Source: an uncultured delta proteobacterium | Lineage (GTDB): Bacteria; Desulfobacterota; Desulfobaccia; Desulfobaccales; 0-14-0-80-60-11 | Length of the DNA: 64,000 nucleotides | Assembly (NCBI GenBank): GCA_963812015.1 | Contig: CAWETI010000002.1 | Coordinates: forward strand, 576,001-640,000 | Direction: 5' to 3' | Part shown: in pieces, positions 1 to 64,000 of the stretch | Position numbering within the stretch: position 1 is the first letter of the stretch | How the letters are laid out: each line of letters opens with the position of its first letter | Program-made: the position numbers and the translations under genes | The notes under the pieces: model-generated | The model's database searches: none | Told to the model about the DNA's origin: nothing | Seen by the model: only the letters and a program-made list of their open reading frames with translations

Positions 1-1
1 C

Positions 2-346
2 ACCAATCTGGCGGACGAACTCATCTCCCTGGAGACCCCGGTGGGCGACGAAGGGGACCGCCTGGGGGACTTCATCCGCAATGACAAGGCGGTGTCTCCC
101 TACGAGGCTATTCTTGAGTCCCAACTCGGCGAAAAGACCGACACCATCCTGACCACCCTCACCGCCCGGGAAGAAAAGATCATGAAGATGCGGTTTGGGA
201 TCGGCGAGGAAGTGGAGCACACCCTGGAAGAAATCGGGCGGGCTTTTAAGGTGTCCCGGGAACGCATCCGGCAGATTGAGAAAAAGGCTCTCAAACGCTT
301 AAAGCATCCCACCCGCAAAGCGGCGCTGGAAGATTTTCTGGAATAA
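2..346 (+). CDS. RpoD-like sigma-70 factor, C-terminal part (5' end outside window)
   Basis: Frame is open from position 2 (TNLADELISLETPVGDEGD..LGDFI). Region 4 HTH is TLEEIGRAFKVSRERIRQIEKKALKRLKHP. Confidence 0.93.
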   Translation, partial: TNLADELISLETPVGDEGDRLGDFIRNDKAVSPYEAILESQLGEKTDTILTTLTAREEKIMKMRFGIGEEVEHTLEEIGRAFKVSRERIRQIEKKALKRLKHPTRKAALEDFLE

Positions 347-397
347 GGTCCGGGGGTTATAAACGGCCCCGGCATCGATCTTGGGAGGGATTGAACG

Positions 398-784
398 ATG
401 GCAGGACTGAGCCCTGAGAAGCTGGATGAGACAAAAGCGCGCTTGCTGGATCGGAAACGGCGCCTTTGGCAGGAGGTCAAGCAACAGCTCAAGAGCAACA
501 TCGGCGACGGCTATCAGGAGATGCTGGCTGCGGCCCGGGATGAAGAGGACCAGGCCACCGTCAGTTTGATGGCCGAAACCAATCTCACCCTCTTGGGACC
601 GAAACGGCAGGAATTGGAGGCCATCGAAGAGGCCCTGAACCGGCTGGAAAACGGCGTGTACGGTCTCTGCGAGGTCTGCGGCCAACCCATCGAGCCGCGT
701 CGACTGGAGATCATGCCGGAGGCGCTTCTCTGCCGCAATTGCATGTCCCATCGGGAAAAGCTGGCCAAGGCCACGGCACGCTGA
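398..784 (+). CDS. DksA/TraR family C4 zinc-finger protein
   Basis: Coiled coil with DxxDxA (DEEDQA), then YGLCEVCGQPI...RL..MP.A.LCRNC. Confidence 0.9.
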   Translation: MAGLSPEKLDETKARLLDRKRRLWQEVKQQLKSNIGDGYQEMLAAARDEEDQATVSLMAETNLTLLGPKRQELEAIEEALNRLENGVYGLCEVCGQPIEPRRLEIMPEALLCRNCMSHREKLAKATAR

Positions 785-808
785 TTGCGGCAATTCTTCC
801 GGATGCCG

Positions 809-841
809 ACGGGCGGGGGTAATCCTCCCGCCCGTTTTTTG
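809..841 (+). terminator. Rho-independent terminator
   Basis: Stem acgggcggggg / ctcccgcccgt followed by a T run, 25 nt after the DksA-like stop. Confidence 0.8.
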
Positions 842-976
842 TGGGGGGCGGGGGCAGCCCCGGATACCGCGACCCGGCGCGGCGGCGAGGGCTAAAGACC
901 GTCGGGATTATCACTCTCCCGGAGAGCCGATCAACCTTTCCCACCTGGCTAAAGGACGCGAGGTCAAGAATCAACC

Positions 977-1774
977 ATGTTGACAATTATGCTGATTTAT
1001 CTGGGGCTGGGGGCCGTGGTGGGGATGCTGGCCGGCTTACTCGGGGTGGGCGGGGGGCTGGTCATTGTACCCATAGTGGTCTTCACCCTGACCTGGCAGG
1101 GGGTGCCAAGCGAATACCTGATGCACCTGGCCCTGGGCACCTCCATGGCCAGCATCATCTTTACCTCGGTATCGAGTTTTTGGGCCCACCACAAGCGGGG
1201 CGCGGTGCATTGGCTGGTGGTGCGCCGGATCGTCCTGGGCATCCTGGTAGGGACCTTTCTCGGTTCGTGCCTGGCCTCACGGCTGTCCACCAACGCCCTG
1301 AAAGGCATTTTCGTGATCTTTATCTACTACATGGCGTTTCAGATGCTGACCAATATAAAGCCCAAGCCGACACGCACCCTGCCCGGGCCGCTGGGCATGT
1401 TCGGGGTGGGCAACGGCATCGGGGCGGTGTCCAGTCTCGTGGGGATCGGCGGCGGGATGCTGTCGGTACCCTTCATGGTGTGGTGCAATATGACGGTCCA
1501 CGAGGCCATCGGGACCTCGGCGGCTATCGGCTTCCCCATCGCCATCGCCGGGGCGGTGGGCTATATCGTCAACGGGCTGCAGGTTGCAGGTTTGCCGGCT
1601 TATTCCCTGGGGTACGTGTACCTGCCGGCCCTGGCCGGCATTGTCGTCGCCAGCGTCCTCACCGCGCCTCTCGGGGTGCGTCTGGCCCATAGCCTGCCCG
1701 TCGCCAAGCTCAAGCGGATCTTCGCAATCTTTCTCTTCGTTATGGGGACCAAAATGCTCATCGGCCTGTTTTAG
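977..1774 (+). CDS. TSUP (TauE/SafE) family membrane transporter
   Basis: Very hydrophobic; duplicated motif AGLLGVGGGLVIVP / SSLVGIGGGMLSVP; A.GTS motifs. Confidence 0.9.
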   Translation: MLTIMLIYLGLGAVVGMLAGLLGVGGGLVIVPIVVFTLTWQGVPSEYLMHLALGTSMASIIFTSVSSFWAHHKRGAVHWLVVRRIVLGILVGTFLGSCLASRLSTNALKGIFVIFIYYMAFQMLTNIKPKPTRTLPGPLGMFGVGNGIGAVSSLVGIGGGMLSVPFMVWCNMTVHEAIGTSAAIGFPIAIAGAVGYIVNGLQVAGLPAYSLGYVYLPALAGIVVASVLTAPLGVRLAHSLPVAKLKRIFAIFLFVMGTKMLIGLF

Positions 1775-1841
1775 GCCGGAGAACTCCGAGCTGGCCGGTT
1801 CATAGGCACTGGCGAAAATCCGTCCCCAAGGCGACCCATTA

Positions 1842-2798
1842 CTAGGGGTTCAGCGTCGTGCGCCGACAGGCCGGGGGCACTGCTCCAGCAGATCCGCTTA
1901 TCGGCAGAATCGCCGCCTTGCGACGGTGGGCCGCAACGCTGGGGTTGAACCAGAAGATATTCCGGCCCTTGACGCCCTCAAGGTCAGGAGTTTCGTACCA
2001 CCGCCCCTTGCTCAGATGCGCCGCCCGGTAGCCGTAGCCGGTAAGAAAGTCCGCAATGGCCGCTTTGCTGGCCCCCGCGGCTTTCAGGTTCTTTTCCTCC
2101 ATTTCCATCAGCCACAGCGGGGGTGAGTCCTGGATGAGCCCTTCGGCCCCCTGCAGCACGGCCAGCTCCGCCCCCTCCGCGTCCAGCTTGATGAGGTCGG
2201 GGGGGCGCAGGCCCTCGGACCTCAGGAAGTGGTCCAGGGCCACCGTCCGGCAGACCTCCCGGCCGGCCTGACCCCGGCCCGCCGGGTAGAGGCTGGCGCT
2301 GCTGTCGGCAATGTCCCCGGCGACATGGAGCACCGCCTCACCCTCCCGGTCGGCGACGGCCACGGGGTAGGCCTTGATATTCCGGTAGGCATTCAAGGCG
2401 AGGTTCTCGGTCAGCCGGGCATAGGCGTTCCGTCCCGGTTCAAAGGCCACGATTTGGCCGCGGTTGGTCAGGGCCGTGGCCGCCACCAGGGTAAAGTAGC
2501 CCACGTTGGCGCCCACATCCCAGAACACCTCGTCCCCCTCCATGAGCCGCTGCACCAGATCGGCTTCATAGCGTTCGTGATAATGCCCGTAGAAATAGAC
2601 CTTCATCTGCTCCGGGTCTTGTAAATCCAGCTTCATGCGAAAACCCTTGTCCAGCCGGACGACGGCATACCGGTTCCCCGGCTTAAGAGCGGCATGGAGC
2701 CGCTCATACAGAAAAGCCTTGCCGTCCCGCAGGGGAAATTTGCTGAGGTACCAGCGGAAAATACCCCGGAAGGCCGACTTGGGCCAGGAATCAGGCAT
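1842..2798 (-). CDS. FkbM family methyltransferase
   Basis: FWDVGANVGYFT, AFEP, LIKLDAEGAELAVLQG. Start moved to MPDSW (2798), which follows a GGAG RBS. Confidence 0.88.
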   Translation of the reverse strand: MPDSWPKSAFRGIFRWYLSKFPLRDGKAFLYERLHAALKPGNRYAVVRLDKGFRMKLDLQDPEQMKVYFYGHYHERYEADLVQRLMEGDEVFWDVGANVGYFTLVAATALTNRGQIVAFEPGRNAYARLTENLALNAYRNIKAYPVAVADREGEAVLHVAGDIADSSASLYPAGRGQAGREVCRTVALDHFLRSEGLRPPDLIKLDAEGAELAVLQGAEGLIQDSPPLWLMEMEEKNLKAAGASKAAIADFLTGYGYRAAHLSKGRWYETPDLEGVKGRNIFWFNPSVAAHRRKAAILPISGSAGAVPPACRRTTLNP

Positions 2799-2886
2799 AT
2801 GGCTCCTTTTAGCTTTCAGCTGGCAGCGATCAGCTTTCAGCAAAATCATAACCCATCTAGAATTTAGAGAAATCTGCCTGCTTATC

Positions 2887-3693
2887 TCACGGCAGGCGCC
2901 GGTGGCGCAGGCAGGGCAGTTCCCGGCGCAGGCGCTGGAGGCGTTCATAGTCCAGCCGGGCCAGGATCACCCCTTCGCCGTCCGGGGCCTGGGCCAGCAC
3001 CAGCCCCCAGGGGTCAATGATGAGGGAGCGCCCATAGGTGCAACGTCCCGGCACGTGTTGTCCGCATTGGGCCGGGGCCACCACATACGCCAAATTTTCA
3101 ATGGCCCGGGCCCGGAGCAGCACTTCCCAGTGATCCCGGCCGGTGGCCACCGTGAAGGCCGCGGGGAGCAGGAAGAGGTTGGCCCCCCGGCTGACCTGGG
3201 CCCGGAAGAGTTCGGGAAAACGCAGGTCATAGCAGATGGCCAGCCCGGCGGTAAAGGGCGCGCCCGGCAGCGCCGCGGTCACCACCTCGTCCCCCGGCTG
3301 GGTGCACTCCGACTCCCGGGAGGGCGGGGCGCCGGGCAAGTCCACGTCGAAGAGGTGCAGCTTGCGGTAGGAGGCCAGGATCTGGCCCCGGGGACCCAAG
3401 AGGAGGCTGGTGTTGTAGGGCCGGGCCTTGCCCGGGGCGTGCTCGGGGAAGGAGCCCAGGAGGAGCAGGATTCCCAGTTTCCCGGCCAGTTCCCGGAAAC
3501 GGCTCACCAGGGGGCCGTCCAGTGGCTGGGCCACGGCCGCAGTGTCGGCCGGGCCCCCCAAACAGGCGAAATGCTCCGGCAAGGCCACCAGCCGGACGCC
3601 CCGGGAGGCGGCCTCCTCAACCAGGGCCTGGGCCCGGGCCAGGTTGGCCTCCATATCCGGCGTGGAATTGAGTTGTACGGCGGCAACCCACAT
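2887..3693 (-). CDS. Carbon-nitrogen hydrolase (nitrilase/Nit family)
   Basis: VAAVQL, LPE, YRKLHLFDV, GLAICYDLRFPE, RARAIEN. Start moved to MWVAAVQ because the upstream part of the ORF is repeat DNA. Confidence 0.92.
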   Translation of the reverse strand: MWVAAVQLNSTPDMEANLARAQALVEEAASRGVRLVALPEHFACLGGPADTAAVAQPLDGPLVSRFRELAGKLGILLLLGSFPEHAPGKARPYNTSLLLGPRGQILASYRKLHLFDVDLPGAPPSRESECTQPGDEVVTAALPGAPFTAGLAICYDLRFPELFRAQVSRGANLFLLPAAFTVATGRDHWEVLLRARAIENLAYVVAPAQCGQHVPGRCTYGRSLIIDPWGLVLAQAPDGEGVILARLDYERLQRLRRELPCLRHRRLP

Positions 3694-3708
3694 AAGCAGT
3701 AAGCAGTG

Positions 3709-3942
3709 ATACCAAGTTTCGTTCGAAGAGCTATTTTTTGTAGCCGCAGGCTTTACCGTGCAAAACTTCAAATCCCCTTGAATCCCCCTTTTCCAAAGGG
3801 GGACTTTAATACCTCCCTTTGAAAAAGGGGGGCAGGGGGGATTTTTCATCCTCGGGGGTGAAACATTGGTGGTTCATGAACGTTTAGCCTGCGCCTGCAC
3901 AGGTGAGACGCCTGTGCCACCTGTTTGATTGTTGCTCGGTAT
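3709..3942. repeat. Nested repeat: GTAG-type REP interrupted by a ~127-bp MITE-like element (3756-3882), inside weak outer inverted repeats
   Basis: gtagccgcaggc-TTTA-[insert]-TTTA-gcctgcg. The uninterrupted REP is at 10632-10654. The insert core (ccccttttccaaaggggg...ccctttgaaaaagggggg) recurs at ~5620-5700 and at 7522-7591/10301-10365. Confidence 0.75.
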
Positions 3943-4061
3943 GAGCAGTCAGCAGATATTCCAAGATTCCGGGTACGTTATGTTTGCTGAAGGCTAAGCG
4001 CTGAAAGCCAAAACCTAAAACCTACAACTTGCACTTTCTCCCTCAGATAATTATCACAGGG

Positions 4062-5531
<1,470 letters not shown>

Positions 5532-5559
5532 GAGGATTCCAGCGCGTTATTTAAGATAT

Positions 5560-5740
5560 TATAGCAATTGCCAAAAGTTCTTTCCGTTATGGAACATGCT
5601 CCAGGAACCTAAATCCCCCCTACCCCCCTTTTCCAAAGGGGGGAACTTAGCGGAATTCCTTTTAAAGTCCCCCTTTGAAAAAGGGGGATTTAGGGGGATT
5701 TAAAAACCATCACTGAGAAGAATTTTTGGCAAACGCTATA
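5560..5740. repeat. MITE-like element with terminal inverted repeats
   Basis: Ends are tatagcaattgccaaaagttct and agaatttttggcaaacgctata (imperfect inverted repeat, TA at both ends). Internal C/G-run hairpin core is shared with the 3756-3882 element. Confidence 0.7.
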
Positions 5741-5814
5741 ACCTTAGCGCCTGGGCCGATGGGTCTCCCTTTCACCTAACATAAGGAATCCTTACGCCAT
5801 CTGCAAGCGGGGAT

Positions 5815-7497
5815 TTACGTCGGGCCGGCCACCCGGTCTTGAAACTCGGCCGGGGTCAGGGCCATGAAGCCCAGGGCCCGGCTGAGCTGCACCACCGCCG
5901 GGGGCACCAGGTGCGCCCGGGTCAATGCCTCGGCTGCGGCCAGCACCTGCCGGGTGGGGCCGTCCAGGAGGACCCGGCCGTCCAGCAGGACCACCAGGCG
6001 CCTGGCATAGGTGGCGGCGGCCCACATGGAGTGGGTCACCATGATCACCGTGTGGCCCTGGGCGTGGAGTTCCCGGACCAACCCCAGGAGGTCCTGCTGC
6101 TCCCGGTGGTCCAGGCCGGTGGTGGGCTCATCCAGGATGATCACCTGGGGGGCCAGGGCCAGGACCCCGGCCACGGCCAGGCGCTGGCGCTGACCCTTGG
6201 TGAGGGAGAAAGGGTCGTCCCGGGCCCGGTCCAGGAGATGCACCCGCATCAGGGCGGCCTCAACCCGGCGCTCCACCTCCGGGGGCGCCAGGCCCAGGAG
6301 GCGAACCCCGAAGGCCACCTCTTCCCAGACCTCGGTGGCGAAAAGTTGGTGGTCCGGGTTCTGAAAGACATAGCCCACCCGGAAATTTTCGCCCGGCTGC
6401 TGCCACACTTCCCCGTCCTGAGGCGTCAATAAGCCCCGGAGGAGCTTCAGCACGGTGGTCTTGCCGCTGCCGTTGGGCCCCAGGATGGCGGTGAGCTCCC
6501 CGGCCCGGCAGGCGAGGGAGAAGTCTTGGAAGACCGGCGGGGCGCCCGGATAGGCAAAGGTCACCCGACGCAGGGCCAGAATTTCTGGTGCCGGGGCCTC
6601 CTGGTCCGGGGCTTCGGCAGCAGGGCCGGGGGCCGGGCGGCCGGTCCACCCCAGGCTGCGGGCCTGGACCATCGCCTCGGTTAGGGTGAGGGGGAGGGTC
6701 GCCTGGCCCAGATCGTGGAACAGGGCGGGCAGTTCCGGCGGGTTGAGGCCGAGGGTGCGCAGGAGTTCCACTTCCCGCAAGATCCGGTCCGGGGGGCCGT
6801 CGGCCAGGATTGCCCCCCGGTTAAGGAGGACGATGCGGGAGCAGAGGCGGGCCAGGCGCAAATCTTCTCCCAGGAGGACCAGGGTGAGGTCCCGGGCCCG
6901 GCCGAGGCGGTCCAGGGTGGCCAGCAGTTCCTCCACCCGCACGGGGTCGAGATCGGTGGTGGGTTCATCCAGGACCAGCAGGCGGGGCGCCGACGCCAGG
7001 ACCGCGGCCAGGGCCAAAAGCTGCTTCTGCCCGCCGGAGAGGGTGGCGGGGTCCCGGTCATCCAGGCCGGCCAGCCCCATAAGGGCCAGGCACTCCCCGA
7101 CCCGTTGCCGCAGCTCCTCCCGGGGCAGCGCCAGGTTTTCCGGACCGAAGGCCACCTCCTGGTCCACCCGGGTGGAGAAGAGCTGGGCCTCGAAATCCTG
7201 GAGCAGAATCCCCACCCGTCCCGCTAACTGGCGGGGCCGGCAGGTTGTGGTAAGACATCCGTCCACCTCGATCTCACCCCGGAAATCCCCCTTAATCATC
7301 CGGGGGATGAGACCCTGGAGGCAGAGGGCCAGGGTGGATTTCCCGGCTTCGCTGGGGCCCAGGATAGCCAGGCGCTCGCCGGCCTTGATCTCCAGGCTAA
7401 GCCCCTGGAATACAGGACGGGCGGCTTTCTTGTAGCGGAAATAGAGATCAGTGATCTTGACGATAGGATCGATTGGCTGCACATGCTTACCCGTCAT
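5815..7497 (-). CDS. ECF transporter ATPase with duplicated ABC domains
   Basis: Two Walker A motifs (GPSEAGKST, GPNGSGKTT), LSGGQKQ / LTKGQRQR, DEPT twice, Q-helix QLF..V..EVAFG. Confidence 0.92.
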   Translation of the reverse strand: MTGKHVQPIDPIVKITDLYFRYKKAARPVFQGLSLEIKAGERLAILGPSEAGKSTLALCLQGLIPRMIKGDFRGEIEVDGCLTTTCRPRQLAGRVGILLQDFEAQLFSTRVDQEVAFGPENLALPREELRQRVGECLALMGLAGLDDRDPATLSGGQKQLLALAAVLASAPRLLVLDEPTTDLDPVRVEELLATLDRLGRARDLTLVLLGEDLRLARLCSRIVLLNRGAILADGPPDRILREVELLRTLGLNPPELPALFHDLGQATLPLTLTEAMVQARSLGWTGRPAPGPAAEAPDQEAPAPEILALRRVTFAYPGAPPVFQDFSLACRAGELTAILGPNGSGKTTVLKLLRGLLTPQDGEVWQQPGENFRVGYVFQNPDHQLFATEVWEEVAFGVRLLGLAPPEVERRVEAALMRVHLLDRARDDPFSLTKGQRQRLAVAGVLALAPQVIILDEPTTGLDHREQQDLLGLVRELHAQGHTVIMVTHSMWAAATYARRLVVLLDGRVLLDGPTRQVLAAAEALTRAHLVPPAVVQLSRALGFMALTPAEFQDRVAGPT

Positions 7498-7604
7498 GGT
7501 GAATAATAGCCGCAGGCTTTACCGTGAACAACTTCAAATCCCCCTAAATCCCCCTTTTCCAAAGGGGGACTTTAATACCCCCCTTTGAAAAGGCGATTAT
7601 TTAC

Positions 7605-7633
7605 TTGACAAATACATATCGCTAATTTATATT
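7605..7633 (+). promoter_or_regulatory. Sigma-70 promoter inside the left IS end
   Basis: TTGACA-17 nt-TATATT upstream of the transposase. Confidence 0.65.
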
Positions 7634-7783
7634 CTATTTCAAGCGGTTTGACGGCCTTCCTCTGCGCCGGAGTATCCGCAGATAGCTCTCGATTTTGGTT
7701 GATATTTGGAAAAAAATAAATATTGCTCTCCGGGCAATATACCGGAGGGCAACAATAAAAAACCCATTTTAAGGGAATCAGCC

Positions 7784-8758
7784 ATGAAGATGCACGATGC
7801 CACCTTTGATGAAAAAAGGTTCCATGATGAGAACGCGGCCCGCCAATTTCTTGAGGCGATTATCTGGCCTAACGGCCCGGTATGCCCCCATTGTGGCGCA
7901 AGTGGCCGTATTTGCCGCATTGAAGCACAGAGCAAAGAGAAAGGCAAGGGTGCGCGCCCTGGCCTGCGTGCCTGTGGCGATTGTCGCAAACAGTTCACTG
8001 TCACTGTCGGCACCGTCTTTGAACGCAGCAAGGTTCCTCTCCATAAATGGCTATTGGCTACACATTTGATCTGCTCAAGCAAGAAAGGCATATCAAGCCA
8101 CCAGTTAGGCCGCACCTTGAAAGTGACCTATAAAACGGCTTGGTTCATGTCGCACCGCATCCGCGAAGCGATGAAGCCTGTTAACCCTGGAATGTTGGGC
8201 GGCGGGAATAATCCGGTTGAAGCCGATGAAACTTTTGTGGGAAGTAAGCCGGGGAGAAAAAAGCGCCGTGGTTATGCACATAAAAACGCCGTCCTCTCGC
8301 TTGTTGAGAGAAACGGCGCCGTCCGCTCTTTCCATGTCCCCAGCGTCAATGCCGATACCTTGAAGCCCTATCTCAAGGCCAACATCACCCCGGATGCTCA
8401 CCTTATGACCGATGATGCAGGGCAATATAGGCTTATAGGCCCTGAGTTTGCCAGGCATGATGTTGTTTGTCATAGTGCTGGGGAGTATGTGAGAGGTAAG
8501 GCGCACACGAATACGGCTGAGGGGTTTTTCAGTATCTTTAAGCGCGGCATCTACGGGGTTTACCAGCACGTTAGCCCCTTCCATCTGCACCGCTATACCA
8601 CGGAGTTTGACTTCCGCTATAACCATCGTGAGAAGCTGGGCTTTGATGATACTGAGAGAGAAGCCCAAGCCCTCAAGGGCATTTCCGGCAAACGTCTGAC
8701 CTATCGGCGGACTGACCAAACTTCTTTGTCCCTTCAAGAAGGGGAAGAAATGCACTAG
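7784..8758 (+). CDS. IS1595 family transposase
   Basis: WPNGPVCPHCG zinc ribbon, C..CRKQFTVTVGTVFE, KGISS.QL, VEADET, LMTDD, HTNTAEGFFS.FKR, EFDFRYN. ATG at 7784 follows AAGGGA. Confidence 0.95.
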   Translation: MKMHDATFDEKRFHDENAARQFLEAIIWPNGPVCPHCGASGRICRIEAQSKEKGKGARPGLRACGDCRKQFTVTVGTVFERSKVPLHKWLLATHLICSSKKGISSHQLGRTLKVTYKTAWFMSHRIREAMKPVNPGMLGGGNNPVEADETFVGSKPGRKKRRGYAHKNAVLSLVERNGAVRSFHVPSVNADTLKPYLKANITPDAHLMTDDAGQYRLIGPEFARHDVVCHSAGEYVRGKAHTNTAEGFFSIFKRGIYGVYQHVSPFHLHRYTTEFDFRYNHREKLGFDDTEREAQALKGISGKRLTYRRTDQTSLSLQEGEEMH

Positions 8759-9085
8759 ACGCTGCCCCTTTCAAATCCGCCCCAAGAACAAACCGGAATG
8801 CGCGCTAATTACGCGATTTCGCTTTAAAACTCCATGACTTCTCGTCTACCTTTGTGCTATGGTGACTTTGCGAGAATGACCATATCTAAGGAGACGAGAA
8901 GTCATGAATAAATGCCCCTTTCAGCCCAAAAAAGATTGTCCTATTGAAAATTGCCATTTTTATATTGAATTGGCACACGAATGCGCTTTCGTTTTTACTG
9001 CAAATTCTCTTGTAAGAATTGAGAACCTTTTGCAGCGATTTTATCATGATTTTAAAAACCCACCAATCCAAATTACTGATTAATT

Positions 9086-9256
9086 TTATTGTAAGGTCAA
9101 GGTATTGTATAGGGCAGTAATAATTCCTTGATGAGGATAAAGCCCAAAAAGGGCCTCTAAATCTGATAGAGTTATACCACCCTCAACTTTGATGAAATCC
9201 TTAACCAAGGCAACCACTTTGTCTTGGAGGATTTGCTTTTTGCTTTGCTCTACCAT
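9086..9256 (-). CDS. Small hypothetical passenger protein (56 aa, not in ORF track)
   Basis: MVEQSKKQILQDKVVALVKDFIKVEGGITLSDLEALFGLYPHQGIITALYNTLTLQ, preceded by a strong RBS AAGGAGGT. Confidence 0.55.
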   Translation of the reverse strand: MVEQSKKQILQDKVVALVKDFIKVEGGITLSDLEALFGLYPHQGIITALYNTLTLQ

Positions 9257-9273
9257 TTTACCACCTCCTTAAG

Positions 9274-10041
9274 ATGACTGATATATTTGCCGATTCAAAA
9301 ATCCGTCTCGCACAAGCAAAGAGACATATCCTTACACTTAAGAAAGAGATTAGGGCTTTCCTCGAAAAGTATGCAAAAAAGACCTACGTTATTTAAACCG
9401 ATCCCTCTGATTCTGATTGCTATTTGCATAAAATCAAAATTACAGAGAGACCTTCTCAAGAAATCGTAGCCTTTACTACTGATATTATTGACAATCTCAG
9501 GGCAGCCCTTGACATTGCTTGGCATAATCTTGCCGTTACCGGTGGGTTTGTCAGTCCCCAATTCGAAGCGAAGTTTCCTTTTGCTGATAATGTCACGAAG
9601 TTTAATGGTATGCTGGACAGAGGATTCAAGAATTTCTCGCCAGAGATTGTCGCGCTTGCGATGGGGTTCAAGCCATACAAAGGAGGGGACGATCTGCTCT
9701 GGGCACTGAACAGGATATGTGCTGCAAATAAGCACCGCCTGCTTACTACCCAATTTATTGGTTTTCACAAGATTGAGGGAGGAATTACAAAGTGGGGTCC
9801 CGGAGAGGTTCCTTCTGACATGAGGTGGGATCACACAAAAAATGAGATCATATTTTTCCGTACCCATGGTGAGATATGGACTGATTGCAATATACACGTT
9901 ACCTTTGTAATATCCTTTGATAAATCTATTGATGTCGTGGGACAGAAGCCAGTCACTACTACGCTTAACGCCTTGGCTGATAAAGTCGAGAACATCTTGA
10001 AAGCTCTTGAAGGGGCGGCACAGACATTGGGGGTTGCCTAA
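9274..10041 (+). pseudogene. Passenger gene (~255 codons, possibly HEPN-like) with an in-frame TAA at 9394-9396
   Basis: ATG 9274 is in frame with the track ORF 9424..10041 and is separated from it by a single stop. Motifs: NLRAALD, FPF, PYKGG..LLWAL...NKHRLL. Confidence 0.6.
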
Positions 10042-10089
10042 GCCGATTTTGGCCTTGCCTTTTCCCATCGGCTGGCCTATTCTGTAACC

Positions 10090-10227
10090 ATGGACCAGCC
10101 CATGAAGGACAAGCCCCAAAAGGGGAAAATCCATCCTGACGAAATCGACGTGCTTCGCAGGATGCTTACAACCCCGCCCCAGCCACGCAAAAAGGCGCAG
10201 AAAAAGGCAGAGAAAGAAGCTAAGTAA
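10090..10227 (+). CDS. Small basic hypothetical protein near the right IS end (45 aa)
   Basis: MDQPMKDKPQKGKIHPDEIDVLRRMLTTPPQPRKKAQKKAEKEAK. The VLRRML.TPP.P motif resembles small ORFs I recall next to IS1595 elements (unverified). Confidence 0.4.
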   Translation: MDQPMKDKPQKGKIHPDEIDVLRRMLTTPPQPRKKAQKKAEKEAK

Positions 10228-10409
10228 CCGTTTTGCCTATTCTTCGTGTCTTTCTTGTAAAGTTTTCCAAAACATAGCATTCTTCAAGTATACCATCCCC
10301 TTTGAAAAAGGGGGGCAGGGGGGATTTTTTATCATTAGGGATAAAATATTTGTGGTTCATGAACGTTTAGCTTCCACTCGGGGCTTATAAAAACCCCATA
10401 GCATTTGAG

Positions 10410-10568
10410 TTAGTTCCACTCGGGCTTTGGGTCAGGAATAAAGGTTAGACCGACACCACAACCCAGAAACATGGCTCTGACAAGCCAGCCACCAGGAACC
10501 CTTGCCCTGTCCGTCCACCAATTAGGGTTGTCTTTAGCTTATATCTTCTCCCATTCCAATTTTGCCAT
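10410..10568 (-). pseudogene. Small Trp-rich hypothetical gene with internal stop
   Basis: MAKLEWEKI*AKDNPNWWTDRARVPGGWLVRAMFLGCGVGLTFIPDPKPEWN; purine-rich RBS upstream; TAA at 10539-10541. Confidence 0.5.
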
Positions 10569-10631
10569 CTCATTTCTCCCCCTTTTCTATGTCTATAATC
10601 CGGTGATTATAGGCGGGAATTGCATTTCCCA

Positions 10632-10654
10632 CGCAGGCTAAAGCCTGCGGCTAC
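10632..10654. repeat. GTAG-type REP palindrome
   Basis: cgcaggctaaagcctgcggctac, which is the reverse complement of GTAGccgcaggctttagcctgcg; lies just after the S-component stop. Confidence 0.7.
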
Positions 10655-10664
10655 CAATGATACT

Positions 10665-11405
10665 TCACAACAGCCAGCACCCGACCAGAAGTACGGCCAG
10701 GAAAGGGATCAGGGTGAGGGACAGGGCTGGCAGGCCGGGAACGGTGATCAGTCCCAGCCCCAGGACCAGCCCGGACAAAAAACCGCCCCCGGCCCCCAGC
10801 CATACCAGGACCAGGCCCAGGCGGCGGGCCGGGCCGGGGATACGGTCATCGGGGTCCATCTGTTCGGTCCAGTCCAGGTCCCAGCGGCTCACCCGGGGCG
10901 TAAGCAAGCGGAGGAGAACGGGGCCCAGGATGAGGGCGATGACCGCGTTGTTGATGAAGACCGCCACCGCGATGACGGAGAAGGGCAGGAGTTTAAAGAT
11001 TTCCACCCCGAAGCCGATCACCAGGGCGCAGGCCCAGGCGCCCAGAACCACGGCGGCGATAAAGCGAGGCAGGTGATTCCCCAGATCGGCCAGGGGACGG
11101 TCGCCCCAAAGTTTGTAGGTCAGGTAGGCGGCCAGGAAATTTCCCCAAAAGCCGAAGAAACTGCCCACCCCCAAGGTGCCGAAGAAGTCGCCGATGAGAT
11201 TGCCGAAGGCGGCGCCCCAGGCCCCCGCCGGGCCGAAAAGGAGGCCGAAGACCACGGGAATGACATTGGCAGGGCGCAGTTCGGTGAGCCCCGGGATCAG
11301 GGGGATGCCTTTGAAGGGGATGAGGATGGCGGCAAAGATCCCGGCGGTGAGCACCGTCAGGACCACCATGGTGGAATAATTCCACATGCGCCAGACTTCC
11401 CGCAT
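10665..11405 (-). CDS. ECF transporter S component, QueT-like
   Basis: Hydrophobic; ELRPAN..PVVFGLLFGPAGAWGAAFGNLIGD motif; co-oriented upstream of the ECF ATPase. Confidence 0.8.
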   Translation of the reverse strand: MREVWRMWNYSTMVVLTVLTAGIFAAILIPFKGIPLIPGLTELRPANVIPVVFGLLFGPAGAWGAAFGNLIGDFFGTLGVGSFFGFWGNFLAAYLTYKLWGDRPLADLGNHLPRFIAAVVLGAWACALVIGFGVEIFKLLPFSVIAVAVFINNAVIALILGPVLLRLLTPRVSRWDLDWTEQMDPDDRIPGPARRLGLVLVWLGAGGGFLSGLVLGLGLITVPGLPALSLTLIPFLAVLLVGCWLL

Positions 11406-11937
11406 CCGCTTAAGCTCCCAGAGGCCCATTCTACCGCATTGGAGCCAACGGGGCAATGAGGCCGTGGGAGGGGGCGATCCGGATTGGACCGGTTAGGGAA
11501 TGTTGAGCGGGGCTTTAAAAATCGATGCGCCCGGACCCCATATAAGGAAGTCGGCACCTCCCGCAGCCGGGCCCAAACCGGATTTCCGGGGCTTGGCCAA
11601 GGGTCCCGTCAAGCCATCCCCAGGGAGAACTAGCTTGCGGGCCGGACCTTTTTTCTCTAAACTCTCATGGTTAAAGGCAGGAGAAAGGCAAGGCAGGCAG
11701 GGCGTTGACCGAGGCCCGGCCGTTTAGGCCGCGGTTCGGAGAACTGACTTTTTACTAGTGATGGTTATAGAGCAATCGCCGGCGGTTTATTAACAGTCAC
11801 CCTTCACGCGACGCGCTCCCGGACCGGCAGCCAGGGGCCGGAGGTCAGGCCCCGGCCGGCCCTTTCCTGAGCCGCGCCAGGGCGCTTTGAAGATCCTTGC
11901 GGATATTAGTCGCAGCAATGAAAGGAGTTGGAGTATT

Positions 11938-12753
11938 ATGGCACAGCGGCGAGTCGGGGTCTACGTGGACTCCATGAATATCATGCGTTGCGGCGGCTAC
12001 GGGATGCGCTATGAAGTGATTCGGCGCTTTGTCGGCCGGGATGGCGATCAAGTAATGCGCCTGAATGCCTACGTCGCCATTGACGAAGAGCGCGCCATTT
12101 CTGATCCCAATTACAAAACGACCTTGAATTTCATCCTTACCCTGCGGGATTTAGGGTTCAAAGCCATTGAGAAGCCCATCAGGTGGTACACCGATGAATC
12201 CGGCCGGACCTACGGCAAGGCCAACCTGGACATGGAAATGGGCCTGGACATCGTCGCCCAATCCGACCGGTTGGACCTGATCTATCTGCTAACCGGTGAC
12301 GGCGATTTCTGCAGCGTGGTCACCATGGCGCAGAACAAGGGTTGCCGGGTGGAACTGATAGCCTTTGCTAATGTGTCGGGGCGGCTGCGCCGGGAGGTGG
12401 ACCTGTTCGTACCCGGCTACCTGGTGCCGGGGCTGTTGCCCACCACCCCGCCCTTTGCCGGGGCTCCGGCCTGGGGGGAAGTGGGCAGCCGGGTCCGGGG
12501 GGTGTGCACCAAATACTTTTTGGACCGCTCCTACGGGTTTTTCCGGTTCATGCACAGCTTCGGCAAGGTCTGGATCACCGACACTCGTCTGGAGGAATCC
12601 CCCTATACTTCGGTGTTTTTCATGGAAAAGGACCTGCCGTCGGGGGTGCATCCCGAGAACCTGCCCAGCCGGGATTACATCTTCGAGTTCACCCTGAGTG
12701 AGGGGGATAAAGGGTTTGTGGCCGCGGATATCGATTTGAATTATAAGTATTAG
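11938..12753 (+). CDS. NYN domain (LabA/DUF88) protein with C-terminal OB/cold-shock-like segment
   Basis: VYVDSMN, KANLDMEMGLD, LLTGDGDF, GCRVEL; C-terminal RGVCTKYFLDRSYGFF. Confidence 0.82.
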   Translation: MAQRRVGVYVDSMNIMRCGGYGMRYEVIRRFVGRDGDQVMRLNAYVAIDEERAISDPNYKTTLNFILTLRDLGFKAIEKPIRWYTDESGRTYGKANLDMEMGLDIVAQSDRLDLIYLLTGDGDFCSVVTMAQNKGCRVELIAFANVSGRLRREVDLFVPGYLVPGLLPTTPPFAGAPAWGEVGSRVRGVCTKYFLDRSYGFFRFMHSFGKVWITDTRLEESPYTSVFFMEKDLPSGVHPENLPSRDYIFEFTLSEGDKGFVAADIDLNYKY

Positions 12754-12929
12754 CCAGCAGCTTTCAGCGGTCGGTTTTCAGCTAAAAGAAAAAACCAAAA
12801 GTCGGCCTTTTCCATGGTACTAGAAATGACTATGGATTTCATGGTCGCTGTAGGCTTTCAACTGGACCGGCAGAGTTTTTGGCTGACCGCTGATAGCTGA
12901 AAGCTCAAAGCTTCAACAAAGGAGAGCCC

Positions 12930-14384
12930 ATGGGCCAGAAACTGCGCGTGCTGTTTGTTGCTTCGGAAGGGGTGCCCTTTGCCAAGACCGGCGGTCTGGC
13001 CGATGTGGTGGGCACCCTGCCCCAGGCCCTGGAGGAACACGGGGTCGAAATCAAGGTCCTTATGCCCTATTACGGCATGGTGAAGCAGGGGAAGGTGCCC
13101 ACCACGCTCATCGCCGAGGACCTGGAGGTGAACCTGGGGCTGATCAACCACACCTTCAATCTCATGGCCCCCGCCACCCCGGGTTCCCCGTTCTATTTCG
13201 TGGAGCGGGACGAGTTTTACGAACGGAGCCAGCTCTACGGCACCCCCCGGGGGGATTACTTCGACAACCTGGAGCGCTTCGCCTTTTTCAGCGGCGCGGT
13301 TCTGCCTTTTTGCCGGGCCTTGGACTTTGCCCCCGACCTGATTCACTGCCACGACTGGCAGAGCGCTCTGGCGCCGGTGTACCTCCGCCAGCGCTGGGGC
13401 GGCGAGGACATCCTGGCCGGGGCCAAGACGGTGTTCACCATCCACAACCTGGCCTACCAGGGCCTTTTTCCCAAAGAGAAGTACCCCCTGCTGGGTTTGG
13501 ACTGGTCTTATTACTCCATCGACGGCCTGGAGTACTACGACCAGATCAACCTGCTCAAAGGCGGCATCATCTGCGCCGACGCAGTCACCACGGTGAGCCC
13601 GCGCTACAGCGTCGAGATTCAGACCCCGGAGTTCGGCTACGGCCTGGAGGGAGTGCTGGGCACCCGGGCGGAGAATCTGCACGGCATCCTGAACGGCGTG
13701 GATTATCAGGACTGGAGCCCCGAGACCGACTCCCTGATCCCGGCCAAATTCGGCCGGAAGGATTTGAAGGGTAAGGCTGCGGACAAGGCGGCCCTGATGG
13801 AGGCCTTCGGGCTGTCCAAGGACCTGGCCGACGCCCCCATCCTGGCCATCATCTCCCGGCTGGCGGACCAGAAGGGCTTTGACCTGGTGGAGCAGGTCTT
13901 GCCCCAGCTCATGAAACAGAGACTGATGGTGGTCATCCTGGGCACCGGGGAGGAGAAATACCACCGCTGGCTGGAGGCCGAGGCCCCCAAATACCAGGGC
14001 AAGCTGGGAGTGAAGATCGCCTTTGACAACAAGCTGGCCCACCTCATGGAAGCCGGGGCCGATATGTTCCTCATGCCGTCCCGCTACGAACCCTGCGGCC
14101 TGAACCAAATCTACTCCATGAAGTACGGCACCATCCCCATCGTCCGGGCCACCGGCGGCCTGGCTGACACGGTGACCGCGGTGGGGGACCCCAAGACGCC
14201 GGGCACCGGCTTCGTGTTCACCGACTATACCCCCGAGGCCTTCCTCAAGGCCATCCATACCGCCCTGGACGCCTTCGCCAATAAGGACTTGTGGCAGCGC
14301 ATCATGATCCACGCCATGGGCCAGGACTTCTCCTGGAAGGTGTCAGCCCGGGCGTACCTGGAACTGTATAAGAGTTTGATGTGA
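12930..14384 (+). CDS. glgA: Glycogen synthase
   Basis: KTGGLADV, HCHDWQ, FTIHNLAYQG, GILNGVD, SRLADQKG, MPSRYEPCGLNQ, TGGLADTV. Confidence 0.97.
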   Translation: MGQKLRVLFVASEGVPFAKTGGLADVVGTLPQALEEHGVEIKVLMPYYGMVKQGKVPTTLIAEDLEVNLGLINHTFNLMAPATPGSPFYFVERDEFYERSQLYGTPRGDYFDNLERFAFFSGAVLPFCRALDFAPDLIHCHDWQSALAPVYLRQRWGGEDILAGAKTVFTIHNLAYQGLFPKEKYPLLGLDWSYYSIDGLEYYDQINLLKGGIICADAVTTVSPRYSVEIQTPEFGYGLEGVLGTRAENLHGILNGVDYQDWSPETDSLIPAKFGRKDLKGKAADKAALMEAFGLSKDLADAPILAIISRLADQKGFDLVEQVLPQLMKQRLMVVILGTGEEKYHRWLEAEAPKYQGKLGVKIAFDNKLAHLMEAGADMFLMPSRYEPCGLNQIYSMKYGTIPIVRATGGLADTVTAVGDPKTPGTGFVFTDYTPEAFLKAIHTALDAFANKDLWQRIMIHAMGQDFSWKVSARAYLELYKSLM

Positions 14385-14389
14385 TGAGC

Positions 14390-14612
14390 TGGGGAAGGGG
14401 GGCAGGGGCTTTTTTGTAAGTGGCCCCTGCCGCCCTTCCCCAGGCCCCATCCCCCAACCCCCATAAGTAGGGGCGACCCGCCGGGTCGCCCCTTTTTTTC
14501 TTATGTGATTGGGGGTGGAGGTTTGGAGGAGGGGGAAAGGGCACTTACGAAAAAGCCCCTGGCCCCCCAAAAAAACACGCCTCGTAGGGGCGGGTTTCAA
14601 ACCCGCCCCTAC
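14390..14612. repeat. Intergenic inverted-repeat/REP cluster between convergent glgA and copA (probable bidirectional terminator)
   Basis: Palindromes gtaggggcgacccgccgggtcgcccc (14467-14492) and gtaggggcgggtttcaaacccgcccctac (14584-14612). Arms ggcaggggcttttttgtaagtggccc and gggcacttacgaaaaagcccctggcc are mutually inverted. Confidence 0.7.
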
Positions 14613-14615
14613 ATA

Positions 14616-16811
14616 TCACCCCTTGAAGCGCCGCAGGCGCAAAGAATTGGTCACGACGGACACTGAGCTCATGGCCATGGCCGCGGCGGCCAGGGCCGGG
14701 TTGAGGGTCCAGCCCCAGAGGGGGTAGAAGGCCCCGGCGGCCACGGGGATGGCCACGATATTGTAGCAAAAGGCCCAGAAGAGGTTCTGGCGGATGATGC
14801 GCATCATCTGCCGGGAGAGTTGGATGGCCTGGGGGATGAGGTCCAGGTCGTCCCGGATGAGGGTCAAGTCCGCGGCCTCCAGGGCCACGTCGGCCCCGGT
14901 GCCCAGGGCGATGCCGACGTCGGCCTGGGCCAGGGCCGGGGCGTCGTTGATGCCGTCTCCCACCATGGCCACCACTTCACCATTGGCCTGGAGTTCCGCC
15001 ACTTTTTTGGCCTTATCGCCGGGGAGGACTTCGGCCAGCACGTCCTCGATGCCGATGCTGCCGGCCACCGCCATGGCGGTCATTTTATTATCGCCGCTCA
15101 AGAGGAGGATTTTCAGGCCCATGGCCTTCAAGGCGGCCACGGTCTGGGCGGCCCGGGGTTTGAGGGTATCGGCCGCGGCGATCACCCCCACGGGTTTACC
15201 GGCCACGGCCAGGAAGATGGCGGTCTTGCCCTCCCGGGACAGTTGGGCCTGGTGGGCGGCGAGGGGTTCGGCGGCGACCCCCTGTTGGGCGAGAAAGGCC
15301 AGGTTCCCCAGGAGCACTGCCTGGCCGTCGATCCTGGCCTCCACGCCCAGGCCCGGCACGGCCTGGAAGTCATGCACCTGGGGCAGGGCCAAATGTTGGG
15401 CTTGAGCGGCTCGGGTGACGGCTTCGGCCAGGGGGTGCTCGGATTTCTCCTCCAGGGCTGCGGCATGGGCCAGGACCGCCTCGGCGCTCCAGTGTTCCCA
15501 GGTATGGACGTCCGTTACCTGGGGGGCGCCCCGGGTGAGGGTGCCGGTTTTGTCAAAAACCACGGTGGTGAGGCGGTAGGCCCGCTCCAGGGGTTCGCCG
15601 CCCCGCATGAGGATGCCGAGCTCGGCGCCCCGGCCCGACCCCACCATGACCGCGGTGGGGGTGGCCAGGCCCATGGCGCAGGGGCAGGCGATGATGAGCA
15701 CCGCCACCATGCTGATGACGGCCCGGCTAAAGGTGGGCGGCGGCCCCCAATTGAGCCAGGCCAGGAAGGTTACTGCGGCCAGGCCCATGACCACCGGCAC
15801 GAAGATGGACGCCACTTTATCCACCAGGCGCTCGATGGGGGCTTTGCCGGTTTGGGCCTCTTCCACCAGGCGGATGATCTGGGAGAGCACCATGTCCTGG
15901 CCCACCCGGGTGGCCTTGAAGACCAGAAAGCCGCGTTGGTTCAAGGTGGCCCCCCAGACTTCGGCCCCCGGTTCCTTGGGCACGGGCATGCTTTCGCCGG
16001 TGAGCATGGACTCGTCGACGCTGCTCACGCCCTCGGCCACGACGCCGTCCACGGGGATCTTTTCCCCCGGCCGCACCACCACCAGGTCGCCCACCAGGAC
16101 TTCCGCCAAGGGGATTTCCTGCTCCTTATCGTCCCGGCGCACCCGGGCGGTGGGGGGGGCCAGGGCGAAAAGGCGGCGCAGGGCCTCGGAGGCCCGGCCC
16201 CGGGTGCGGGCTTCCAGCCAGCGGCCCAGGAGGATGAAGGTAATGATCATCACCGCGGTGTCGTAGTACACCGCCGGGGCATGGCCGGCCGCGGCCACGG
16301 TATCCGGGAAGAAGGTGACCCAGGCGGAGTAGAAATAGGCGGCGGAGGTCCCCAGGGCCACCAGGGTGTCCATGTTGGTGGACAGGTGTCGGGCGGCGTT
16401 CGCGGCCCCGGTAAAGAAGGAGGCGCCGGAGTAAAACATCACCGGGGTGGCGAAGACGAGCAGGATGAAGGCCAGGGCGCGGTGGCTGAGGCCGATGGCA
16501 TGGGTGACCGGGGGAATCATCAAGAGCCAGACCGGCAGGCTCAATGCCAGGGCCAGGAGGAAACGCCGGCGAAATTCCCGGACCTCGGCCTCCGGGGAGC
16601 GGGGGGCCCGCTGCTCCTTGGAGGAGGCTTCAACGATGTAGCCCGCATCGATGACCACCTGGGCCAGGGCCTCGGGGTTGGTAAGGCCAGGATTATATTT
16701 GACCTTGGCCTGGCGGGTGGCCAGGTTGACCGTGGCCAGTTCCACCCCGGGGGCGGCCGTCAGGGCCCGTTCCACCCGGGCCACGCAGGCGGCGCAGTGC
16801 ATGTCCCCCAC
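14616..16811 (-). CDS. copA: Cu(+)-type P1B-1 heavy-metal P-type ATPase
   Basis: MHCAAC HMA motif, [38 protein letters not shown] and MAMSS. True start uncertain (frame open to ~16868). Confidence 0.92.
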
Positions 16812-17107
16812 GGAGAGAATGATTTTTTCGGTCTGGGCGGAAATTGTCTTGATCTCCTCGGGTGCAGATTAGGCCTAGGTTATCCCCAGATGAACCAGAT
16901 ATTCCTTCATTATAGATAAATACGCCAAAGGGAAAAGGCAAGTGATCCGAAAGGATGACAAATTGCCGATACCCGGTTGGGGCTGTGGCGCCGTTCCGGC
17001 CACCTGGGAACCATCAAAAGATAGCCACCGAAAATTGCCGCATCGGGTCCGAGTCGTCAGGTCTTTCCCGTCTTGCTACCGGCCGCGGGAATTGATACTA
17101 TACCCCC

Positions 17108-18571
17108 ATGGGAAAGAGCTTAACACCGCGCTGGGGACGAAAGGTCAGCTACGTCTTCTGGGGCGCGGCAGGGATAGGTCTGTTGGCTGTCCTGGTGTGG
17201 CTGGCGGTGGGGCACCTGGACTTTGACGACCCCACGGTGGCGCTGAAGACCCCGGTGGAGGTGGTGGGGGCGAAAACCGCCCTGACGGTGGAGGCCGGAG
17301 ACCAGGACAGCGGCTTAAGAGAGGTCAAGGTCAGCTTGTCCCAGGGAGACCAGGGCAAGGTGGTGCTGGAGCGCACCTTTCCTCCGGGAGGGGGCCGGGG
17401 TGAGATCGTGGAGATCCCGGTGACCCTGGAGCCCAAGGCGTTAGGGTTTAAAGAGGGCAAAGCCATCCTCACCGTCGAGGCCCGGGACCGTTCCTGGCGG
17501 AACATGTTTCGGGGGCGCACCGCGAGCCTTACTCGGGAGGTGGTCATCGACCTGGTGCCCGTCACCTTGACCTACCAGGGGGTGAGCCATCTCCTCCATG
17601 CCGGGGGCACCGGGACCATCTGCTACCGCCTCAACAAAGAGGTCAAGGAGTCGGGGATTCTGGTGGGAGACCGGTTTTACCAGGGTTTTCCCAACCCCAA
17701 GGGGACCAAGGGGGATTACGTGGTGTTGTTCCCCGTGCCCCAGGAAGGACCGACGGGGTTCCGGGTGGATCTGGTGGCCCGACCGCCTCTGGGCACTGAA
17801 GTAAAGCAGGTGGTGTCCCTGCATGCCAAGCCGCGGCGGTGGCGCCACGATAGCATCAGCCTCTCGGACGGGTTTCTGCGCAAGGTGGCTTCCAGCTTTC
17901 CGGCGGCCAACCCCAACGACCTCCTGGGGACCTACCTGGAGGTCAACCGGAAGGTAAGGGGCCAGAATCACGAGTTGTTCCGGAAAGTCAGTTCCCAGAG
18001 CAGCCCGCAACCTTTGTGGGCCGGGGCCTTCCAGCGGTTTTTCGGCAAGCCCATGGCCCGCTTCGGGGACCGGCGCACCTACCTGTACCAGGGCAAAGCC
18101 GTGGACCAGCAGACGCACCTGGGCGAGGACCTGGCCTCCCTGATTAACAGCCAGGTGTACGCCGGCAATAACGGGGTGGTGGTCCTGGCTGAGCCCCTGG
18201 GGATTTACGGCCAGACGGTAATCCTGGATCATGGCCTGGGGGTCTTCTCCAGCTACAGCCACCTGAGCCAGATTGACGCCAAAGTGGGAGACAAAGTGGC
18301 CAAGGGCGCGGTCCTGGGCCGCACCGGCACCACGGGCCTGGCGGTGGGCGACCATCTCCATTTCGCCATCAACCTCCAGGGCGAATTTGTTGACCCCCTG
18401 GAATGGTGGGACCCTCACTGGCTCAAGGACCAGGTGGAAAAGGTTTGGGCCCAGGCCGGGGCCCCGGCGGCTGCGGCTGCGAGTCCCGACAAACCCACAT
18501 CGGAGCAGGGCAAGAAAAAGCCCGGCAAGGCAAGAGGCAAGGCCGCCAAAGGCAAAAAGCCGCACAACTAA
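17108..18571 (+). CDS. M23 family metallopeptidase with N-terminal membrane anchor
   Basis: HLGEDLA (HxxxD), YG..VILDHGLG..S.YSHL, GTTGLA.GDHLHF. Confidence 0.9.
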   Translation: MGKSLTPRWGRKVSYVFWGAAGIGLLAVLVWLAVGHLDFDDPTVALKTPVEVVGAKTALTVEAGDQDSGLREVKVSLSQGDQGKVVLERTFPPGGGRGEIVEIPVTLEPKALGFKEGKAILTVEARDRSWRNMFRGRTASLTREVVIDLVPVTLTYQGVSHLLHAGGTGTICYRLNKEVKESGILVGDRFYQGFPNPKGTKGDYVVLFPVPQEGPTGFRVDLVARPPLGTEVKQVVSLHAKPRRWRHDSISLSDGFLRKVASSFPAANPNDLLGTYLEVNRKVRGQNHELFRKVSSQSSPQPLWAGAFQRFFGKPMARFGDRRTYLYQGKAVDQQTHLGEDLASLINSQVYAGNNGVVVLAEPLGIYGQTVILDHGLGVFSSYSHLSQIDAKVGDKVAKGAVLGRTGTTGLAVGDHLHFAINLQGEFVDPLEWWDPHWLKDQVEKVWAQAGAPAAAAASPDKPTSEQGKKKPGKARGKAAKGKKPHN

Positions 18572-18853
18572 GGACCTGACTCAATCAGGGCCCCAGGACC
18601 GCGGGGGAGACGCACGGAGCATCCCGGGAGTCCTGGGGCCTTGCCGGTTATCTGGCCAGAAGGCCCCGTTGGGACTCCAAACGCCATGAAAAGGTGGTAA
18701 GCGGATCAGGATGGCCGCTCTGGGTGGGCAAGGCGCACCCGGAGAAAACTCCCCTGGCTGCAATCATGTTGACCGGGCCGTGATGGAACACGGCCCTCGG
18801 TGCGTCAGGGGCATTGCGCCCCTGCCGGCGTAACGATCTGCGAGAAGCTCGTC

Positions 18854-19462
18854 ATGATTATCAAGATCAATCCCGATAACCCCCAGGAGCGCCTGCTGCA
18901 CAAGGCCGTGGAAGTGCTCACCGGGGGCGGTCTCATCGCCTATCCCACCGACACCTGCTACGCCATCGGCTGCGACCTGTATAACCTCAAGGGTATCAGC
19001 CGGATATACCACCTCAAGCGCCAGCCCTTGAGCAAACCCTTCAGCATCATCTGCCAGGATTTAAAGAACATCAGCGAATACGCCCGGGTGGGCAATTACG
19101 CCTACAAAGCCATGAAGCGCCTCTTACCCGGCCCCTACACCTTCGTGCTACAGGCCTCCCGGCAGGTGCCCAAGATCCTCCAGACCAAGCGGCGCACCGT
19201 GGGCATCCGGGTCCCGGACCACCCCATCGCCCTGGGGTTGGTGGGTCTGTTAGGGCACCCCATCATCACCACCACCGCGGCCCTGCCGGATTCCCCGGTG
19301 GAGAGCGACCCCTACGAGATCGAGGACAAGTTCAAGCCGCACCTGGGCCTGGTCATCGATGGCGGCATCATCTTGCCGGAGCCGTCCAGCATCATTGCGA
19401 TGATCGACGACGTGCCCGAGGTCATCCGGGTGGGGAAGGGGGACGTGAGCGGGTTTGCGTGA
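18854..19462 (+). CDS. SUA5/YrdC/YciO family (threonylcarbamoyl-AMP synthase-like)
   Basis: IAYPTDTCYAIGC, LKR...KP, LPGPYTFVL, VGIRVPDHP. Confidence 0.9.
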   Translation: MIIKINPDNPQERLLHKAVEVLTGGGLIAYPTDTCYAIGCDLYNLKGISRIYHLKRQPLSKPFSIICQDLKNISEYARVGNYAYKAMKRLLPGPYTFVLQASRQVPKILQTKRRTVGIRVPDHPIALGLVGLLGHPIITTTAALPDSPVESDPYEIEDKFKPHLGLVIDGGIILPEPSSIIAMIDDVPEVIRVGKGDVSGFA

Positions 19463-19680
19463 AACGAGAGGGGTCAAAGGGAGAAGAGATGATGACTCCC
19501 ATTTCCCCTTATTTCCGGTAAATTCCTGCCGTCTCAAAATGTCCAGAAAATTCATCCTCGGCCCCCTGCGGCCAAGTTTTCCCCTTCGCCAGGTATGCTC
19601 TCATGGGTCTGCCCCAGGCAGGTCCCTGAGACAACTTGGCTATGCGGTTAAAAATTTTTCATGAAATCTCTCCGCCAAGT

Positions 19681-20733
19681 TTACTGGTCCTCCATCCACT
19701 TCCGCACCTGTTGGGCGCTTTCCGCATCTAACTCTTCCAACTGGCTCACCTGCCACTGATGGAGGATGAGTTCGAGGTCAATCCCCTTATCCAGGCAACC
19801 CAAACGAATCGCCTCCAGGTCCTCCGGGGTGGCGCCCCGGGGCAGGAGACTGGCAGGCGAAGAGGGAGTCACGGGGGCCTCGGCCTTGGGGGCCCGGCCC
19901 CTTTTACCTTTGTTTTCTTCTTTGGGGGTTGCTGCTTTGGGCCGCTCTTCCTTGGCCTCAGTGGCAGGGAATAACTGCTCCGCCGTGGCCTGGCCGTCTT
20001 TAAGTTGGGAAGCCATACCCCGCAAGCTGGCGATGTCCTCCGAGGCCCATTCATTTTTTGGTTTTCCTAAAACCGCCATCACGCGCGCTTCGCTGATACC
20101 GTAACCTGCCAGGAATTTCAGGGCCTTGTCCGTGGCCACGGCCAACCCTTCTTTGCTGATCCCCTGTAACACCGCTTCTTTGGCCCGTTCTTTAGCCTGG
20201 TCCGTGAGCCAGCGGGGGACCCCCGCCAAAACCACATTGCGGATGGCCCGGCTCTGAGCCGCCTGGAAGGTCATGTCCTCGGCCCGGTCGTCCTCCAGTT
20301 TCTTGAACACGCCCTTGCCTTTCTTTTTGCGAAAGACCCGGGAGACCGTAAAACCCCGCTCCAGATCCACGAAATGGGCATTGAACACCCATTCAGTCAG
20401 GGTCTCGTAGTATTCCACCGGCACCGCACAGTTGCTCCATTCCCGGGCCACGGCCATGGCCAAGCCGATGCTGGGGCCCTCAATTTTCTTGCCCCCCATG
20501 GGAAAGGAATAGTAGAAGGCATCCCCGGCGAATTCGGCTTCTCGCAGAACCGCGGCCACAACCTTATCCAGATTGCGGGGCCGCTGGACCGCCACCGCGG
20601 TGTGAAACTGGGTTTGGGAGCGCATCAGGGGGACAGGGGGATTGACGGTACCGGTCGGATAGGTTCCCGGTTCCCCGGTAAAAGGCTCCACCCCCGCAAA
20701 GGGGGGCGGGGCTATGTTTTGATTAGCTTCCAT
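19681..20733 (-). CDS. Phage-type hypothetical protein, putative single-strand annealing protein
   Basis: Start MEANQN follows AAGGAG, 5 nt after the nuclease stop. Core YSFPMGGKKIEGPSIGLA..AREW.N...AQSRAIRN, with a low-complexity linker and small C-terminal helical domain. Function inferred from context. Confidence 0.55.
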   Translation of the reverse strand: MEANQNIAPPPFAGVEPFTGEPGTYPTGTVNPPVPLMRSQTQFHTAVAVQRPRNLDKVVAAVLREAEFAGDAFYYSFPMGGKKIEGPSIGLAMAVAREWSNCAVPVEYYETLTEWVFNAHFVDLERGFTVSRVFRKKKGKGVFKKLEDDRAEDMTFQAAQSRAIRNVVLAGVPRWLTDQAKERAKEAVLQGISKEGLAVATDKALKFLAGYGISEARVMAVLGKPKNEWASEDIASLRGMASQLKDGQATAEQLFPATEAKEERPKAATPKEENKGKRGRAPKAEAPVTPSSPASLLPRGATPEDLEAIRLGCLDKGIDLELILHQWQVSQLEELDAESAQQVRKWMEDQ

Positions 20734-20738
20734 GGGTC

Positions 20739-21521
20739 TTATCTCCTTTTGATGGAGTATTTGCAGGTCCAAAAGTAACCGCACCATTGGGGGCTGCAGA
20801 TCCAGGCGCTGGGGTCGCAAGGGGGAAACAGCCCCGTGTGGATCTGGTTCAGCATCAAGTGGATTCTCAGTAAGAGGTTGGTCCAATCCTCCGGCCCCCG
20901 CCGGGTGGGTAGGCTTTGCAATTTTGGTTCTTTGTTGTTCACCAAGATTTCCAGGCTCACCTTTTCCGGCCACTTCCCCGTCTGGTGGGCCACTAGGCCG
21001 GCATAAAAGGTGAGCTGGAGGGAGTGGTCCGCCTCCTTGGGCCCCTTGCTCTTGTCGGAAGTCTTGAGGTCCGGGAGCCAGTGGTCGGCCGTGAGGACAT
21101 CAATGGTGCCCCGGAGGGGCAAGTCTAAGCCGGCATCCAGAGTCATCTTCTCTTCCACCAGGAGGGGGTGGATGGCCGGGGCCAAGGAGACTCGGTAGAG
21201 TTTGGTGAGTCGGATGGCCGCGTCCAGGCCCTTGGCCAGGAGGGTGTCTTTCTCGGCTATCTGGTCTTTGGGAATGAAAACCCCTTCATCGGTGATCAGT
21301 CTGACGTAATGATCCCGGGCGGCGTCCTGGAGGTCTCCCACGGGCAGATCTTCTTGGGAGTGCAGTTTTTGTTCATGATTGATTTGGGCGGCTTTGTGGG
21401 TGGCCGAACCGCGCCGGGCGGCAATCCCGGGAGGGATGATTTCGCCCCGGAGGTAGCGGCGCTCGAACTGGTGGGGACACCGTAAGAACATCCCCAGCAT
21501 CGATTGGGTTATCGTTTCCAT
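20739..21521 (-). CDS. PD-(D/E)XK exonuclease (RecB/AddB/Cas4-like, 4Fe-4S staple)
   Basis: ITQSML..FLRCP, G...H, E...LRGTID......DLKT, QLTFY, C-terminal CSPQWCGYFWTC. Confidence 0.85.
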   Translation of the reverse strand: METITQSMLGMFLRCPHQFERRYLRGEIIPPGIAARRGSATHKAAQINHEQKLHSQEDLPVGDLQDAARDHYVRLITDEGVFIPKDQIAEKDTLLAKGLDAAIRLTKLYRVSLAPAIHPLLVEEKMTLDAGLDLPLRGTIDVLTADHWLPDLKTSDKSKGPKEADHSLQLTFYAGLVAHQTGKWPEKVSLEILVNNKEPKLQSLPTRRGPEDWTNLLLRIHLMLNQIHTGLFPPCDPSAWICSPQWCGYFWTCKYSIKRR

Positions 21522-21769
21522 ATCATTTGGACTCGCTATGATTTATCAAACTCAAACGCACATGCTTACTGAGTCAGTACTATGCCCGGGATAAACTCGT
21601 GTCTCATTAAAGAGGGTTTCTTGGCGCGCCCAGGTCATATACCCTCTTTCAGCACCTTTCCGTCCGAGATCTCCGTTTGACTTACCAACTGTTTCGCGGT
21701 AACTTGTAACTGCCTCGTACAGTTAATAGATCACTATAATATACTTTTGTCAAGCATAAATTCATTAAA

Positions 21770-22231
21770 GTGAACTTTAAGGGATTGCTTTTGGAAACTC
21801 TCGGCGAGCGCATAAAATATCTACAGAAAAATAGTGGCATGAATCAGGTTGATTTTGCTCAATCATTGGGTGTTTCTAAAGGATCTCTTATCCTATATCA
21901 AAAAAATGATCGCAGCCCTGGCGGTTCATTTTTGAAAACTTTATGTGAGATTTATAGAGTTAATCCTGCTTGGCTCTTGCTTGGGGAGGGTGAACCGTTT
22001 ATCAGGGAGAGGATTCCAGAAGAGGAATCTTCTAAACAGAGCAAAGTTGCAACCATCGACCCGGTGGTGCAACTCCTCGATGAGGAGCAGGAGAGAGCCG
22101 ATATCACCCTCACGCCGGAGCAGCGCACCGCCATCCTTAAAATTCTCCGGGAGTTGGTTGATCGGGATGTCCGCTCCATTCGAGAATTATTGCGTTCTAT
22201 CCCAGGAGGGAAGAAAACAGGGGATGAATAG
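21770..22231 (+). CDS. XRE family (CI-like) HTH transcriptional regulator
   Basis: LGERIK.L...GMNQVDFAQSLGVS...YQKN.R.P...VNPAWLLLGEG. Start may be TTG 21791. Confidence 0.88.
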   Translation: MNFKGLLLETLGERIKYLQKNSGMNQVDFAQSLGVSKGSLILYQKNDRSPGGSFLKTLCEIYRVNPAWLLLGEGEPFIRERIPEEESSKQSKVATIDPVVQLLDEEQERADITLTPEQRTAILKILRELVDRDVRSIRELLRSIPGGKKTGDE

Positions 22232-22997
22232 TGATAGTCAGGATTGCAAAAGGTTGACGGCCTTCTACTTTGCCGGCTTTTTGCAGCCGCCAGGTCATCC
22301 AGGAAATTTTTTTAACTTACCCCAGTTACCCCCTGCCTTTCTGTTGGCGAAATTCCTTCCCAGATTTCCTCTGTCCCGGTTTATTTAGTGATTTCCGAAA
22401 AAATATTTCAGCTCATTGATATTATTACATTAATTGATTTAGCCCCAAAAGAAAAGTCTATTATTAGGCACTCCCAAACAATGTGTCCTTCGTTAATGGA
22501 TGATTTTGGGTGAATTATCCATGATAGTGTATTGAATCATACATTGCTTTACATATAATTCGGCGAGATTTTTCAACAATGTGCCGGTGTGAATGGAAAA
22601 GCAATATGGTACCAGTAACGGCCATTCAAAATGGACCCACCCTTGTTGATTGGAACACCGATAGGACAAGCCAGCCGCAGGCCGGGGCAAGCGAGCCCAG
22701 AGCGATAGGCCTGTGGTTTTTAGATCGTATCTTGATAATGAAACTGGGAGGGTGCGGTCACCATCAAGGGAAGGATCTTTTCCCTCGAAAGTAAAAAATA
22801 TTTGATTATTTACAAAATATTCCATAAATGATTGATTGAGGAAGGAATTTTTCGATAACCGAGTTCAATCATCAAAGTAGAAACACTGCTGCATAATCTC
22901 GGTTCATAAAGGATTGCGATTTAAGGGTCTTGCACATTTTTGAATAGTATTCTTCGCCAATAAGTTGCCAACTTAGAATAAAAAGAGAGAAACGCAT

Positions 22998-24005
22998 ATG
23001 TCTGGTCATGGAGCCATCTGCCCCAAGTGCAAACAAGGGAGGTTATCCCGCTGGCGCCGAAAATCTTGGATGCGTCTCATACCCTGTAGCAAGCACTTTG
23101 CATGCGGCAAATGTGCCGCCAGATTTCTAAGCATATTTGGCGGGATTATGAAATTGCCCCTAACTCGTTTAAACGAAGCCCAGAGTGTTTCGCAAGCCAA
23201 TTTAATCTCTTCAATCCAATCGCCTAAGAAGGAGAGGGCGCGTCGGTTTGGAAAATTTTGCAAATCCTTAACTCTCGTGATAGCAGGTTTGGTCATTCTT
23301 GCCCTGAGTTGCTTTATTAGTTATCAGGGTTTGGGGGGAAAGGCGGTGCAACGAATTTCTCTCAGATTTCTACAACTTCTGCCCATAGGGTCAAATCCCC
23401 AGGATGGACTGGTAATGTCGGGACCCAAGAATTTCCCGGAGGGAGAATTGTTTCCGGATAGAGCGAACCTCCCAAAACCCGAAGAACATAAAGAAGCACC
23501 TTCCGTTCTGCCGGATGGCGGGAAATCCCCTCCCGCCAATATCCCCTTTGGAGTGGCGCCTTCGCCTGAACAAGAGTCGTTGGCAAGCGCTACCCGGTCG
23601 TTCCAAATAGAGATAAAGAGGGGAGAGAGTCTGGCCAGGATAATAGCGCAACATTATCCAGAAAACGAACAGATTAGTTTAGTGGCGATCATTTTAGCAA
23701 ACCCCGAAATTTATAAAGATGATTTTATTTATTCTGGACAAGTTTTAAAGTTGCCCAAGTTAGATTCCACAGACAAGACAATCCAGTTAGAGGACAATCT
23801 TTTTTATATCCTTTATGGTCGCTACTATTCTGATACAGATTTAAAAAGAGACACGCTTTGGTTAAACAAAAAGAAAGTACGATTTTTGGTAAGGACCACT
23901 AAAGATTCGAAAAGTAGGAATGTTAACAGGGTTATATTGGGCGGTTATGCGACAAAAGAGGATTTGGAAAAAGCTCTACAGAGCATAAAAACAAAATATA
24001 AATAA
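22998..24005 (+). CDS. Membrane-anchored protein with N-terminal Zn ribbon, LysM and SPOR-like domains
   Basis: CPKC...CGKC, one TM helix, IKRGESLARII..HY...ANP.I...IYSGQVLKLP (LysM), RVILGGYAT..D...AL (SPOR-like). Confidence 0.7.
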   Translation: MSGHGAICPKCKQGRLSRWRRKSWMRLIPCSKHFACGKCAARFLSIFGGIMKLPLTRLNEAQSVSQANLISSIQSPKKERARRFGKFCKSLTLVIAGLVILALSCFISYQGLGGKAVQRISLRFLQLLPIGSNPQDGLVMSGPKNFPEGELFPDRANLPKPEEHKEAPSVLPDGGKSPPANIPFGVAPSPEQESLASATRSFQIEIKRGESLARIIAQHYPENEQISLVAIILANPEIYKDDFIYSGQVLKLPKLDSTDKTIQLEDNLFYILYGRYYSDTDLKRDTLWLNKKKVRFLVRTTKDSKSRNVNRVILGGYATKEDLEKALQSIKTKYK

Positions 24006-24232
24006 AATATTACGCTTTTTGCTTTTGCTCCTGTCATGTTCTTACGGAAGCAATAATAGCTGGCGGATCAAAGGTTTTAAAGATAATTGGTAATCTGTAA
24101 ATTTCTGTTGAAAAATTGATGGAAAAATTTTTAGGGAGTGGAGTGGAAGGGAACGTTAGCAGAAAAGCGTCGGAATCTGGAGCGCCTCCTGAATGAAGGA
24201 GGGAAAGTTTCTTCTGTCCCAAGGGGATAAAT

Positions 24233-25426
24233 TTAGCCTTGTTTCACCTCTAAGTGGTGATTTAAGATTGCCATAATTTTTTCCGCAGCCCGCCCGTCGC
24301 CATAAGGGTTTTTCGCCTGAGCCATGGCTTGGTAGCAATCAGGATTATTCAAAAGTTCTTGTGCCGCCCGAAATATTTTTTCCCTGCTGGCGCCCACCAA
24401 TTTAACTGTCCCGGCCCATACCCCTTCGGGCCTTTCCGTAACATCCCTCATTACCAAAACCGGCTTCCCCAGACCTGGGGCCTCTTCCTGGATGCCACCG
24501 GAGTCGGTCAAAACCAGATAGCTCTGAGTCATGAGAAAGAGGAAGGGGGCATAATCTAACGGAGGAAGAAGGGACAGACGACCTCCGCCGCCAGCCAGGA
24601 GCGAAGCTGGAGCCCCCTGCCGCTTAATGGGTCTGGAACCCCGGGAAAGGATATCGTAAACCGGTTGCTGCACATTGGGGTTGAGGTGAACCGGGTAAAT
24701 TAAATGCACATCGGGGCAGTGCTCCACTATGTCGCGCAAGGCCAGACAGATGTTTTCAAATCCCGGGCCAAAGTTTTCCCGGCGATGGCCGGTCACCAGA
24801 ATGATTCGCCGATCATCGAAGGATATTCCATGGTGATTAAAGAAATATTGTTCCCATAAATCTTTTTCTTTTGCGACTTGGGAGGCCACTATTTGTAGCG
24901 CGTCAATCACTGTGTTGCCGGTAACCCAAATGTTTTCGGCTGGCACGCCTTCGGCCAGCAAATTGTCCCTCGCCCAGGGGGTGGGGGCGAAGTGATAATC
25001 GGCCAAGACACTGGTCAGGCACCGGTTCATTTCCTCGGGATAGGGCCGGTATTTGTCCCGGGTACGGAGCCCCGCCTCCACATGACCCACCGGAATGCGA
25101 AAATAATAAGCCGCCAGCGCGGCGGCCAAGGTGGTGGTGGTGTCCCCGTGCACCAGTACCAGATCCGGCCTCTCCTGCACCAGCACCTCCTTAAGCCCTT
25201 CAAGAACCCGGATGGTGATGTCAAAAAGGTCCTGATCCGGCCTCATCAAATTAAGATCATAATCCGGAACAATCCCAAAGAGACCCAGCACCTGGTCCAG
25301 CATCTGGCGGTGCTGGGCGGTGACTGCAACCTTGACCTGAAACCTTTCCTCTTCCTTTAGCCGTAAAACCACCGGGGCCATCTTGATAGCTTCCGGGCGG
25401 GTGCCGAAAATGGTCAAAATTTTCAT
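24233..25426 (-). CDS. wecB: UDP-N-acetylglucosamine 2-epimerase (non-hydrolysing)
   Basis: GTRPEAIKMAP, VHGDTTT, HVEAGLR, HRREN, TDSGGIQEEAP, ERPE, NPYGDG. Confidence 0.96.
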   Translation of the reverse strand: MKILTIFGTRPEAIKMAPVVLRLKEEERFQVKVAVTAQHRQMLDQVLGLFGIVPDYDLNLMRPDQDLFDITIRVLEGLKEVLVQERPDLVLVHGDTTTTLAAALAAYYFRIPVGHVEAGLRTRDKYRPYPEEMNRCLTSVLADYHFAPTPWARDNLLAEGVPAENIWVTGNTVIDALQIVASQVAKEKDLWEQYFFNHHGISFDDRRIILVTGHRRENFGPGFENICLALRDIVEHCPDVHLIYPVHLNPNVQQPVYDILSRGSRPIKRQGAPASLLAGGGGRLSLLPPLDYAPFLFLMTQSYLVLTDSGGIQEEAPGLGKPVLVMRDVTERPEGVWAGTVKLVGASREKIFRAAQELLNNPDCYQAMAQAKNPYGDGRAAEKIMAILNHHLEVKQG

Positions 25427-25427
25427 T

Positions 25428-26213
25428 TTATAAACTTGAAGGCAAGGCTACAATTTCATCTGGGAGTTTATGATCATAATTCCTGATCAAGCAACCATCA
25501 AAATTATCAATTTTGTAATTATACTTTCTGATAAAATCACTATATTCTCTGGCAACTTCTGGCCCATATAAAGATAAAAACAATATAACGTTCTCATTTT
25601 TTATTATATTTTCTATCCCTGAAGGGGCATGATATTCCACCCCCTCAATATCAATTTTAATTAAATCAGGCGGAATATTATTTTCATGGTAAACATATTT
25701 ATCTATCATAACAGTATCTACTATTGTCCTCCTTAAATTATCGCTTTGATTTATCCGTATTATACTTCCAGTATAATTTGATGCATGATGAGAATAAAAG
25801 ATAAACTAACCATTAGAAGCACTTATAATATATTGTTCAATTAGTGCATTTTCTAATTTATTTAAGCAGCTATACTTTTTTAAAAAAAGAAAATTATCAG
25901 GGAAAGGCTCAAAAGCGTAAACCATCCCATCTGGGCCAACTGCTCTTGAAAATAATAAGGTATAGAAGCCCACATGAGCACCGACATCATAAACAACCAT
26001 GCCTGGCTTTAGGCATTTTACTATTTGCTTTTATTTTTTTAATTCATAAGATCCCGACCAGCAACCGTAATCTGAAGAGCCAACTACCCATTTCATCGTT
26101 TTAGATGGCCATTGAAGTATAGGAAAGACAAACCCCTTAGGAGTCAGCTTTAGAATTTTCCTTAAGATTTTTCCGATCCTTGAATTGGCATTTAATCCCG
26201 ATAAATTTATCAG
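25428..26213 (-). pseudogene. FkbM family methyltransferase, fragmented
   Basis: Successive fragments GCWSGSYE(LKK*), VYDVGAHVGFYTLLFS..AFEP and PDLIKIDIEG.E, broken by stops; AT-rich. Confidence 0.8.
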
Positions 26214-26215
26214 TT

Positions 26216-27268
26216 TTACCTGTCATTTTTAACAACTGTTCTAACTGCAGAAGATATTCCTGGTCCAAACCTAGCTGCGGTCTGAATTCTGTCCCAATTT
26301 TCCCGGAACCAGGCTGTGGTGTTCTTTAACCCTGCTTCTAAAGACGTATGAGGTTCATAGCCAATAAGTTGCCGGGCCCGGTCCACCGAGGCCAGTAGGC
26401 GCGACTTCGTATCCCATTTGCGCCGCTCGGCGTAAAGGATGCCGGCTTTATTCCCCACCTGAGCATTAATCATCTGGGCCAGGTCGATGATGCGGGTCTC
26501 TTTTCCCGAGGCTAAATTAAACTCCTGTCCCACCGCGGCCTCAAAATAGCCGGCCCGCAGCAGCCCATCCACGATATCTCCCACATAAGTGAAATCCCGG
26601 GTTTCCTCGCCGCTGCCCGTGATGGGGAGGGGCTCGGTCCTCATAGCCCAATAGATGAAGTTGGGGATGACATTACGGTACTGGCCAGGCAATTCTCCCG
26701 GCCCATAGGAATTGAAAAACCGGGCCTTGACGACCGGCAAGTCGTAGTGGTGCTGGAAAAAGTTGCAATAAAGCTCCCCCAGCATCTTGGTGATTTGATA
26801 AGGGGAGCTGAGATGCAGAGACATAAATTCTTCGGTGAGGGGTAGGGGGGCGTTGCTGCCGTAGATGGAGCAACCCGAGGAGGCATAGACAAAACGCTGC
26901 ACCCCAGCCAGGCGGGAATATTGGGCGAGTTTCAGGGTACCCAGGCCGTTCACCAAGAGATCGGTTTCGGGGTGATCAATGGAGTTCTGGTTGGCGAACA
27001 AGGCGGCCAGGTGGAAAACGACCTCCGGCCCCTCAAAAAAGACCCGTTTCAGCTCAACTTCGTCGAGGATGCTGCCTTCCACAAACAAAACATTGGCAAG
27101 GCTCGGCACATTCCAGCGCACCGCCGAAGACAGGTCATCAAGGACGATAACCAGCTTGACCCCCAGTTCGCCTAAGGCCCTAATCAAATTACTCCCGATA
27201 GCCCCGGCCCCGCCGCTCACCAGGACAGTTTTGCCTCTATAAAAATCCAGGTATTTCCCAGTCTCCAT
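26216..27268 (-). CDS. NAD-dependent epimerase/dehydratase
   Basis: VSGGAGAIGS, FHLAA, YQITK (YxxxK), RFFNSYGP, RDFTYVGD. Confidence 0.92.
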   Translation of the reverse strand: METGKYLDFYRGKTVLVSGGAGAIGSNLIRALGELGVKLVIVLDDLSSAVRWNVPSLANVLFVEGSILDEVELKRVFFEGPEVVFHLAALFANQNSIDHPETDLLVNGLGTLKLAQYSRLAGVQRFVYASSGCSIYGSNAPLPLTEEFMSLHLSSPYQITKMLGELYCNFFQHHYDLPVVKARFFNSYGPGELPGQYRNVIPNFIYWAMRTEPLPITGSGEETRDFTYVGDIVDGLLRAGYFEAAVGQEFNLASGKETRIIDLAQMINAQVGNKAGILYAERRKWDTKSRLLASVDRARQLIGYEPHTSLEAGLKNTTAWFRENWDRIQTAARFGPGISSAVRTVVKNDR

Positions 27269-27286
27269 AAAGCCTCCCAGATTGTT

Positions 27287-28768
27287 TTATATACCTCTCC
27301 CGAATAGAGTGATCCGCACCGTCTTGAGCAGGATAGCTAAGTCTAAAAAGAAGCTCATATTTTTAATGTAGAAGAGGTCATATTCAAGTTTTTCCTTGGT
27401 CTGTTCCAGGGAAGATGCATATGGAAACATGACCTGGGCCCAGCCCGTAAGCCCAGGCCTCATCAGCAGCCTGTGGCTGTAATAAGGAATTCGTTCATAA
27501 TAGTTGTAGTGAATCTCACACGCGGGCGGATTCTTAATCCGGCGTCCGCGCCGGACTCTGGGCACTAGTTCCTGGAATATATTAACGAAAATTTCCCGTT
27601 CCGGCCGTGGGCCGATGCAGCTCATCTCACCCCTTAGGATATTGATAAACTGGGGAAATTCATCCAGGCGGGAACGGCGCAGGACCCGTCCCACCCAGGT
27701 GATACGGGGATCCCTAAACGAAGCCCACTGGGGGCCGTTATATTCGGCATCCAGCTGCATCGTGCGGAACTTGATGATCTGGAAGGCCTTGCCGTCCTTT
27801 CCCAGCCGTTCCTGCCGGAAGAACACAGGGCCGGCGCTGTCCAGTTTAATGGCAATGGCAATGAGGACCAGTAGGGGGGAGGCTATAGCCAGGGCAAACG
27901 AGGCCAGCCCCAAGTCGATCAGCCGTTTGACACGGTGGTAGTAAAGCCTATTTTTTTGCAGCATAACTAGATAAAGCCAGAGGTCGGAAATATGATCAAT
28001 GGGAATTTTCCCCGTCAGGAACTCAAAAAAGGAAGGCATGTCTTGAAGATGGCAGCCGTTCCAGCTGATCCGGGTCAGGACGTTGATCATGGCAGGGGAC
28101 TTGTCGTGGGTGATGGCCACCACCGCCAGGTCCACCATGCGCTCCCGGATAATTTCCACCAACTCTCCACAACTTCCCAGCACCGGCAGGCCGTCAATAA
28201 CGGTGCCGACTTTACGCGGATCATCGTCGACAAAACCCACTGGGTCCAGGCCACTGCGGGAGCGATTCCGCAAAGCCTCCAAGAGGCGCCGTCCGCTCCC
28301 CCCAGCGCCGATAATAAGCAGCCTCTGCCTGAGACGCTGGGGCAAGGCCATCGCCGAGAAGGCCAGCCGCCACAGCAGCACCAGCCCGGCAAAGGTGGCG
28401 CTCTGAACCAGGAGCTGCACCCGACCGACGAAAACTCCCTTCGGGAAGTAAAAAAAGATGATGATACCCACCGAGCCCATTGCCACCGAGAACAACAGCT
28501 GGCCGATATTACTCCAGCGTCGGTAATCCATCTGGTAGTCATAGTTGCTGAAAATAAAGAAAACCACCAGATAGGCGAGCCCCATCATCAGGAAAGCAAA
28601 AAGATGAGCACCTAAAAAGGAAAATGGGTTACGGTCGACCAGTGGGTTGAAATACAGGGAGAGGAAAACGGCAAGGACATACATTGCGGCATCCCCTCCC
28701 AAGAGAAGGAATTGCCACTTTGAAATTTGGACGCCACAAAATCTAATCATAGCAAGAAAACCAGGCAT
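27287..28768 (-). CDS. Priming polyprenyl-phosphate sugar transferase (WbaP/WcaJ-like)
   Basis: N-terminal TMs, IIGAG, GFVDDD, KRLID, GPVFFRQERLG, KFRTM, LDEFPQ..N...GEMS.IGPRPER, PGLTGWAQV. Confidence 0.93.
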   Translation of the reverse strand: MPGFLAMIRFCGVQISKWQFLLLGGDAAMYVLAVFLSLYFNPLVDRNPFSFLGAHLFAFLMMGLAYLVVFFIFSNYDYQMDYRRWSNIGQLLFSVAMGSVGIIIFFYFPKGVFVGRVQLLVQSATFAGLVLLWRLAFSAMALPQRLRQRLLIIGAGGSGRRLLEALRNRSRSGLDPVGFVDDDPRKVGTVIDGLPVLGSCGELVEIIRERMVDLAVVAITHDKSPAMINVLTRISWNGCHLQDMPSFFEFLTGKIPIDHISDLWLYLVMLQKNRLYYHRVKRLIDLGLASFALAIASPLLVLIAIAIKLDSAGPVFFRQERLGKDGKAFQIIKFRTMQLDAEYNGPQWASFRDPRITWVGRVLRRSRLDEFPQFINILRGEMSCIGPRPEREIFVNIFQELVPRVRRGRRIKNPPACEIHYNYYERIPYYSHRLLMRPGLTGWAQVMFPYASSLEQTKEKLEYDLFYIKNMSFFLDLAILLKTVRITLFGRGI

Positions 28769-28794
28769 CGGGGCTACCGGACCGGAAACCCCAT

Positions 28795-30018
28795 TCAGGG
28801 AGTGATCTGCTGAAAGTATGCTTCCAAGATCTCCGCACCCCTGGATAGTGACAGGTGGCGCTCGGCGTATAGTCTACCACTGGCCCCCAGCCGCTCGCGC
28901 AGTTCCGGTCGGTCAGCAAGCTGACGGATAGCCCTGGCCATGGCGTCCGGATCGCCGGGCGGCACGCAGAGGCCGCACCCCGCCTCGGCGATCAACCGGG
29001 GGGCGTCGCCGTCCAAAGGGAGACTGGCCAGCACCGGCCGCCCCGCGGCCATTATGCTTAAAATCTTGGAAGGGACTACCGGGGTTTTAACTTCTTGGCG
29101 CAGGGTGGCCAGGCAGAGATCAGAGGCTATCAAGACCCCCGGGTATTTATCTTTGGGCTGCATGGGAAGGAATAAGACGTTGCCGAGTTGGTTCTCCTGG
29201 GCAAGTTTTAGGAGTTTAAATTTTTCAACCCCATCGCCTACCATGAGGAAGACTATGTCTCTTTGCTCTTTTAATATCCTGGCACTGTGCAGCACGGTTT
29301 CCAGATCCTGGGAGTAACCCATAATGCCGGCGAAGGAGACCACAAAATGATGATCGAGGCCGAGAGAAGCCCTTAATCCGTTTTCTCGAGAACCGGGTTG
29401 GATTGCCTTAGTGTCTATCCAATTAGGTACAACGTTGACTTTTCCGAACTTTCCACCTGCATTTAAGACATGCTGGCGGTTACCTTCGGAATGGACCGCA
29501 ACAAGATCGGCATGACGGTATAGAAAGGATTCCAACCTCTTAAAAATTCGGATAAGGGAGGGGTTTTTCAGCACCCCCAAATCAATGGCACTTTGGGGAA
29601 AGAGATCTTGGATATTCACTATCAAGGGGCGTCGTCGTGCCCGGCACAGGGCCAGGGCGGCCAGGGCCAGGGGCAGAGGGGGCGAATAGACCAGGGCCGC
29701 GTCAAAGGCCGGCAGCCAAACCCCCGCCATCCCGGCAAAGAGGGCGGAGACAAATTGATCCATTCCTCGGATGATGGGAATGTTCCAGGGAATATCCAGG
29801 TTGAAGACCCGTAGTACTTTCAGACCGTGATAGGTCTCGTAAATGCAAGGACTTTGCCGGTAATCCTTTTGTTTTCCGGCCACATGATAACGGGGCAGGC
29901 CGGTAAGGATGGTAATCTCATGGCCCAGCTCCCGAAGAGCCTGCCCCAACTCATAATAAAGATGAGCTGCCGATCCAACCTCCGGTGGGAAATAAGGGGT
30001 GATTAGTAAGATCTTCAT
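28795..30018 (-). CDS. Glycosyltransferase family 4 (WbuB-like)
   Basis: YFPPEVGS, SPPL, QDLFP, VPNWID, AGIMG..Q, PSKI..MAAGRPV. Confidence 0.9.
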   Translation of the reverse strand: MKILLITPYFPPEVGSAAHLYYELGQALRELGHEITILTGLPRYHVAGKQKDYRQSPCIYETYHGLKVLRVFNLDIPWNIPIIRGMDQFVSALFAGMAGVWLPAFDAALVYSPPLPLALAALALCRARRRPLIVNIQDLFPQSAIDLGVLKNPSLIRIFKRLESFLYRHADLVAVHSEGNRQHVLNAGGKFGKVNVVPNWIDTKAIQPGSRENGLRASLGLDHHFVVSFAGIMGYSQDLETVLHSARILKEQRDIVFLMVGDGVEKFKLLKLAQENQLGNVLFLPMQPKDKYPGVLIASDLCLATLRQEVKTPVVPSKILSIMAAGRPVLASLPLDGDAPRLIAEAGCGLCVPPGDPDAMARAIRQLADRPELRERLGASGRLYAERHLSLSRGAEILEAYFQQITP

Positions 30019-30278
30019 AGTAAAATGTTGCCTTTGGAGTAAATCTTAGGAAAACCAATAGGTTGGCCTGTGCCGGCCACCCCCATTCCGGTTCCAAATA
30101 ATATTAATCATATTTGTTTGACTTGCAAAATCTTTACCTAAAGGTAAGTTGCTGATATTTTACATATAATAACCACTGAGATCCTTTGAATGTTCGGTCT
30201 TCTGAACAAAATAGATCAACTTTTAACCACAAGGTTATTTATTAATAGAAAACGGGAAACCGTATTAGGAATTAGCTC

Positions 30279-32474
30279 TTACATCCCTTGAGTTTGTCCA
30301 GCTCTCAAAGCTGCGGCGGCCTTCAGGGTTGCCCGAGTGGACGCAGCATAATCTATAAAAAGCTTGGGGAAATTTTCCGGCTCTCCAACCGCCTTATTAA
30401 AAAATTCCAATTCCGCCTGATATCCCATGTCCATGGAAAGCTTCCTGATTTTTATAGTCCTCCCGCCCTGAATAAGCTGGGCTCGGCGAAAATCATCGAG
30501 AACTGCCGCCGAATCTTCGCAGAAGAGCTCAAAACGCTCCCGGGAAAAGGCCTTGGGTCCTTTGGCGGTGTAAAGAATGGTGCCGATTGAACCATCTTTG
30601 AAAGTCAGATTAATGATCAGATTATCGTCATATCTGTATTTGCCAGTGGCTCCGGAAATGGTCTCCACATTTAGCGATGCCGTCTCCGAGCTGGTCATGA
30701 AATGTAGGAAATCGATGAAATGACAGACTTCCCCCCGAAGACGACCGCCGCCCACTTCCGGGTCGTGCACCCAGTGGTCCCCTGGGATATAGCCGGCATT
30801 GACCCGATAAGTCATCATCAGGGGAGTGGTGCGACCCGCCACCATGGCCTTGACCTGCCGAGTCAACGGCGCAAACCGCCGGTTGAACCCCACCATCAAC
30901 AGCCGGGACCCATCATAGGCCGCCTCAATTTCTTCCAACTCGTCTGACGTCAGGCATAAGGGTTTTTCCACCAAGACGTGCTTGCCTGCCGCCAGGGCTT
31001 CCAACACCAGGGTGGCATGAGAATTATGTCTGGTAGTAATGATGATACTGCCGATGGCCTTATCCTTGAGAATTTCTTGGTAATCCGTGGTGGCATAGGC
31101 AAAGCCGAACTTCTTGGCGATATGCTGGACCGTCACGCCGGTGGTGGTAGCCGCCCCCATTAGTGTTAGCCCCGGGACCTTTTTCAAGGCTGGCAGGAGA
31201 ATATTCTTGGTAAACATGCCACCGCCGATGAGACCGATCGCCTGGGGATTAGCCGATTGGCTTGGAGAGGCGACCGGTTTCAGCCACACCTTCCGAAGCA
31301 GCGTGGCTTGGTCGGCATCGGCCAAGGCTTCCCCTGTTTCCTGGTTCTCCGGCTGAGGATAGGTCAGGACCACGCCGATATACGTCTCCCGATTTTTCAG
31401 GATCAGGTCATAGGCCTCCAGTGCTTGATCAATTGGAAAGCGGTGCGTTATCAGCCGGTCGACCTGCACCCGCCCCCGGGCCACCAGGTCCAGGAAGGCT
31501 GCCAGATTGCGCCGCTCGGTCCAGCGCACTAAAGATAGGGGATAATCAAATCCCTTGGCCTCATAGAGCGGCTGCAGGCTGCCCGGGCCGGCGGCCTTGG
31601 ACACCGTAAAGGTTAACTCCTTGTCCCAGAAAGCCTTCCGGGTGAGGCTCAGTTCCGCCACTCCCACCAGCACCAGCCGGGCCCGCTCCCGGGCTACCGC
31701 CTCCGCCAGTCGCACCGGGCGAGGATCACTGCTGGCCGCGGTAATGATCACCGCATCCGCTCCCCGGCCGTGAGTCGAATTGGCGACGGCTTCTTCCACA
31801 TCATCTTGGCCGGGAATCAGGGCCAGGTCCGCGCCCAGTTCCCGGGCAAGCTCGCATTTTTGCCGATCCAGGTCCACCCCGATGACCCTGCAGCCTTGGG
31901 CCGCCAGCAATTGCACGCTGAGTAATCCCAGGAGCCCCAGGCCAATGACCACCGCCGTCTCTCCCAGGGTCAGGCCGGCTTCCCGCACCCCATGGAGGGC
32001 AATGCCTCCCAACATGACGAAAGCGGCGGCTTCAAAGTCCACTCCTTCTGGAATAGGCACACAGAGATTTTCGGGCACCCAGATCATTTCCGCATGGGAG
32101 GCAAACCCCGCCCCAGCCGCGGCCACCCGGTCTCCGGGCTTGAACCCCTGCACCCCGGCCCCCACTTCCAGAACCTCGCCCGCCGCACTATACCCCAGCG
32201 GCAACGGCTCATCCATCCGGTTCATGGCCTCCTTTAAGACGCTGATAAAACCCTCTTTCTGAGCCTTAGCCCAGACCTGCCGCACCAAATCAGGCCGTGC
32301 CCGGGCCTTTCCCAGCAGACTCTTCTGCCCCATCTCGATCATCAGCTTATCAGTCCCGGGGCTGATAAGAGAGGCCATATTCTGCACCAAAACCCCGCCA
32401 GCTTTGCAATATGATTCGGGCAATTCGGATAGGCTAATCTTACCGTTTTTATACGACTGAATGATTTGTTTCAT
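30279..32474 (-). CDS. Bi-domain oxidoreductase (Zn-ADH-like plus Gfo/Idh/MocA)
   Basis: SLISPGT, PLGYS.AG.V, GLGLLG, RWTERRN, then IGGGMF, VEKPL, GFNRRF, EVCHFID. Confidence 0.88.
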   Translation of the reverse strand: MKQIIQSYKNGKISLSELPESYCKAGGVLVQNMASLISPGTDKLMIEMGQKSLLGKARARPDLVRQVWAKAQKEGFISVLKEAMNRMDEPLPLGYSAAGEVLEVGAGVQGFKPGDRVAAAGAGFASHAEMIWVPENLCVPIPEGVDFEAAAFVMLGGIALHGVREAGLTLGETAVVIGLGLLGLLSVQLLAAQGCRVIGVDLDRQKCELARELGADLALIPGQDDVEEAVANSTHGRGADAVIITAASSDPRPVRLAEAVARERARLVLVGVAELSLTRKAFWDKELTFTVSKAAGPGSLQPLYEAKGFDYPLSLVRWTERRNLAAFLDLVARGRVQVDRLITHRFPIDQALEAYDLILKNRETYIGVVLTYPQPENQETGEALADADQATLLRKVWLKPVASPSQSANPQAIGLIGGGMFTKNILLPALKKVPGLTLMGAATTTGVTVQHIAKKFGFAYATTDYQEILKDKAIGSIIITTRHNSHATLVLEALAAGKHVLVEKPLCLTSDELEEIEAAYDGSRLLMVGFNRRFAPLTRQVKAMVAGRTTPLMMTYRVNAGYIPGDHWVHDPEVGGGRLRGEVCHFIDFLHFMTSSETASLNVETISGATGKYRYDDNLIINLTFKDGSIGTILYTAKGPKAFSRERFELFCEDSAAVLDDFRRAQLIQGGRTIKIRKLSMDMGYQAELEFFNKAVGEPENFPKLFIDYAASTRATLKAAAALRAGQTQGM

Positions 32475-32750
32475 GCCTATATTCTCCGGGCCACTCCGCC
32501 AAGGTTAACCGACCAGGGGCCGGCTGGCAACCATGGGAATCGTAACCAAAAGCGATTTAAGTAAACAATACTCATCACAGTTGCTCTAAATGCAACATTA
32601 ATATCTTTCCTTGAGATCGGGATTTAATTTGGTCAAATCTTTTAATCCTGTACAAAATCTCATCAATGAATCAACTTCTTCTGAAAAACTAATTCTAATC
32701 TCAGAAGGAATCTCTGTGAGGCTATATTTGCGTTCACCATCTATGTCAAA

Positions 32751-33620
32751 TTATTTTTTAATATTTTTCTGCAACCCCTTTTTTAACTCAAAATATTTTG
32801 CATCACCCAAGAACGGATACCAAAGCCCATGCAAAAAACAGTATATGAGGCCTTCTTTGCCGTCAAGAAAACCAAGTTGATATATATAACGATAGAAAAA
32901 GTAGAATAGAGGTCGAATAAACAGTGGCATCATAGCCCAAACGTTGTCACGTAGCCATATCCTATAACTATGTTCTATTTTAGGTTTTTCCAGATAATCT
33001 AATTGTTTCATAAGGCCTTGCTGCGATTCGAGCCTAATGGATTCTTCCGCCTCTAACCTTGCCAATTTATTATGTTTATCAATCCAGAAAGCAAGGTCTT
33101 TTTTATCCTCATGAATCATAGGATTTTTAAGCCGCCCTAATTTTCCCAGAACTGTTACATATTCCCGAGCCCCACTACCAATGCTGCGAGCTTGCTTCCT
33201 CTTTATCAGACGCAAGATGTAGTCTGCCTGATAACCTCCATGTTTGAGCCATCTTCCCAAGAAATAAAAGTTTCTCTTGATATGGTATCCTTCAACTGAC
33301 GGGTTGTTCCCAGCAAAAATATTCACAATCTCTTGCTTTAATCCATCGGTCAAACGTTCATCCGCATCCAGGAAAAGCACCCATTCATAAGATATCGGCA
33401 AGTTATCCAAGGCCCAGTTTCGTTGATGCGCCCAATGCACCCAAGCATTCTGATAAATTTTATCGGTGTATTCTCGACCGATTCCCAGGGTCTTGTCAGA
33501 GCTGAAGGAATCTACGATAAAAATTTCTTCGGTCAGATCTCGGCAACTCTCCAAACAGGCCCTTATGTTGGCCTCTTCGTTATATGTCAGGATAATTACG
33601 GAAACCAGTGCCTTTCCCAT
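32751..33620 (-). CDS. Glycosyltransferase family 2
   Basis: VSVIILTYNEE, VDSFSSD.T, QRNWAL, LDADE. Confidence 0.92.
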   Translation of the reverse strand: MGKALVSVIILTYNEEANIRACLESCRDLTEEIFIVDSFSSDKTLGIGREYTDKIYQNAWVHWAHQRNWALDNLPISYEWVLFLDADERLTDGLKQEIVNIFAGNNPSVEGYHIKRNFYFLGRWLKHGGYQADYILRLIKRKQARSIGSGAREYVTVLGKLGRLKNPMIHEDKKDLAFWIDKHNKLARLEAEESIRLESQQGLMKQLDYLEKPKIEHSYRIWLRDNVWAMMPLFIRPLFYFFYRYIYQLGFLDGKEGLIYCFLHGLWYPFLGDAKYFELKKGLQKNIKK

Positions 33621-33623
33621 TAT

Positions 33624-34604
33624 ACGCTTATTTCCTTAGCTCCGAAAAGGTAACGGTTTGAGCATTAAGACAAGCGTTCAGCATCCGGTTAAACATTTGG
33701 GGTTCCCAGAAGCGCCGATTGAACCGGTAACAAAATTCCGCCAGATACCGGGGCAGGTGCTTATCACTGACTCCATGATACACTCCACGGATATTGCCTT
33801 TGACGTTGGCGATCAGGGTATGGACCCAGGGAAACAATCTGACAGCGTTTTTCCCCGAACCAGTCACGATGGGTAGATGAAAGCTCGACCTCAGAGTTCA
33901 AGACCCGACAGGCCTGCCAACCATCCGTGCGGGCCACCAACTCTGGTGCCAGGCAAGCCTGAGCCATCGCTTTAATCTCGTCGCCACTTACCCTGGGTAC
34001 CTGGCGCATGGCGGCAAACCGTGGTTTATCTCCTGGGTTTTCCACCGCCACCACGACTTTGTATTTACCGCGGCGCCACGGCCACGTTTGCCTGGTTGGG
34101 GGCTGCCGACATAGGTATCATCCAGTTCGATCAGCCCGGCCAGTTGGCAAGAGGCATCGCGCTGCGCCATGGCCTTGCGGATCTTATGCCCCATGACCCA
34201 CACCGCTTTATAAGTCTGGATCTCCAAGATCCGTTGCAAAGACAACATGGACGCGCCGCTTTTCTGTTGCCCCACCAGGAAGATCATCCAGAACCATTTT
34301 CTCAAGGGTGTTTTGGTCTTATGAAAAATCGTGCCGGCCGTCAGCGAGGTCTGGTAACCACAAGCTTTGCAGGCATATAAATGACGCGTCCGATGAAAGT
34401 AAGCTTGGTCGTGCTGACAGCGGGGGTACCGATAACCCTGAGGCCAACGCAACTCAAAAAGATGTTTCTGACAAGCTTTTGGGTCCTAAACCTTTTTTGA
34501 AATGCCAGGAGACTCAGGCTTTCTTGTTGCACAATATTTGCTCCATTTAGCTAATTATTTTAGTAAATTACAGCTAATTTTAGGAGCATAAGCAATAAGC
34601 GTTT
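33624..34604 (-). mobile_element. IS1595-family element with frameshifted transposase
   Basis: Transposase in several frames (RWPQG..., SLTAGTIFHKT, IELDDTY, TDGW, YLAEFCYRFNRR). Imperfect TIRs cgcttatttccttagctcc / ggagcataagcaataagcg. CCATTAT is duplicated at 33617-33623 and 34605-34611. Confidence 0.85.
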
Positions 34605-34634
34605 CCATTATTTCCTTTTCCAAACTTTCTTTAT

Positions 34635-35825
34635 TCACTCATCCGACCAGGATAAGCCGGGACTGCGTCTGCCGACGAGAATGTCTTCATAGGCGGTGGC
34701 CATCTGCCGGGCCACCAGATCGATATCATACCGCCGCCGGGCCGACTCCACCGCGGCCTCTCCCATGACCCTAAGCCCCTCTGGATCGGAAAGTAATTTA
34801 ACAAGCGCCCCCGCTACGGCTTCCACCTCTATGGGCACCACTACTCCTGCACCGTCGGCCAGAATTTCCCGACAAATACCAACATGATCTGAGACCAGCA
34901 CCGGCACACCCGATAGCATAGCCTCCACCGCCGCATTTCCAAAGTTTTCATCTTCACTTGTGAGTACTAATAGATTACTCGCTGCTAAAAGATTGTTTCG
35001 CTCCTTTGCATCTATCATTCCCAAAAATCGGATTTTCCGATCTACCCCCAAGGAAATCGCCAACTGCCTTAAATACCTTTCTTCTCCACCATCTGGGCCG
35101 GCTAACATTAGGACAAAAATTTTATCTTTTAACGCTTCTGTTGATATAGCCTTTATGAGTAAATCAAGCTTTTTTACCTTATGCAATCTACCTAAAAATG
35201 TTATTAATATTTTATCATTTTCAAGATTGTTTTTGAAGTCGTTTTTCGAGGAAGAAAATTCACTAATATCAAAACCATTGGGCACTATAAAACTCGGATT
35301 TTTAAATTTATGTAGCGCGTCCAATTCTTTTTCCATCTGAGTGGTGTAATGAATGGCAGCAGCATGTCTAATTATCCTCCTTTCTATTGTTTGAAAATAA
35401 ATCCATTTTTTTATAGCCTTTTGCCGCAAAGCTGACTTTCTTAAAGTGCCTTTGACTGAAAGCACATAAGGAATGCCCTTTTTTCTGGCGTTATTTGCTG
35501 CCGGAATCCCTGGATAACACCAAAATGAAGTCAGATGCACTATCTCGAAATCTTTCATTAAACGGTGACAAGCCTCACGCAGGTCTCGCGAATAGCAATA
35601 CTTGAAGCTGAAATCAGTTTTGAAATAGTAAACTTTGATTCCTCCCACATCTACCGGCTGATTATTCGGAACCGGCAATCTTCGGTTCCCGCCGCTATCA
35701 GTACTGAAAACTGTCACCTCATGTCCTTGCTGAACTAAGCCTCGGCAGAGATGGCTGATACTGTGGACCACTCCTCCCAAATGCCAGGCCGGTTCAAAAA
35801 AAGGAGTTATGTGGAGGATCTTCAT
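34635..35825 (-). CDS. Glycosyltransferase family 4
   Basis: ILHITP...GGV, VPNG, FLGRLHKVK, ENFGN...EAM..GVPV. Confidence 0.92.
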   Translation of the reverse strand: MKILHITPFFEPAWHLGGVVHSISHLCRGLVQQGHEVTVFSTDSGGNRRLPVPNNQPVDVGGIKVYYFKTDFSFKYCYSRDLREACHRLMKDFEIVHLTSFWCYPGIPAANNARKKGIPYVLSVKGTLRKSALRQKAIKKWIYFQTIERRIIRHAAAIHYTTQMEKELDALHKFKNPSFIVPNGFDISEFSSSKNDFKNNLENDKILITFLGRLHKVKKLDLLIKAISTEALKDKIFVLMLAGPDGGEERYLRQLAISLGVDRKIRFLGMIDAKERNNLLAASNLLVLTSEDENFGNAAVEAMLSGVPVLVSDHVGICREILADGAGVVVPIEVEAVAGALVKLLSDPEGLRVMGEAAVESARRRYDIDLVARQMATAYEDILVGRRSPGLSWSDE

Positions 35826-36890
35826 CTAGGCAGAGGTCCTCTGAAAATACGGGAGACAGGCGTTAATTACTTGTTCCGGGGTTATGGTATTAATGCATTC
35901 CTTCGAGTCACACTCCATTTTAAAACAGAATCGGCATGGCAGGGTGTCATTTCTCAAGACGGTGTGGCATTCTCCCCAGGGGTGCCAGGCACCATAAAAA
36001 TCCCGGGAAGAATATATTCCCACGACCGGGGTCTTAACCGCTGCGGCCAAATGAACTGGGCCGCAATCGTTTGCAACCAACAGATCACAGCGCCGGAGCA
36101 ACTCAGCCGATTCCATGTAACTGGTCAACCCTATTAAATTTATTAGCGCATTCTCCCTGCTGGTTAATAAATCTATCCAGGCTTCTCGCTCATTCGGACC
36201 CCCAATAAATAAAATGTGCGCCTGGAAATTTTCTATCAGAAGAGATGCTACGCTAAGGAAGTTACTCTTGTCCCAAAGTTTGACCGGAAATTTTCCCCCC
36301 GGGCAAATGGCCACCAAGGGCGATTTGCCCCACAAATTATACCGGTCCCAAATGGCATCCACTGCCTTTCGGTGCTGATCTCGGATGGGCAGGCAGAAAT
36401 CTACTTCGTGGACCTTGACCTCTGGGGTTAACAACGACAACAAGCGATCGACTTCTTGGGGATAAACTGGGAACTTCAGGCCGTCTTTTACCTGCATCCT
36501 GACGGGCTGGGTTAGCCTGAACCCGAGCAATTTTCCTCCCACTACCAAGCGAAAAAACAGCCAGTCTCGGAGGAGCCTTCTCCGGGTATTTTTAGAGTGC
36601 CCGAAATAAATTAAGAGATCGATGTTTAGGCGACGCAAATCACGGGCCAGATGTAAGATATATCTCCCTTGCCTAATCTTGCCCGAGGAATAACTCATAA
36701 TCGCGTCAAGAAACTCGTTATCCGCCAGAATTGCTTGGGCATCATCGCAGCCATCCTCTCCATTATTGGTCAAAAGGCCAATCCAGGCATGGGGAAAATT
36801 CCGCCTCACCGCCATCATGGCCGGAAGGGAACAGATGATATCCCCCAGATTACCTATGCGATAAATTAAGATTCGGTAATTTTTCTTCAT
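35826..36890 (-). CDS. Glycosyltransferase family 9 (heptosyltransferase-like)
   Basis: IGNLGD...SLPA, CPGG..K.W, ANDCGPVHLAAAVKTPVV, C..C....C...C tail. Confidence 0.88.
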   Translation of the reverse strand: MKKNYRILIYRIGNLGDIICSLPAMMAVRRNFPHAWIGLLTNNGEDGCDDAQAILADNEFLDAIMSYSSGKIRQGRYILHLARDLRRLNIDLLIYFGHSKNTRRRLLRDWLFFRLVVGGKLLGFRLTQPVRMQVKDGLKFPVYPQEVDRLLSLLTPEVKVHEVDFCLPIRDQHRKAVDAIWDRYNLWGKSPLVAICPGGKFPVKLWDKSNFLSVASLLIENFQAHILFIGGPNEREAWIDLLTSRENALINLIGLTSYMESAELLRRCDLLVANDCGPVHLAAAVKTPVVGIYSSRDFYGAWHPWGECHTVLRNDTLPCRFCFKMECDSKECINTITPEQVINACLPYFQRTSA

Positions 36891-37915
36891 AGATGCCGTA
36901 TAAAATGAATAACTTCTTTAAGCCTATCATGATTGCTGTAACCACTTCTTATGCACCGTTCCCGGCCAGCAAAACCAATACGAACACACTCCTCGCTGTG
37001 AGCCAGGTAATATTTTATTTTATCCGTTAGTTCTTCCTCTGAACCAAAAAACTCGGCCTCCTTGCCTTCTTCAAAAAGTTCCAGGTGTTCTTCGGTTCTT
37101 TCGGCCAGCATAAAGGCCGCACAAGCCGGGATTTCCAAACTGCGGGTCGTGTGTAAGTCGCGGTTGGCCTTTCTTAAGAACGCTAGATTAATTTTAGTTG
37201 CACAAATCGCTTTGGCATAATCTTCTTCAAAGATCCATCCAGGTTTGATAGTAAGATTATCAATTTTTCTTATATATGAATTCCAGCCTGGACCGCGTAC
37301 AGTAATCTTAAAGCCAGCCTGAGATGCAACCCGCATCATTAAGTAACGATCTTGTTCAAACGCGCCAATAAATCCAATATTACTTCCCAATTGGTATTTA
37401 TCTTTAGCCGTTAGATTTATAGGGCGATGAGTAAGTGGGTTAAATCCACTTTTATTAAATAAAACATTTTGTGCTCCCAGTTCCTTAAGCTCGTTCACGT
37501 TATAGCTTTTAGTTGTAACATGGAGATCATATAAAGATAGACAAGCTAAATAATGGGGTGATTGATTTTGCGTATTTAACATATCGTCTGGACTATATGA
37601 TATCATCCGACATTCGGGATATAATTTTTTAACTGCCGTTAAAGTTAGCGGCAAAATAGTTAACCCTTTATCTATCCAAAGTATATCAAAAGAACTCCGG
37701 GATATCAGGTCAATAATCTGACGGTTCACCCCAGCCAAATCCGGAGAATAACCCAAGCGACGGATTATTCGCGAAAATAGCCGGCGTACCTGGCGCGGTT
37801 CCGGCGGCGTGGTGTCCACTGCTACAACCGTATAACCCATTTCTTGCAGGGCTGTCATCCGGTGTTTGGCTGTGCTCCCCTGCCATAGCGGGCCCACGTA
37901 TAAGATGCGCATCAC
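36887..37915 (-). CDS. CgeB-like glycosyltransferase (Glyco_trans_1_2)
   Basis: WIDKG, FIGAFEQDR, KINLAFLRKANRD..TTRSLEIPAC..F.LAERT. Confidence 0.82.
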   Translation of the reverse strand: MMRILYVGPLWQGSTAKHRMTALQEMGYTVVAVDTTPPEPRQVRRLFSRIIRRLGYSPDLAGVNRQIIDLISRSSFDILWIDKGLTILPLTLTAVKKLYPECRMISYSPDDMLNTQNQSPHYLACLSLYDLHVTTKSYNVNELKELGAQNVLFNKSGFNPLTHRPINLTAKDKYQLGSNIGFIGAFEQDRYLMMRVASQAGFKITVRGPGWNSYIRKIDNLTIKPGWIFEEDYAKAICATKINLAFLRKANRDLHTTRSLEIPACAAFMLAERTEEHLELFEEGKEAEFFGSEEELTDKIKYYLAHSEECVRIGFAGRERCIRSGYSNHDRLKEVIHFIRHL

Positions 37916-38664
37916 TGTTTGATGGCCGTCCCTAAGAAAACTCGAGTGTAGATCCCCGTGCTGCGGCCGCCGGCTTCGGCTAAAATTACTAAGTCCGTGC
38001 CCAAGCTTATGATTTTCCAGAGCACTACCCTTACTAAACTCTTCAGTCCATGGATATGAGGACCGCAGGGCCGGGCCTCATATCCTGCCAGTCCGACCTG
38101 ATCCAGCAAAGTCGCCAAGCTTACTGGGGTAAAGAACCATTCGTGGGAAAAATCTCCGTAGGCCAAGGCCCCCGCCCATGGACTACCGGCATTGGGAGTC
38201 TGGAAAATGACCCGTCCACCTGCTTTTAAGGCCTGGACCACCAGGGTCAGAAAAGGCAGTATTTCTTCCTTTTGAAAATGTTCGATCAGATCAAAACCGG
38301 TGATCAGGCCGAAATGTCCGGGGTTTTCTATGAGCGTATCCCGGACATCCCCCTGAATAACCTTGGCCTGAGGGCACCATTGCTGGGCCAAGTGGATTTT
38401 CTTGGGGCTTAAATCCACTCCGACAATGTCGGAGTATCCCTGCTGTTCCAATAGGTAGAGAAAGTTTCCCGGCCCGCACCCCATATCCAGAATAGGTGTG
38501 CCCCGATCTTCCGGCAGCCAGCCGCGCAGTCGCCCCCTAGTGGCCGCGGCCCAACGCTGATATTCCCTTTCGCCCCACTCCACGCCGGCCCCACTGTTTT
38601 TGTAGGACACCCGGTTTTCATATAATTGCTGTTGGTATCCTGCTTTTTGGTACCAGTCAGTCAT
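37912..38664 (-). CDS. Class I SAM-dependent methyltransferase
   Basis: ILDMGCGPG, GVDLS, DLIEH, LKAGG....TPN. Start moved to MTDWY, which overlaps the upstream gene stop. Confidence 0.88.
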   Translation of the reverse strand: MTDWYQKAGYQQQLYENRVSYKNSGAGVEWGEREYQRWAAATRGRLRGWLPEDRGTPILDMGCGPGNFLYLLEQQGYSDIVGVDLSPKKIHLAQQWCPQAKVIQGDVRDTLIENPGHFGLITGFDLIEHFQKEEILPFLTLVVQALKAGGRVIFQTPNAGSPWAGALAYGDFSHEWFFTPVSLATLLDQVGLAGYEARPCGPHIHGLKSLVRVVLWKIISLGTDLVILAEAGGRSTGIYTRVFLGTAIKQ

Positions 38665-39862
38665 GTAAGACTCCCAAGAGTTTGAACAGGTCGGCAAAAC
38701 GGTGCTCCCAGGTGTGATCCCGAAGGCAGCGTTCCCGAACCCTTTGACGAATGAGGGCTCCCTCCTCCGGTTGTTCCAAAAAGTATCTAATTTTTGATAA
38801 ACAATCAACTTTGCTGCGGTATGTTATTATCTCCTTACCCACTTCGTAAACTCTATAGAGATCGGGTTGATCACTAGTGAGATAGAGATGCCCGCACATG
38901 GGCACCTCAAAATCCCTCCCCTTCAAGCACATCTCCTTCATGGAGTAGCCAATCCCGGAAAACCCCAGATTGATCCGGGAACGAGCGTAAATCTCCACCA
39001 TCTCCTGTTCGGTCACCGATCCCCGGGGCCAGCCAGGACCGAAGGCCTCGATCTTTACCCCGTTCTTTCTTAGATACTTTATATAATCGGGTCGCTGGCC
39101 ATAGCAGGCTCCCACAAAGGTTACGTCGAATTCGAAGGGCCGCAGCAAGGGGCGGAAATGGTCTGGATTGGCACCCTCAGGCCAAAAGATTGCCAACCCC
39201 CCTTCCGCAAAATATTTGATTAGCGACGCCGGAGCGTTGGTCAGGTTCAGGTCATAGGCAGCAGCCAATGATGCTGGACCACTCCAGCGGCCCCCCGCCT
39301 GCCTGCCGCGAAAGCTCAGGCGGTCATCCCAATGGAAGGCGCAGGTGATGATGCCCATATGGGTGATGGCCCGGATGGTTTCCGGGGCCACATGCCAGCC
39401 GCTAAGATAAGAGATGAACACATCCACCGGTTGCTTCTTATGCTCAGCCTTAACAAAAGACAGCAAGTCTTTATCAAAATTATCTCTTTGCGCCAGCCAG
39501 CCATCCTTTCCCGTCAAAAAGCCATGTTCTTTTAAGGAATAAACCACATTTGGTCCAAATTTTCCCAAAGCAGGCGGAATCTGATGCGGCTCCCAATTGG
39601 ACATTTCTGAAGCATAAATAGTGCGTAATTGGCCCAGCACGCGATGAAAAGGCTTGATACCGCGTTGCTGTAGACGATATTGCAGCTCTAATTTCACTTG
39701 CTCTTTATCTAAGATTATTATTTTTCGTTGATGTGCCAACCTCTCATAAAATACTTGTTCTTTTTTTATTCGTTTTTCCTGATTTTTTGCCTTTATTATG
39801 CTCCAAAAGTAATTAAATAGCGCCAAACCTTTTAATTGTTGAATTACTGATCGGTTCAGCAT
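38657..39862 (-). CDS. CgeB-like glycosyltransferase
   Basis: WDD, EGANP, DVTFVG..YG.R, SRINLG, KGRDFEVPMCG, HTWEHR. Confidence 0.82.
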   Translation of the reverse strand: MLNRSVIQQLKGLALFNYFWSIIKAKNQEKRIKKEQVFYERLAHQRKIIILDKEQVKLELQYRLQQRGIKPFHRVLGQLRTIYASEMSNWEPHQIPPALGKFGPNVVYSLKEHGFLTGKDGWLAQRDNFDKDLLSFVKAEHKKQPVDVFISYLSGWHVAPETIRAITHMGIITCAFHWDDRLSFRGRQAGGRWSGPASLAAAYDLNLTNAPASLIKYFAEGGLAIFWPEGANPDHFRPLLRPFEFDVTFVGACYGQRPDYIKYLRKNGVKIEAFGPGWPRGSVTEQEMVEIYARSRINLGFSGIGYSMKEMCLKGRDFEVPMCGHLYLTSDQPDLYRVYEVGKEIITYRSKVDCLSKIRYFLEQPEEGALIRQRVRERCLRDHTWEHRFADLFKLLGVLHD

Positions 39863-40135
39863 TTTATAAAAACTCTAATATTTCTTAAAAGTAAAGTAAA
39901 TCTCTGGCGTTAGGGATAATTCTATGGTTCTTCCTGCTTTGTTTCTGGATGGATAGTTCGTAAAAGGGTTGGATTCGCAATTTACCGAAAATCGCGTGAA
40001 TATCTGGTTTGAGCATACCCCCGGGTCAAAAGGCCTTGCCCTTCAATACGAATAGGAACTGACCTGTCGTAGACCGACCCTAACCTTGGAAAGAGAGGCT
40101 CATGATTTCTCTAGATCGTTGGATTTTATAACAGT

Positions 40136-40534
40136 TCAGGTCTGAAAAAGGGCAATAGTGGTTCCCCGCCGGCGCCGCACCCCAGGATGGGTCAAAGCAA
40201 ACTCCCGAATTGCCCGGATCACCCCGAACCACCAGGCGGTGTGTCGGGAATCATGCCAACCGGTCCAGCCGCCGGGCCGCCATAATTTCAGGTCTTCCTG
40301 GGTGTCCTTCAACACGTAGGCATAGTCATGGCAGGCATCCACCCAGACAAAGTTACACTGCTGATACCAGGGCGAGAAATCGAGGGTCTGGGAATCACCA
40401 TAAAGCTGAGTAATTTTATACGCTTCGGGAGTATTCCGATAAGCGTCGCCAATGTTATGCGCCTCCTGTTCGCCAAGTTGACGGATTCTCTCATGAACTT
40501 TCGGTGAAAGCGAACGGGCATCAACCTGTTCCAT
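40136..40534 (-). pseudogene. Chimeric ORF: ~20 aa of an IS630 transposase N-terminus fused in frame to a methyltransferase C-terminal fragment
   Basis: MEQVDARSLSPKVHERIRQL matches MQKVDARSIPSSAQEHLRQL of the 53316 transposase. The rest has GDS...FVWVDACHDY..V..D......RPGG...WHD (Methyltransf_24-like) but no SAM motif I. Confidence 0.72.
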
Positions 40535-40592
40535 GAAAATTAGTTTACAATAATTTCCGCTAAATGAGAACTATTTAATGAACTGGGTAATA
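40475..40592 (-). mobile_element. IS630 left-end remnant
   Basis: ctatttaatgaactgggtaata (40571-40592) resembles the IS630 end ctatttattgcgttgagtaata (53352-53373), at the same distance from the ATG. Confidence 0.7.
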
Positions 40593-40783
40593 AATGCTTT
40601 GAGTAATAACCCTGGATTATGCAACAGAATATAATGGAAATACATATAACTAACTGATATAAAGAGATATATTTAGTAAGAAGGGGGTCTAAGATTTGAC
40701 TAGCCCCCAAATTTGGACTGGAGCTGCCCCCTTTTTTGGACCATTTTGAGTGAGAAAATTTCGCTTTTTGGACTAGCCCCCAA

Positions 40784-42050
40784 TGACCTGCCCCCGATAG
40801 TTGTACCAAGTTTTAAGTTAGAATTGGGGTCAAGTCAAGCCAGAGATCCTGGCGGAGCATAGCGTAGCCAGGATCTCTGGAAATCACCTGGATGGCCTCG
40901 GGTGCGGGTGGCCGATAACCCAAGGCGCTGTGAGGCCTTGCCGTATTGTATTCCCGCCGCCAGCGTTCTATAAGGATCTGGGCCTCCTTCAGGGTGGTGA
41001 AAATCTCCCCGTTGAGCAACTCATCCCGCAGTTTTCCATTGAAGCTCTCGTTGTAGCCATTCTCCCAGGGACTGCCAGGTTCAATGTAGAGCGTTTTGAC
41101 TCCTACTCGGCTTAACCACTCCCGAACCGCCCTGGCCGTAAACTCCGGCCCGTTGTCTGATCGGATATAGTCTGGTGGGCGCCGTGACACAAACAGCTCT
41201 GTCAACCGATACAACACCGCATCTGCATCAAAACGCCGGGACACCTCGATGGCCAGGCATTCCCTGGTGTACTCATCAATGATGGTGAGCATTCGGAAAG
41301 CTTTGCCATCGTGAGTCCGCGCCATCACGAAGTCATAGGACCATACATGGTTCGGCCAGCAGGGCCGGAGACGAACACAAGATCCGTCGCTTAACCACAA
41401 CCTGCCCCGCTTTGGCTGCTTCTGGGGCACCTTCAGCCCTTCCTGTCGCCAGATCCGTTCCATTCTTTTATGGTTCACCACCCAGCCGTCACTTCGCAGC
41501 AACGCCAGGATACGGCGATAGCCGTATCGCCCATACCTGCTGGCATGGCCAATGATGGCCGCAGTCAGCCCCACCTCGTCATCAGGCTCGGTGGCTTGGT
41601 AACGCTGGGTCGCACGCGGTTGCCCAATCACCCCGCAGACACGGCGTTCCGACACCGGCAGAGCCTTCCGGATATGCTCAATGCATTGCCGCCGACGGGT
41701 CGGGCTTAGAAGTTTCCCCTTACCGCCTCCTGGAGGATCAGTTTATCCAGTGTGAGATCCGATACCGCCCGCCTCAGCCGGGTATTCTCTTGCTCCAGGG
41801 CCTTGAGGCGCTTGGCCTGCTCTATCTTTAAACCACCATACTCCCGGCGCCAGCGATAGAAGGTCTGTTCGGCAATACCCAGGGTTCGGCAAACCTGGCC
41901 CACCGTCTCCCCCTGGGCCAAGGCCACCTCTGCTTCCCGCAACTTCCCAATGATCTGCTCCGGCGTATAACGCTTCCTGCTCATCTCCCTGCCTCCCTTC
42001 GATCCACTACTCTAACTTAACATGTGGATCAGTTTTTGGGGGGCAGGTCA
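40784..42050 (-). mobile_element. IS3-family insertion sequence, 1267 bp
   Basis: TIRs tgacctgccccc / gggggcaggtca (TG...CA ends); orfA plus orfB; no clean target duplication (ccaa vs ccac). Confidence 0.92.
40813..41984 (-). CDS. IS3 family transposase OrfA/OrfB joined by programmed -1 frameshift
   Basis: OrfA 41706..41984 (HTH). OrfB has [34 protein letters not shown]. Slippery G_GGA_AAC at 41712-41718. Confidence 0.92.
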
Positions 42051-42779
42051 CCACTCATGGCGGTAGGGCAAAGCATCCAGAAAGCCATATCCTTGCCAAC
42101 CGTCGGTTTTGACCACCACTTCTTCCACCAGACGCTCCCTTACCAGGGCCTGAATCTCCTGGGCGCTGACTCTCGGGACGATGTGCATAACGGCAAATCT
42201 GGGCTTATTTTTCGGGGTTTCCACCGCCACTACCACTTTGGCCTTGCCGGCGGCGCCGCGGCCGCGCTTCTCGGGCTTGGGAGCCCCGAAGTAAGTGTCG
42301 TTCATCTCAATTAAGCCGGCGAGTTTATAATTAGCATCCCGGTCGGCCAGGGCTTTGCGAATCTTGTGGCCCATGGTCCACACGGTTTTGTAGGTCTTGA
42401 TCTCCAACATCCGTTGCATCGACAGCATGGAGATGCCGCTTTTCTGGCGTCCCATCAGCCAGATCAGCCAAAACCATTTGGTTAAGGGGGTTCTGGTCTT
42501 GTGAAACACTGTGCCTGCGGTCAATGAAGCTTGGTAACCGCAGGATTTGCACTGATATAAGTGGCGCTTACTGTGAAAATAAGCTTCGGCTTGACCACAG
42601 CGAGGGCACTTGAAGCCTTCGGGCCAACGCAACCGAAACAATTGTTTCTGACAGGCTTTCCCAGTACCAAACTTTTTCTGAAATTGCAGCAGACTGAGAG
42701 TTTTCTGTTGCATGATTTTGCTCAAATTTGTTATTCTATTTAATTATAGCATATGGACCGGAGCAAAAGCAATAAGCAT
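42051..42779 (-). pseudogene. IS1595-family transposase 5' half with its left end, truncated by the IS3
   Basis: RWPEGFKCPRCG, SLTAGTVFHKT, IEMNDTY, TDGW; closely similar to the 33.6-34.6 kb copy; end sequence ggagcaaaagcaataagc. Confidence 0.87.
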
Positions 42780-42928
42780 ATTTATAAATTGACAGAACGT
42801 TTTCTTGCGAAGAAAAGATATGTTTCTTTTTCAAATATTCTTCGATATCCTATGCCCATAGCCACCCCATTTCAACTACGGAATGGACAACCTCGATATC
42901 TAATTCGAGAGACATAGGGAGCTATCAA

Positions 42929-43951
42929 GTGGAAATCATTGCAAAGTCCAAAACCGTTATTAAGAACTATTTTATAAAAATAATTAAGCTTTTGGCTGAC
43001 CCTATTGTTACATTTTTAACAAAACGGGTAACTTATGAGGTTATTCAATTTATACCACCATTAATTGAGTTCTATAATAGTTCAGATAAGGATAAACAGT
43101 CCTACTACGACCACACAAAAAATCCTCTCGATAACCTGCAAGTATATGAAAATTTAAAGCAAAGATTAGTTGCCCTTAATGTTCCCGTAGAAGATTTTAG
43201 CATAGATATATCTGATTTTGAAAATTGGTTAAAATCATTTCCTGAAGTTGCGAATAGTTATAGAGGCATGGGGGATGTATTTATAGAAAAATGTCTGGAG
43301 CATTATTTATCTTATCGTCTTCTAAATATAAAGAATAATGATGTTTATATCGATATAGCAGCTGCGGGAAGCGACTTTGCAGATATTTTACATAGAAGTA
43401 TGGGGGTGAAATCATACGTTCTTGATTTAACTTACCCGGAAGGTGTACATGGCAACAAAATCGGTGCTGATGCGGGAGCCACGAAGTTGCCTGATAAATT
43501 TGCTAACGTTCTTTCTCTTCATTGTGCATATGAATGTTTCATGGGAGATGCTGATATCAGATTTATAAAAGAGGCTTCAAGAATATTGGCCCCAAAAGGC
43601 CGTTATTTAATCGTTCCACTTTATATGGATGATGTATGTTTTGTGGCGACAAGTCCGTTTTGTAATCAAAAGGAAATTACAATAGAAGATGAAGCATTGA
43701 AGGTTTGGCGAGATGATAAATATATTGTACCTTTCTCCCGTCACTATTCTCCAGAAGCCTTTAAGAGAAGAATCTTTTCAGTAATTCCAAGTGACATAAA
43801 TGCAAAAGTAATATATATACAAAACATTGCAGATGTAATTAAATATTTCGGTAATCAAAGGATATACTGCTTTTTCACGTTTTATTGTGAGAAGAAAGAT
43901 ATCAATTATACACAACAGAGCCTTGTAGCTACCCCCTCACCCACTCGATAA
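42929..43951 (+). CDS. Putative SAM-dependent methyltransferase
   Basis: YIDIAAAGS, VLDL, GADA..LPD, FIKEASRILAPKGR. Very AT-rich and opposite in strand to the rest of the locus. Confidence 0.7.
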   Translation: MEIIAKSKTVIKNYFIKIIKLLADPIVTFLTKRVTYEVIQFIPPLIEFYNSSDKDKQSYYDHTKNPLDNLQVYENLKQRLVALNVPVEDFSIDISDFENWLKSFPEVANSYRGMGDVFIEKCLEHYLSYRLLNIKNNDVYIDIAAAGSDFADILHRSMGVKSYVLDLTYPEGVHGNKIGADAGATKLPDKFANVLSLHCAYECFMGDADIRFIKEASRILAPKGRYLIVPLYMDDVCFVATSPFCNQKEITIEDEALKVWRDDKYIVPFSRHYSPEAFKRRIFSVIPSDINAKVIYIQNIADVIKYFGNQRIYCFFTFYCEKKDINYTQQSLVATPSPTR

Positions 43952-44147
43952 CAGATAAACAAAATAAGCATTATTGTTTATTTGTGCTAAAATCTATAAT
44001 ATCCCCCCTCATTTCACTTGCCATTAAATTCGCCTTTAATGTTAATATATATTTTATACCTATAGTTGTGTTGCAACTATACTTGACAATAAATTAACAT
44101 CCCTTAATGATAACATTATCACGACAACTAATAAGGGGGTGTTCTTT

Positions 44148-44303
44148 ATGTCTAAAGGCTATTTAGTCGATTTCAAGGAATTGAAAGGCAAGATGTCAAT
44201 GGAAATGCTTTTGATACATTATCAGTTGTTTGACAATCTAAAGCTGTCGGCTGGCAACTTTGTCGGTTGCTGTCCGATACACAAGGGGAGTAATGTCCGA
44301 TAA
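44148..44303 (+). pseudogene. Truncated CHC2 zinc-finger (primase-like) gene
   Basis: MSKGYLVDFKELKGKMSMEMLLIHYQL...GCCPIHKGSN, RBS AAGGGGGT; the frame ends exactly at an IS3 end. Confidence 0.6.
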
Positions 44304-44333
44304 CATGTGGATCAGTTTTTGAAGGACAGGTCA
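44301..44333 (-). mobile_element. Isolated IS3 terminus
   Basis: taacatgtggatcagtttttgaaggacaggtca is nearly identical to 42018-42050. Confidence 0.8.
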
Positions 44334-44455
44334 GGTCAGCCTTCGGTGGCACTTTTGTCAGCAAATAATCTCTCCGAACTATTTCCGCCTTCTCTCAGCC
44401 ACCCTCGACCCTCCTCCCCTTCAAAAAACCGCTTCGAACCTGGCCCTCTCACATC

Positions 44456-45925
44456 TCATGAATAATGCGGGCTAACTATGTTTGATATTTTAACAATAAC
44501 CCAAACAATAAAAAATACGATCAGACCTTGACGTAAATTCAGGGCGAAGTACATACCCATGAAGCCATTAAAACAAATCAGTCCGTCTAGTATTGAAAAG
44601 AAGGAAAATTTGAAGGCCAGGGAAGTTCCCGTGGCCATATAGCGCCATAAAAGGCCATGACTGAAGCCGATCATCCAAAAGGCCAAAAAAATTCCCCAAA
44701 TTCCGGCATCAGCTAAGGCTGATCCAATCATAGTAGTATTTTGATTAAAGTTTTCCATATGGAAGTGTCTTATAGTTACCAATCCAGGGTGTTCCTTCGG
44801 AAACGGCAGAATTGGTTCGGGGATGGCGGTATATGCTCCCCAAAAAAATTCTTCCCCCCACATATACGGAATCCCTTTCTGTTCGTGTAGGGCAAAGATG
44901 GCCGCTGGCACTTCAATGGCATTGAATCTATAACCAAAATCATTTTCGATCCGATCGGATGTTTTTGTCAACGTGGCCCGATCTTTTAATATATTGGCGG
45001 TCAACTCCATTCTTTCATTAATAGATATGCCTGTTCCCTGCAGATCCTTATTTGACTGATAAGCTGTTCTGACACCAGTTATTATTAAAAAGAGACCAGA
45101 TAAGATAATTATTGACCATTTAAATAAATCCATTAGATTTCTTTTATTTATCAATTGATACGTTAAGATTGCAATAATTCCCATATCCACGCCGAAAATT
45201 CGCGAATTTATCAGGAATAATATCATCACTGCTATAGACGCTGCTACAATCGCAATTATTTTATAGCGATAATCACCTTTATAATAAGTCAGTACAATAC
45301 AACCTATGCATAAGCCAAATAAATTATACCAAAGAAAAAATATTGCTTTCATCGGATAACTATAACTCATCATGGCTTCTGCGTTAAGACCAATCGCAGA
45401 AATGCCAAATTTTATCGAAGTATATAAATATACCCCAGCCACCATTGGAAATAATACAATTAATAAGATATGAGAATAATGCTGTAACTCAGTGACTTTT
45501 GGAAGTCTTAATTGTAGGGGAATATGTCCAATACCCCGGCCATAGCCTAATTCATAGCCGAGGAAGGCTAGGGGGGCGACCAGATAGATTATCCAGTAAT
45601 AATCCAGAGCTCCCCAATTAAAATATAATTGAGTCCCCCCGCTTAAGGTCGGCAAGGAGCCGATAATAATCCAAACAAACGCCGTGGTCTGAAATATTGG
45701 CCTCAGACTTATTAAATATTGTTCCCACGCGTAGCGGTTGCTCCACATCCAACGAAACGCCAGAACTGTGGAGAACAGAACCCCGCTTCCAAGACATAAA
45801 GTTTGGAAAATATTAAAGGGGGAAACCAACATGGCATAGAATGTAATAATTATAGCCACAACCCCAGTAAATACCAAGGACCGGTAGTTAATGGTTAAAA
45901 CATTATTATTTTTTAAAGGTCTCAA
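44456..45925 (-). CDS. Putative Wzy polysaccharide polymerase
   Basis: Many TM segments with a large late periplasmic loop; AT-rich; located among glycosyltransferases near the flippase. Confidence 0.65.
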   Translation of the reverse strand: MRPLKNNNVLTINYRSLVFTGVVAIIITFYAMLVSPFNIFQTLCLGSGVLFSTVLAFRWMWSNRYAWEQYLISLRPIFQTTAFVWIIIGSLPTLSGGTQLYFNWGALDYYWIIYLVAPLAFLGYELGYGRGIGHIPLQLRLPKVTELQHYSHILLIVLFPMVAGVYLYTSIKFGISAIGLNAEAMMSYSYPMKAIFFLWYNLFGLCIGCIVLTYYKGDYRYKIIAIVAASIAVMILFLINSRIFGVDMGIIAILTYQLINKRNLMDLFKWSIIILSGLFLIITGVRTAYQSNKDLQGTGISINERMELTANILKDRATLTKTSDRIENDFGYRFNAIEVPAAIFALHEQKGIPYMWGEEFFWGAYTAIPEPILPFPKEHPGLVTIRHFHMENFNQNTTMIGSALADAGIWGIFLAFWMIGFSHGLLWRYMATGTSLAFKFSFFSILDGLICFNGFMGMYFALNLRQGLIVFFIVWVIVKISNIVSPHYS

Positions 45926-46095
45926 TTGTTATCGTTTGCCCTTTTTGCAGGAGTGTATTCTTTTAATTTATTGCCAGCCACAGAGTCCACTTGATACTGC
46001 TCCCAAAATTAACCACGCTATAAACGTCTTTCGAACTATCACTTTTTTAAAATAACAATAACATTAGGATCACCCGGATTAGAGGATATCTCTAA

Positions 46096-47271
46096 TTATG
46101 TCTTATTGTATAAATTATTTATGTGTATAAATAAATTATCTAAATATCTATAAATCTTGTAATTATCATTAAATAGATTTATGGCTCTGGATTGATAATA
46201 TGAATAGTTATTTAATAGATCATCAATTTTGTCTTTTATCTGGGTCACATGATTTATGCAAGCCCCACAATGATATTTTTCAATTAGGGACCTCAAACTT
46301 GCCAAATTGGAGGCTATCACTGGAACGCCACATTGGAGATAATGGGCCAATTTACCTGATGACAGGCCAATCGTTTCCACATTTGGCATGAAGGGATCAT
46401 ACAATACCAGGCCGATATCCGCCGAACTATAAACCAAATCGACCTTATCAAAGGGCACGGGGTTGAGAGAAAGCTTTATCCTGCCATTTTTATAATTTTC
46501 ATGTTGCAGTATTTCCTGGACAGCATAGTACTTCTCATCAGATTCATCGCGTTTGACATGAAAGATGAGCACCCAATCATCCGGCCATTGGGAAACGGCG
46601 TCTGCCAGTTCCCGGGATAGCGTATATCCCCCCAAAGCCCCGGCATGCAAGATGATGGTGTGCTCTGGCGGGATGCCAAATTTTTCCCGGAAAAATGACG
46701 ACCTCTGAATTCTCGCCTCCCCTAAAGGGGAATTGGGGATCAGGCAGACCTTGGCCGGATCAGGCCTTAGGCCATTGCTGGCAAAGAGGAGACCCAGGCG
46801 CGTTTCATCCTGGACGATGGTGAGCGCCACCCAGGCATGGGCCCAGCGTTCCAGAAGTTTTAGGGCCTTGGCTTGCGGAGAGTGCAGGTCGTCCCAGGTG
46901 TAGATTTCCAAAGAGAGATAGATCATGGGGGCCCGCAAGGATGGCTGCGCCAGGGCCGCGGCCACCAGTCCCGCTGCATCTGCCGCAATGACCGCATCAT
47001 ATTTTTTCCTTTTAAAGTGTTTCCAGTGTTTTAATACAAATAATACCGGCAATGGCGCCCCGCGGCCGTAAATGCTCTGACCATCTTCCACCCTAAAACT
47101 GTACATCTGGACGTTGGGCTGCTGAAAATGGTACAGGTCACGAGGAAAATAATTATTGTAAACGTGGTAAAAATCGATATTAGCTCCTTTGGCCGCCAAA
47201 AAATCAACCAGGGCGATCAGGGAAGGGATGGTCATGAAGTGACCGAAGGGAAAAAAGATGGCTAAGTTCAT
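46096..47271 (-). CDS. Glycosyltransferase family 4
   Basis: IPNSP, ILHAG, SADIGLVLY, SGKL..YLQCGVPVIAS. Confidence 0.85.
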   Translation of the reverse strand: MNLAIFFPFGHFMTIPSLIALVDFLAAKGANIDFYHVYNNYFPRDLYHFQQPNVQMYSFRVEDGQSIYGRGAPLPVLFVLKHWKHFKRKKYDAVIAADAAGLVAAALAQPSLRAPMIYLSLEIYTWDDLHSPQAKALKLLERWAHAWVALTIVQDETRLGLLFASNGLRPDPAKVCLIPNSPLGEARIQRSSFFREKFGIPPEHTIILHAGALGGYTLSRELADAVSQWPDDWVLIFHVKRDESDEKYYAVQEILQHENYKNGRIKLSLNPVPFDKVDLVYSSADIGLVLYDPFMPNVETIGLSSGKLAHYLQCGVPVIASNLASLRSLIEKYHCGACINHVTQIKDKIDDLLNNYSYYQSRAINLFNDNYKIYRYLDNLFIHINNLYNKT

Positions 47272-47295
47272 GAACTGTCCTAAATCAGGGTCAGG

Positions 47296-48270
47296 TTAAC
47301 TGTTCAGCCAGTCCGTCTTGGCCAGCAGCCGGCGAAATTTCAGGTCCTTTGCCAGTAGGATAACATAACGCAGCCGTGAGAGGTGTAATGCCAAGCCGAG
47401 GCGGAATCTCAAGGAGGCAGATTTATCCGCGCCCTCAGCCATCTGCTTGGCGCTCAACCATCCCAGCTTGATCATCGACAGGCCGATCCTTCCCAGCCTG
47501 ATGAGTAGCTCCGAGGATTCGGGCACTCTTCCGGAAAAGTGGGAATATTCCGCACTGGCGCCTTGATTGGCCATGCGTCGACAGAAATAGGGGACCGTCA
47601 TCCTTTCCGGGGGAATGTGGTGATAGACCAAGGCTTGTGGAACATAACCGATGAGCAGACCGTGATTGCTGATTTTGCGGTTCAGGCCGCTTTCTCCGTC
47701 GCCTATCCATAAATCTCCGATGGATTCGGGATGAAACCCTCCCATTTCGAAGAGCACCCGGCTTCTGATGGCCATATTCACGCCAAAAAAGGATATGCCC
47801 CGGTCCAGGTGAAATTCCTGGTAGGGTTCCATGAGACTCAAGATACCGAAGCCGGAGTTTGTTCCCATGAAATCGAGCAGCCAGCGGGGAGGCGGAGCTG
47901 CCCACACCGGCCGCACCGGGCCTCCGGCCGCGGCCATCTCTGGATAGTCAGCAAACGCGCGAGCATAAGCTGAAAGCCAATCAGGGGAAAAGGTCGCGTC
48001 GTCGTCGGTAAATACTAAGATTTCTCCAGTCGCTGCTCTCCCTCCTGCATGTCTGGCGTAATGCAGCCCACATTCTGGCTCTGCCAGATAGCGGATAGGG
48101 ATTTTGGCACTGCGATTTAACTTGTCGACCATTTTATCGATTTCAGGGTCGGCGGCATTATCCACTACTAAGATTTCAAACCTGGAGAGGCTTTGCCTCT
48201 GTAGGCTGAGGAGTCCCTGCTTCAGCGTTGCTCGACGGTTGTAAGTGGGGATAATTACCGAGATATCCAG
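47296..48270 (-). CDS. Glycosyltransferase family 2
   Basis: Frame extends upstream of the track start to (CTG)DISVIIPTYNR...FEILVVDN; FTDDD; start codon uncertain. Confidence 0.85.
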   Translation of the reverse strand: MDISVIIPTYNRRATLKQGLLSLQRQSLSRFEILVVDNAADPEIDKMVDKLNRSAKIPIRYLAEPECGLHYARHAGGRAATGEILVFTDDDATFSPDWLSAYARAFADYPEMAAAGGPVRPVWAAPPPRWLLDFMGTNSGFGILSLMEPYQEFHLDRGISFFGVNMAIRSRVLFEMGGFHPESIGDLWIGDGESGLNRKISNHGLLIGYVPQALVYHHIPPERMTVPYFCRRMANQGASAEYSHFSGRVPESSELLIRLGRIGLSMIKLGWLSAKQMAEGADKSASLRFRLGLALHLSRLRYVILLAKDLKFRRLLAKTDWLNS

Positions 48271-48375
48271 AACAACACCTTTACTTTAAGACCCATAGCC
48301 TATTCCTAATAATCTTTATCAAAATGCATAATTAATAGACCATCTAAGTTAGTTTTATTATAGTAATGACACATA

Positions 48376-49854
48376 TCAATTAAACGCAGCTCTTTTTACC
48401 AGGCGTGCAGTTTGCAATATATGCGAGCAATCCAGGAGCCAAAGAGATAAGCCATAAGTGATAACACCAAGTCCCATCAGAATAATCAACGTAAAGGTCT
48501 GCCCAAGGCCAGTAGATGTTAGTAAAAAGAGATACTTAGTCCCTGCGACAGCCAGTGACATTGTAAGGGTCGAAATGATTAGTCGCCTGCCATCTTGCCA
48601 CAAGTAATAAGGGGAGACGTCCAGCAGGCGGGCGCTGAGATAGCCGTGCAAGGGAATTCCCAGCAAGTGCAAGATGATCTGACAACCAATGAAGACCAAT
48701 AACCCCATGGGAGCGGTAAGTAAATAGACCGGCAGATAGAAAAGGATTGATATGAATAGCAGTTTTGTATTGAGATCGGGGCGGCCCAGGGCCCGATAGA
48801 CTTCGGTATTGATCCCCACCAGCCAGGAGATGCCTTGAGCCAGACCCAGGAGGCTGAGTACCGGGCCCAGGCCTTCCCACTTCTGGCCGAAGAGCACCGT
48901 GGCGATCTGCGGTCCCACCAGGAAGAGCCCGGCGCCCATGGGCAAGGCCAGGGAAATAATCACCCGGTTCACCTTGTGAAAGGTGGCCTTAAGAACTTCG
49001 AGGTCGTCCTGGAGGCGGGAAAAAGTTGGGTAGAGCGCCGGGAGAAAGGGGTTGAGGATAAGGCCGATGGTAACGGCGCAGAGGTTCCAGCCCACGGTGT
49101 AAAGCCCCAGGGCCTCGGGGCCGAGAACGCGGCCCACCACCAGCTTGTCCCCCCAGACGAAGAACCATCCCAGGAGATTTTCCAGCATCACCCAGAGGCC
49201 AAAGCCGAAGAGGCGGCGGGCCAGAGGCCGGTCGAAAGCAAGCCGGGGCCGCCAGGGGCTTTTGAGCCACAACAGGAGCAGGTTCAAGAGGGAGGCGCAT
49301 AGAGAGCCGGCCACCAGGGCCCAGACGCCGTAGCCGGCATAGGCCAGGGGGATGGAAAGACCGGCGGGGAGGACCGCGGTGGCCAGGTTGACCCAAAAGA
49401 GCCAGCGAAAATCCAGCTCTCGGACAAAGAGGTTTTGTTGCGCCGCCACGAAGGAGTTGATCACGATTAGGAGGCCGAGAACCCTGAGCACCGGCAGGGA
49501 GGCGGGGCTGTGAAAGAAGGCGGCGACCCAGGGAGCAGCCAGGAAGAGCCCCGCATAAAGCGGCAGGCTCAGGGCCACGTTGGCCCAGAAGATCACGTTA
49601 GCGGCCTGCTCCGGCGCTTCTTGGGTCTGGATCAAGGCCCGCCCCAGGCCGGCATCCCAGAAATGTTGGGAGAAGCTGACCACGACCATGGCGGTGGCCA
49701 TAACCCCGAAATCATTGGGGGTGAGGAGCCGGGCCAGGATGAGGAAGATTAGGGGCTGGGCGGAGCGGGACACCAGCTGCATCAGCCCCAGCCACTTGAA
49801 GGAGCCCACGGCCTTCTGGAGGACAGAATCCGAAGTGGGCTTGTTCGAGGTCAT
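48376..49854 (-). CDS. wzx: Wzx flippase (WzxC-like)
   Basis: LARLLTP.DFG, GLGRALIQ, GVWALV, GLY, ~12 TM segments. Confidence 0.88.
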   Translation of the reverse strand: MTSNKPTSDSVLQKAVGSFKWLGLMQLVSRSAQPLIFLILARLLTPNDFGVMATAMVVVSFSQHFWDAGLGRALIQTQEAPEQAANVIFWANVALSLPLYAGLFLAAPWVAAFFHSPASLPVLRVLGLLIVINSFVAAQQNLFVRELDFRWLFWVNLATAVLPAGLSIPLAYAGYGVWALVAGSLCASLLNLLLLWLKSPWRPRLAFDRPLARRLFGFGLWVMLENLLGWFFVWGDKLVVGRVLGPEALGLYTVGWNLCAVTIGLILNPFLPALYPTFSRLQDDLEVLKATFHKVNRVIISLALPMGAGLFLVGPQIATVLFGQKWEGLGPVLSLLGLAQGISWLVGINTEVYRALGRPDLNTKLLFISILFYLPVYLLTAPMGLLVFIGCQIILHLLGIPLHGYLSARLLDVSPYYLWQDGRRLIISTLTMSLAVAGTKYLFLLTSTGLGQTFTLIILMGLGVITYGLSLWLLDCSHILQTARLVKRAAFN

Positions 49855-50651
49855 GCAGTTGCCTCAGGCCCGGAACGACCGACCACCAGAACATTCCAGG
49901 TGTCCTCGGACGGGCTTCGGGAAAGGTCCGGGAAAGCGGAGACGATCAGTGGCTCCAGGGCGTTCAGACTGAGAAAGAGAAACAATTCCTGGGGAAAGAA
50001 ATAGCGGACGTGGTGGCTTTCCTGGGTCGCACGGACCAGGCGGTCGCCCGCAAGCTGCCAGACGCGGTAATTGACTTCGCAAACTTGCCTGAAGGTGTCC
50101 AGAGAGGCAGAAGTGGCCCGGAGGATTTGACCTTCGGTGGTGGCAATGACCTTGAGGCGGTCGCCGGGACGCAGGGCCAAGACCGCCGGGCCGTACCAGA
50201 CATCGGCCACGAACAGCCCGCCGGGGCACAGGTGGCGGCGTACTCCGGCCAAAGCCGCAAGCACCTCTTCGTTGGACAGCTGGTAACTCAACACGGCAAA
50301 CATCATTAATACAGCATCAAATTTGCGGCCCAAAGCAAATGTGCGGACATCTCCCTGATGGAAAGCAGGGAGATGACCACTTGGTCCTTTGGGGAAGAAC
50401 TCGGCCTTTTGCCGGGCTCCGGCCAGCATTTCCAGGGAGCGGTCCACCCCGGTGACCCGGTAGCCCCGGCGGGCCAGCGGGAAAGCGTGGTTGCCGGTGC
50501 CGCAGCCCAGGTCCAGGATGCTGCGAACCGACCCATTACCGTATCGGCGAAAGACTTCCTCCAGGAGGTCGCACTCAGCCTCATAATCCTTGTCTCTATA
50601 AAACTGGTCATAAAGTTCGGCGTAATGGCCTTGGAAGACGCGCTCCGTCAT
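49851..50651 (-). CDS. Class I SAM methyltransferase (TylM1/DesVI-like N-terminus)
   Basis: YAELYD..Y.DKDYEAE, ILDLGCGTGNH, GVDRS..ML..A, HL.PGG. Confidence 0.85.
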   Translation of the reverse strand: MTERVFQGHYAELYDQFYRDKDYEAECDLLEEVFRRYGNGSVRSILDLGCGTGNHAFPLARRGYRVTGVDRSLEMLAGARQKAEFFPKGPSGHLPAFHQGDVRTFALGRKFDAVLMMFAVLSYQLSNEEVLAALAGVRRHLCPGGLFVADVWYGPAVLALRPGDRLKVIATTEGQILRATSASLDTFRQVCEVNYRVWQLAGDRLVRATQESHHVRYFFPQELFLFLSLNALEPLIVSAFPDLSRSPSEDTWNVLVVGRSGPEATA

Positions 50652-51781
50652 GATAGAGCCCGCCTCACCGCCTGGCAGACCTGTTCAAGCTGGTCCTTGG
50701 TCAGGGTAAGGCCAGAGGGGAGGTAGAGCCCCTGGCGCGATAGACGTTCAGCTACCGGGTAGCGCTCGCCTTTAAACCAGCCGCGCTCCAGAAAAACCGG
50801 TTGTTCGTGCATCCCCAGGAAGAAGGGACGGGTCTCCACCCCCGATGCCTTTAGGCGCTGGGCCAGGTCGAGAGCGGTAAGGCCGGTGGCCTCATCCAGA
50901 ACCACGCCGTACATCCAGTAAACCTGCCGGGCCCAGGACTCTTCCACGGGTAACTGTAAGGCAGGCAGATCCCGCAGATTTTCCGTATAGGCCTGCCCCA
51001 TCCAGCGTTTATGGGAGATAATTTCGGCCAAACGCTCCAGTTGAGCCAGGCCGATGGCGGCCTGGAGGTTGGTCAGACGAAAATTGTGGCCCATTTCGGT
51101 GTGCAAGAAGCGCTGCTCCGGACGAAAACAGAGATTGCGCAAACTACGGGCCTTGGCTGCCAGATCAGGGTCGCGGGTCAGGAGCATCCCCCCCTCGCCC
51201 ATGGTGATTAGCTTGTTGGCGTAGAAGCTGAAGACGCTCAGATCCCCTAATCCTCCGCAACGGCGCCAGGTAGGCTGGTGATCATGGCGGCCAGCAAGAT
51301 ATTCGGCGCCGTGCACTTCGGCTGCGTCCTCAATGACCATGAGGTTATACCGGTGGGCCAGGTCCCTCACGGCATCCATATCCACGGGATGGCCGTAGAT
51401 GTGCACTGGCATGAGGGCCCTGGTTCTATGGGTTATTCTGGCTTCGATTTGATGCACATCCATGCACCAGGTGCGAGGGTCGGCATCCACCAGCACCGGC
51501 ATGCCGCCATTATAGACCACCGCCAGGGCGCAGGAGATAATGGTAAAGGTGGGGATGATCACTTCGTCGCCCGGCTTGAGACTGAGGCAGGCCACGGCTA
51601 CCTGGAGGGCGGTGGTGCCGTTGCTAAGAGCGATACCGTATTTCATGCCGCAGTAGGCGGCCCATTTTTCTTCGAATTCTTGGATGAAGCGCCCCGCGGA
51701 AGAAATCCATCCGGTGCGGAGGCATTCTGTGACATATTGCAGTTCACGGTTACCCAGGAGAGGCTCATTTACTGGGATCAT
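50648..51781 (-). CDS. DegT/DnrJ/EryC1/StrS sugar aminotransferase
   Basis: GWISS.G, NGTTAL, VHIYGHP, EDAAE, FSFYANKLIT.GEGG, LYLPS. Confidence 0.93.
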   Translation of the reverse strand: MIPVNEPLLGNRELQYVTECLRTGWISSAGRFIQEFEEKWAAYCGMKYGIALSNGTTALQVAVACLSLKPGDEVIIPTFTIISCALAVVYNGGMPVLVDADPRTWCMDVHQIEARITHRTRALMPVHIYGHPVDMDAVRDLAHRYNLMVIEDAAEVHGAEYLAGRHDHQPTWRRCGGLGDLSVFSFYANKLITMGEGGMLLTRDPDLAAKARSLRNLCFRPEQRFLHTEMGHNFRLTNLQAAIGLAQLERLAEIISHKRWMGQAYTENLRDLPALQLPVEESWARQVYWMYGVVLDEATGLTALDLAQRLKASGVETRPFFLGMHEQPVFLERGWFKGERYPVAERLSRQGLYLPSGLTLTKDQLEQVCQAVRRALS

Positions 51782-52208
51782 TTGCCTGCTCACTTTCTTC
51801 GAATCGCGCTTTGTCATCATACCCGGCATAGGGCCCTTGCTTGATTTCGATCATAGCCGTATCTTCCAGCATCTCAAAAGAGTGGCCACCGCCGCAGAGC
51901 AGGATGACGTCCCCGGTTGTCAGGATGTAAGAGTCGATGAATTGTTTTTCTGAAGAATAGAGATTCACTTTTGTGCGACCGTGACGAATAAGTAAGACTT
52001 CTTGCGTATAAAGGACTTGCCGGGATACCAGATTATGGACATGGGGTGCAATCTTTGTTCCTTTGGGGTGACGCATGAATCCAACTTGTTGCGAAAAATT
52101 GATAGGGGTAAAAAAGTGAACCCCGGGTTCATCATATTTGGCCCGGATGATCAGAGCAATTGGCTCCAAGCCGTGGATGATAGTTTCCATCAAATGATCG
52201 CCACTCAT
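51765..52208 (-). CDS. Cupin-fold protein (possible NDP-sugar isomerase)
   Basis: PHVH, QEVL....G, GGHSF, EIKQGPY. Confidence 0.7.
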   Translation of the reverse strand: MSGDHLMETIIHGLEPIALIIRAKYDEPGVHFFTPINFSQQVGFMRHPKGTKIAPHVHNLVSRQVLYTQEVLLIRHGRTKVNLYSSEKQFIDSYILTTGDVILLCGGGHSFEMLEDTAMIEIKQGPYAGYDDKARFEESEQANDPSK

Positions 52209-52258
52209 AAAATCTCCGATTAAATTTTGTTCCTTATAGGCAATTTTCCATCCATTTA

Positions 52259-53371
52259 TTACTCAGAGCATATAACTGATTAACTTTTTATGCTGCATAT
52301 TGGACATGTTTCCCTTGGAAAAAGTTGGCGACTATGTCCGGTTTACATTGGCGACTCCGTAGGTAGCTCCTGACCTTCCCCATCAACTCCGTTTGATTAT
52401 TAGGCCGTTGACGCCCCAGGGCATTGGTTTTGACATCATGATTGAGCAATTCGTCCGGGTTGATCTCCGGACTATAGCTAGGTAGAAAAACTAACCGACG
52501 GCGCTCCTCATTTTCTTTGACCCAGTTTTTCACCTTGAGGGAGCGGTGGACCGGGTGACGGTCGATGATGAGATATACCCGGCGATCACTCTGACGGAGC
52601 AAGCGCCGGAGAAACTCTAAGAAAACTGGGGCAGTAAAACGCTCTTTGCAAACTATGAAGTTTAAGCGCCCCTGATTGGTAATGGCAGAAATCATGTTGC
52701 AGCCGAAGCGCTGACCCGTGGCCAAGATCACGGGCGTCTGTCCCTTGAGGCCATAAGAGCGCCCCACGGCATGGTCTGACCGCAGCCCCATTTCATCGCC
52801 CCAGTATATTTGGGTCTTCTCTCTCTGTGCCTGGCGGCGAATACTGGGATACTCTTTCTCAAGCCATTGCCGGACCTGCTCCGGATTTTGTTCCCAGGCC
52901 CGCCGCGCCGGTTTTTGCGGGGTGAAGCCCCAGCGTTTGAGATAACGGCCTACGGTCCAGACTGACACCTGTAAGCCAAACCGGCGTTTAATGAGGAGCG
53001 CTACCGCTTCCCGGGTCCAGAGGTAAAAAGGCAATTTGAGTTGTTCCGCATGATGATCAATGACCGTCTTGGCAATTTGTGCAGCCTGCCAAGGCAGGAG
53101 CTTTCCTCCTTTCGGACGGCCTTTCCGTTTCGATTTAAGCGCTCCTTGGCCCTGAAGGCCATACCCTTTCACCCATCCACAGATGATTTGCGGTGCAACT
53201 CCACAGAGCCTGGCAACTTCTCTCTGTTTTTTACCGTCCAATACCGCTTTAACGGCTAATTGGCGTAGATGTTCTTGCGCAGATGATGGAATGGAGCGAG
53301 CATCGACTTTTTGCATGCAATATCTATAGCATAAGCCCCTAAATAGTTAATCTATTTATTGCGTTGAGTAA
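52259..53371 (-). mobile_element. IS630-family insertion sequence
   Basis: TIRs ttactcagagcatataactgattaact / agttaatctatttattgcgttgagtaa flanked by TA at 52257-52258 and 53372-53373. Confidence 0.9.
52288..53316 (-). CDS. IS630 family transposase
   Basis: LWTR, GFTPQKP, WGDEMG, LIIDRHPVH, LPSYSPEINPDE. Confidence 0.94.
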   Translation of the reverse strand: MQKVDARSIPSSAQEHLRQLAVKAVLDGKKQREVARLCGVAPQIICGWVKGYGLQGQGALKSKRKGRPKGGKLLPWQAAQIAKTVIDHHAEQLKLPFYLWTREAVALLIKRRFGLQVSVWTVGRYLKRWGFTPQKPARRAWEQNPEQVRQWLEKEYPSIRRQAQREKTQIYWGDEMGLRSDHAVGRSYGLKGQTPVILATGQRFGCNMISAITNQGRLNFIVCKERFTAPVFLEFLRRLLRQSDRRVYLIIDRHPVHRSLKVKNWVKENEERRRLVFLPSYSPEINPDELLNHDVKTNALGRQRPNNQTELMGKVRSYLRSRQCKPDIVANFFQGKHVQYAA

Positions 53372-53919
53372 TAAATACTATCTTTCGAGCTGTTTTTCCC
53401 AATGCTTAACTGCAAATTCCAGCATGATATACATACCTAAGGTTATTGTTGAGAGATTGGCAATCCAAAAAATTCCAGATAGCTCTTGACAACGGGGATA
53501 TAGGAAGAGTCTTCCTTGAGTCAGCGGTCCCGGGCTGCCGCGGCGATTTGCCGGCGAGCTGCGTCACGTGATGGATCAAGCCAGTAACTTAGTTTTTCTC
53601 GAAGTTCCCTTGCGAAGCGCCGGAAAAACGTCCACAACATTCCCCTTAGGTATTACCCAGATTTCGATGATCTTGCTGCTTATTTACAATTATTAATCAT
53701 AATTATACTTTATTTGTAAAATATTTTCGTCCAAAACTGATTTGGAGAGTCGATTATCTTTAATGGAATGCACATGTGACAAAGGGCCATAATATGCAAC
53801 TCGATATATCCGGAGAAAAACACAGGAAGAGTGCATTTGAAGCCTCTTTAAATATTTTGCCTAAAGTTATGCAGCCGATCTTTTACCCAACCTATGTGTC
53901 CGGTAAGTTGAGAAAATAC

Positions 53920-56199
53920 CTATTTCGTCTCATCCGGATAATATGTGGAATGAGTTTTATTATTGTAGTAATAATATCCTGCGTAGCCATCAGCGGTGTT
54001 GATGCCATTTAATACTGCACCCATTATTGGGGCATTAATCTGACTGAGAAGATGGTGGGACTGGATCACGGCTCTCTTAGCGGTGCAATTATTCTTAGTT
54101 ACCAGTATAACTCCATCGACCAGGACAGATATTATTCGGGCATCGGCAAATGCCAGAATAGGGGGCGTATCGATAATAATGTGGTTAAATTGCTTTCGGA
54201 GTTGCTTGATAAAATCCTTGAAGACCTCGGAATTCAATAGATTAACGGGGTTGGGGGGGTGGGTTCCAGCGCTTATGATCGTCAGATTGGGAATAGAGGT
54301 TAAGCGCAGGACCTCTTCAAGAGTGGCGTTGCCGGTTAGATAATTGGTTAGGCCCGGCTTTAAATCAAGTTGGAAAATTTGGTGCACCCTGGGTTTCCTC
54401 GTGTCACAATCGATCAGGACCACCTGATGTCCAGTCATCGCAAAGGACAGGGCCAGATTAGAGGCGACCATGGTCTTCCCTTCTGCAGGATTGGGGCTGG
54501 AAATCATGATGGCAGATGGGGGCCTTCCTGACATAGAGAACATGATAGAAGTATGCGTGTGGCGAAGGGCTTCGGCGATCCGATGCCTGGGATGTTTATA
54601 GACAACTAAGTCTAAATCTACCACATCCATGGGGCTCTGGTTACCGCGCTGCAAGCGGGGAAAATAACGAAATATTGCCGAAGAATCGGGCTTTCCCTGA
54701 TAGCTGACCATTATTCTGTGGCTGCCGTCTATCTTGGGCAAATTCCCCAGTGAAAATAAATTACAGGCTCGTTCCAAGTCATCGGGGGATTTGATGGAGT
54801 CATCTAAATGTTCTCTCAGCAGGGCCAAGCCAACGCCTAACATCAAACCAAGAAACGCACCCATCATGAGGTCGCGCCTCGTCTTGGGCGAAATCGGTAC
54901 ATCCGGAAGTGGCGCCGAATCGATGACCGAAATGTTGGAAGGCACCATGCTGCTGGCTATGTTGGTCTCTTTGACTCTGGACAACAGCGCCAGGTAGAAT
55001 TGCTCATTAGTCTGCGAATTCCGTTTCAGCATCTGATATTCAGTAAGATTATTCTGCAACTTGGACATCTGTTCTTTTTGGGCCGAGAAACTGTCACTCA
55101 AGAGGTTTTTGGTCCGCTTGGCCGCTTCATAATCAGCCTTTACACTCTCCGTCAGGCGCTGAATCTCAGATTGCAAGCGGCTCTGCAATTCGGCCAGGTG
55201 AGCCTTTGCTGCCTGCATTTCCGGATGGCCGCTAAGAAAAACTTTCTGCATAGATGAAACTTTGGCCTGTTGGGCCACCAACTGCAGACGCAGCGAGGAA
55301 ACTAAAGCATTATTGACAATCAGCGGGGCATTGGGGCCCTTATCCTTAATCTCCTGATATTGCGCCTCCTTCGCCATTTCCTCGGCTTGAGCTTTGGTGA
55401 GCAGAGCGTTCAGATCGATGAATTTATGGACAATTACATTGTCTTTGTCCTCTGAAGTATAAATATCGGTTTGTTGGCCAAATTTATAGAGCTCCTTCTG
55501 ACCCGCGTACACTTTGGCCGCCATTTCCTGGAGTTGTTTATCCAGCCACTTTCTCACCAGGGCAAAAGACTCACCGCGCCGGTCGATGGACAGGTACATA
55601 TATTCATTGGCGATGGCATTGACCACCCTTTGCGTTAGAAACTTGTCCGGAGATTGAAATGAGACTTCCAATAGATAAGAATTGCGTATTGGGGTGACTT
55701 TTAATTTGCTTAGAAAGGAGTTCACCATGCCCTCTTCAATGTCCGTTTCGCTTATGTCATGGTTTTTCACCCTAGCGGGTTTGAAATCCGGATGCTCCTG
55801 CAGCTTCAAAGCCTGGATGACGCGAAGGGCCAGGGAGCGGCTCTGCAGGATCTTGTACTGAGTCATCTGGAACTTCTCTAAGGAATCGTAATCCAGATAT
55901 CTGGACACTGGATCCACGCTCACCTGGGAGCCGGGGTTATCTTGGGTGATCTGCAACATCGCGGAGGTACTGAATATTGGCGTCCGCGTGTAAGTATAAA
56001 ACCCAGTAAAGAAGACTATACTGAGAAAGGTGATAATAATCAACCACTTGTGCTTCAACAGAACGTAGACATAGTCCCGGGCTGTTAATCTACCATAGGT
56101 ATTAAAATTATCATAGCCTAGCGATAAAGGCGTAGATAGAGATGATTGCGGAATAGGGGATTGTCCTACTGCTACAAGAGGCTGATCATGATTTGACAT
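53920..56199 (-). CDS. wzc: Polysaccharide co-polymerase / BY-kinase
   Basis: Two TMs flanking a coiled coil; SPNPAEGKT, IDCDTRKP, IIDTPP; C-terminal Tyr cluster GYAGYYYY...YY. Confidence 0.93.
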   Translation of the reverse strand: MSNHDQPLVAVGQSPIPQSSLSTPLSLGYDNFNTYGRLTARDYVYVLLKHKWLIIITFLSIVFFTGFYTYTRTPIFSTSAMLQITQDNPGSQVSVDPVSRYLDYDSLEKFQMTQYKILQSRSLALRVIQALKLQEHPDFKPARVKNHDISETDIEEGMVNSFLSKLKVTPIRNSYLLEVSFQSPDKFLTQRVVNAIANEYMYLSIDRRGESFALVRKWLDKQLQEMAAKVYAGQKELYKFGQQTDIYTSEDKDNVIVHKFIDLNALLTKAQAEEMAKEAQYQEIKDKGPNAPLIVNNALVSSLRLQLVAQQAKVSSMQKVFLSGHPEMQAAKAHLAELQSRLQSEIQRLTESVKADYEAAKRTKNLLSDSFSAQKEQMSKLQNNLTEYQMLKRNSQTNEQFYLALLSRVKETNIASSMVPSNISVIDSAPLPDVPISPKTRRDLMMGAFLGLMLGVGLALLREHLDDSIKSPDDLERACNLFSLGNLPKIDGSHRIMVSYQGKPDSSAIFRYFPRLQRGNQSPMDVVDLDLVVYKHPRHRIAEALRHTHTSIMFSMSGRPPSAIMISSPNPAEGKTMVASNLALSFAMTGHQVVLIDCDTRKPRVHQIFQLDLKPGLTNYLTGNATLEEVLRLTSIPNLTIISAGTHPPNPVNLLNSEVFKDFIKQLRKQFNHIIIDTPPILAFADARIISVLVDGVILVTKNNCTAKRAVIQSHHLLSQINAPIMGAVLNGINTADGYAGYYYYNNKTHSTYYPDETK

Positions 56200-56473
56200 C
56201 AGTTATACCGCCTAGTTACTTTATTATTGTGTAAAAAAAATGCTATAGTGTATCCGCCCCTGGGAATGGGGATATCAAGATCCTGATTTTTACCTCGCCC
56301 ACCAGCGGCATGCCGATCTCTCCCTGCCCGTTGATCCAAAGCGTCGGTCCAGGGTTTTCTGGCCGAGGATCTCGGCTACAAGTTGGTCTCACGGCCCCAC
56401 CTGAAAGTCTTTATCGTCATCTAGGCTCAGATACGGGTGGCTTGAAAGGGTTTGCTATATCCTGACAGATTGT

Positions 56474-57523
56474 TCAAATTGCGCTTCCCGCGGAATAGCT
56501 GATTCCGCCGCCCACCAACTGTTTCACATCCAACAAGAGCCTTCTTAAGATGCTTTCTGGAACATAGACCACGTCATTCTCTTTGAGGGGGATATCCAGC
56601 TCTTTCTTTGCTAAGATGGCATACAGGTCAAAAGGAATGGTCGTCGGGTTACCTTGCTCATCGATTCGTAGGATGGACGATATCTGGGGCTTGGCCAGCC
56701 CTGCTACAGGGCTACCCGCCACGGCGACGGCCTGGGAGACCGTCAATTTACCTTTGACTGGAACGGTACCCGGCTTATTCACCGAGCCCAGCACATATGC
56801 CAGGCCGCCGATCGGCACATTGATAACATCTCCAGCCTGGATGGGCACATTAAGCCTCCCGTCCTGGGAAAGACGCCGCAGATCAAGGACGATGGTCTCG
56901 GAGTTAAGGGCAAAGGATTGAGGAACGTCAGTTCCAGGCTTTAATTTTCCGCCCTCCCGCCCGGTACGCTGGGAGCGGATGATATGCACATAATCGCCGG
57001 CTTTTTCATCCAAGCCTCCGGCCAAGGCCAGCATCTCCAGGAGCGTGCGCGGCCCGATCATCTCATAGCTGCCCGGTTTTTTTACGGCACCGGTCACTGC
57101 CACTTGCTGGTGGCGATATTCTTTGACGAAGACGCTGACCTGGGGGTTCCTTAAATAATTAGTACCGTATAATTCCTGGAGGTGGCTTTCCACCTGCTGG
57201 GGTGTCAGCCCGGCTACCTGGACGAGCCCAATAAGGGGCATGGTAATATCCCCCGAGCCATTCACTCGGACGAAGCGCTGGAGCTCCTTCTGCCCATAAA
57301 CGCCGATTTCCAGGAGATCCTCAGGGCCCACCGTGTAGTCACGCGGAGTTCTCAGGTTGGCGGCAGCCCCCTGAGCTAAAATTTGCTGGTTGAGATCATC
57401 TTTTTTGTCTTTGGTCTGAAGTTGCGCTGATGCTTTTTGCGGGGTGATGGTTCCGGAAGAACTACAGCCGGCCAACCAGAAAAGGGCCACTAAAGGCATG
57501 AGCAGATATCGACAACGATCCAT
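56474..57523 (-). CDS. wza: Polysaccharide export lipoprotein (Wza-like, SLBB domains)
   Basis: Lipobox LAGC; YTVGPEDLL, G.ITMPLIG.VQVAGLT, V.G.V.KPG repeats. Confidence 0.88.
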   Translation of the reverse strand: MDRCRYLLMPLVALFWLAGCSSSGTITPQKASAQLQTKDKKDDLNQQILAQGAAANLRTPRDYTVGPEDLLEIGVYGQKELQRFVRVNGSGDITMPLIGLVQVAGLTPQQVESHLQELYGTNYLRNPQVSVFVKEYRHQQVAVTGAVKKPGSYEMIGPRTLLEMLALAGGLDEKAGDYVHIIRSQRTGREGGKLKPGTDVPQSFALNSETIVLDLRRLSQDGRLNVPIQAGDVINVPIGGLAYVLGSVNKPGTVPVKGKLTVSQAVAVAGSPVAGLAKPQISSILRIDEQGNPTTIPFDLYAILAKKELDIPLKENDVVYVPESILRRLLLDVKQLVGGGISYSAGSAI

Positions 57524-57644
57524 GATAAATTCCCTATAATTTAAGTTTTTTTAACAGAGATTATGCGGCCGCCGTGGTTGCTTCTGTCTAAAAGAGCTAT
57601 CTGGATTATCTTATTCTGAAGCTTAAATCCGGAAACACTGGCGG

Positions 57645-57656
57645 CTGGCTACCGCC
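57645..57656 (-). promoter_or_regulatory. ops-like antitermination element
   Basis: GGCGGTAGCCAG on the minus strand (ops consensus GGCGGTAGnnTG), between the NusG paralog and wza. Confidence 0.45.
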
Positions 57657-57675
57657 ATAAAGGCCCTGAAAACGC

Positions 57676-58190
57676 TTAGTGGTATGGTTCCAAAGCCTCC
57701 TCGGTCAAATCCACCGCCACCGCCCCGCAAGTCCACTGCCACCACGAGGCGACGCTGGCCGTCTTTTTTCCGCAGGATGAAGCCTGTGGCCCCGGCCAGG
57801 GGGCCCCCGAGGATGGTCACCCGCCTCCCCTTCACCAACTGGGACCACAAGGATCAAGCGTCAGGTTGCTGGTCACCATCCTTTGGAGTGAGTATACCGT
57901 CTCCGCCGGTACCGGGGTGCACTGTCGCTTAAGTCCCAAAATGCGATCACGCCAGTATTTTTAAGAATATCGTAATAGACCGGGGTGCTGAGGTCGGCAT
58001 GGACGAAGAGATAGCCCGGGAAGAGGGGGACTTCCAGGAGGCGGACCCGGTCCTGGCGGTGACTGCGCGCGGTGATGCGGGGGAGAAAGACCTCCAGACC
58101 CTGATTTTGCAGGTGCCTCTCCACCTTAGTTTCCTGGCGGCTGTAAGTGTGGATCACAATACCAGGCAAGGTCTCCGTGGGTAACTGCAC
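57676..58190 (-). pseudogene. NusG-paralog antiterminator (UpxY/RfaH/LoaP type), frameshifted
   Basis: WY / VIHTYSRQE..V...L...G.EVFLP...PLFPGYLFV (NGN), G.RV.I.GGPLAGATG (KOW) and AVAVDLTEEALEPYH* lie in different frames; about 3 frameshifts. Confidence 0.85.
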
Positions 58191-58548
58191 TGCTCTCAAT
58201 AGGCACCTTGGACACTCGCTTCGATTTGTATTCAGCCATTTTCCAAACAAATTGCCGTCCCGTAAATTACATAAGTAGTTTACCAATTACCTCAATAATT
58301 TAATATGTTATGGCTCAAACCATAACGTTCGGCCCCGATGACCTCCCCGAAACCCCTATCGGAAAAGTCGCCCTCCCCGGTTTTGCCCCCCCAACCCTGG
58401 AGCGACTATGGCTTCACCGGCTAACCCCCTGCTCTACCGGGAGGTGATGCGCCGCTCTTTCAATAATCACCACTGATGCCCCCGGCAGGACAATGAGCCT
58501 CAGAAATCTTGGCCCAGCAGCTCAGAATGACAAGAAAGAATTGAGGAC

Positions 58549-59736
58549 TTAAGTATTCCGCAAATATTTATTGTCCGGCGGCCGCCCATAATTGAGAGAC
58601 AAATCCCCTACCCGGGCCATGGCCTCATTCTCGCCGGCAAAGCGGGCTGGGAACTCCACCGACAGCCGCCGGGAAATCTCCCCCAGGGAGCTTTGGCCGT
58701 CCATCAACTCCAGGATGAACCGGTCGATGCGGCCATCCTCTGTCAGAACCGGCACATGGGTAGAGGCCCGTTGCTTCAGGCTAGCTGGAGATACGGGGGC
58801 GCCTAAAAAAGTGGATTGCCGGAACTCGGCCTTTAGCCGCCCCGGCTGGCTCTCGTCCAGGATGCGGGTATCCCAGCGCCAGAGATAATCATCTCCCACC
58901 AGGTTGGCGGCCAGGTCTACCGATACCACATCCCCCGCTTCCAAGTTCATGGGTTCCGGCCAGGGGAAAAAATATTTGGCATAAACCCCGGGGCTTTCGC
59001 CGGGGCGGTTGGAAAAGGATACGCCCGGAGCCAGAAGGGCGTCGAACCAGAGAACGATGCCGTGGGCCGTGCCGGCCCGGTCCGTGGTCCACGCTAATTC
59101 GCACCGGGCATCGGGCTCCGCCACCGTATAAAAATTTAAGGTCCACCAGCATTGGGCCGGGGCCAACATATCCTCCGGCGTTACCCGGGCCGAGTAACTT
59201 TGATTAATGGCCAGTGGCCACGCCGCCCGCAGATCCAGCCCGTAAACATCTTCCTTCCAGGCGGAGGTATGTTTCTCATACACCTCCGGCAATGCCACCA
59301 CCGCGGCCCAGAGGGTATCCTCTTGGGGAATCAAACGCCCTCCGGGAGCCAGAAAACGCTGCCGGGCATCCACAATAGTCGGGATTATTTGTTGAAAAAA
59401 AGGCAGCGACCCGTGCAGGTCGGAAACGATGACGTCCACCGGTTCCGGCAGGGTAATCCGGGTGGAAACGTCCTGGATGAAATGAATCCGCTCCGCGTAG
59501 CCGTTGGCGGCCGCCAGGTCCCGGGCCAGATCGAGGAGATCGCTGGGGTCGATGGCATAAACCCGGGCCGCGCCGCACTGGCAGGCCAACAGGGCGAACA
59601 TTCCGATGCCGGTGCCGATGTCCAGCACCACCGCCCCGGGGCTGACGGCTGAGCGCAGCGCCTCCCGGTAACCGGCCGTCCGCTTGGCATCGAGGATCAT
59701 CTGGCCGTAGCCATCGAGGGAATAAGTATGGGTCAT
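58549..59736 (-). CDS. PRMT-like SAM-dependent methyltransferase with C-terminal PqqD/RRE-like domain
   Basis: MILD..RT..Y..AL, VLDIGTGIG, GAARVYAID, VDVIVSD, ARQRFLAPGG.LIP, HG..LWFD; tail LTEDG...FILELMDGQSSLGEISRRL..EF. Confidence 0.75.
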   Translation of the reverse strand: MTHTYSLDGYGQMILDAKRTAGYREALRSAVSPGAVVLDIGTGIGMFALLACQCGAARVYAIDPSDLLDLARDLAAANGYAERIHFIQDVSTRITLPEPVDVIVSDLHGSLPFFQQIIPTIVDARQRFLAPGGRLIPQEDTLWAAVVALPEVYEKHTSAWKEDVYGLDLRAAWPLAINQSYSARVTPEDMLAPAQCWWTLNFYTVAEPDARCELAWTTDRAGTAHGIVLWFDALLAPGVSFSNRPGESPGVYAKYFFPWPEPMNLEAGDVVSVDLAANLVGDDYLWRWDTRILDESQPGRLKAEFRQSTFLGAPVSPASLKQRASTHVPVLTEDGRIDRFILELMDGQSSLGEISRRLSVEFPARFAGENEAMARVGDLSLNYGRPPDNKYLRNT

Positions 59737-60773
59737 ATTGACAGGCTTGATTTTTCCGCCCGATAGTCGCCGCCGGCTTGGAGATGGGAAAAATCCTCCA
59801 GGATGCTCTCGCAGAGTTGGTTCAGGTAGGCGGGTCCGGCCCGGGGAATCAGGCGGCGCACCGGCACCCGCTCCAGCAGGCGGCCCAGGACCTCGAACTC
59901 ACGGGCCCGCAGCTCCTTATCCAAAAACTTCGACCCATAGGTGTTGGCTATCAGCAGCAGCAGCCTTTCCTTCCCCGGGACCTCTTCCACCCGGGGACCG
60001 GCATCCTCCTGCCGCGCCCCCAGGATATAAATGGCCCCTAAGGGGAGAGGCCTAGACTGAAAGCAGTAGCCGGGGGCGGTAAGGTTGAGCCACCGCTTGT
60101 CCCATTCGGGATCCAAGGTATTATCCGAGATGACCGGAGGCAGGGCGGTGGGGGAGCCATAGAGATACACCACCGATTGGGGCCAGAGACAGACATTGGG
60201 GTCCCCCGGGAGCACCCAAAAGGTATCATCCTCCTCCTTAAGAACCGTGAGGTCATCGGTGAGCACCGGGTAGCCCAGGCGGGCAAAGGCCGCGGCGGTG
60301 GTGGATTTGCCGGCGCCCGGAAACCCCAGCACCGTTAGGGCGTGTCCTCCCGCGGCCACGGCGCTGCCGTGCAGACAGGGCGTCCCCCGCCAACGCAGGA
60401 GAATCCCCAGGACCGGGCCCAACAGGTAGGTGGAGAGATATTCCTGGGTCGCGCCTTCGGGCCCCGAGACCCAAAGACGCGACCCCGCAGAGTCCATGAC
60501 GAACTGGCAGCCGTCGCTGTATCTCAGCCGGAAGTATCGGCCTCCGGCCACCTGCCAGGCTCTATAGACGGGTTCGCCGCCCTGGTCATCCTCGAAGCCG
60601 GTTTGCCACAATTCCTGGGGCATCTCCAGGAACCGGCGCCACCATTCCGCCGTGCCCTCATGGCATATTTCCACATCTACCGCCGCTGGCTCCGCCTGGG
60701 CCACTAGACCGGGAATAGGCCGGTCGGACCTTAGCCGCAAGCCGAAGATGTTATAAAACAAAGACGCAACCAT
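59733..60773 (-). CDS. HPr kinase-like Ser/Thr kinase (lasso-cluster type)
   Basis: YNIFGLRLRSD, LHGSAV, Walker A GFPGAGKST, LTDD; 4-nt overlap with the methyltransferase. Confidence 0.85.
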   Translation of the reverse strand: MVASLFYNIFGLRLRSDRPIPGLVAQAEPAAVDVEICHEGTAEWWRRFLEMPQELWQTGFEDDQGGEPVYRAWQVAGGRYFRLRYSDGCQFVMDSAGSRLWVSGPEGATQEYLSTYLLGPVLGILLRWRGTPCLHGSAVAAGGHALTVLGFPGAGKSTTAAAFARLGYPVLTDDLTVLKEEDDTFWVLPGDPNVCLWPQSVVYLYGSPTALPPVISDNTLDPEWDKRWLNLTAPGYCFQSRPLPLGAIYILGARQEDAGPRVEEVPGKERLLLLIANTYGSKFLDKELRAREFEVLGRLLERVPVRRLIPRAGPAYLNQLCESILEDFSHLQAGGDYRAEKSSLSI

Positions 60774-60802
60774 GAAAAGCGATGATTCGGCCCTTTGTAA
60801 TG

Positions 60803-60949
60803 CTAAGCTGCAGTTTTATTACGACCAGTCCAACCGCCAGTGTCAGTATTACCATTTCTACCTGTAGCCATGGTAATCTGCTTGACATTGCCGTAATCCA
60901 TCACCTGGGGGGGGTGATAAGCCAGCCGTTCTTTTTTCGTGGATTTCAT
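60803..60949 (-). CDS. Lasso peptide precursor, 48 aa (not in ORF track)
   Basis: MKSTKKERLAYHPPQVMDYGNVKQITM-ATGRNGNTDTGGWTGRNKTAA. RBS AGGAGG lies 6 nt upstream. Leader has YxxP, G and Thr at -2; core has Ala1 and Asp9. Confidence 0.88.
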   Translation of the reverse strand: MKSTKKERLAYHPPQVMDYGNVKQITMATGRNGNTDTGGWTGRNKTAA

Positions 60950-61157
60950 GATGGTCCTCCTGTCGTGACATGATTTTGGGGTTTAGTCCTGTGAGTTGAT
61001 ATGTTAACATTCCGCATCTGCCGTAAAATTTATGATGATTTCACGGGCCAGATGAAAAAAACCTCTTCCCGAGTTTAACCCCCCAAAGCCTCTCCTTTTT
61101 ATTACCTAATTGCCTTGAAAAAAGCAAGTCTTAATGGTGGTGGCTGTTATCCTAAGT

Positions 61158-63002
61158 TTAGGAGCGAATCACTGATTGCAGAAATTCCTCCAGACCCTTG
61201 ATGCAAGTCATATCGCGGTAGAGCCTGCCCTTAGTTGCTGCAATTTTCTGGCTTATTTGCTCCCGCCAGCTCTCGTCCAGGGCAAGACGCGCGGCCACCG
61301 CCACGTATTCTTCCAAGCTGGTGACGATGGTCTCCGTGACGCCCATCATGGTCAAAAAAGCCATACTGTGCCTTCCCCGCATAAGATTCCCGGGCAGCGT
61401 AACCACGGGCAGGTCACAGGCAAGGGCTTCTAAGGTGGTGTTGCCTCCGGACCATCCAATGCTGTCCAGGAAGATGTCGGACAGGCAATTCAGGGCGTGA
61501 TATTGCGTTGAATCCAGCCGCGGTAAAAGGGTAACATAATCTTCGGAATTTAAGCCATAATTCCCGAATGCCTGATGCAGACGCCGCTGAAATTGGTTAT
61601 TTACGAAAACCGAGTCTCCTTGAATAAAGGCGAATTGACAGTTGCCTACTGCTTTGGCGAGTTGCGGGAAGACGGCATCGTATTGCGGCAGATACTTGAA
61701 TAGGGACTGTGGGCAAAAAAATAAAATACCATTCGACTTAAGGTCGAAACTGGCCCGGCTCAGCCCAGTCTCCGGGAATTCCCGGGGGCTGTAAAATGTG
61801 GAGAGATTGGGCAATTTCACCAGTTTTTCGGTGTAATGCGCTTCAGCTCCCGGAGGCTCCATCAGCTCGCTACTCAGATAGTAGTCCATGGTAGGTAAGC
61901 CTGAGGTAACCGGGTGGCCCCAGGACACGCACTGGATAGGCGCAAGCTTTAATGAAGCCAGCCTGAGAGTCAGGTAATCCATTCCCACTTCAGGATAGAT
62001 CAATATGTGCAGCCGGTCCCCGCGGATCATCCGTGCCAGTTTTGGTAATGAAAAAACGTCTTCCACCAGGCGGACAAAACTCTGCCTCGCCTGCCCGGTT
62101 TCATTGTCCTTTCTAGTTCCTGTGTGGTAGCCGTATAGCTGAAACCGCCGTTTATCTAAATTCTCCCCCCAACCCTTTGCGAGAATCTTCCAAACGGAGT
62201 GTTCCCATAAGAAACCTGAGACAATCCCGACTCGGCAAGGTTCGACCGGATTGGAGGGCGGCATCGAAGGGGCTTGGGCCCATTTCGGGTATCTGGCTGC
62301 CTGAATGCGACAAACCAATTTACCATAGAGACTCTGAAGATCGCGGTCATTGAGTCCCTGATATGCCAAGTAAAAAGGAAAGCAACTCCCCACAGCCTGG
62401 GCCGCCTCCTTAATCTCGGCCGAACTATCTAGCCTGATGGTTTGGCACAGATGCTCCAGTTCCTTTTGATAGCATCTCCGGGTTTGCGCAATCTCGCTCG
62501 CCTGACCGTAAAGAATAGGAGTTTGAGCTATACAAAGATTGAGCCGGGCTCTCACCGAGTCAGGTTTTATAGCCAGGGCCTTTTTTAAACAGTCGAGTGC
62601 CTCTTGCTGTTCTCCTAGGTTAGAGAGAATTGCCCCCAATCTATTGTAATGCTTGGCATTATGAGGATCAAGTTCTATCGCCTTTCTATAGCAAGCGATG
62701 GATAAGCTGGCTAACTTTGGATCTTCGGTTGCCAAAAGAGCCTCCCCTAGTTTACAGTGGGCAGAAACCTTCTTCGGTTTAATTTTAATAGCTTGGCTAT
62801 AACAACGCATAGCCTCAGATAATTTTGCCAGCTCCATTAAAACATCGCCCAGACGAACAAAGGTATCATAGGTTGGTTCTATTTCAATTACTTCGCGGTA
62901 AGTTTTCTCAGCTTCTCGAAAGTTTCCGGATCGGCAGTCTTGCAGAGCTTTTTTTAATCTTTCTCTTATATCAGGTGATAGTTTCCTAATTTCGTGGGAC
63001 AT
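61158..63002 (-). CDS. TPR-containing GT41 family glycosyltransferase (OGT/SPINDLY-like)
   Basis: N-terminal TPRs; RVGIVS..L.EHSV, LAPIQCVSWGHPVTSGLPTMDYYLS, YTEKLVKLP, FKY.P, DIFLDS..WSGGNTTLEAL...LPVVT. Confidence 0.87.
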   Translation of the reverse strand: MSHEIRKLSPDIRERLKKALQDCRSGNFREAEKTYREVIEIEPTYDTFVRLGDVLMELAKLSEAMRCYSQAIKIKPKKVSAHCKLGEALLATEDPKLASLSIACYRKAIELDPHNAKHYNRLGAILSNLGEQQEALDCLKKALAIKPDSVRARLNLCIAQTPILYGQASEIAQTRRCYQKELEHLCQTIRLDSSAEIKEAAQAVGSCFPFYLAYQGLNDRDLQSLYGKLVCRIQAARYPKWAQAPSMPPSNPVEPCRVGIVSGFLWEHSVWKILAKGWGENLDKRRFQLYGYHTGTRKDNETGQARQSFVRLVEDVFSLPKLARMIRGDRLHILIYPEVGMDYLTLRLASLKLAPIQCVSWGHPVTSGLPTMDYYLSSELMEPPGAEAHYTEKLVKLPNLSTFYSPREFPETGLSRASFDLKSNGILFFCPQSLFKYLPQYDAVFPQLAKAVGNCQFAFIQGDSVFVNNQFQRRLHQAFGNYGLNSEDYVTLLPRLDSTQYHALNCLSDIFLDSIGWSGGNTTLEALACDLPVVTLPGNLMRGRHSMAFLTMMGVTETIVTSLEEYVAVAARLALDESWREQISQKIAATKGRLYRDMTCIKGLEEFLQSVIRS

Positions 63003-63116
63003 TCAGTTACCTTTTCTATTTAAATTGCATTGAATCTTTTTGCAACATGGGCTGTTAAATAAAGTGCCACCGGAGCTCAATTAGTCTTTTTATGGTCTCC
63101 AACTAGATCAGGATAA

Positions 63117-63998
63117 TCAACACTCAAATTTTGCCAGCCAGTAATTGAGGCTTAAGGGGCGCAGGTTTATCCACAGCCGACCCGGGTCGGTCTCGGTCGT
63201 CGCCGGGGGAACCGCGGCGCGCCGGACATAGGCGGCCAGCCCGTCGCATGGCTCAAAGTTATCCAGCCACCGGGAATCGGGGCGGCGGACCAGGGCCAGT
63301 TCGGGATGGTCGACCATGGGCGTTTTGGGACGGCGGCGGATAAGATCCGGCAGACGCTCCTTGGCCAGTTCCCGGAGCATGATCTTATCCACGCACCAGG
63401 GCAGTGGCGGCAGGCTCAGGGCGTAGGTGAGAAGCCGCACATCCAGCAGGGGATGGCGAAACTCCAGCGGCCCCCCCATAACCCCGGCGTCATACTCCAT
63501 TTCGAAACACCCTTGCAAAAAAGACCCGGCCAGAAAGGCGCAGGCTTCGGGGCGCACCGGGGGCTGGGGCGCCGACCTTCGCTTGAAAAGTTGCCACCGG
63601 GCAGGCAGGTCCAGCCGGGCGCTCAGGTCCGGGTCAAGCCACTGGGGGAACCCGTCCTCAGGCTGGCTCCGGCTGTTGCGAGTGCGCCAGCGATCCAGGG
63701 CGGTCCTGAAACCAACTTGCGGCATATGGCCGTAAAGGAAGAGACTGCGCCCCATTCCCGTTACCAGTGGGGCCAGATGCAGGCTCCGGGCCAACTTGTA
63801 GATATACGATTTGGAGGGGTAAAGAATCTCGTCGCCGCCATGGCCGGTGAGGACTACCCGGCTGTGGATAGCGGCCAGCTTGATCATGTCCAACCCGGCT
63901 GCTGCTCCACGGGGATCGTGGCAGGGCTCCGGTTCGCTCAGGTCGGCCTGGCGCTCAAACAGAGCATAATCATCCTGGGGCAGAAACTCGATAGGGAC
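63117..63998 (-). CDS. Asparagine-synthetase-like lasso cyclase, C-terminal part (5' end outside window)
   Basis: Frame is open to the window edge; VLTGHGGDE, EFRHPLLDVRL, DK.MLRE...LPD.IRRRPKTP; located in a cluster with a lasso precursor. Confidence 0.8.
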   Translation of the reverse strand, partial: VPIEFLPQDDYALFERQADLSEPEPCHDPRGAAAGLDMIKLAAIHSRVVLTGHGGDEILYPSKSYIYKLARSLHLAPLVTGMGRSLFLYGHMPQVGFRTALDRWRTRNSRSQPEDGFPQWLDPDLSARLDLPARWQLFKRRSAPQPPVRPEACAFLAGSFLQGCFEMEYDAGVMGGPLEFRHPLLDVRLLTYALSLPPLPWCVDKIMLRELAKERLPDLIRRRPKTPMVDHPELALVRRPDSRWLDNFEPCDGLAAYVRRAAVPPATTETDPGRLWINLRPLSLNYWLAKFEC

Positions 63999-64000
63999 TT

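What the first reader, a model, noticed from the sequence alone, without database searches (positions are those of the whole stretch)
58549..59736. Bacterial PRMT-fold methyltransferase with rewired active site and RRE-like tail
Seen: the motif order mirrors eukaryotic protein arginine methyltransferases. However, the double-E loop reads SDLHGSLPFFQ (D and Q where E and E are expected) and the THW loop position reads GVY. A C-terminal ~55-aa segment resembles PqqD/RRE winged helices. Inference: it is a precursor-directed methyltransferase, acting either on the core Arg residues or, given the altered residues, on another acceptor such as Asn, Lys, a phosphate or the C-terminus.
Basis: partly seen in the sequence, partly recalled or inferred. 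Interest (0 to 1): 0.8.

Follow-up and report, generated by a model that had tools for sequence, protein, structure and literature searches.

The report
PRMT-fold methyltransferase of lasso clusters
This gene encodes a bacterial methyltransferase built like the eukaryotic arginine-methylating enzymes but lacking their arginine-binding residues; it belongs to a widespread, apparently unstudied family in knotted-peptide (lasso) gene clusters and probably methylates a lysine (or, in sister clusters, a methionine) near the peptide's end rather than arginine.

Summary
The 395-aa gene is intact and has the full PRMT fold (Z 34 to PRMT2 over 308 residues; PrmA Z 13). The Arg-binding residues are lost family-wide: first Glu to Asp (109 of 117), second Glu variable, THW His absent (0 of 117). 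The tail is three helices with weak PqqD likeness and no RRE sheet in the model. The gene ends a lasso cluster (RRE, peptidase, peptide arginase-like gene, cyclase, GT41, precursor, kinase); 48 of 54 relatives of its subtype lie beside lasso genes, against 1 of 18 canonical double-Glu relatives. Arg is not the family's target: 51 of 85 cognate cores have none. Lys or Met precedes the tail Thr/Ser in 67 of 75 clusters with the enzyme and 4 of 18 without; all 6 cores free of Lys and Arg are Met-rich. This is not significant after correcting for kinship (2 well-supported contrasts). Best reading: it methylates core Lys18, beside the likely phosphosite Thr19 (about 0.45); rivals are phosphate, ornithine or C-terminal methylation. 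I found no paper on the family. The scan noted it before in three other genomes.

The parts
58549..59736 (-). PRMT-fold SAM-dependent methyltransferase, 395 aa, single copy in the genome
58807..59736 (-). Rossmann SAM domain, arm and PRMT beta-barrel (residues 1-310)
   Evidence: aligned range 1..310 to PRMT2/3/CARM1, Z 33-34
59392..59424 (-). Double-E loop equivalent SDLHGSLPFFQ (res. 105-115): D106 conserved, H108 (R in most relatives), Q115 variable
58981..58989 (-). THW loop equivalent GVY (res. 250-252); family x-[IV]-Y
58582..58746 (-). C-terminal three-helix tail (res. 331-385), weakly like the helical half of PqqD, no beta-sheet in the model
59733..60773 (-). HprK-related peptide kinase, 346 aa, with His135, GxxGxGKS and Asp-Asp; stop overlaps the methyltransferase start
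   Evidence: motif as described in PMC9266682 and PMC10368454 (passages)
60803..60949 (-). Lasso precursor, 48 aa: leader YxxP..G..T, predicted 21-aa core with ring Ala1-Asp9, Arg4, Arg16 and tail Lys18-Thr19
   Evidence: NCBIfam lasso_cyano/lasso_leader weak hits below cut-off; alignment with 54 cognate precursors; ring and cleavage site inferred
60812..60817 (-). Core Lys18-Thr19: proposed methyl acceptor and proposed phosphosite
   Evidence: inference
61158..63002 (-). TPR plus GT41 glycosyltransferase inserted between cyclase and precursor
63117..64000 (-). 3' part of the lasso cyclase (610 aa, runs to 64949). Beyond the window, in window numbering: peptide arginase-like+TPR 64946-66538 (-), B2 peptidase 66585-67088 (-), B1 RRE 67033-67317 (-), NTP_transf_5 nucleotidyltransferase 67535-68683 (+)

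Best explanation
A tailoring methyltransferase of a kinase-type lasso peptide pathway. It binds SAM in a normal PRMT site (inferred from fold and conserved R19, D106, glycine-rich motif I), and a long unbranched side chain from the precursor's C-terminal tail enters the PRMT substrate channel. Having lost the second Glu and the THW His that clamp a guanidinium, and kept one Asp, it methylates the epsilon-amine of core Lys18, next to Thr19, which the adjacent kinase probably phosphorylates; His/Arg108 may read that phosphate. In sister clusters where Met stands at this position the same channel would give S-methyl-methionine. Shown: fold, residue changes, cluster membership, sequence pattern of cognate cores. 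Inferred: activity, acceptor, number of methyls, order of steps, role of residue 108 and of the tail. Confidence that it is a lasso tailoring methyltransferase with a non-Arg acceptor is about 0.8; the figure below is for Lys18.
For: Fold and site. Context: 48 of 54 subtype-A loci have a kinase and lasso genes within the fetched flank, 1 of 18 canonical-type loci do. Acceptor: in 75 clusters with an S-D-x-R/H-G type enzyme the residue before a tail Thr/Ser is Lys 58, Met 9, Arg 5, other 3; in 18 clusters without it Arg 9, other 5, Lys 4; Lys or Met in the last 8 residues 74 of 75 against 8 of 18 (the one exception looks frameshifted). 0 of 85 cognate cores lack both Lys and Met, and all 6 cores free of Lys and Arg hold 2-5 Met. 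Paralogous precursors of one cluster alternate K-T and M-T (L036, L039; L267). The query and its same-genus relative share only K-T among tail nucleophiles. Three close-kinase genomes with K-T cores and no enzyme within 1.5 kb were then searched whole: all 3 hold a subtype-A gene, 2 inside the cluster. Met sulfonium in a lasso tail has precedent in longipeptin A (PMC10664482, passages).
Against: Kinship: only 2 well-supported independent contrasts (8 on all branches) and no significant sign test (4 contrasts), so the enrichment may be inherited. K-T occurs without the enzyme (4 of 18; also G838). 5 of 75 have Arg at that position, and nine E-D-x-R-G variant clusters mostly carry Arg near the end (8 of 9). 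'Without enzyme' rests on local flanks for 10 metagenome loci, and 12 more were dropped as uncertain. A conserved basic residue at 108 fits an anionic acceptor at least as well as an amine; I had no coordinates to see where it points. One enzyme family doing both N- and S-methylation is an assumption. A few subtype-A genes have no lasso gene near (L009, 10 kb each side). No activity data.
Confidence: 0.45

Rival explanations
1. It O-methylates the phosphate that the kinase puts on Thr19, giving a methyl-phosphodiester cap (like the kinase-methyltransferase WbdD of O-antigen termination; recalled, not checked).
For: Tail Ser/Thr in 75 of 75 clusters with the enzyme; gene order kinase-methyltransferase, with overlapping stop/start here and one in-frame kinase-methyltransferase ORF in 80 loci (L053); R/H108 conserved in 113 of 117; the second subtype (DQIG) has Arg in the THW loop instead.
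Against: The Ser/Thr is just as constant without the enzyme (18 of 18), so it belongs to the kinase; does not explain the Lys/Met bias; the nucleotidyltransferase, present in 31 of 54 loci, is reported to act on the same phosphate in pseudomycoidin (PMC9266682, passages); the same subtype occurs in clusters whose cores end in K/R-R-x without tail Thr (L011-L014); an Asp at 106 suits an amine better (general knowledge).
Confidence: 0.17
2. Here the acceptor is ornithine made from Arg4/Arg16 by the cluster's peptide arginase homologue (with or without Lys18), so the first reader's Arg positions are hit indirectly.
For: The gene at 64946-66538 matches peptide arginase 8BRP (E 4e-8) and carries recognisable forms of the three motifs given in PMC12703449 (passages); the two other loci with this gene and a called precursor (L089, L157) also have the methyltransferase and Arg in the ring; arginase followed by N-methylation is reported for enteropeptins (same paper).
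Against: The arginase domain was found in only 3 clusters besides the query's own among all fetched loci, so it cannot be the family's rule; arginase activity here is untested.
Confidence: 0.1
3. It makes the C-terminal methyl ester, as StspM/LasF do, by convergence on a PRMT scaffold.
For: Every core has a C-terminus, so one chemistry would serve both subtypes, including Lys-free cores ending Cys-Leu; basic residues in both rewired sites; precedent in lasso peptides (PMC9266682).
Against: Does not explain the Lys/Met bias; last residues vary freely and distance from K-T to the end varies from 0 to 5 residues.
Confidence: 0.1
4. It is still an arginine methyltransferase acting on Arg4 or Arg16 with an altered pocket.
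For: PRMT fold; this core has two Arg; canonical double-Glu enzymes with the same tail do sit by two lasso clusters with Arg-rich cores (L264, L265), and the E-D-x-R-G variant goes with Arg-bearing tails (8 of 9).
Against: Both Glu in 3 of 117 and His-Trp in 0 of 117; 51 of 85 cores have no Arg; same-genus orthologous cluster has no Arg.
Confidence: 0.06
5. The acceptor is not the lasso peptide (a cluster protein, a small molecule, or the polysaccharide made by the neighbouring export operon).
For: The cluster abuts rfaH-wza-wzc here and Wza or Wzc hits lie in 9 of 80 related loci; stand-alone copies exist (L009); bacterial arginine methyltransferases of small-molecule pathways exist (SznE, PMC12637814, passage).
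Against: Position inside the precursor-kinase operon in most loci and the pattern in the cores.
Confidence: 0.07

Closest known systems
Eukaryotic protein arginine methyltransferases (Hmt1/PRMT1, PRMT2, PRMT3, CARM1)
   Same: Rossmann SAM domain, arm and beta-barrel over about 310 residues, 21-25% identity, Z 33-34; Met13, Asp16 and Arg19 align with the conserved Met, Asp and Arg of the PRMT N-terminal helix.
   Different: Double-Glu loop is D-x-R/H...variable, THW is x-[IV]-Y; extra three-helix tail; bacterial, in a RiPP operon; cognate peptides often have no Arg.
Canonical bacterial PRMT-like proteins (E...E, THW/SW) found in the same searches; SznE named in PMC12637814 as a bacterial arginine methyltransferase (its fold not checked here)
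   Same: Same family by profile; nearest outgroup on the tree.
   Different: They keep the Glu pair and are near lasso genes in only 1 of 18 loci; subtype A forms its own side of a 98-support branch (87 rows, FastTree).
Kinase plus nucleotidyltransferase lasso pathways: paeninodin, pseudomycoidin (PsmK, PsmN), bsf cluster of Bradymonas (PMC9266682, PMC10368454; passages)
   Same: Split B1/B2, cyclase, HprK-like kinase, NTP_transf_5 gene.
   Different: No methyltransferase is described for them in the passages read; their phosphosites are the C-terminal Ser or ring Ser3, here a Thr two residues from the end is inferred.
Known lasso methyltransferases: StspM/LasF (C-terminal ester), TceM/LihM (PIMT, aspartimide), LopH (proposed Met S-methyltransferase of longipeptin A)
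   Same: SAM-dependent tailoring of lasso peptides; LopH's product is a tail Met sulfonium, as proposed here for Met-bearing sister clusters.
   Different: Described as O-methyltransferase-like, PIMT-like and MTHFR-SAM-domain-like, not PRMT-fold; none is reported to methylate Lys. Their sequences were not compared directly.

Membership tests
PRMT (protein arginine methyltransferase) | Rossmann SAM domain followed by PRMT beta-barrel | tested here: met
   PRMT_C 38.6 bits > 27; Z 34.1, rmsd 2.5, 308 aligned to PRMT2
PRMT (protein arginine methyltransferase) | Two Glu of the double-E loop | tested here: not met
   D106/Q115 in the query; both Glu in 3 of 117 homologues
PRMT (protein arginine methyltransferase) | THW loop | tested here: not met
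   GVY in the query; His-Trp in 0 of 117
PRMT (protein arginine methyltransferase) | Methyl transfer to peptidyl Arg | not testable with these tools
   indirect only: 51 of 85 cognate cores lack Arg
PrmA (L11 methyltransferase; the usual automatic label) | Full-length match to PrmA models and fold | tested here: not met
   Pfam PrmA passes (32.4 > 22) on residues 25-136 only; NCBIfam prmA 23.4 against cut-off 183; L11 methylase Z 13.4 over 121 residues
RRE / PqqD domain (tail) | Three-helix bundle | tested here: met
   H333-344, H351-361, H369-383; same in the tail-only model
RRE / PqqD domain (tail) | Three-stranded beta-sheet before the helices, which forms the leader cleft (feature recalled) | tested here: not met
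   model gives helices 309-312, 317-323 and coil there, pLDDT 88-97; Pfam match limited to profile 21-46 of 67
RRE / PqqD domain (tail) | Profile score above family cut-off, or structural match to an RRE | tested here: inconclusive
   14.1 bits against 23.4, but PqqD is top family for 21 of 53 tails and PqqD 3g2b top PDB hit at E 0.035
RRE / PqqD domain (tail) | Binds the leader peptide | not tested
Lasso peptide gene cluster | Precursor with YxxP..G..T leader and ring acid at 7-9(10) | tested here: met
   below cut-off; P14, G20, T26, D36 invariant in 55
Lasso peptide gene cluster | RRE (B1), peptidase (B2), cyclase (C) | tested here: met
   PqqD 48.8, Transglut_core3 79.6, Asn_synthase 111.6 bits, all above cut-off
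StspM/LasF, TceM/LihM, LopH families | Sequence or fold relationship | not tested
   no direct comparison made; papers describe other folds

The most novel reading that the evidence does not exclude
The PRMT scaffold has been retooled in bacterial lasso pathways into a set of side-chain methyltransferases whose pocket tracks the substrate: S-D-x-R/H-G enzymes turn Lys (to a multiply methylated amine) or Met (to a sulfonium) into a fixed cation beside a phospho-Thr, standing in for the Arg that enzyme-free clusters encode there; D-Q-I-G enzymes S-methylate the Cys of C-terminal Cys-Leu cores; E-D-x-R-G and canonical forms act on Arg.
Probability: 0.2. Interest if true: 0.82.

Novelty: new variant of a known kind. 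Interest (0 to 1): 0.62.

Why it matters
PRMT-fold enzymes are known to me as arginine methyltransferases. A large bacterial family (1556 hits among 8000 scored candidates; many phyla) with the Arg clamp removed, each copy beside its short peptide substrate, is a natural series for testing what sets acceptor choice in this fold. It predicts a lasso modification I could not find in print (Lys methylation beside a phospho-Thr, possibly Met sulfonium by the same enzyme), and it corrects a common automatic label (PrmA or PRMT1). The test is cheap: four small genes in E. coli and MS/MS.

Tried and rejected
Recalled ApyS as a PRMT-like RiPP enzyme: wrong, the paper calls it MppJ-like (PMC11117315, passages). 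Tail-only model (pLDDT 77, no alignment): no Foldseek match at E<=0.001 and best VIA Z 5.1 to unrelated helical proteins, no RRE listed; inconclusive for so small a domain. Atlas search with the tail: nothing at 0.9 or above; leads were PKMT winged-helix clusters at 0.79, also 8 of 53 tails in Pfam. Longer-protein search for fusions gave 5 hits; the two cyclase fusions look like frameshift or assembly chimeras and are not used. The first count of enzyme-free clusters (22) was too loose: whole-genome search found the gene further away in several cases, so 12 metagenome loci were dropped and 8 genome-checked ones added. A clean rule 'E105 goes with Arg, S105 with Lys' failed: 3 of 9 E-type clusters have K-T/S and one S-type cluster (L291) has R-S cores. 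Phylogenetic sign tests could not reach significance. Complex prediction with the precursor was not available, so nothing was folded. No RNA holder was listed. Literature searches that found no paper on this family: 'lasso peptide'+'arginine methyltransferase' (1 paper, unrelated), +kinase+nucleotidyltransferase+methyltransferase, RiPP+PRMT, +'lysine methylation', PRMT-like/double-E, lasso+methyltransferase from 2023 (30 of 139 listed). The library lacks most subscription papers and I read no supplements, where genome-mining tables may list this family.

Full report
Observation. The ORF at 58549-59736 (minus strand, 395 aa) is intact and single-copy in a 99.9% complete genome. It has a class I SAM domain and a PRMT_C domain above the Pfam cut-off. 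Its best solved relatives by sequence are yeast Hmt1 and other PRMTs (E 1e-27). A model from a 117-sequence alignment (pLDDT 94) matches PRMTs over residues 1-310 with Z 25-34, while the next fold, including L11 methylase, scores 13.5 or less over about 120 residues (Foldseek agrees). The HMMER alignment puts SDLHGSLPFFQ on SEWMGYFLLYE and GVY on THW. Across 117 of the 120 listed homologues D106 is kept (109 D, 8 E), 108 is Arg or His (113), 115 varies, 251 is Ile/Val (111) and 252 Tyr/Phe (112). Three have both Glu; none has His-Trp. The rewiring is a family trait, not decay of this copy.

The tail. Residues 331-385 form three helices. PqqD is the commonest Pfam match for 53 tails (21 at E<=0.1) and the top PDB profile hit (E 0.035), but for the query only helices 1-2 match and the score is under cut-off. 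The model has no sheet before the helices, and the tails do not align to a profile of B1 proteins from the same loci. It is best called a PqqD-like helical half; leader binding is untested, and a separate B1 gene exists.

Surroundings. In the genome the operon reads B1, B2, peptide-arginase-like+TPR, cyclase, TPR+GT41, precursor, kinase, methyltransferase, with an NTP_transf_5 gene divergent upstream and an rfaH-wza-wzc polysaccharide operon downstream. The kinase stop overlaps the methyltransferase ATG. Of 80 GTDB loci fetched with the family profile, 54 are of the query's subtype (A), 7 of a D-Q-I-G subtype (B), 18 canonical, 1 partial. A kinase and lasso genes lie in the flank for 48 of 54, 6 of 7 and 1 of 18. 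Of the six subtype-A exceptions four are short contigs, one keeps the nucleotidyltransferase and one (L009) stands alone. Subtype A is one side of a 98-support FastTree branch, and B is a 96-support group among the canonical forms; deep order is not resolved. One locus has kinase and methyltransferase in a single frame.

What it methylates. I called precursors by leader motif in all loci. Arg cannot be the family's acceptor: 51 of 85 distinct cores beside subtype-A genes have none, including the cluster of the only relative, of 60 searched, with a close cyclase (same genus). To get clusters without the enzyme I anchored on the kinase (80 metagenome loci; three phylum samples of 401 genomes). 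A Ser/Thr in the last six residues is present with or without the enzyme (75 of 75, 18 of 18), so it belongs to the kinase or core machinery. The residue before it differs: Lys 58, Met 9, Arg 5, other 3 with the enzyme; Arg 9, other 5, Lys 4 without (where several Ser/Thr occur the script prefers Lys, then Met, then Arg, in both groups). No cognate core lacks both Lys and Met, and the six without Lys or Arg carry 2-5 Met; by reading the list, 3 of the 18 enzyme-free cores lack both. In the leader, Lys columns exchange with Arg and not Met, whereas this tail column holds 45 Lys, 5 Arg, 4 Met of 55. As a forward check I searched 33 genomes whose kinase had no enzyme within 1.5 kb. All three close-kinase genomes with a known K-T core had a subtype-A gene (two in the cluster). 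Of ten with other known tails, none had the S-D type, two had an E-D-x-R-G variant, three a canonical form and five nothing. One distant-kinase genome with a K-T core (G838) had nothing. Against all this: kin share both traits, and only 2 well-supported independent contrasts exist, so the association is suggestive, not proven. 12 uncertain enzyme-free loci were dropped, and about a third of the enzyme-bearing clusters were found by anchoring on the enzyme itself.

Mechanism. Shown: fold, site changes, operon, core pattern. Inferred: SAM binds as in PRMT1; D106 holds an amine where the first Glu holds a guanidino nitrogen; loss of the second Glu and His leaves a more hydrophobic channel for Lys or Met; residue 108 may bind the neighbouring phosphate. 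For this cluster that points to Lys18 of the K-T-A-A tail (0.45). The basic residue at 108 keeps phosphate (0.17) and C-terminal carboxylate (0.10) methylation alive. The arginase homologue (E 4e-8 to 8BRP, motifs as in PMC12703449) could turn Arg4/Arg16 into ornithine and supply further amines (0.10). Direct Arg methylation (0.06) and a non-peptide acceptor (0.07) are unlikely. Timing on the linear precursor is assumed from other lasso tailoring enzymes (PMC9266682).

Comparison with what is known. It works like a PRMT in scaffold but fails two defining features, so it should not be filed as one, nor as PrmA. The pathway resembles pseudomycoidin and bsf clusters plus an extra enzyme. Lasso methylations in the papers I read are C-terminal ester, aspartimide and one Met sulfonium, by enzymes of other described folds. 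For all eight papers (PMC9266682, PMC11117315, PMC10368454, PMC11285071, PMC12703449, PMC13352647, PMC10664482, PMC12637814) I saw term-matched passages only, no supplements. Nine searches showed no study of this family. WbdD, the RRE cleft and PRMT pocket roles are recalled.

Verdict. Real, intact, and a new variant of a known kind: a widespread PRMT-fold family retooled for lasso peptides, acceptor unproven. Earlier notes of this scan reached a similar general reading on three other genomes; they are not evidence. Interest 0.62.

Noticed in passing
window numbering 64946-66538 (-), outside the window; L081:7946-9538: Peptide arginase (OspR/8BRP)-like domain fused to TPRs inside the lasso operon, with recognisable metal-ligand motifs; homologues in L089, L157 and L174/L285. 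The passages read of the 2025 arginase paper do not mention lasso peptides. Suggests Arg-to-ornithine conversion in a lasso peptide.
   Followed up: partly
window 61158-63002 (-): TPR-GT41 (OGT/SPINDLY-like) glycosyltransferase with lower GC, between cyclase and precursor; may glycosylate the peptide or be an insertion.
   Followed up: no
L047, L049, L052, L069, L080, L289: Second rewired subtype (D-Q-I-G loop, Arg-rich THW loop, same tail) whose precursors end in Cys-Leu, several with Met runs; candidate S-methyltransferase. L286 and L056 of this subtype lack the Cys.
   Followed up: partly
L264, L265 (and L008 second copy): Canonical double-Glu PRMT-like genes, two with the same tail, beside lasso clusters; L264 and L265 have Arg-rich cores ending S-R: candidate true peptide arginine methyltransferases in bacteria.
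   Followed up: partly
L258-L261, L263, L292-L295 (phylum of G064): E-D-x-R-G variant of the enzyme; 8 of 9 cognate cores have Arg in the last six residues.
   Followed up: partly
L053:6607-8766: Kinase and methyltransferase in one 719-codon open frame; single case, may be a lost stop.
   Followed up: partly
window 53920-58286 (-): rfaH-wza-wzc polysaccharide export operon directly downstream of the lasso operon; Wza or Wzc hits also lie in 9 of 80 related loci. The rfaH frame ends early (137 aa) with an overlapping frame at 57623-57850, possibly a frameshift.
   Followed up: no
window 52288-53316 (-): IS630-like transposase (by eye, not searched) inserted in the polysaccharide region.
   Followed up: no
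L223-L226: Cyanobacterial loci with this kinase and paired lasso-type leaders whose cores start Q/A-V-G-G-S-G-G-F and are Thr-rich, without a ring Asp/Glu at 7-9 and no cyclase within 1.5 kb.
   Followed up: no
window numbering 69842-72064 (-), outside the window: Carbamoyltransferase with TPR tail near the cluster, beyond an IS remnant; similar genes near L019 and L080.
   Followed up: no

Follow-up and report, generated by a model that had tools for sequence, protein, structure and literature searches.

The question raised by this locus was whether a group of genes at one end of a 64,000-nucleotide stretch of DNA from an uncultured delta proteobacterium (the whole stretch is called the window here) directs the synthesis of a lasso peptide, and which of the candidate tailoring enzymes encoded there act on it. 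The initial annotation had described five co-oriented genes in the order cyclase, glycosyltransferase, precursor, kinase and methyltransferase, and had expected the B1 and B2 genes beyond position 64000.

A complete lasso-peptide gene cluster

All five open reading frames were found on the minus strand in that order. The ATGA overlap between the kinase and methyltransferase genes (59733–59736) was as described, and the gap between precursor and kinase, given as 30 nt, measured 29 nt. B1 and B2 are present beyond the window, as predicted, along with two genes missing from the earlier list, encoding a peptide-arginase-TPR protein and a PsmN-type nucleotidyltransferase (Table 1). With precursor, B1, B2 and a lasso-type cyclase all present, the locus is a genuine, complete lasso-peptide gene cluster. 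All its ORFs are intact and retain their catalytic motifs. IS remnants and a carbamoyltransferase-TPR gene sit between the ABC exporter and B1. It may be noted that the cyclase, the kinase, the arginase and the precursor each score under their own NCBIfam cutoffs.

Table 1. Genes of the lasso cluster. Extended window coordinates equal the position on the same contig (C2) minus 576000; the cyclase starts at extended coordinate 64949 (G000:C2 640949, G000 being the genome of the present DNA).
Feature	Position	Strand	Remarks
PRMT-fold SAM methyltransferase	58549–59736	-	395 aa; PRMT_C 38.6 bits, above cutoff
HPrK-like peptide kinase	59733–60773	-	346 aa; BsfK-type catalytic motif
Lasso precursor A	60803–60949	-	48 aa; leader motif, RBS
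TPR + GT41 glycosyltransferase, SPINDLY/OGT type	61158–63002	-	614 aa; PF13844 66 bits, above cutoff
Lasso cyclase C	63117–64000 within window, whole gene to 64949	-	610 aa, last 293 codons inside window
Peptide-arginase-like + TPR	64946–66538 (extended)	-	530 aa from TTG start
B2 peptidase	66585–67088 (extended)	-	NF033537 81 bits, above cutoff 33
B1/RRE (PqqD)	67033–67317 (extended)	-	PF05402 48.8 bits
PsmN/BsfN-type nucleotidyltransferase, divergently oriented	67535–68683 (extended)	+	PF14907 131 bits
ABC exporter	75121–76938 (extended)	-	75% identical to the G033 gene that lies immediately upstream of B1

The best model for the cyclase was the lasso model NF033535, at 362 bits (cutoff 525, not reached); the AsnB model gave 240 bits and that of the EPS amidotransferase 223. 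The protein starts MSG, Ser replacing the glutaminase Cys, and has an SGGLDS motif at 265; the genome's three other homologues start MCG. Ser was found at this position in all 38 readable homologues among the 83 examined. The earlier assignment of this gene as a lasso cyclase, not AsnB, is upheld by the model score and the Ser replacement.

Precursor A consists of a 27-residue leader ending YHPPQVMDYGNVKQITM and a predicted 21-residue core, ATGRNGNTDTGGWTGRNKTAA, the cut site being placed from Thr(-2). In the core, ATGRNGNTD-TGGWTGRNKTAA, the predicted ring runs from Ala1 to Asp9 and the tail ends K-T-A-A with a C-terminal K-T motif. The leader matched the pattern YxxPxLxxxGxxxxxTx in register, with Val replacing Leu, and the gene has a strong RBS (AGGAGG). 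A motif scan of the 3.96-Mb genome gave this as the only open lasso-type precursor, the one other pattern match containing a stop codon. These features argue that the 48-residue frame is not a chance ORF. Its score against NF033528 (lasso_cyano) was 21.5 bits, under the cutoff of 33. Asp9 lies within the expected acceptor positions 7–9, and family members keep the ring Asp. The core contains two Arg residues (Arg4 and Arg16) in a repeated TGRN motif. Because it has no Ser, and its tail is K-T-A-A instead of carrying a C-terminal Ser acceptor, it does not belong to the paeninodin subfamily. The computed monoisotopic mass of the cyclised core is 2086.99.

By family knowledge, B1 would bind the leader, B2 would cut after Thr(-2)-Met(-1), and the cyclase would close the ring between the Ala1 amine and the side chain of Asp9. 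The genes for these steps are observed, and we expect with high confidence that the chemistry proceeds in this way.

The kinase-methyltransferase module

The kinase scored 33 bits against TIGR04352, far under the cutoff of 200. Its motif, H135-G150-G153-G155-K156-S157-D173-D174, has exactly the spacing of the BsfK motif H148-G163-G166-G168-K169-S170-D186-D187 (PMC10368454), which bears out its reading as an HPrK-like kinase. The enzyme very probably acts on the peptide, and its target would be a precursor Thr, with Thr19 of the conserved K-T motif having a slightly better than even chance. By analogy with PsmN, the nucleotidyltransferase probably extends the Thr phosphate.

Methyltransferase loci were found in Acidobacteriota, Cyanobacteria, Gemmatimonadota, Deltaproteobacteria and Gammaproteobacteria. 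A kinase was present at 129 of 160 such loci. Among the 50 long loci (at least 6 kb upstream and at least 3 kb downstream), cyclase and kinase were both present in 46, B1 in 42 and the nucleotidyltransferase in 40. Kinase and methyltransferase thus are a widespread lasso module, for which no described product was found in the literature searched. The five families did not occur together as a set, GT41 being a rare add-on. Kinase, methyltransferase, GT41 and cyclase were together in none of the relatives examined; locus L122, on a contig of 3.2 kb, carries all of these but the cyclase.

The earlier description of the methyltransferase as PRMT-like holds for the fold (Rossmann and beta-barrel core), and fails for the arginine-binding residues. 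Residues 1–310 form the PRMT core, and the best PDB sequence matches were all PRMTs. The AF2 model (pLDDT 90.8) matched PRMT1 6nt2 in Foldseek with a TMt of 0.84; by VIA, Z was 34.3 to PRMT2 versus 13.9 for PrmA. Like PRMT1, PRMT2 and Hmt1 (PDB 6nt2, 9qca, 1g6q), the enzyme has the SAM motif and N-terminal helices, with 22–25% identity in structural alignments. Unlike these eukaryotic enzymes it is bacterial and lasso-linked, has an extra C-terminal helical domain, and departs from them in the double-E loop. The two Glu of that loop bind the guanidinium group. Here the first is Asp106 and the second is Gln (SDLHG...FQQ aligned with SEWMG...YES); of the 138 family members that could be scored, 130 have Asp at the first position, and the second position is variable. 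The THW loop, which has a role in Arg coordination (PMC8399567), was found in 0 of 188 family ORFs. The missing second Glu and THW loop make arginine methylation unlikely.

Residues ~315–388 form the helical domain, weakly like the helical half of PqqD/RRE. Matches to PF05402 were weak and occurred in 47 of 87 members (best E 6e-5). The domain model is all-helical, and PqqD/RRE has three helices and a three-stranded sheet. The top VIA match, PqqD 3g2b (Z 5.7, rmsd 7.4, 68 aligned), and that to lasso B1 6jx3 (Z 4.9) were in the chance range, and hhalign gave a probability of 7.7%.

It is highly likely that the methyltransferase acts on the peptide. In 92 de-duplicated methyltransferase loci, K-[T/S] occurred in the last six core residues of 72 and S/T in the last five of 87; seven ended R-[T/S]. 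When clusters were picked by their kinase alone, those that also have the methyltransferase showed K-[T/S] in 8 of 18 cases and those that lack it in 0 of 29. Kin are not independent in this count, so that its Fisher value is too strong, and six methyltransferase-less rows with <3 kb of flank were left out, two of these (L270 and L299) carrying K-[T/S]. Several close-kinase clusters without the methyltransferase (L178, L239, L244) end R-T. These counts make methylation of Lys18 beside phospho-Thr19 our best guess, and a Lys18 amine rather than an Arg is tentatively proposed as the target, at somewhat below an even chance. Against it run locus L267, with a strong methyltransferase and a core without any basic residue, the three of 107 cores in methyltransferase loci that have neither Lys nor Arg, the seven R-[T/S] endings, and the modest share of K-[T/S], only 8 of 18, among the kinase-picked clusters with the methyltransferase.

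A less probable reading is that the methyl group goes to phospho-Thr, as a phosphate methyl ester, or to another oxygen or amide near the C-terminus. Coupling to the kinase by the gene overlap and by frequent co-occurrence would fit this, as would the cores of methyltransferase loci, since all 107 contain Ser/Thr and three have neither Lys nor Arg; two positions beyond Asp106, 67 of 70 aligned members have Arg or His, a basic group that could bind phosphate or carboxylate. Against it, the K-versus-R switch tracks the presence of the methyltransferase, the nucleotidyltransferase would be a rival for that phosphate, and Asp106 suits a cationic amine. It is improbable that this is a genuine bacterial methyltransferase of arginine, with Arg4 or Arg16 as target, or, in a variant, that it methylates ornithine made by the arginase. 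The whole PRMT fold, the Arg pair of the TGRN repeat and the R-T endings of some loci (L182 combining R-T with an arginase) speak for such an activity. However, Arg occurs in only 40 of the 107 cores versus Lys in 97, the second double-E Glu is not conserved, the THW loop is missing, and an arginase, which would remove the same Arg, is present at only 3 of 160 loci.

The GT41 glycosyltransferase and the arginase

The catalytic part of the GT41 protein matched SPY 7y4i best (95.8 bits), versus 37–41 bits for N-glucosyltransferases. It resembles Arabidopsis SPINDLY and bacterial SPY/OGT-like enzymes (PDB 7y4i, 5djs, 2vsn; PMC9715652) in its TPRs and two-lobed GT41 domain, with H268/S269/K436, among them the active-site His and the essential Lys, equivalent to SPY H495/S496/K665. 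It differs in having only about four TPRs and in lying inside a RiPP operon. Since Trp and Asn stand at the positions of SPY Tyr744 and Thr748, the donor sugar cannot be read off. The gene is the only GT41 found in the genome. In the class, GT41 occurs in 2 of 83 genomes, both copies lying inside a lasso cluster, and the Acidobacteriota genome G561 has a 56%-identical protein adjoining the kinase of another lasso subtype. These lasso-linked copies fall in one short-form clade of 12 members (SH-aLRT 93 in a quick tree, support <95). All four context-known members lie in lasso clusters, with three gene orders in two phyla. The three GT41-linked cores share no common motif and are not clearly Ser/Thr-rich. 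From co-location and the clade, the short GT41 would put one sugar on a Thr hydroxyl of the peptide, a proposal to which we give an even chance; it may be the first of its family acting on a lasso peptide.

A strong competing explanation, judged a little short of evens, is that the gene is a passenger inserted between cyclase and precursor. It would then serve cell proteins or the large surface-polysaccharide locus beside it, with the other tailoring unchanged and the product lacking the GT41 sugar. Its GC3 of 0.53 (4th percentile of long ORFs) is foreign to its neighbours at 0.72–0.76. GT41 was found in only one of 160 methyltransferase loci (L122, on a long branch outside the short clade) and is absent from the close relatives G032, G002, G039 and L084. 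Its family is very large and general (at least 4,974 proteins at E<=1e-50), and both class-level copies adjoin wza-wzc. Nine more distant copies had no lasso genes within about 10 kb, and two of those loci are flagellar, with flagellin/FlaF genes. On the other side, the gene is embedded in the operon and shares its strand, the context-known short-clade members are all in lasso clusters, and no matches to the flagellin or pilin N-methyl motif were found in G000 or G033. The enzyme might alternatively be an N-glycosyltransferase like HMW1C/NGT, acting at the N17-K-T sequon, and the G033 core also has such a sequon (N-R-T). This is very improbable: of 107 background cores 25 already contain a sequon, the core of G561 lacks one, the match to SPY far exceeds those to N-glucosyltransferases, and the score against the N-glucosyltransferase model NF049992 was 46 bits (cutoff 1000).

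The arginase scored 47 bits against NF052474 (cutoff 350) and thus is a divergent branch, not a filed member of that family. Its match to OspR (PDB 8brp; PMC10028609) had an E of 2e-8. The motifs ENHDQAY, DAHDD and LDIDVDY correspond to EEH(N/H)EAF, DxHxD and LDIDLDY of the family, all six Mn ligands being kept; Asn stands at the position of OspR Glu11. The TPR fusion is shared with PbsE (PMC12257519), and Arg in the linked cores with these peptide arginases; the available text of the OspR paper leaves lasso peptides unmentioned. Arg was present in the core at all five full-length arginase loci with a precursor, versus 40 of 107 background cores. It is fairly likely that the arginase converts core Arg to ornithine, at Arg4 and/or Arg16. 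We propose that it and the short GT41 are optional modules added in the present lineage.

The predicted product and its meaning

Two described clusters come close to this one, as far as the available texts describe them. The psm cluster of Bacillus pseudomycoides DSM 12442 shares A, B1, B2, C, the HPrK-like kinase, the nucleotidyltransferase and the ABC exporter (PMC6993621, PMC9266682), and bsf of Bradymonas sediminis FA350, also deltaproteobacterial, has A/B1/B2/C/D/K/N (PMC10368454). For psm no PRMT-fold methyltransferase, GT41 or arginase is described, and bsf contains no methyltransferase of any kind, no GT41 and no arginase. The psm kinase targets a C-terminal Ser, unlike what the present core could offer. 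BsfK phosphorylates core Ser3, so the site need not be C-terminal; it also accepts Thr, assisted by B1, and the bsf leader has Ile(-2). A dedicated enzyme that O-glycosylates a lasso peptide is known from the davasins (PMC11912497). This enzyme, IgtG, differs in being a membrane GT2 and in decorating a Ser of the mature lasso with up to four sugars. It is called the sole glycosyltransferase with lasso genes in the network of that paper, whose available text leaves GT41 unmentioned; the available part of PMC6993621 refers to a Stanieria cluster in which a glycosyltransferase, of a family not named there, can be recognised.

As a whole, the best explanation, which we consider reasonably probable, is that the product of the cluster is a lasso peptide of 21 residues whose C-terminal tail is modified. 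For pseudomycoidin, tail phosphorylation and sugar addition were proposed as a steric lock (PMC6993621), and the tail modifications here likely serve in the same way to lock and tune the secreted peptide. Tails without F/W/Y (93 of 110 in the family) fit such a lock, a concept given in the conclusions of that paper; Trp13 and Arg16 mean that the present core may stay threaded without any modification. A decaying cluster, or a branched-cyclic or linear phosphopeptide in place of a threaded lasso, has only a slim chance. The IS remnants part the exporter from the other genes, unmodified pseudomycoidin was not threaded according to the available text of PMC6993621, and E. coli yielded no product from four refactored soil clusters that have split B genes and tailoring genes (PMC12670498), yet here every ORF and catalytic motif is intact and the ring Asp is kept throughout the family.

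Our most ambitious model is speculative and quite unlikely as a whole. All five tailoring enzymes would act on one 21-residue lasso to give ornithine, phospho- or extended phospho-Thr19, N-methyl-Lys18 and an O-monosaccharide. The short GT41 clade would have entered unrelated lasso subtypes repeatedly, as the first glycosyltransferase of SPINDLY/OGT type devoted to a RiPP, and the methyltransferase would be a PRMT fold that bacteria repurposed for methylating lysine in peptides.

Lasso clusters with a kinase and a nucleotidyltransferase were already known. In the literature searched (main texts, with subscription journals mostly outside the scope), as far as the texts were available, no PRMT-fold methyltransferase, peptide arginase or GT41 was found in the biosynthesis of any lasso peptide; reviews from June 2026 (PMC13352647), on lasso modification (2022; PMC9266682) and on RiPP methyltransferases (PMC11285071) were included. 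This one small cluster lets all three enzymes be tested on a single 48-residue substrate. If the proposals are true, it would give a bacterial SPINDLY/OGT-type enzyme a small, defined substrate, add a new chemistry to the PRMT fold and supply tools to decorate lasso scaffolds, and what is learned of the methyltransferase would extend to its whole family, which counts at least 1,547 proteins.

The lasso gene cluster and its surroundings

The initial annotation had read five minus-strand genes as a lasso cluster, with the B1 (RRE/PqqD) and B2 (leader peptidase) genes expected beyond the window edge. The ORFs and their coordinates bore out this layout, and both genes were found on the contig continuation. 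Judging by the organisms in which close homologues occur, the host is probably a Desulfobaccales-type deltaproteobacterium. B2 scored 81 bits against the NCBIfam cutoff of 33, and B1 passed the Pfam PqqD model. The cyclase scored 362 bits with the lasso model (under its cutoff of 525), compared with 240 for AsnB and 223 for the EPS amidotransferase. It starts with MSG and lacks the glutaminase Cys that is kept in the other three homologues of the genome. As the lasso model scored highest and this Cys is absent, identification as AsnB or an EPS amidotransferase was rejected. Hence the lasso reading, which the annotation had made to depend on B1/B2 and on a synthetase distinct from AsnB and polysaccharide amidotransferases, stands on both counts, and this is a real, complete lasso cluster. 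The precursor, the sole one of its kind found in the genome, has its leader in the canonical register and a predicted core, ATGRNGNTDTGGWTGRNKTAA, with Asp9 present; the calculated mass of the cyclised core is 2086.99 Da. The 21-aa core (window 60803-60868) contains two copies of the tetrapeptide TGRN, encoded by differing codons, and these may be equivalent modification sites.

Features of the lasso cluster and its neighbourhood (the window is G000:C2:576001-640000; extended coordinates are positions on contig C2 of the source genome G000 minus 576000)
Feature	Coordinates	Strand	Remarks
Surface-polysaccharide locus	window 24233-58286		Wzx flippase, GT1/2/4/9-type enzymes, DegT aminotransferase, sugar transferase, wzc, wza, NusG/RfaH-like gene
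Methyltransferase	58549-59736	minus	ATGA overlap with kinase gene
Kinase (HPrK-like)	59733-60773	minus	29 nt after precursor
Lasso precursor, 48 aa	60803-60949	minus
TPR-GT41	61158-63002	minus
Lasso cyclase	63117 to past window edge	minus	rest on contig continuation
Arginase-like + TPR gene, 530 aa	extended 64946-66538
B2	extended 66585-67088
B1	extended 67033-67317
Divergent nucleotidyltransferase	extended 67535-68683
Carbamoyltransferase (NodU/CmcH) with C-terminal TPR, low GC	G000:C2 645842-648064 (L001:11843-14065)		between IS remnants; separates B1 from ABC exporter
ABC exporter	extended 75121-76938		preceded on contig by IS remnants and carbamoyltransferase-TPR gene

On the side opposite to arginase/B2/B1, the cluster is flanked by nusG, wza, wzc and the long polysaccharide locus, which is broken up by IS630-, IS1595- and IS3-like elements. 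It may be noted that wza/wzc adjoin many related lasso cassettes too. The ABC exporter is 75% identical to an ABC gene that adjoins B1 in a related genome, G033. A promoter/terminator scan gave 12 promoter-like and 15 terminator-like sites, none of them usable.

The closest characterised systems include the pseudomycoidin (psm) and Bradymonas sediminis (bsf) clusters, which have the kinase and the nucleotidyltransferase in common with this one, and the davasin (igt) cluster, whose glycosyltransferase is a GT2. In the accessible portions of PMC13352647, PMC9266682, PMC11285071 and PMC11912497, the only lasso methylations listed are the C-terminal ester and the aspartimide, glycosylation is given as linked to either Ser or phosphate, and neither a PRMT fold nor GT41 nor an arginase is mentioned for lasso biosynthesis. 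A literature search also found no lasso report with any of these three, and a bioinformatic mention may exist in subscription papers or supplements. The available part of PMC4289311 notes a Desulfobacca lasso cluster and records that certain lasso clusters have genes for HPr kinase and sulfotransferase, with no function given there.

The kinase-methyltransferase module

The module formed by the kinase and the methyltransferase METHYLTRANSFERASE is widespread. At least 1,547 relatives of the methyltransferase were found, and loci were fetched for the best 80 of 460 genome and the best 80 of 547 metagenome stretches confirmed. Among 50 loci with enough flank, cyclase and kinase were present in 46, B1 in 42, the nucleotidyltransferase in 40, B2 in 32, the ABC gene in 15, arginase in one and GT41 in none; over all 160 loci, arginase was found in three and GT41 in one. 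Lasso genes were absent from four long loci. At L041, L044, L048 and L060, where lasso genes were not found within 10 kb, the PRMT-fold homologues may serve other peptides.

After de-duplication, 92 loci had a precursor. Of these, 72 had K-[T/S] and seven R-[T/S] within the six C-terminal residues, and 87 had Ser/Thr among the last five. The catalytic motif of the kinase matched that of the bsf kinase BsfK exactly (motif comparison with the accessible part of PMC10368454). Because such tails prevail and the kinase motif matches BsfK, Thr19 appears the likeliest phosphate site, even though the residue modified by BsfK is Ser3.

The predicted structure of the methyltransferase has a PRMT fold (pLDDT 90.8; TMt 0.84 to PRMT1; Z 34 vs 14 for PrmA). 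Asp takes the place of the first double-E Glu in 130 of 138 scorable ORFs, the second position varies, and none of the 188 family ORFs has THW. Judged from sequence, the arginine-binding set is lost from this enzyme. Lys was present in 97 and Arg in 40 of the 107 cores at methyltransferase loci. Control clusters were selected by kinase, not by methyltransferase (14/83 genomes of the host's class, 14/401 of its phylum, 34/301 Acidobacteriota and 17/301 Cyanobacteria). K-[T/S] occurred here in 8/18 clusters with the methyltransferase vs 0/29 without it, the latter count following removal of six methyltransferase-less rows with <3 kb of flank, two of which had K-[T/S], and kin not being independent. 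An R-T ending was frequent in close-kinase clusters without the methyltransferase. Neither Lys nor Arg occurs in three cores of the methyltransferase set or in that of locus L267. We consider that the enzyme may act on Lys18, at slightly under an even chance; an oxygen or amide, e.g., that of phospho-Thr, is a rather unlikely target, and Arg or Orn an improbable one.

The C-terminal domain of the methyltransferase gave a weak Pfam match (RRE/PqqD) in 47/87 members. Its top structural match was PqqD (Z 5.7), with no strands in the model; any likeness to an RRE is weak and limited to its helical half. Twelve clusters, mostly of Pyrinomonadaceae (L046, L047, L049, L051, L052, L056, L057, L061, L062, L068, L069, L079), have a shorter methyltransferase without this helical domain and mostly shortened cyclases, and B2 was not detected within these loci. 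At L302 (G488:C33), the methyltransferase gene is split, probably by an insertion, into two pieces with ~1.1 kb between them. Four cyanobacterial loci (L271-L274) contain B1, tandem precursors, kinase, B2, ABC gene and nucleotidyltransferase and lack a cyclase over 20 kb; their cores are Thr-rich, without a ring Asp/Glu, and the products may be linear polyphosphorylated peptides.

Among the L003-L162 precursors, Asp/Glu was missing at positions 7-9 in 39/107 cores and present only at position 10 in 36. Provided that the Thr(-2) rule applies, these counts point to rings of 10 residues in nature. Structurally characterised lasso rings have 7-9 residues according to the accessible text of PMC13352647; a ring fragment of metanodin is called b10 (PMC12670498).

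Arginase and GT41 glycosyltransferase

The initial annotation had counted three tailoring enzymes and missed the arginase and the nucleotidyltransferase, both located beyond the window edge. The gene between B2 and the cyclase matched OspR (8brp, E 2e-8). The six metal ligands given in the portion of PMC10028609 consulted are all conserved in it, with Asn replacing Glu11. Arg was present in the core at all five full-length arginase loci with a precursor (four of them from one bacterial family), compared with 40/107 in the background. A TPR-fused peptide arginase, PbsE, is described in the accessible part of PMC12257519. Conversion of core Arg to Orn is reasonably likely. The carbamoyltransferase-TPR protein was considered as a partner (Arg to Orn to citrulline) and rejected for now, as IS remnants bound its gene and GC3 is 0.46. 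Its homologues lie near 4/160 methyltransferase loci, none of these four with arginase.

The GT41 protein, the only copy in the genome, is intact and of SPINDLY/OGT type (H268, S269 and K436 correspond to SPY H495, S496 and K665). Its gene is probably a later arrival, since GC3 is 0.53, in the 4th percentile. Four DNA runs gave no contig joining across it, a result that carries no weight, as the best of these runs may be the source sample. The distribution of close copies favours a role on the peptide: GT41 was found in only 2/83 genomes of the class. Genome G033 has two 58%-identical copies after a lasso kinase and nucleotidyltransferase, and G561 (Acidobacteriota) has a 56%-identical copy directly before the kinase of a cluster of another lasso subtype, which includes two sulfotransferases; G561 alone carries GT41 among ten genomes of its order. 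Matches in the Acidobacteriota G764 and G701 were at 35% identity. A quick tree was built from the window protein together with 13 ORFs of the loci and 58 of 120 database matches (72 rows). In it, the GT41 of the window, the two G033 copies and the G561 copy fell in one 12-row clade, mostly of 560-630 aa (SH-aLRT 93). Against a peptide role, genomic context was given for only these 4/12 clade members, and L122 (kinase-methyltransferase-GT41) fell outside. HMM scores for L122, L178 and L192 are inflated, the model having been built from these or overlapping ORFs; phmmer gave 377, 522 and 456 bits, respectively.

The G033 cluster (L178:9900-11372, L178:16277-L179:1057) is a close relative without the methyltransferase. 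It includes a radical SAM gene, the pair of GT41 paralogues and an unassigned 254-aa gene, and its core has Asp at position 11. The G561 cluster (L256, G561:C9:46000-60759) contains GT41, kinase, two sulfotransferase genes, cyclase and a radical SAM/SPASM gene. Its precursor has the predicted core GGPNINSEAFSYHPS, and the product is a candidate glycosylated, sulfated and phosphorylated lasso peptide.

It also speaks against a peptide role that the wider GT41 family has thousands of members, that lasso neighbours were absent at nine more distant copies (including a 56%-identical one of G690), two of these loci being flagellar, and that no common motif was seen in the GT41-linked cores, nor any Ser/Thr enrichment or common sequon. 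In favour of such a role, flagellin/pilin motifs were looked for in the source genome (99.9% complete) and G033 and were not found. The GT41-precursor complex, folded without alignments, scored 0.01, which counts neither for nor against. Whether GT41 acts on the lasso peptide is, on balance, an even call; an O-linked sugar is more likely than an N-linked one, and its identity is not predictable. Of the phosphorylated, methylated and O-glycosylated product initially proposed, phosphate and methyl are plausible, and the sugar stands at even odds.

Proposed pathway

From the observed gene set, motifs, folds and co-occurrence, we infer a pathway in which the leader would be bound by B1, Thr phosphorylated, Lys18 methylated and Arg converted to Orn. 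Cleavage and Ala1-Asp9 cyclisation would follow, with optional phosphate extension and O-glycosylation, and the product would leave via the ABC transporter. Since aromatic plugs are missing from 93/110 family tails, modification of the tail may serve to hold the thread in place, a role also proposed in the case of pseudomycoidin (PMC6993621, accessible part). The core studied here, with Trp13, may depend less on such a lock.

Follow-up and report, generated by a model that had tools for sequence, protein, structure and literature searches.

A predicted lasso peptide precursor with a conserved [KR]-Thr tail motif beside an HprK-like kinase and a PRMT-fold methyltransferase

A lasso precursor gene is by itself an ordinary finding, as thousands have been predicted. 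The closest described systems are those that include a lasso kinase. According to the portions of the cited papers that were consulted, characterised lasso kinases modify the precursor while it is still linear. Some use a terminal Ser (PMC9266682, PMC8498205), which these tail kinases require (PMC8498205), and others use Ser3 (PMC10368454, PMC13381572). Thr is accepted by BsfK (PMC10368454) but rejected by LppK (PMC13381572). A His-Lys-Asp-Asp kinase motif has been named in the same literature (PMC9266682). The lasso leader consensus considered here was taken from two of these reports (PMC13381572, PMC10368454), the first of which gives the leader motif as [Y/W]xxPx[L/V/I/F/A]. The pairing of an arginase with an N-methyltransferase is known from enteropeptin and its N-methylornithine (PMC12703449, PMC9811515, as far as the consulted parts go).

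The locus analyzed here belongs to an uncultured delta proteobacterium. The window, namely the whole stretch of 64,000 nucleotides that was analyzed, corresponds to G000:C2:576001-640000, and genes lying past its end are given in C2 coordinates (Table 1). Read along the minus strand, the gene order is B1, B2, arginase-like protein, cyclase, TPR-GT41 glycosyltransferase, precursor, kinase, methyltransferase, a NusG-family gene, Wza, Wzc and the rest of a polysaccharide locus. The lasso cluster is complete, with B1, B2 and cyclase genes beside the precursor. The cyclase matches Asn_synthase with 111 bits, while its best NCBIfam match, NF033535, stays below the cut-off (362 of 525 bits). Further out than the nucleotidyltransferase are a carbamoyltransferase, a transposase and an ABC transporter, the latter about 14 kb upstream. 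The carbamoyltransferase has a TPR tail and adjoins the transposase upstream of the cluster (G000:C2:645842-648064). It was considered as a core part of the cluster and rejected, being found in only 2 of 33 related loci.

Table 1 Features of the lasso locus and its surroundings. Positions are those of the window unless marked C2.
Feature	Position	Strand	Basis or detail
Lasso precursor gene A	60803..60949	-	48 aa + stop; exact translation
Shine-Dalgarno AGGAGG	60956..60961	-	ATG begins 6 nt downstream
Leader, 27 aa, Y(-17)xxP(-14)xV(-12), G(-8), T(-2)	60869..60949	-	sequence; positions tallied over 73 precursors
Predicted ring Ala1-Asp9	60842..60868	-	Asp9 is the sole acidic core residue
Lys18-Thr19, family-conserved tail motif, predicted modification site	60812..60817	-	homolog tallies
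HprK-like kinase, 346 aa, H135/K156/D173/D174 intact	59733..60773	-	starts 29 nt past precursor stop
PRMT-fold methyltransferase, 395 aa, altered active site, helical tail weakly PqqD-like	58549..59736	-	4-nt overlap with kinase stop
TPR + GT41 (SPINDLY/OGT-like) glycosyltransferase, 614 aa, accessory	61158..63002	-	49.6% GC amid 61-63% GC genes
Lasso cyclase C, 3' part in window	63117..64000	-	whole gene 610 aa, G000:C2:639117-640949
Arginase-like TPR protein	C2:640946-642538	-	NF052474 47 of 350 bits; metal motifs intact
B2 peptidase	C2:642585-643088	-	NF033537 81 bits, over cut-off
B1 PqqD/RRE, 94 aa	C2:643033-643317	-	PF05402 48.8 bits, over cut-off
Nucleotidyltransferase, beyond B1	C2:643535-644683	+	opposite strand to cluster
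Wzx/Wzy-type polysaccharide locus, mostly co-directional, ~34 kb	24236-58286	-	downstream of cluster

The initial annotation had described a hidden lasso precursor on the minus strand. Its translation was reproduced exactly, and the ribosome-binding site was found where it had been placed. The ORF is hidden only with respect to the ORF cut-off of that scan, as the exact protein is already present in the NCBI and ENA gene calls. Tyr(-17), Pro(-14), Gly(-8) and Thr(-2), the lasso pattern that had been read in the leader, are all in place, and the leader agrees with the consensus of YxxPx[L/V/I/F/A] at -17 to -12 together with Thr(-2). Val had been said to stand where Leu is usual; Leu is indeed the common residue (59 of 73 precursors, against 6 of 73 with Val), but Val(-12) lies within the published motif. 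Among the 15,872 genome ORFs with an ATG start and 30-90 aa, the full lasso pattern, which was written with the precursor sequence already in view, is found only once, in the precursor ORF itself; a looser pattern yielded six ORFs, the precursor included. The precursor scored below the cut-offs of the NCBIfam lasso_cyano and lasso_leader_L3 models, with 21.5 of 33 bits for NF033528 and 15.7 of 19 bits for NF033521. The Pfam profile search gave no match for it, and a scan for promoters and terminators gave no signal above shuffled sequences.

A lack of conservation in syntenic clusters had been named as grounds for discarding the gene. Our comparison drew on at least 79 genome loci and at least 80 metagenome loci, plus loci from relatives, and relatives of the methyltransferase gave 1,547 matches among the 8,000 candidates scored. 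In the 33 listed loci of at least 8 kb that have a close methyltransferase (our own included), a kinase was found in 31, a cyclase in 30, a precursor in 30, B1 in 29, B2 in 27 and a nucleotidyltransferase in 26. The precursor is thus conserved in related loci, and this objection falls. Protein searches with the precursor gave 9 and 23 hits, from which the repeat artefacts P0131, P0132, P0138 and P0141, the query and its 98% copy were left out, leaving 26 homologs for the counts below. The leader of the closest precursors is almost letter-for-letter identical to the one examined here. When leader codons were compared with those of four syntenic homologs, third positions were the most frequent site of change, with ratios of synonymous to non-synonymous codons of 2:1, 4:4, 5:1 and 3:5, and purine-rich sites lie ahead of the homologous precursor starts in L108, L004 and L169. 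The proposed cleavage after Met(-1) is in keeping with the B1, B2 and cyclase genes just upstream and with homologous precursors in the same slot. We consider the ORF to be almost certainly a lasso precursor. The subfamily occurs in Acidobacteriota, Thermodesulfobacteriota, Gemmatimonadota, Binatota and metagenomes. In six of the precursors (P0126, P0133, P0134, P0137, P0144 and P0147), the YxxP leader motif is duplicated in tandem.

The core of 21 residues contains no Cys and a single acidic residue, Asp9, which is followed by a 12-residue tail. This agrees with the Ala1-Asp9 ring that had been predicted, and the position is kept, the first acidic residue being the ninth in 22 of 26 homologs from the protein searches and in 31 of 41 cores from the listed loci. 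The calculated monoisotopic mass of the cyclic core is 2086.99 Da. The assignment to class II likewise stands, Cys being found in 0 of 34 cores of the kinase clade defined below. The proposed plugs, Trp13, Arg16 and Lys18, fared differently. A basic residue at the place of Lys18 is found family-wide, and Lys18 is the one plug candidate retained across the family; each of the 34 kinase-clade tails contains Lys or Arg. Arg16 is replaced by His in P0122, the copy that is 98% identical. Trp13 is a minority state: 5 of 26 homologs have an aromatic residue three to four places past the ring Asp, and one of the 34 clade tails has Trp (Trp at the same place also occurs in P0134 and P0137). As the tail is Gly-rich and 25 of the 34 family tails have no aromatic residue (9 have one), a stable thread does not appear assured. 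Moreover, known lasso structures have plugs of 14-17 residue types and loops of 3-20 residues in the consulted part of the source (PMC12214591), so that plugs cannot be placed from sequence alone. Thr-Gly-Arg-Asn, which occurs twice in the core, was considered as a shared recognition motif and rejected, as the repeat is not conserved among homologs. The most conserved core feature after Asp9 is the terminal [KR]-Thr motif, which the first reading of the core had overlooked.

The tail motif was examined against the kinases. The kinase clade was defined as kinases scoring at least 190 bits against the HprK-like neighbour, a cut-off set after the scores had been seen, and its 32 rows were grouped with an SH-aLRT of 100 in a quick tree. 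Its 34 cores, which include two loci with two cores each, are related to one another, and the shuffle tests given here therefore overstate significance. Ser or Thr lies within the last three residues in all 34 clade cores (shuffle mean 17.9, maximum 28), and [KR][TS] within the last six residues in 29 (shuffle mean 5.1, maximum 13), as KT in 19, RT in 5, KS in 4 and RS in 1; beside other kinases, it is found in 5 of 34 cores. Among the homologs from protein searches, [KR][ST] lies near the end in 21 of 26 (shuffle mean 3.9, maximum 11). A terminal Ser is rare (3 of 34 clade cores and 1 of 26 homologs).

The His-Lys-Asp-Asp residues are kept in 72, 72, 64 and 71 of 72 kinases, respectively, and the neighbouring kinase carries them as H135, K156, D173 and D174, as do paeninodin-type kinases; the mapping of the published motif onto these four residues is our own putative assignment. 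The core itself ends in Lys-Thr-Ala-Ala, with Ala where paeninodin-type substrates have a C-terminal Ser. It also differs from the Bsf type, which has Ser/Thr at core position 3 and Ile/Val(-2), in having Gly3 and Thr(-2). Phosphorylation of the ring as in BsfA was considered and rejected, as position 3 is Gly here and is Ser or Thr in only 4 of 34 clade cores. Since the characterised kinases act at a terminal Ser or at Ser3, and since Thr is accepted by BsfK and rejected by LppK, we regard Thr19 as the likely and best candidate site of phosphorylation rather than as an assigned one.

Discordant loci bear on what the motif follows. The motif is kept in two loci (L186 and L150) with a clade kinase but no close methyltransferase, and is found in 3 of 7 loci where the methyltransferase is close and the kinase distant. 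In the first of these, from genome G046, the kinase is 77% identical to ours, the [KR][TS] motif is kept and no methyltransferase match was found. We lean weakly, on these loci, to tying the tail motif to the kinase. The motif also occurs beside kinases outside the clade (L013, L019, L118), and it may thus follow the precursor lineage instead. In the G046 cluster (L186:9399-10868, 15776-19998), a radical SAM gene additionally separates B2 from the cyclase, two GT41 genes are present, and the first acid of the core is at position 11.

PRMTs are marked by a double-E loop and a THW loop; the second Glu binds arginine, and PRMT1 needs it. The methyltransferase of our cluster has the PRMT fold, a Rossmann domain with a beta-barrel (profile match to PRMT1 with E ~1e-44; Foldseek TM 0.69 for the predicted structure), with Asp106 and Gln115 in the double-E loop and GVY in place of THW. 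Of 53 close copies linked to lasso clusters, all have Asp or Glu as the first double-E residue, 3 keep the second Glu, none has the THW His and Trp (Ile/Val and Tyr mostly taking their places), and 48 have Arg or His at the place of the PRMT Met. Among the 41 listed cores beside the methyltransferase, Lys is present in 38 and Arg in 22, Arg being absent from 19. As our enzyme has neither this second Glu nor THW, Lys18 (or the phosphate) appears a likelier methyl target than Arg. Lys18 (or an ornithine) beside phospho-Thr would be the likeliest target, with O-methylation of the phosphate as its main rival. Single cores vary, and those of L021 and L023 speak against this choice: one (L021, 13 kb) has Arg-Thr beside a close methyltransferase with no arginase in view, another (G102) has Arg and no Lys, and a third (L023) has neither.

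The last 80 residues of the methyltransferase are only helical in the predicted model, whereas PqqD has three strands and three helices. Matches between this tail and PqqD are weak: hhalign to B1 gave about 1%, sub-threshold PqqD matches were seen in 14 of 41, and PqqD was the top Foldseek match, but with E 0.37 and TM 0.43. A fusion of the methyltransferase to an RRE, considered on account of a weak PqqD match, was not confirmed by these comparisons. Relatives of the enzyme are found in other settings. In sister lasso clusters (L032, L033, L036, L046, L051, L066, L142, L149), the cores terminate in Cys-Leu, which frequently follows a stretch rich in Met, and the methyltransferase clade mostly has Arg-Arg replacing the THW loop. 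L011 and L017 have a second, distant PRMT-like gene in the lasso cluster, with both Glu kept and an HW or CW loop. Distant PRMT-like genes outside lasso clusters (L053, L058, L059, L062, L139, L172 and others) have the catalytic Glu in 37 of 43 at each position and mostly an HW/SW loop, and are candidate true prokaryotic arginine methyltransferases.

The remaining tailoring genes are less general. An arginase-like gene is present in 3 of 33 long listed loci. Where an intact arginase accompanies a known core, that core contains Arg (4 of 4 clusters), and the one degraded arginase-like remnant, located between the B2 and cyclase genes, goes with a core lacking Arg (L188:4578-5099, G021); these numbers are small. 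The GT41 enzyme matches SPINDLY/OGT (E ~1e-51) and scores 45.9 of 1000 bits against the NCBIfam NGT model, which sets it apart from the HMW1C/NGT type. Of 83 genomes of the class, two contain close copies, in each case within a cluster of this type, and the enzyme could serve the lasso peptide or the polysaccharide locus. An Asn-[KR]-Thr sequon is present in both GT41 clusters with a known core and in 8 of 26 homologs, mostly of unknown context, and also in loci with no GT41 in view. N-glycosylation at Asn17 is not supported, as the enzyme is SPINDLY/OGT-like and the sequon is not tied to GT41. The main text of a paper on lasso glycosyltransferases, in the portion consulted, makes no mention of GT41 or OGT (PMC11912497). 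The polysaccharide locus has about 49-50% GC, a NusG/RfaH-like gene at its head and three interrupting transposase genes. At least two EPS-type hits flank 5 of 17 long loci of the kinase clade, 6 of 23 lasso loci outside it and 2 of 43 non-lasso loci. This is only a partial trend, and a family-wide EPS link was rejected.

When these observations are combined, we find it reasonably probable that the precursor matures into a class II lasso peptide of 21 residues whose ring is closed between Ala1 and Asp9, with Thr19 likely phosphorylated and the tail or Lys18 probably methylated, the exact methyl site being held with less confidence. The order of steps given here is modelled on the pathways of paeninodin, pseudomycoidin and Bsf. 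First, B1 would bind the YxxPxV leader, and the kinase would, by analogy, likely phosphorylate Thr19 on the linear precursor. That the coupled methyltransferase acts on the lasso peptide, on the same tail, is proposed with good confidence. If it does, the amine of Lys18 or of an ornithine would be the leading target, though at somewhat less than even chances; the phosphate oxygen is an unlikely target, and Arg and the C-terminal carboxyl are each less likely still. The methyltransferase would perhaps read the phosphate through the His/Arg that replaces the PRMT Met. Conversion of Arg4 and/or Arg16 to ornithine by the arginase-like protein seems an even bet. B2 would then cut after Met(-1), and C would close the ring. 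Sugar addition is possible by the nucleotidyltransferase, at rather under even odds, and is doubtful for GT41. Export may be through the ABC transporter upstream, and Lys18 with its modified neighbour would be the best candidate for a lock below the ring. As to its role, the peptide might be exported in decorated form and produced alongside the exopolysaccharide of the downstream locus, a weak and tentative suggestion. Equally tentative is the broader idea of an unstudied, widespread lasso subfamily with a histone-like tandem tail mark, in which a basophilic kinase would act on the Thr of [KR]-Thr and a PRMT-fold enzyme with a rewired, cationic pocket would read the phosphate and methylate either the Lys/ornithine next to it or the phosphate itself, which would supply the steric lock for a lasso otherwise poor in plugs; the copy here would add ornithine and an OGT-like sugar.

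Other explanations should be considered when these results are interpreted. Kinase and methyltransferase might work in series on one group, such that phospho-Thr19 is O-methylated into a methyl-phosphate cap, or the C-terminal carboxyl might be methylated, as by StspM. The pocket, without the second Glu and with Arg/His gained in 48 of 53, is compatible with this, as are the Arg gained in the THW loop instead by the sister clade, the 4-nt overlap of the two genes and the interchange of Lys and Arg before Thr/Ser tallied above. However, the first double-E acid, kept as Asp/Glu in 53 of 53, suits an amine, the Thr lies one to three residues from the end, so that a carboxyl anchor is not fixed, and no precedent was found in the literature searched; we thus judge this reading unlikely, while ranking it first among the alternatives. 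Rather less likely is a branched-cyclic product that is not stably threaded; bearing phosphate and sugar, it would act as a carrier linked to the exopolysaccharide pathway. The small, Gly-rich tails, with aromatics in 9 of 34, and the 34 kb of mostly co-directional polysaccharide genes downstream would fit such a carrier, and lasso/LPP and EPS genes are jointly up-regulated in Paenibacillus (PMC13381572, in the part consulted). Against it, Lys or Arg is present in every clade tail, the range of residue types among known plugs is broad (14-17; PMC12214591), and the EPS link holds for a minority of loci.

Lower again we place a true arginine/ornithine methyltransferase that modifies both Thr-Gly-Arg-Asn repeats, possibly after the arginase, in the manner of enteropeptin N-methylornithine. 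The full PRMT fold, the doubled repeat, the G102 core with Arg and no Lys, the enteropeptin precedent (PMC12703449, PMC9811515, in the parts consulted) and the presence of arginase and methyltransferase together in 5 of 7 arginase loci (several of them retrieved using the methyltransferase as bait) all speak for it. Nonetheless, 19 of 41 family cores have no Arg, Arg16 is His in P0122, an arginase accompanies only 3 of 33 long listed loci, and the second Glu and THW are lost. Finally, a chance ORF or silent relic, to which the sub-cut-off lasso HMM matches and the transposases flanking the region might point, is very improbable and largely refuted by the syntenic homologs, in which the leader is conserved and codons change at third positions, and by core enzymes that are intact with their motifs. 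Our preferred reading remains a lasso peptide that is predicted to be phosphorylated at Thr19 and methylated in the same tail.

Related precursors have been catalogued before. In the portion of the LassoPred table consulted, LP_WP_193981935_1 (a cyanobacterial entry), LP_PYO53038 and LP_RPH81974_1 have the same leader type as ours and an Asp9 ring, with a Lys-Thr tail in the first two and a Cys-Leu tail in the third, and are given with neither family name nor tailoring; a term search of the table for the leader motif YGNVK gave no match. As unnamed precursors of both tail types are listed, the family is already catalogued as a prediction. In the open-access literature searched, no PRMT-fold methyltransferase, arginase, OGT-like enzyme or tail kinase for [KR]-Thr was found in connection with any lasso peptide, although the supplements of the original RODEO, paeninodin and pseudomycoidin reports may describe such clusters. 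What appears new is the near-terminal [KR]-Thr tail hotspot, together with a coupled PRMT-fold methyltransferase as the predicted decoration of a phosphorylated-type lasso. The precursor is thereby a candidate substrate of an enzyme set with no characterised example in the literature searched, consisting of a lasso kinase clade predicted to act on a near-terminal Thr and a PRMT-fold family whose lasso-linked copies lost arginine-binding residues. With a substrate of 48 residues and a single predicted hotspot of two, the target of the PRMT-fold enzyme becomes directly testable, which is relevant to the way in which this scaffold shifts its substrate.

Compared with the known systems, the cluster is closest in its split B1/B2, cyclase, HprK-like kinase with His-Lys-Asp-Asp and class II core to those of paeninodin, ThcoK and SyanK (PMC9266682, PMC8498205, in the portions consulted). 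Those kinases use a C-terminal Ser, whereas the end here is Lys-Thr-Ala-Ala and the family has a near-terminal Thr after Lys/Arg, and the PRMT-fold methyltransferase is extra. Pseudomycoidin (PsmK and PsmN) shares the kinase and nucleotidyltransferase, with predicted phospho-glycosylation, but has a terminal Ser; the nucleotidyltransferase here lies on the opposite strand, and methyltransferase, arginase-like and GT41 genes are added. The Bsf cluster of Bradymonas sediminis shares the kinase, nucleotidyltransferase, ABC transporter and a YxxPxL motif at -17 to -12 (PMC10368454, as far as consulted), yet BsfK modifies ring Ser3 behind a leader with Ile(-2), while our precursor has Gly3, the canonical Thr(-2) and its conserved hydroxyl in the tail. 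Methylated lassos resemble it in their SAM-dependent tailoring, which is performed by an O-methyltransferase for lassomycin/StspM and by PIMT homologs for cellulonodin-2 and lihuanodin, in contrast to the two-domain PRMT fold found here. This fold and its SAM-binding motifs are those of the eukaryotic PRMT1, PRMT2 and Hmt1, from which the lasso-linked enzyme departs in having Gln for the second double-E Glu, GVY for THW, His for Met and an extra helical tail of 80 residues.
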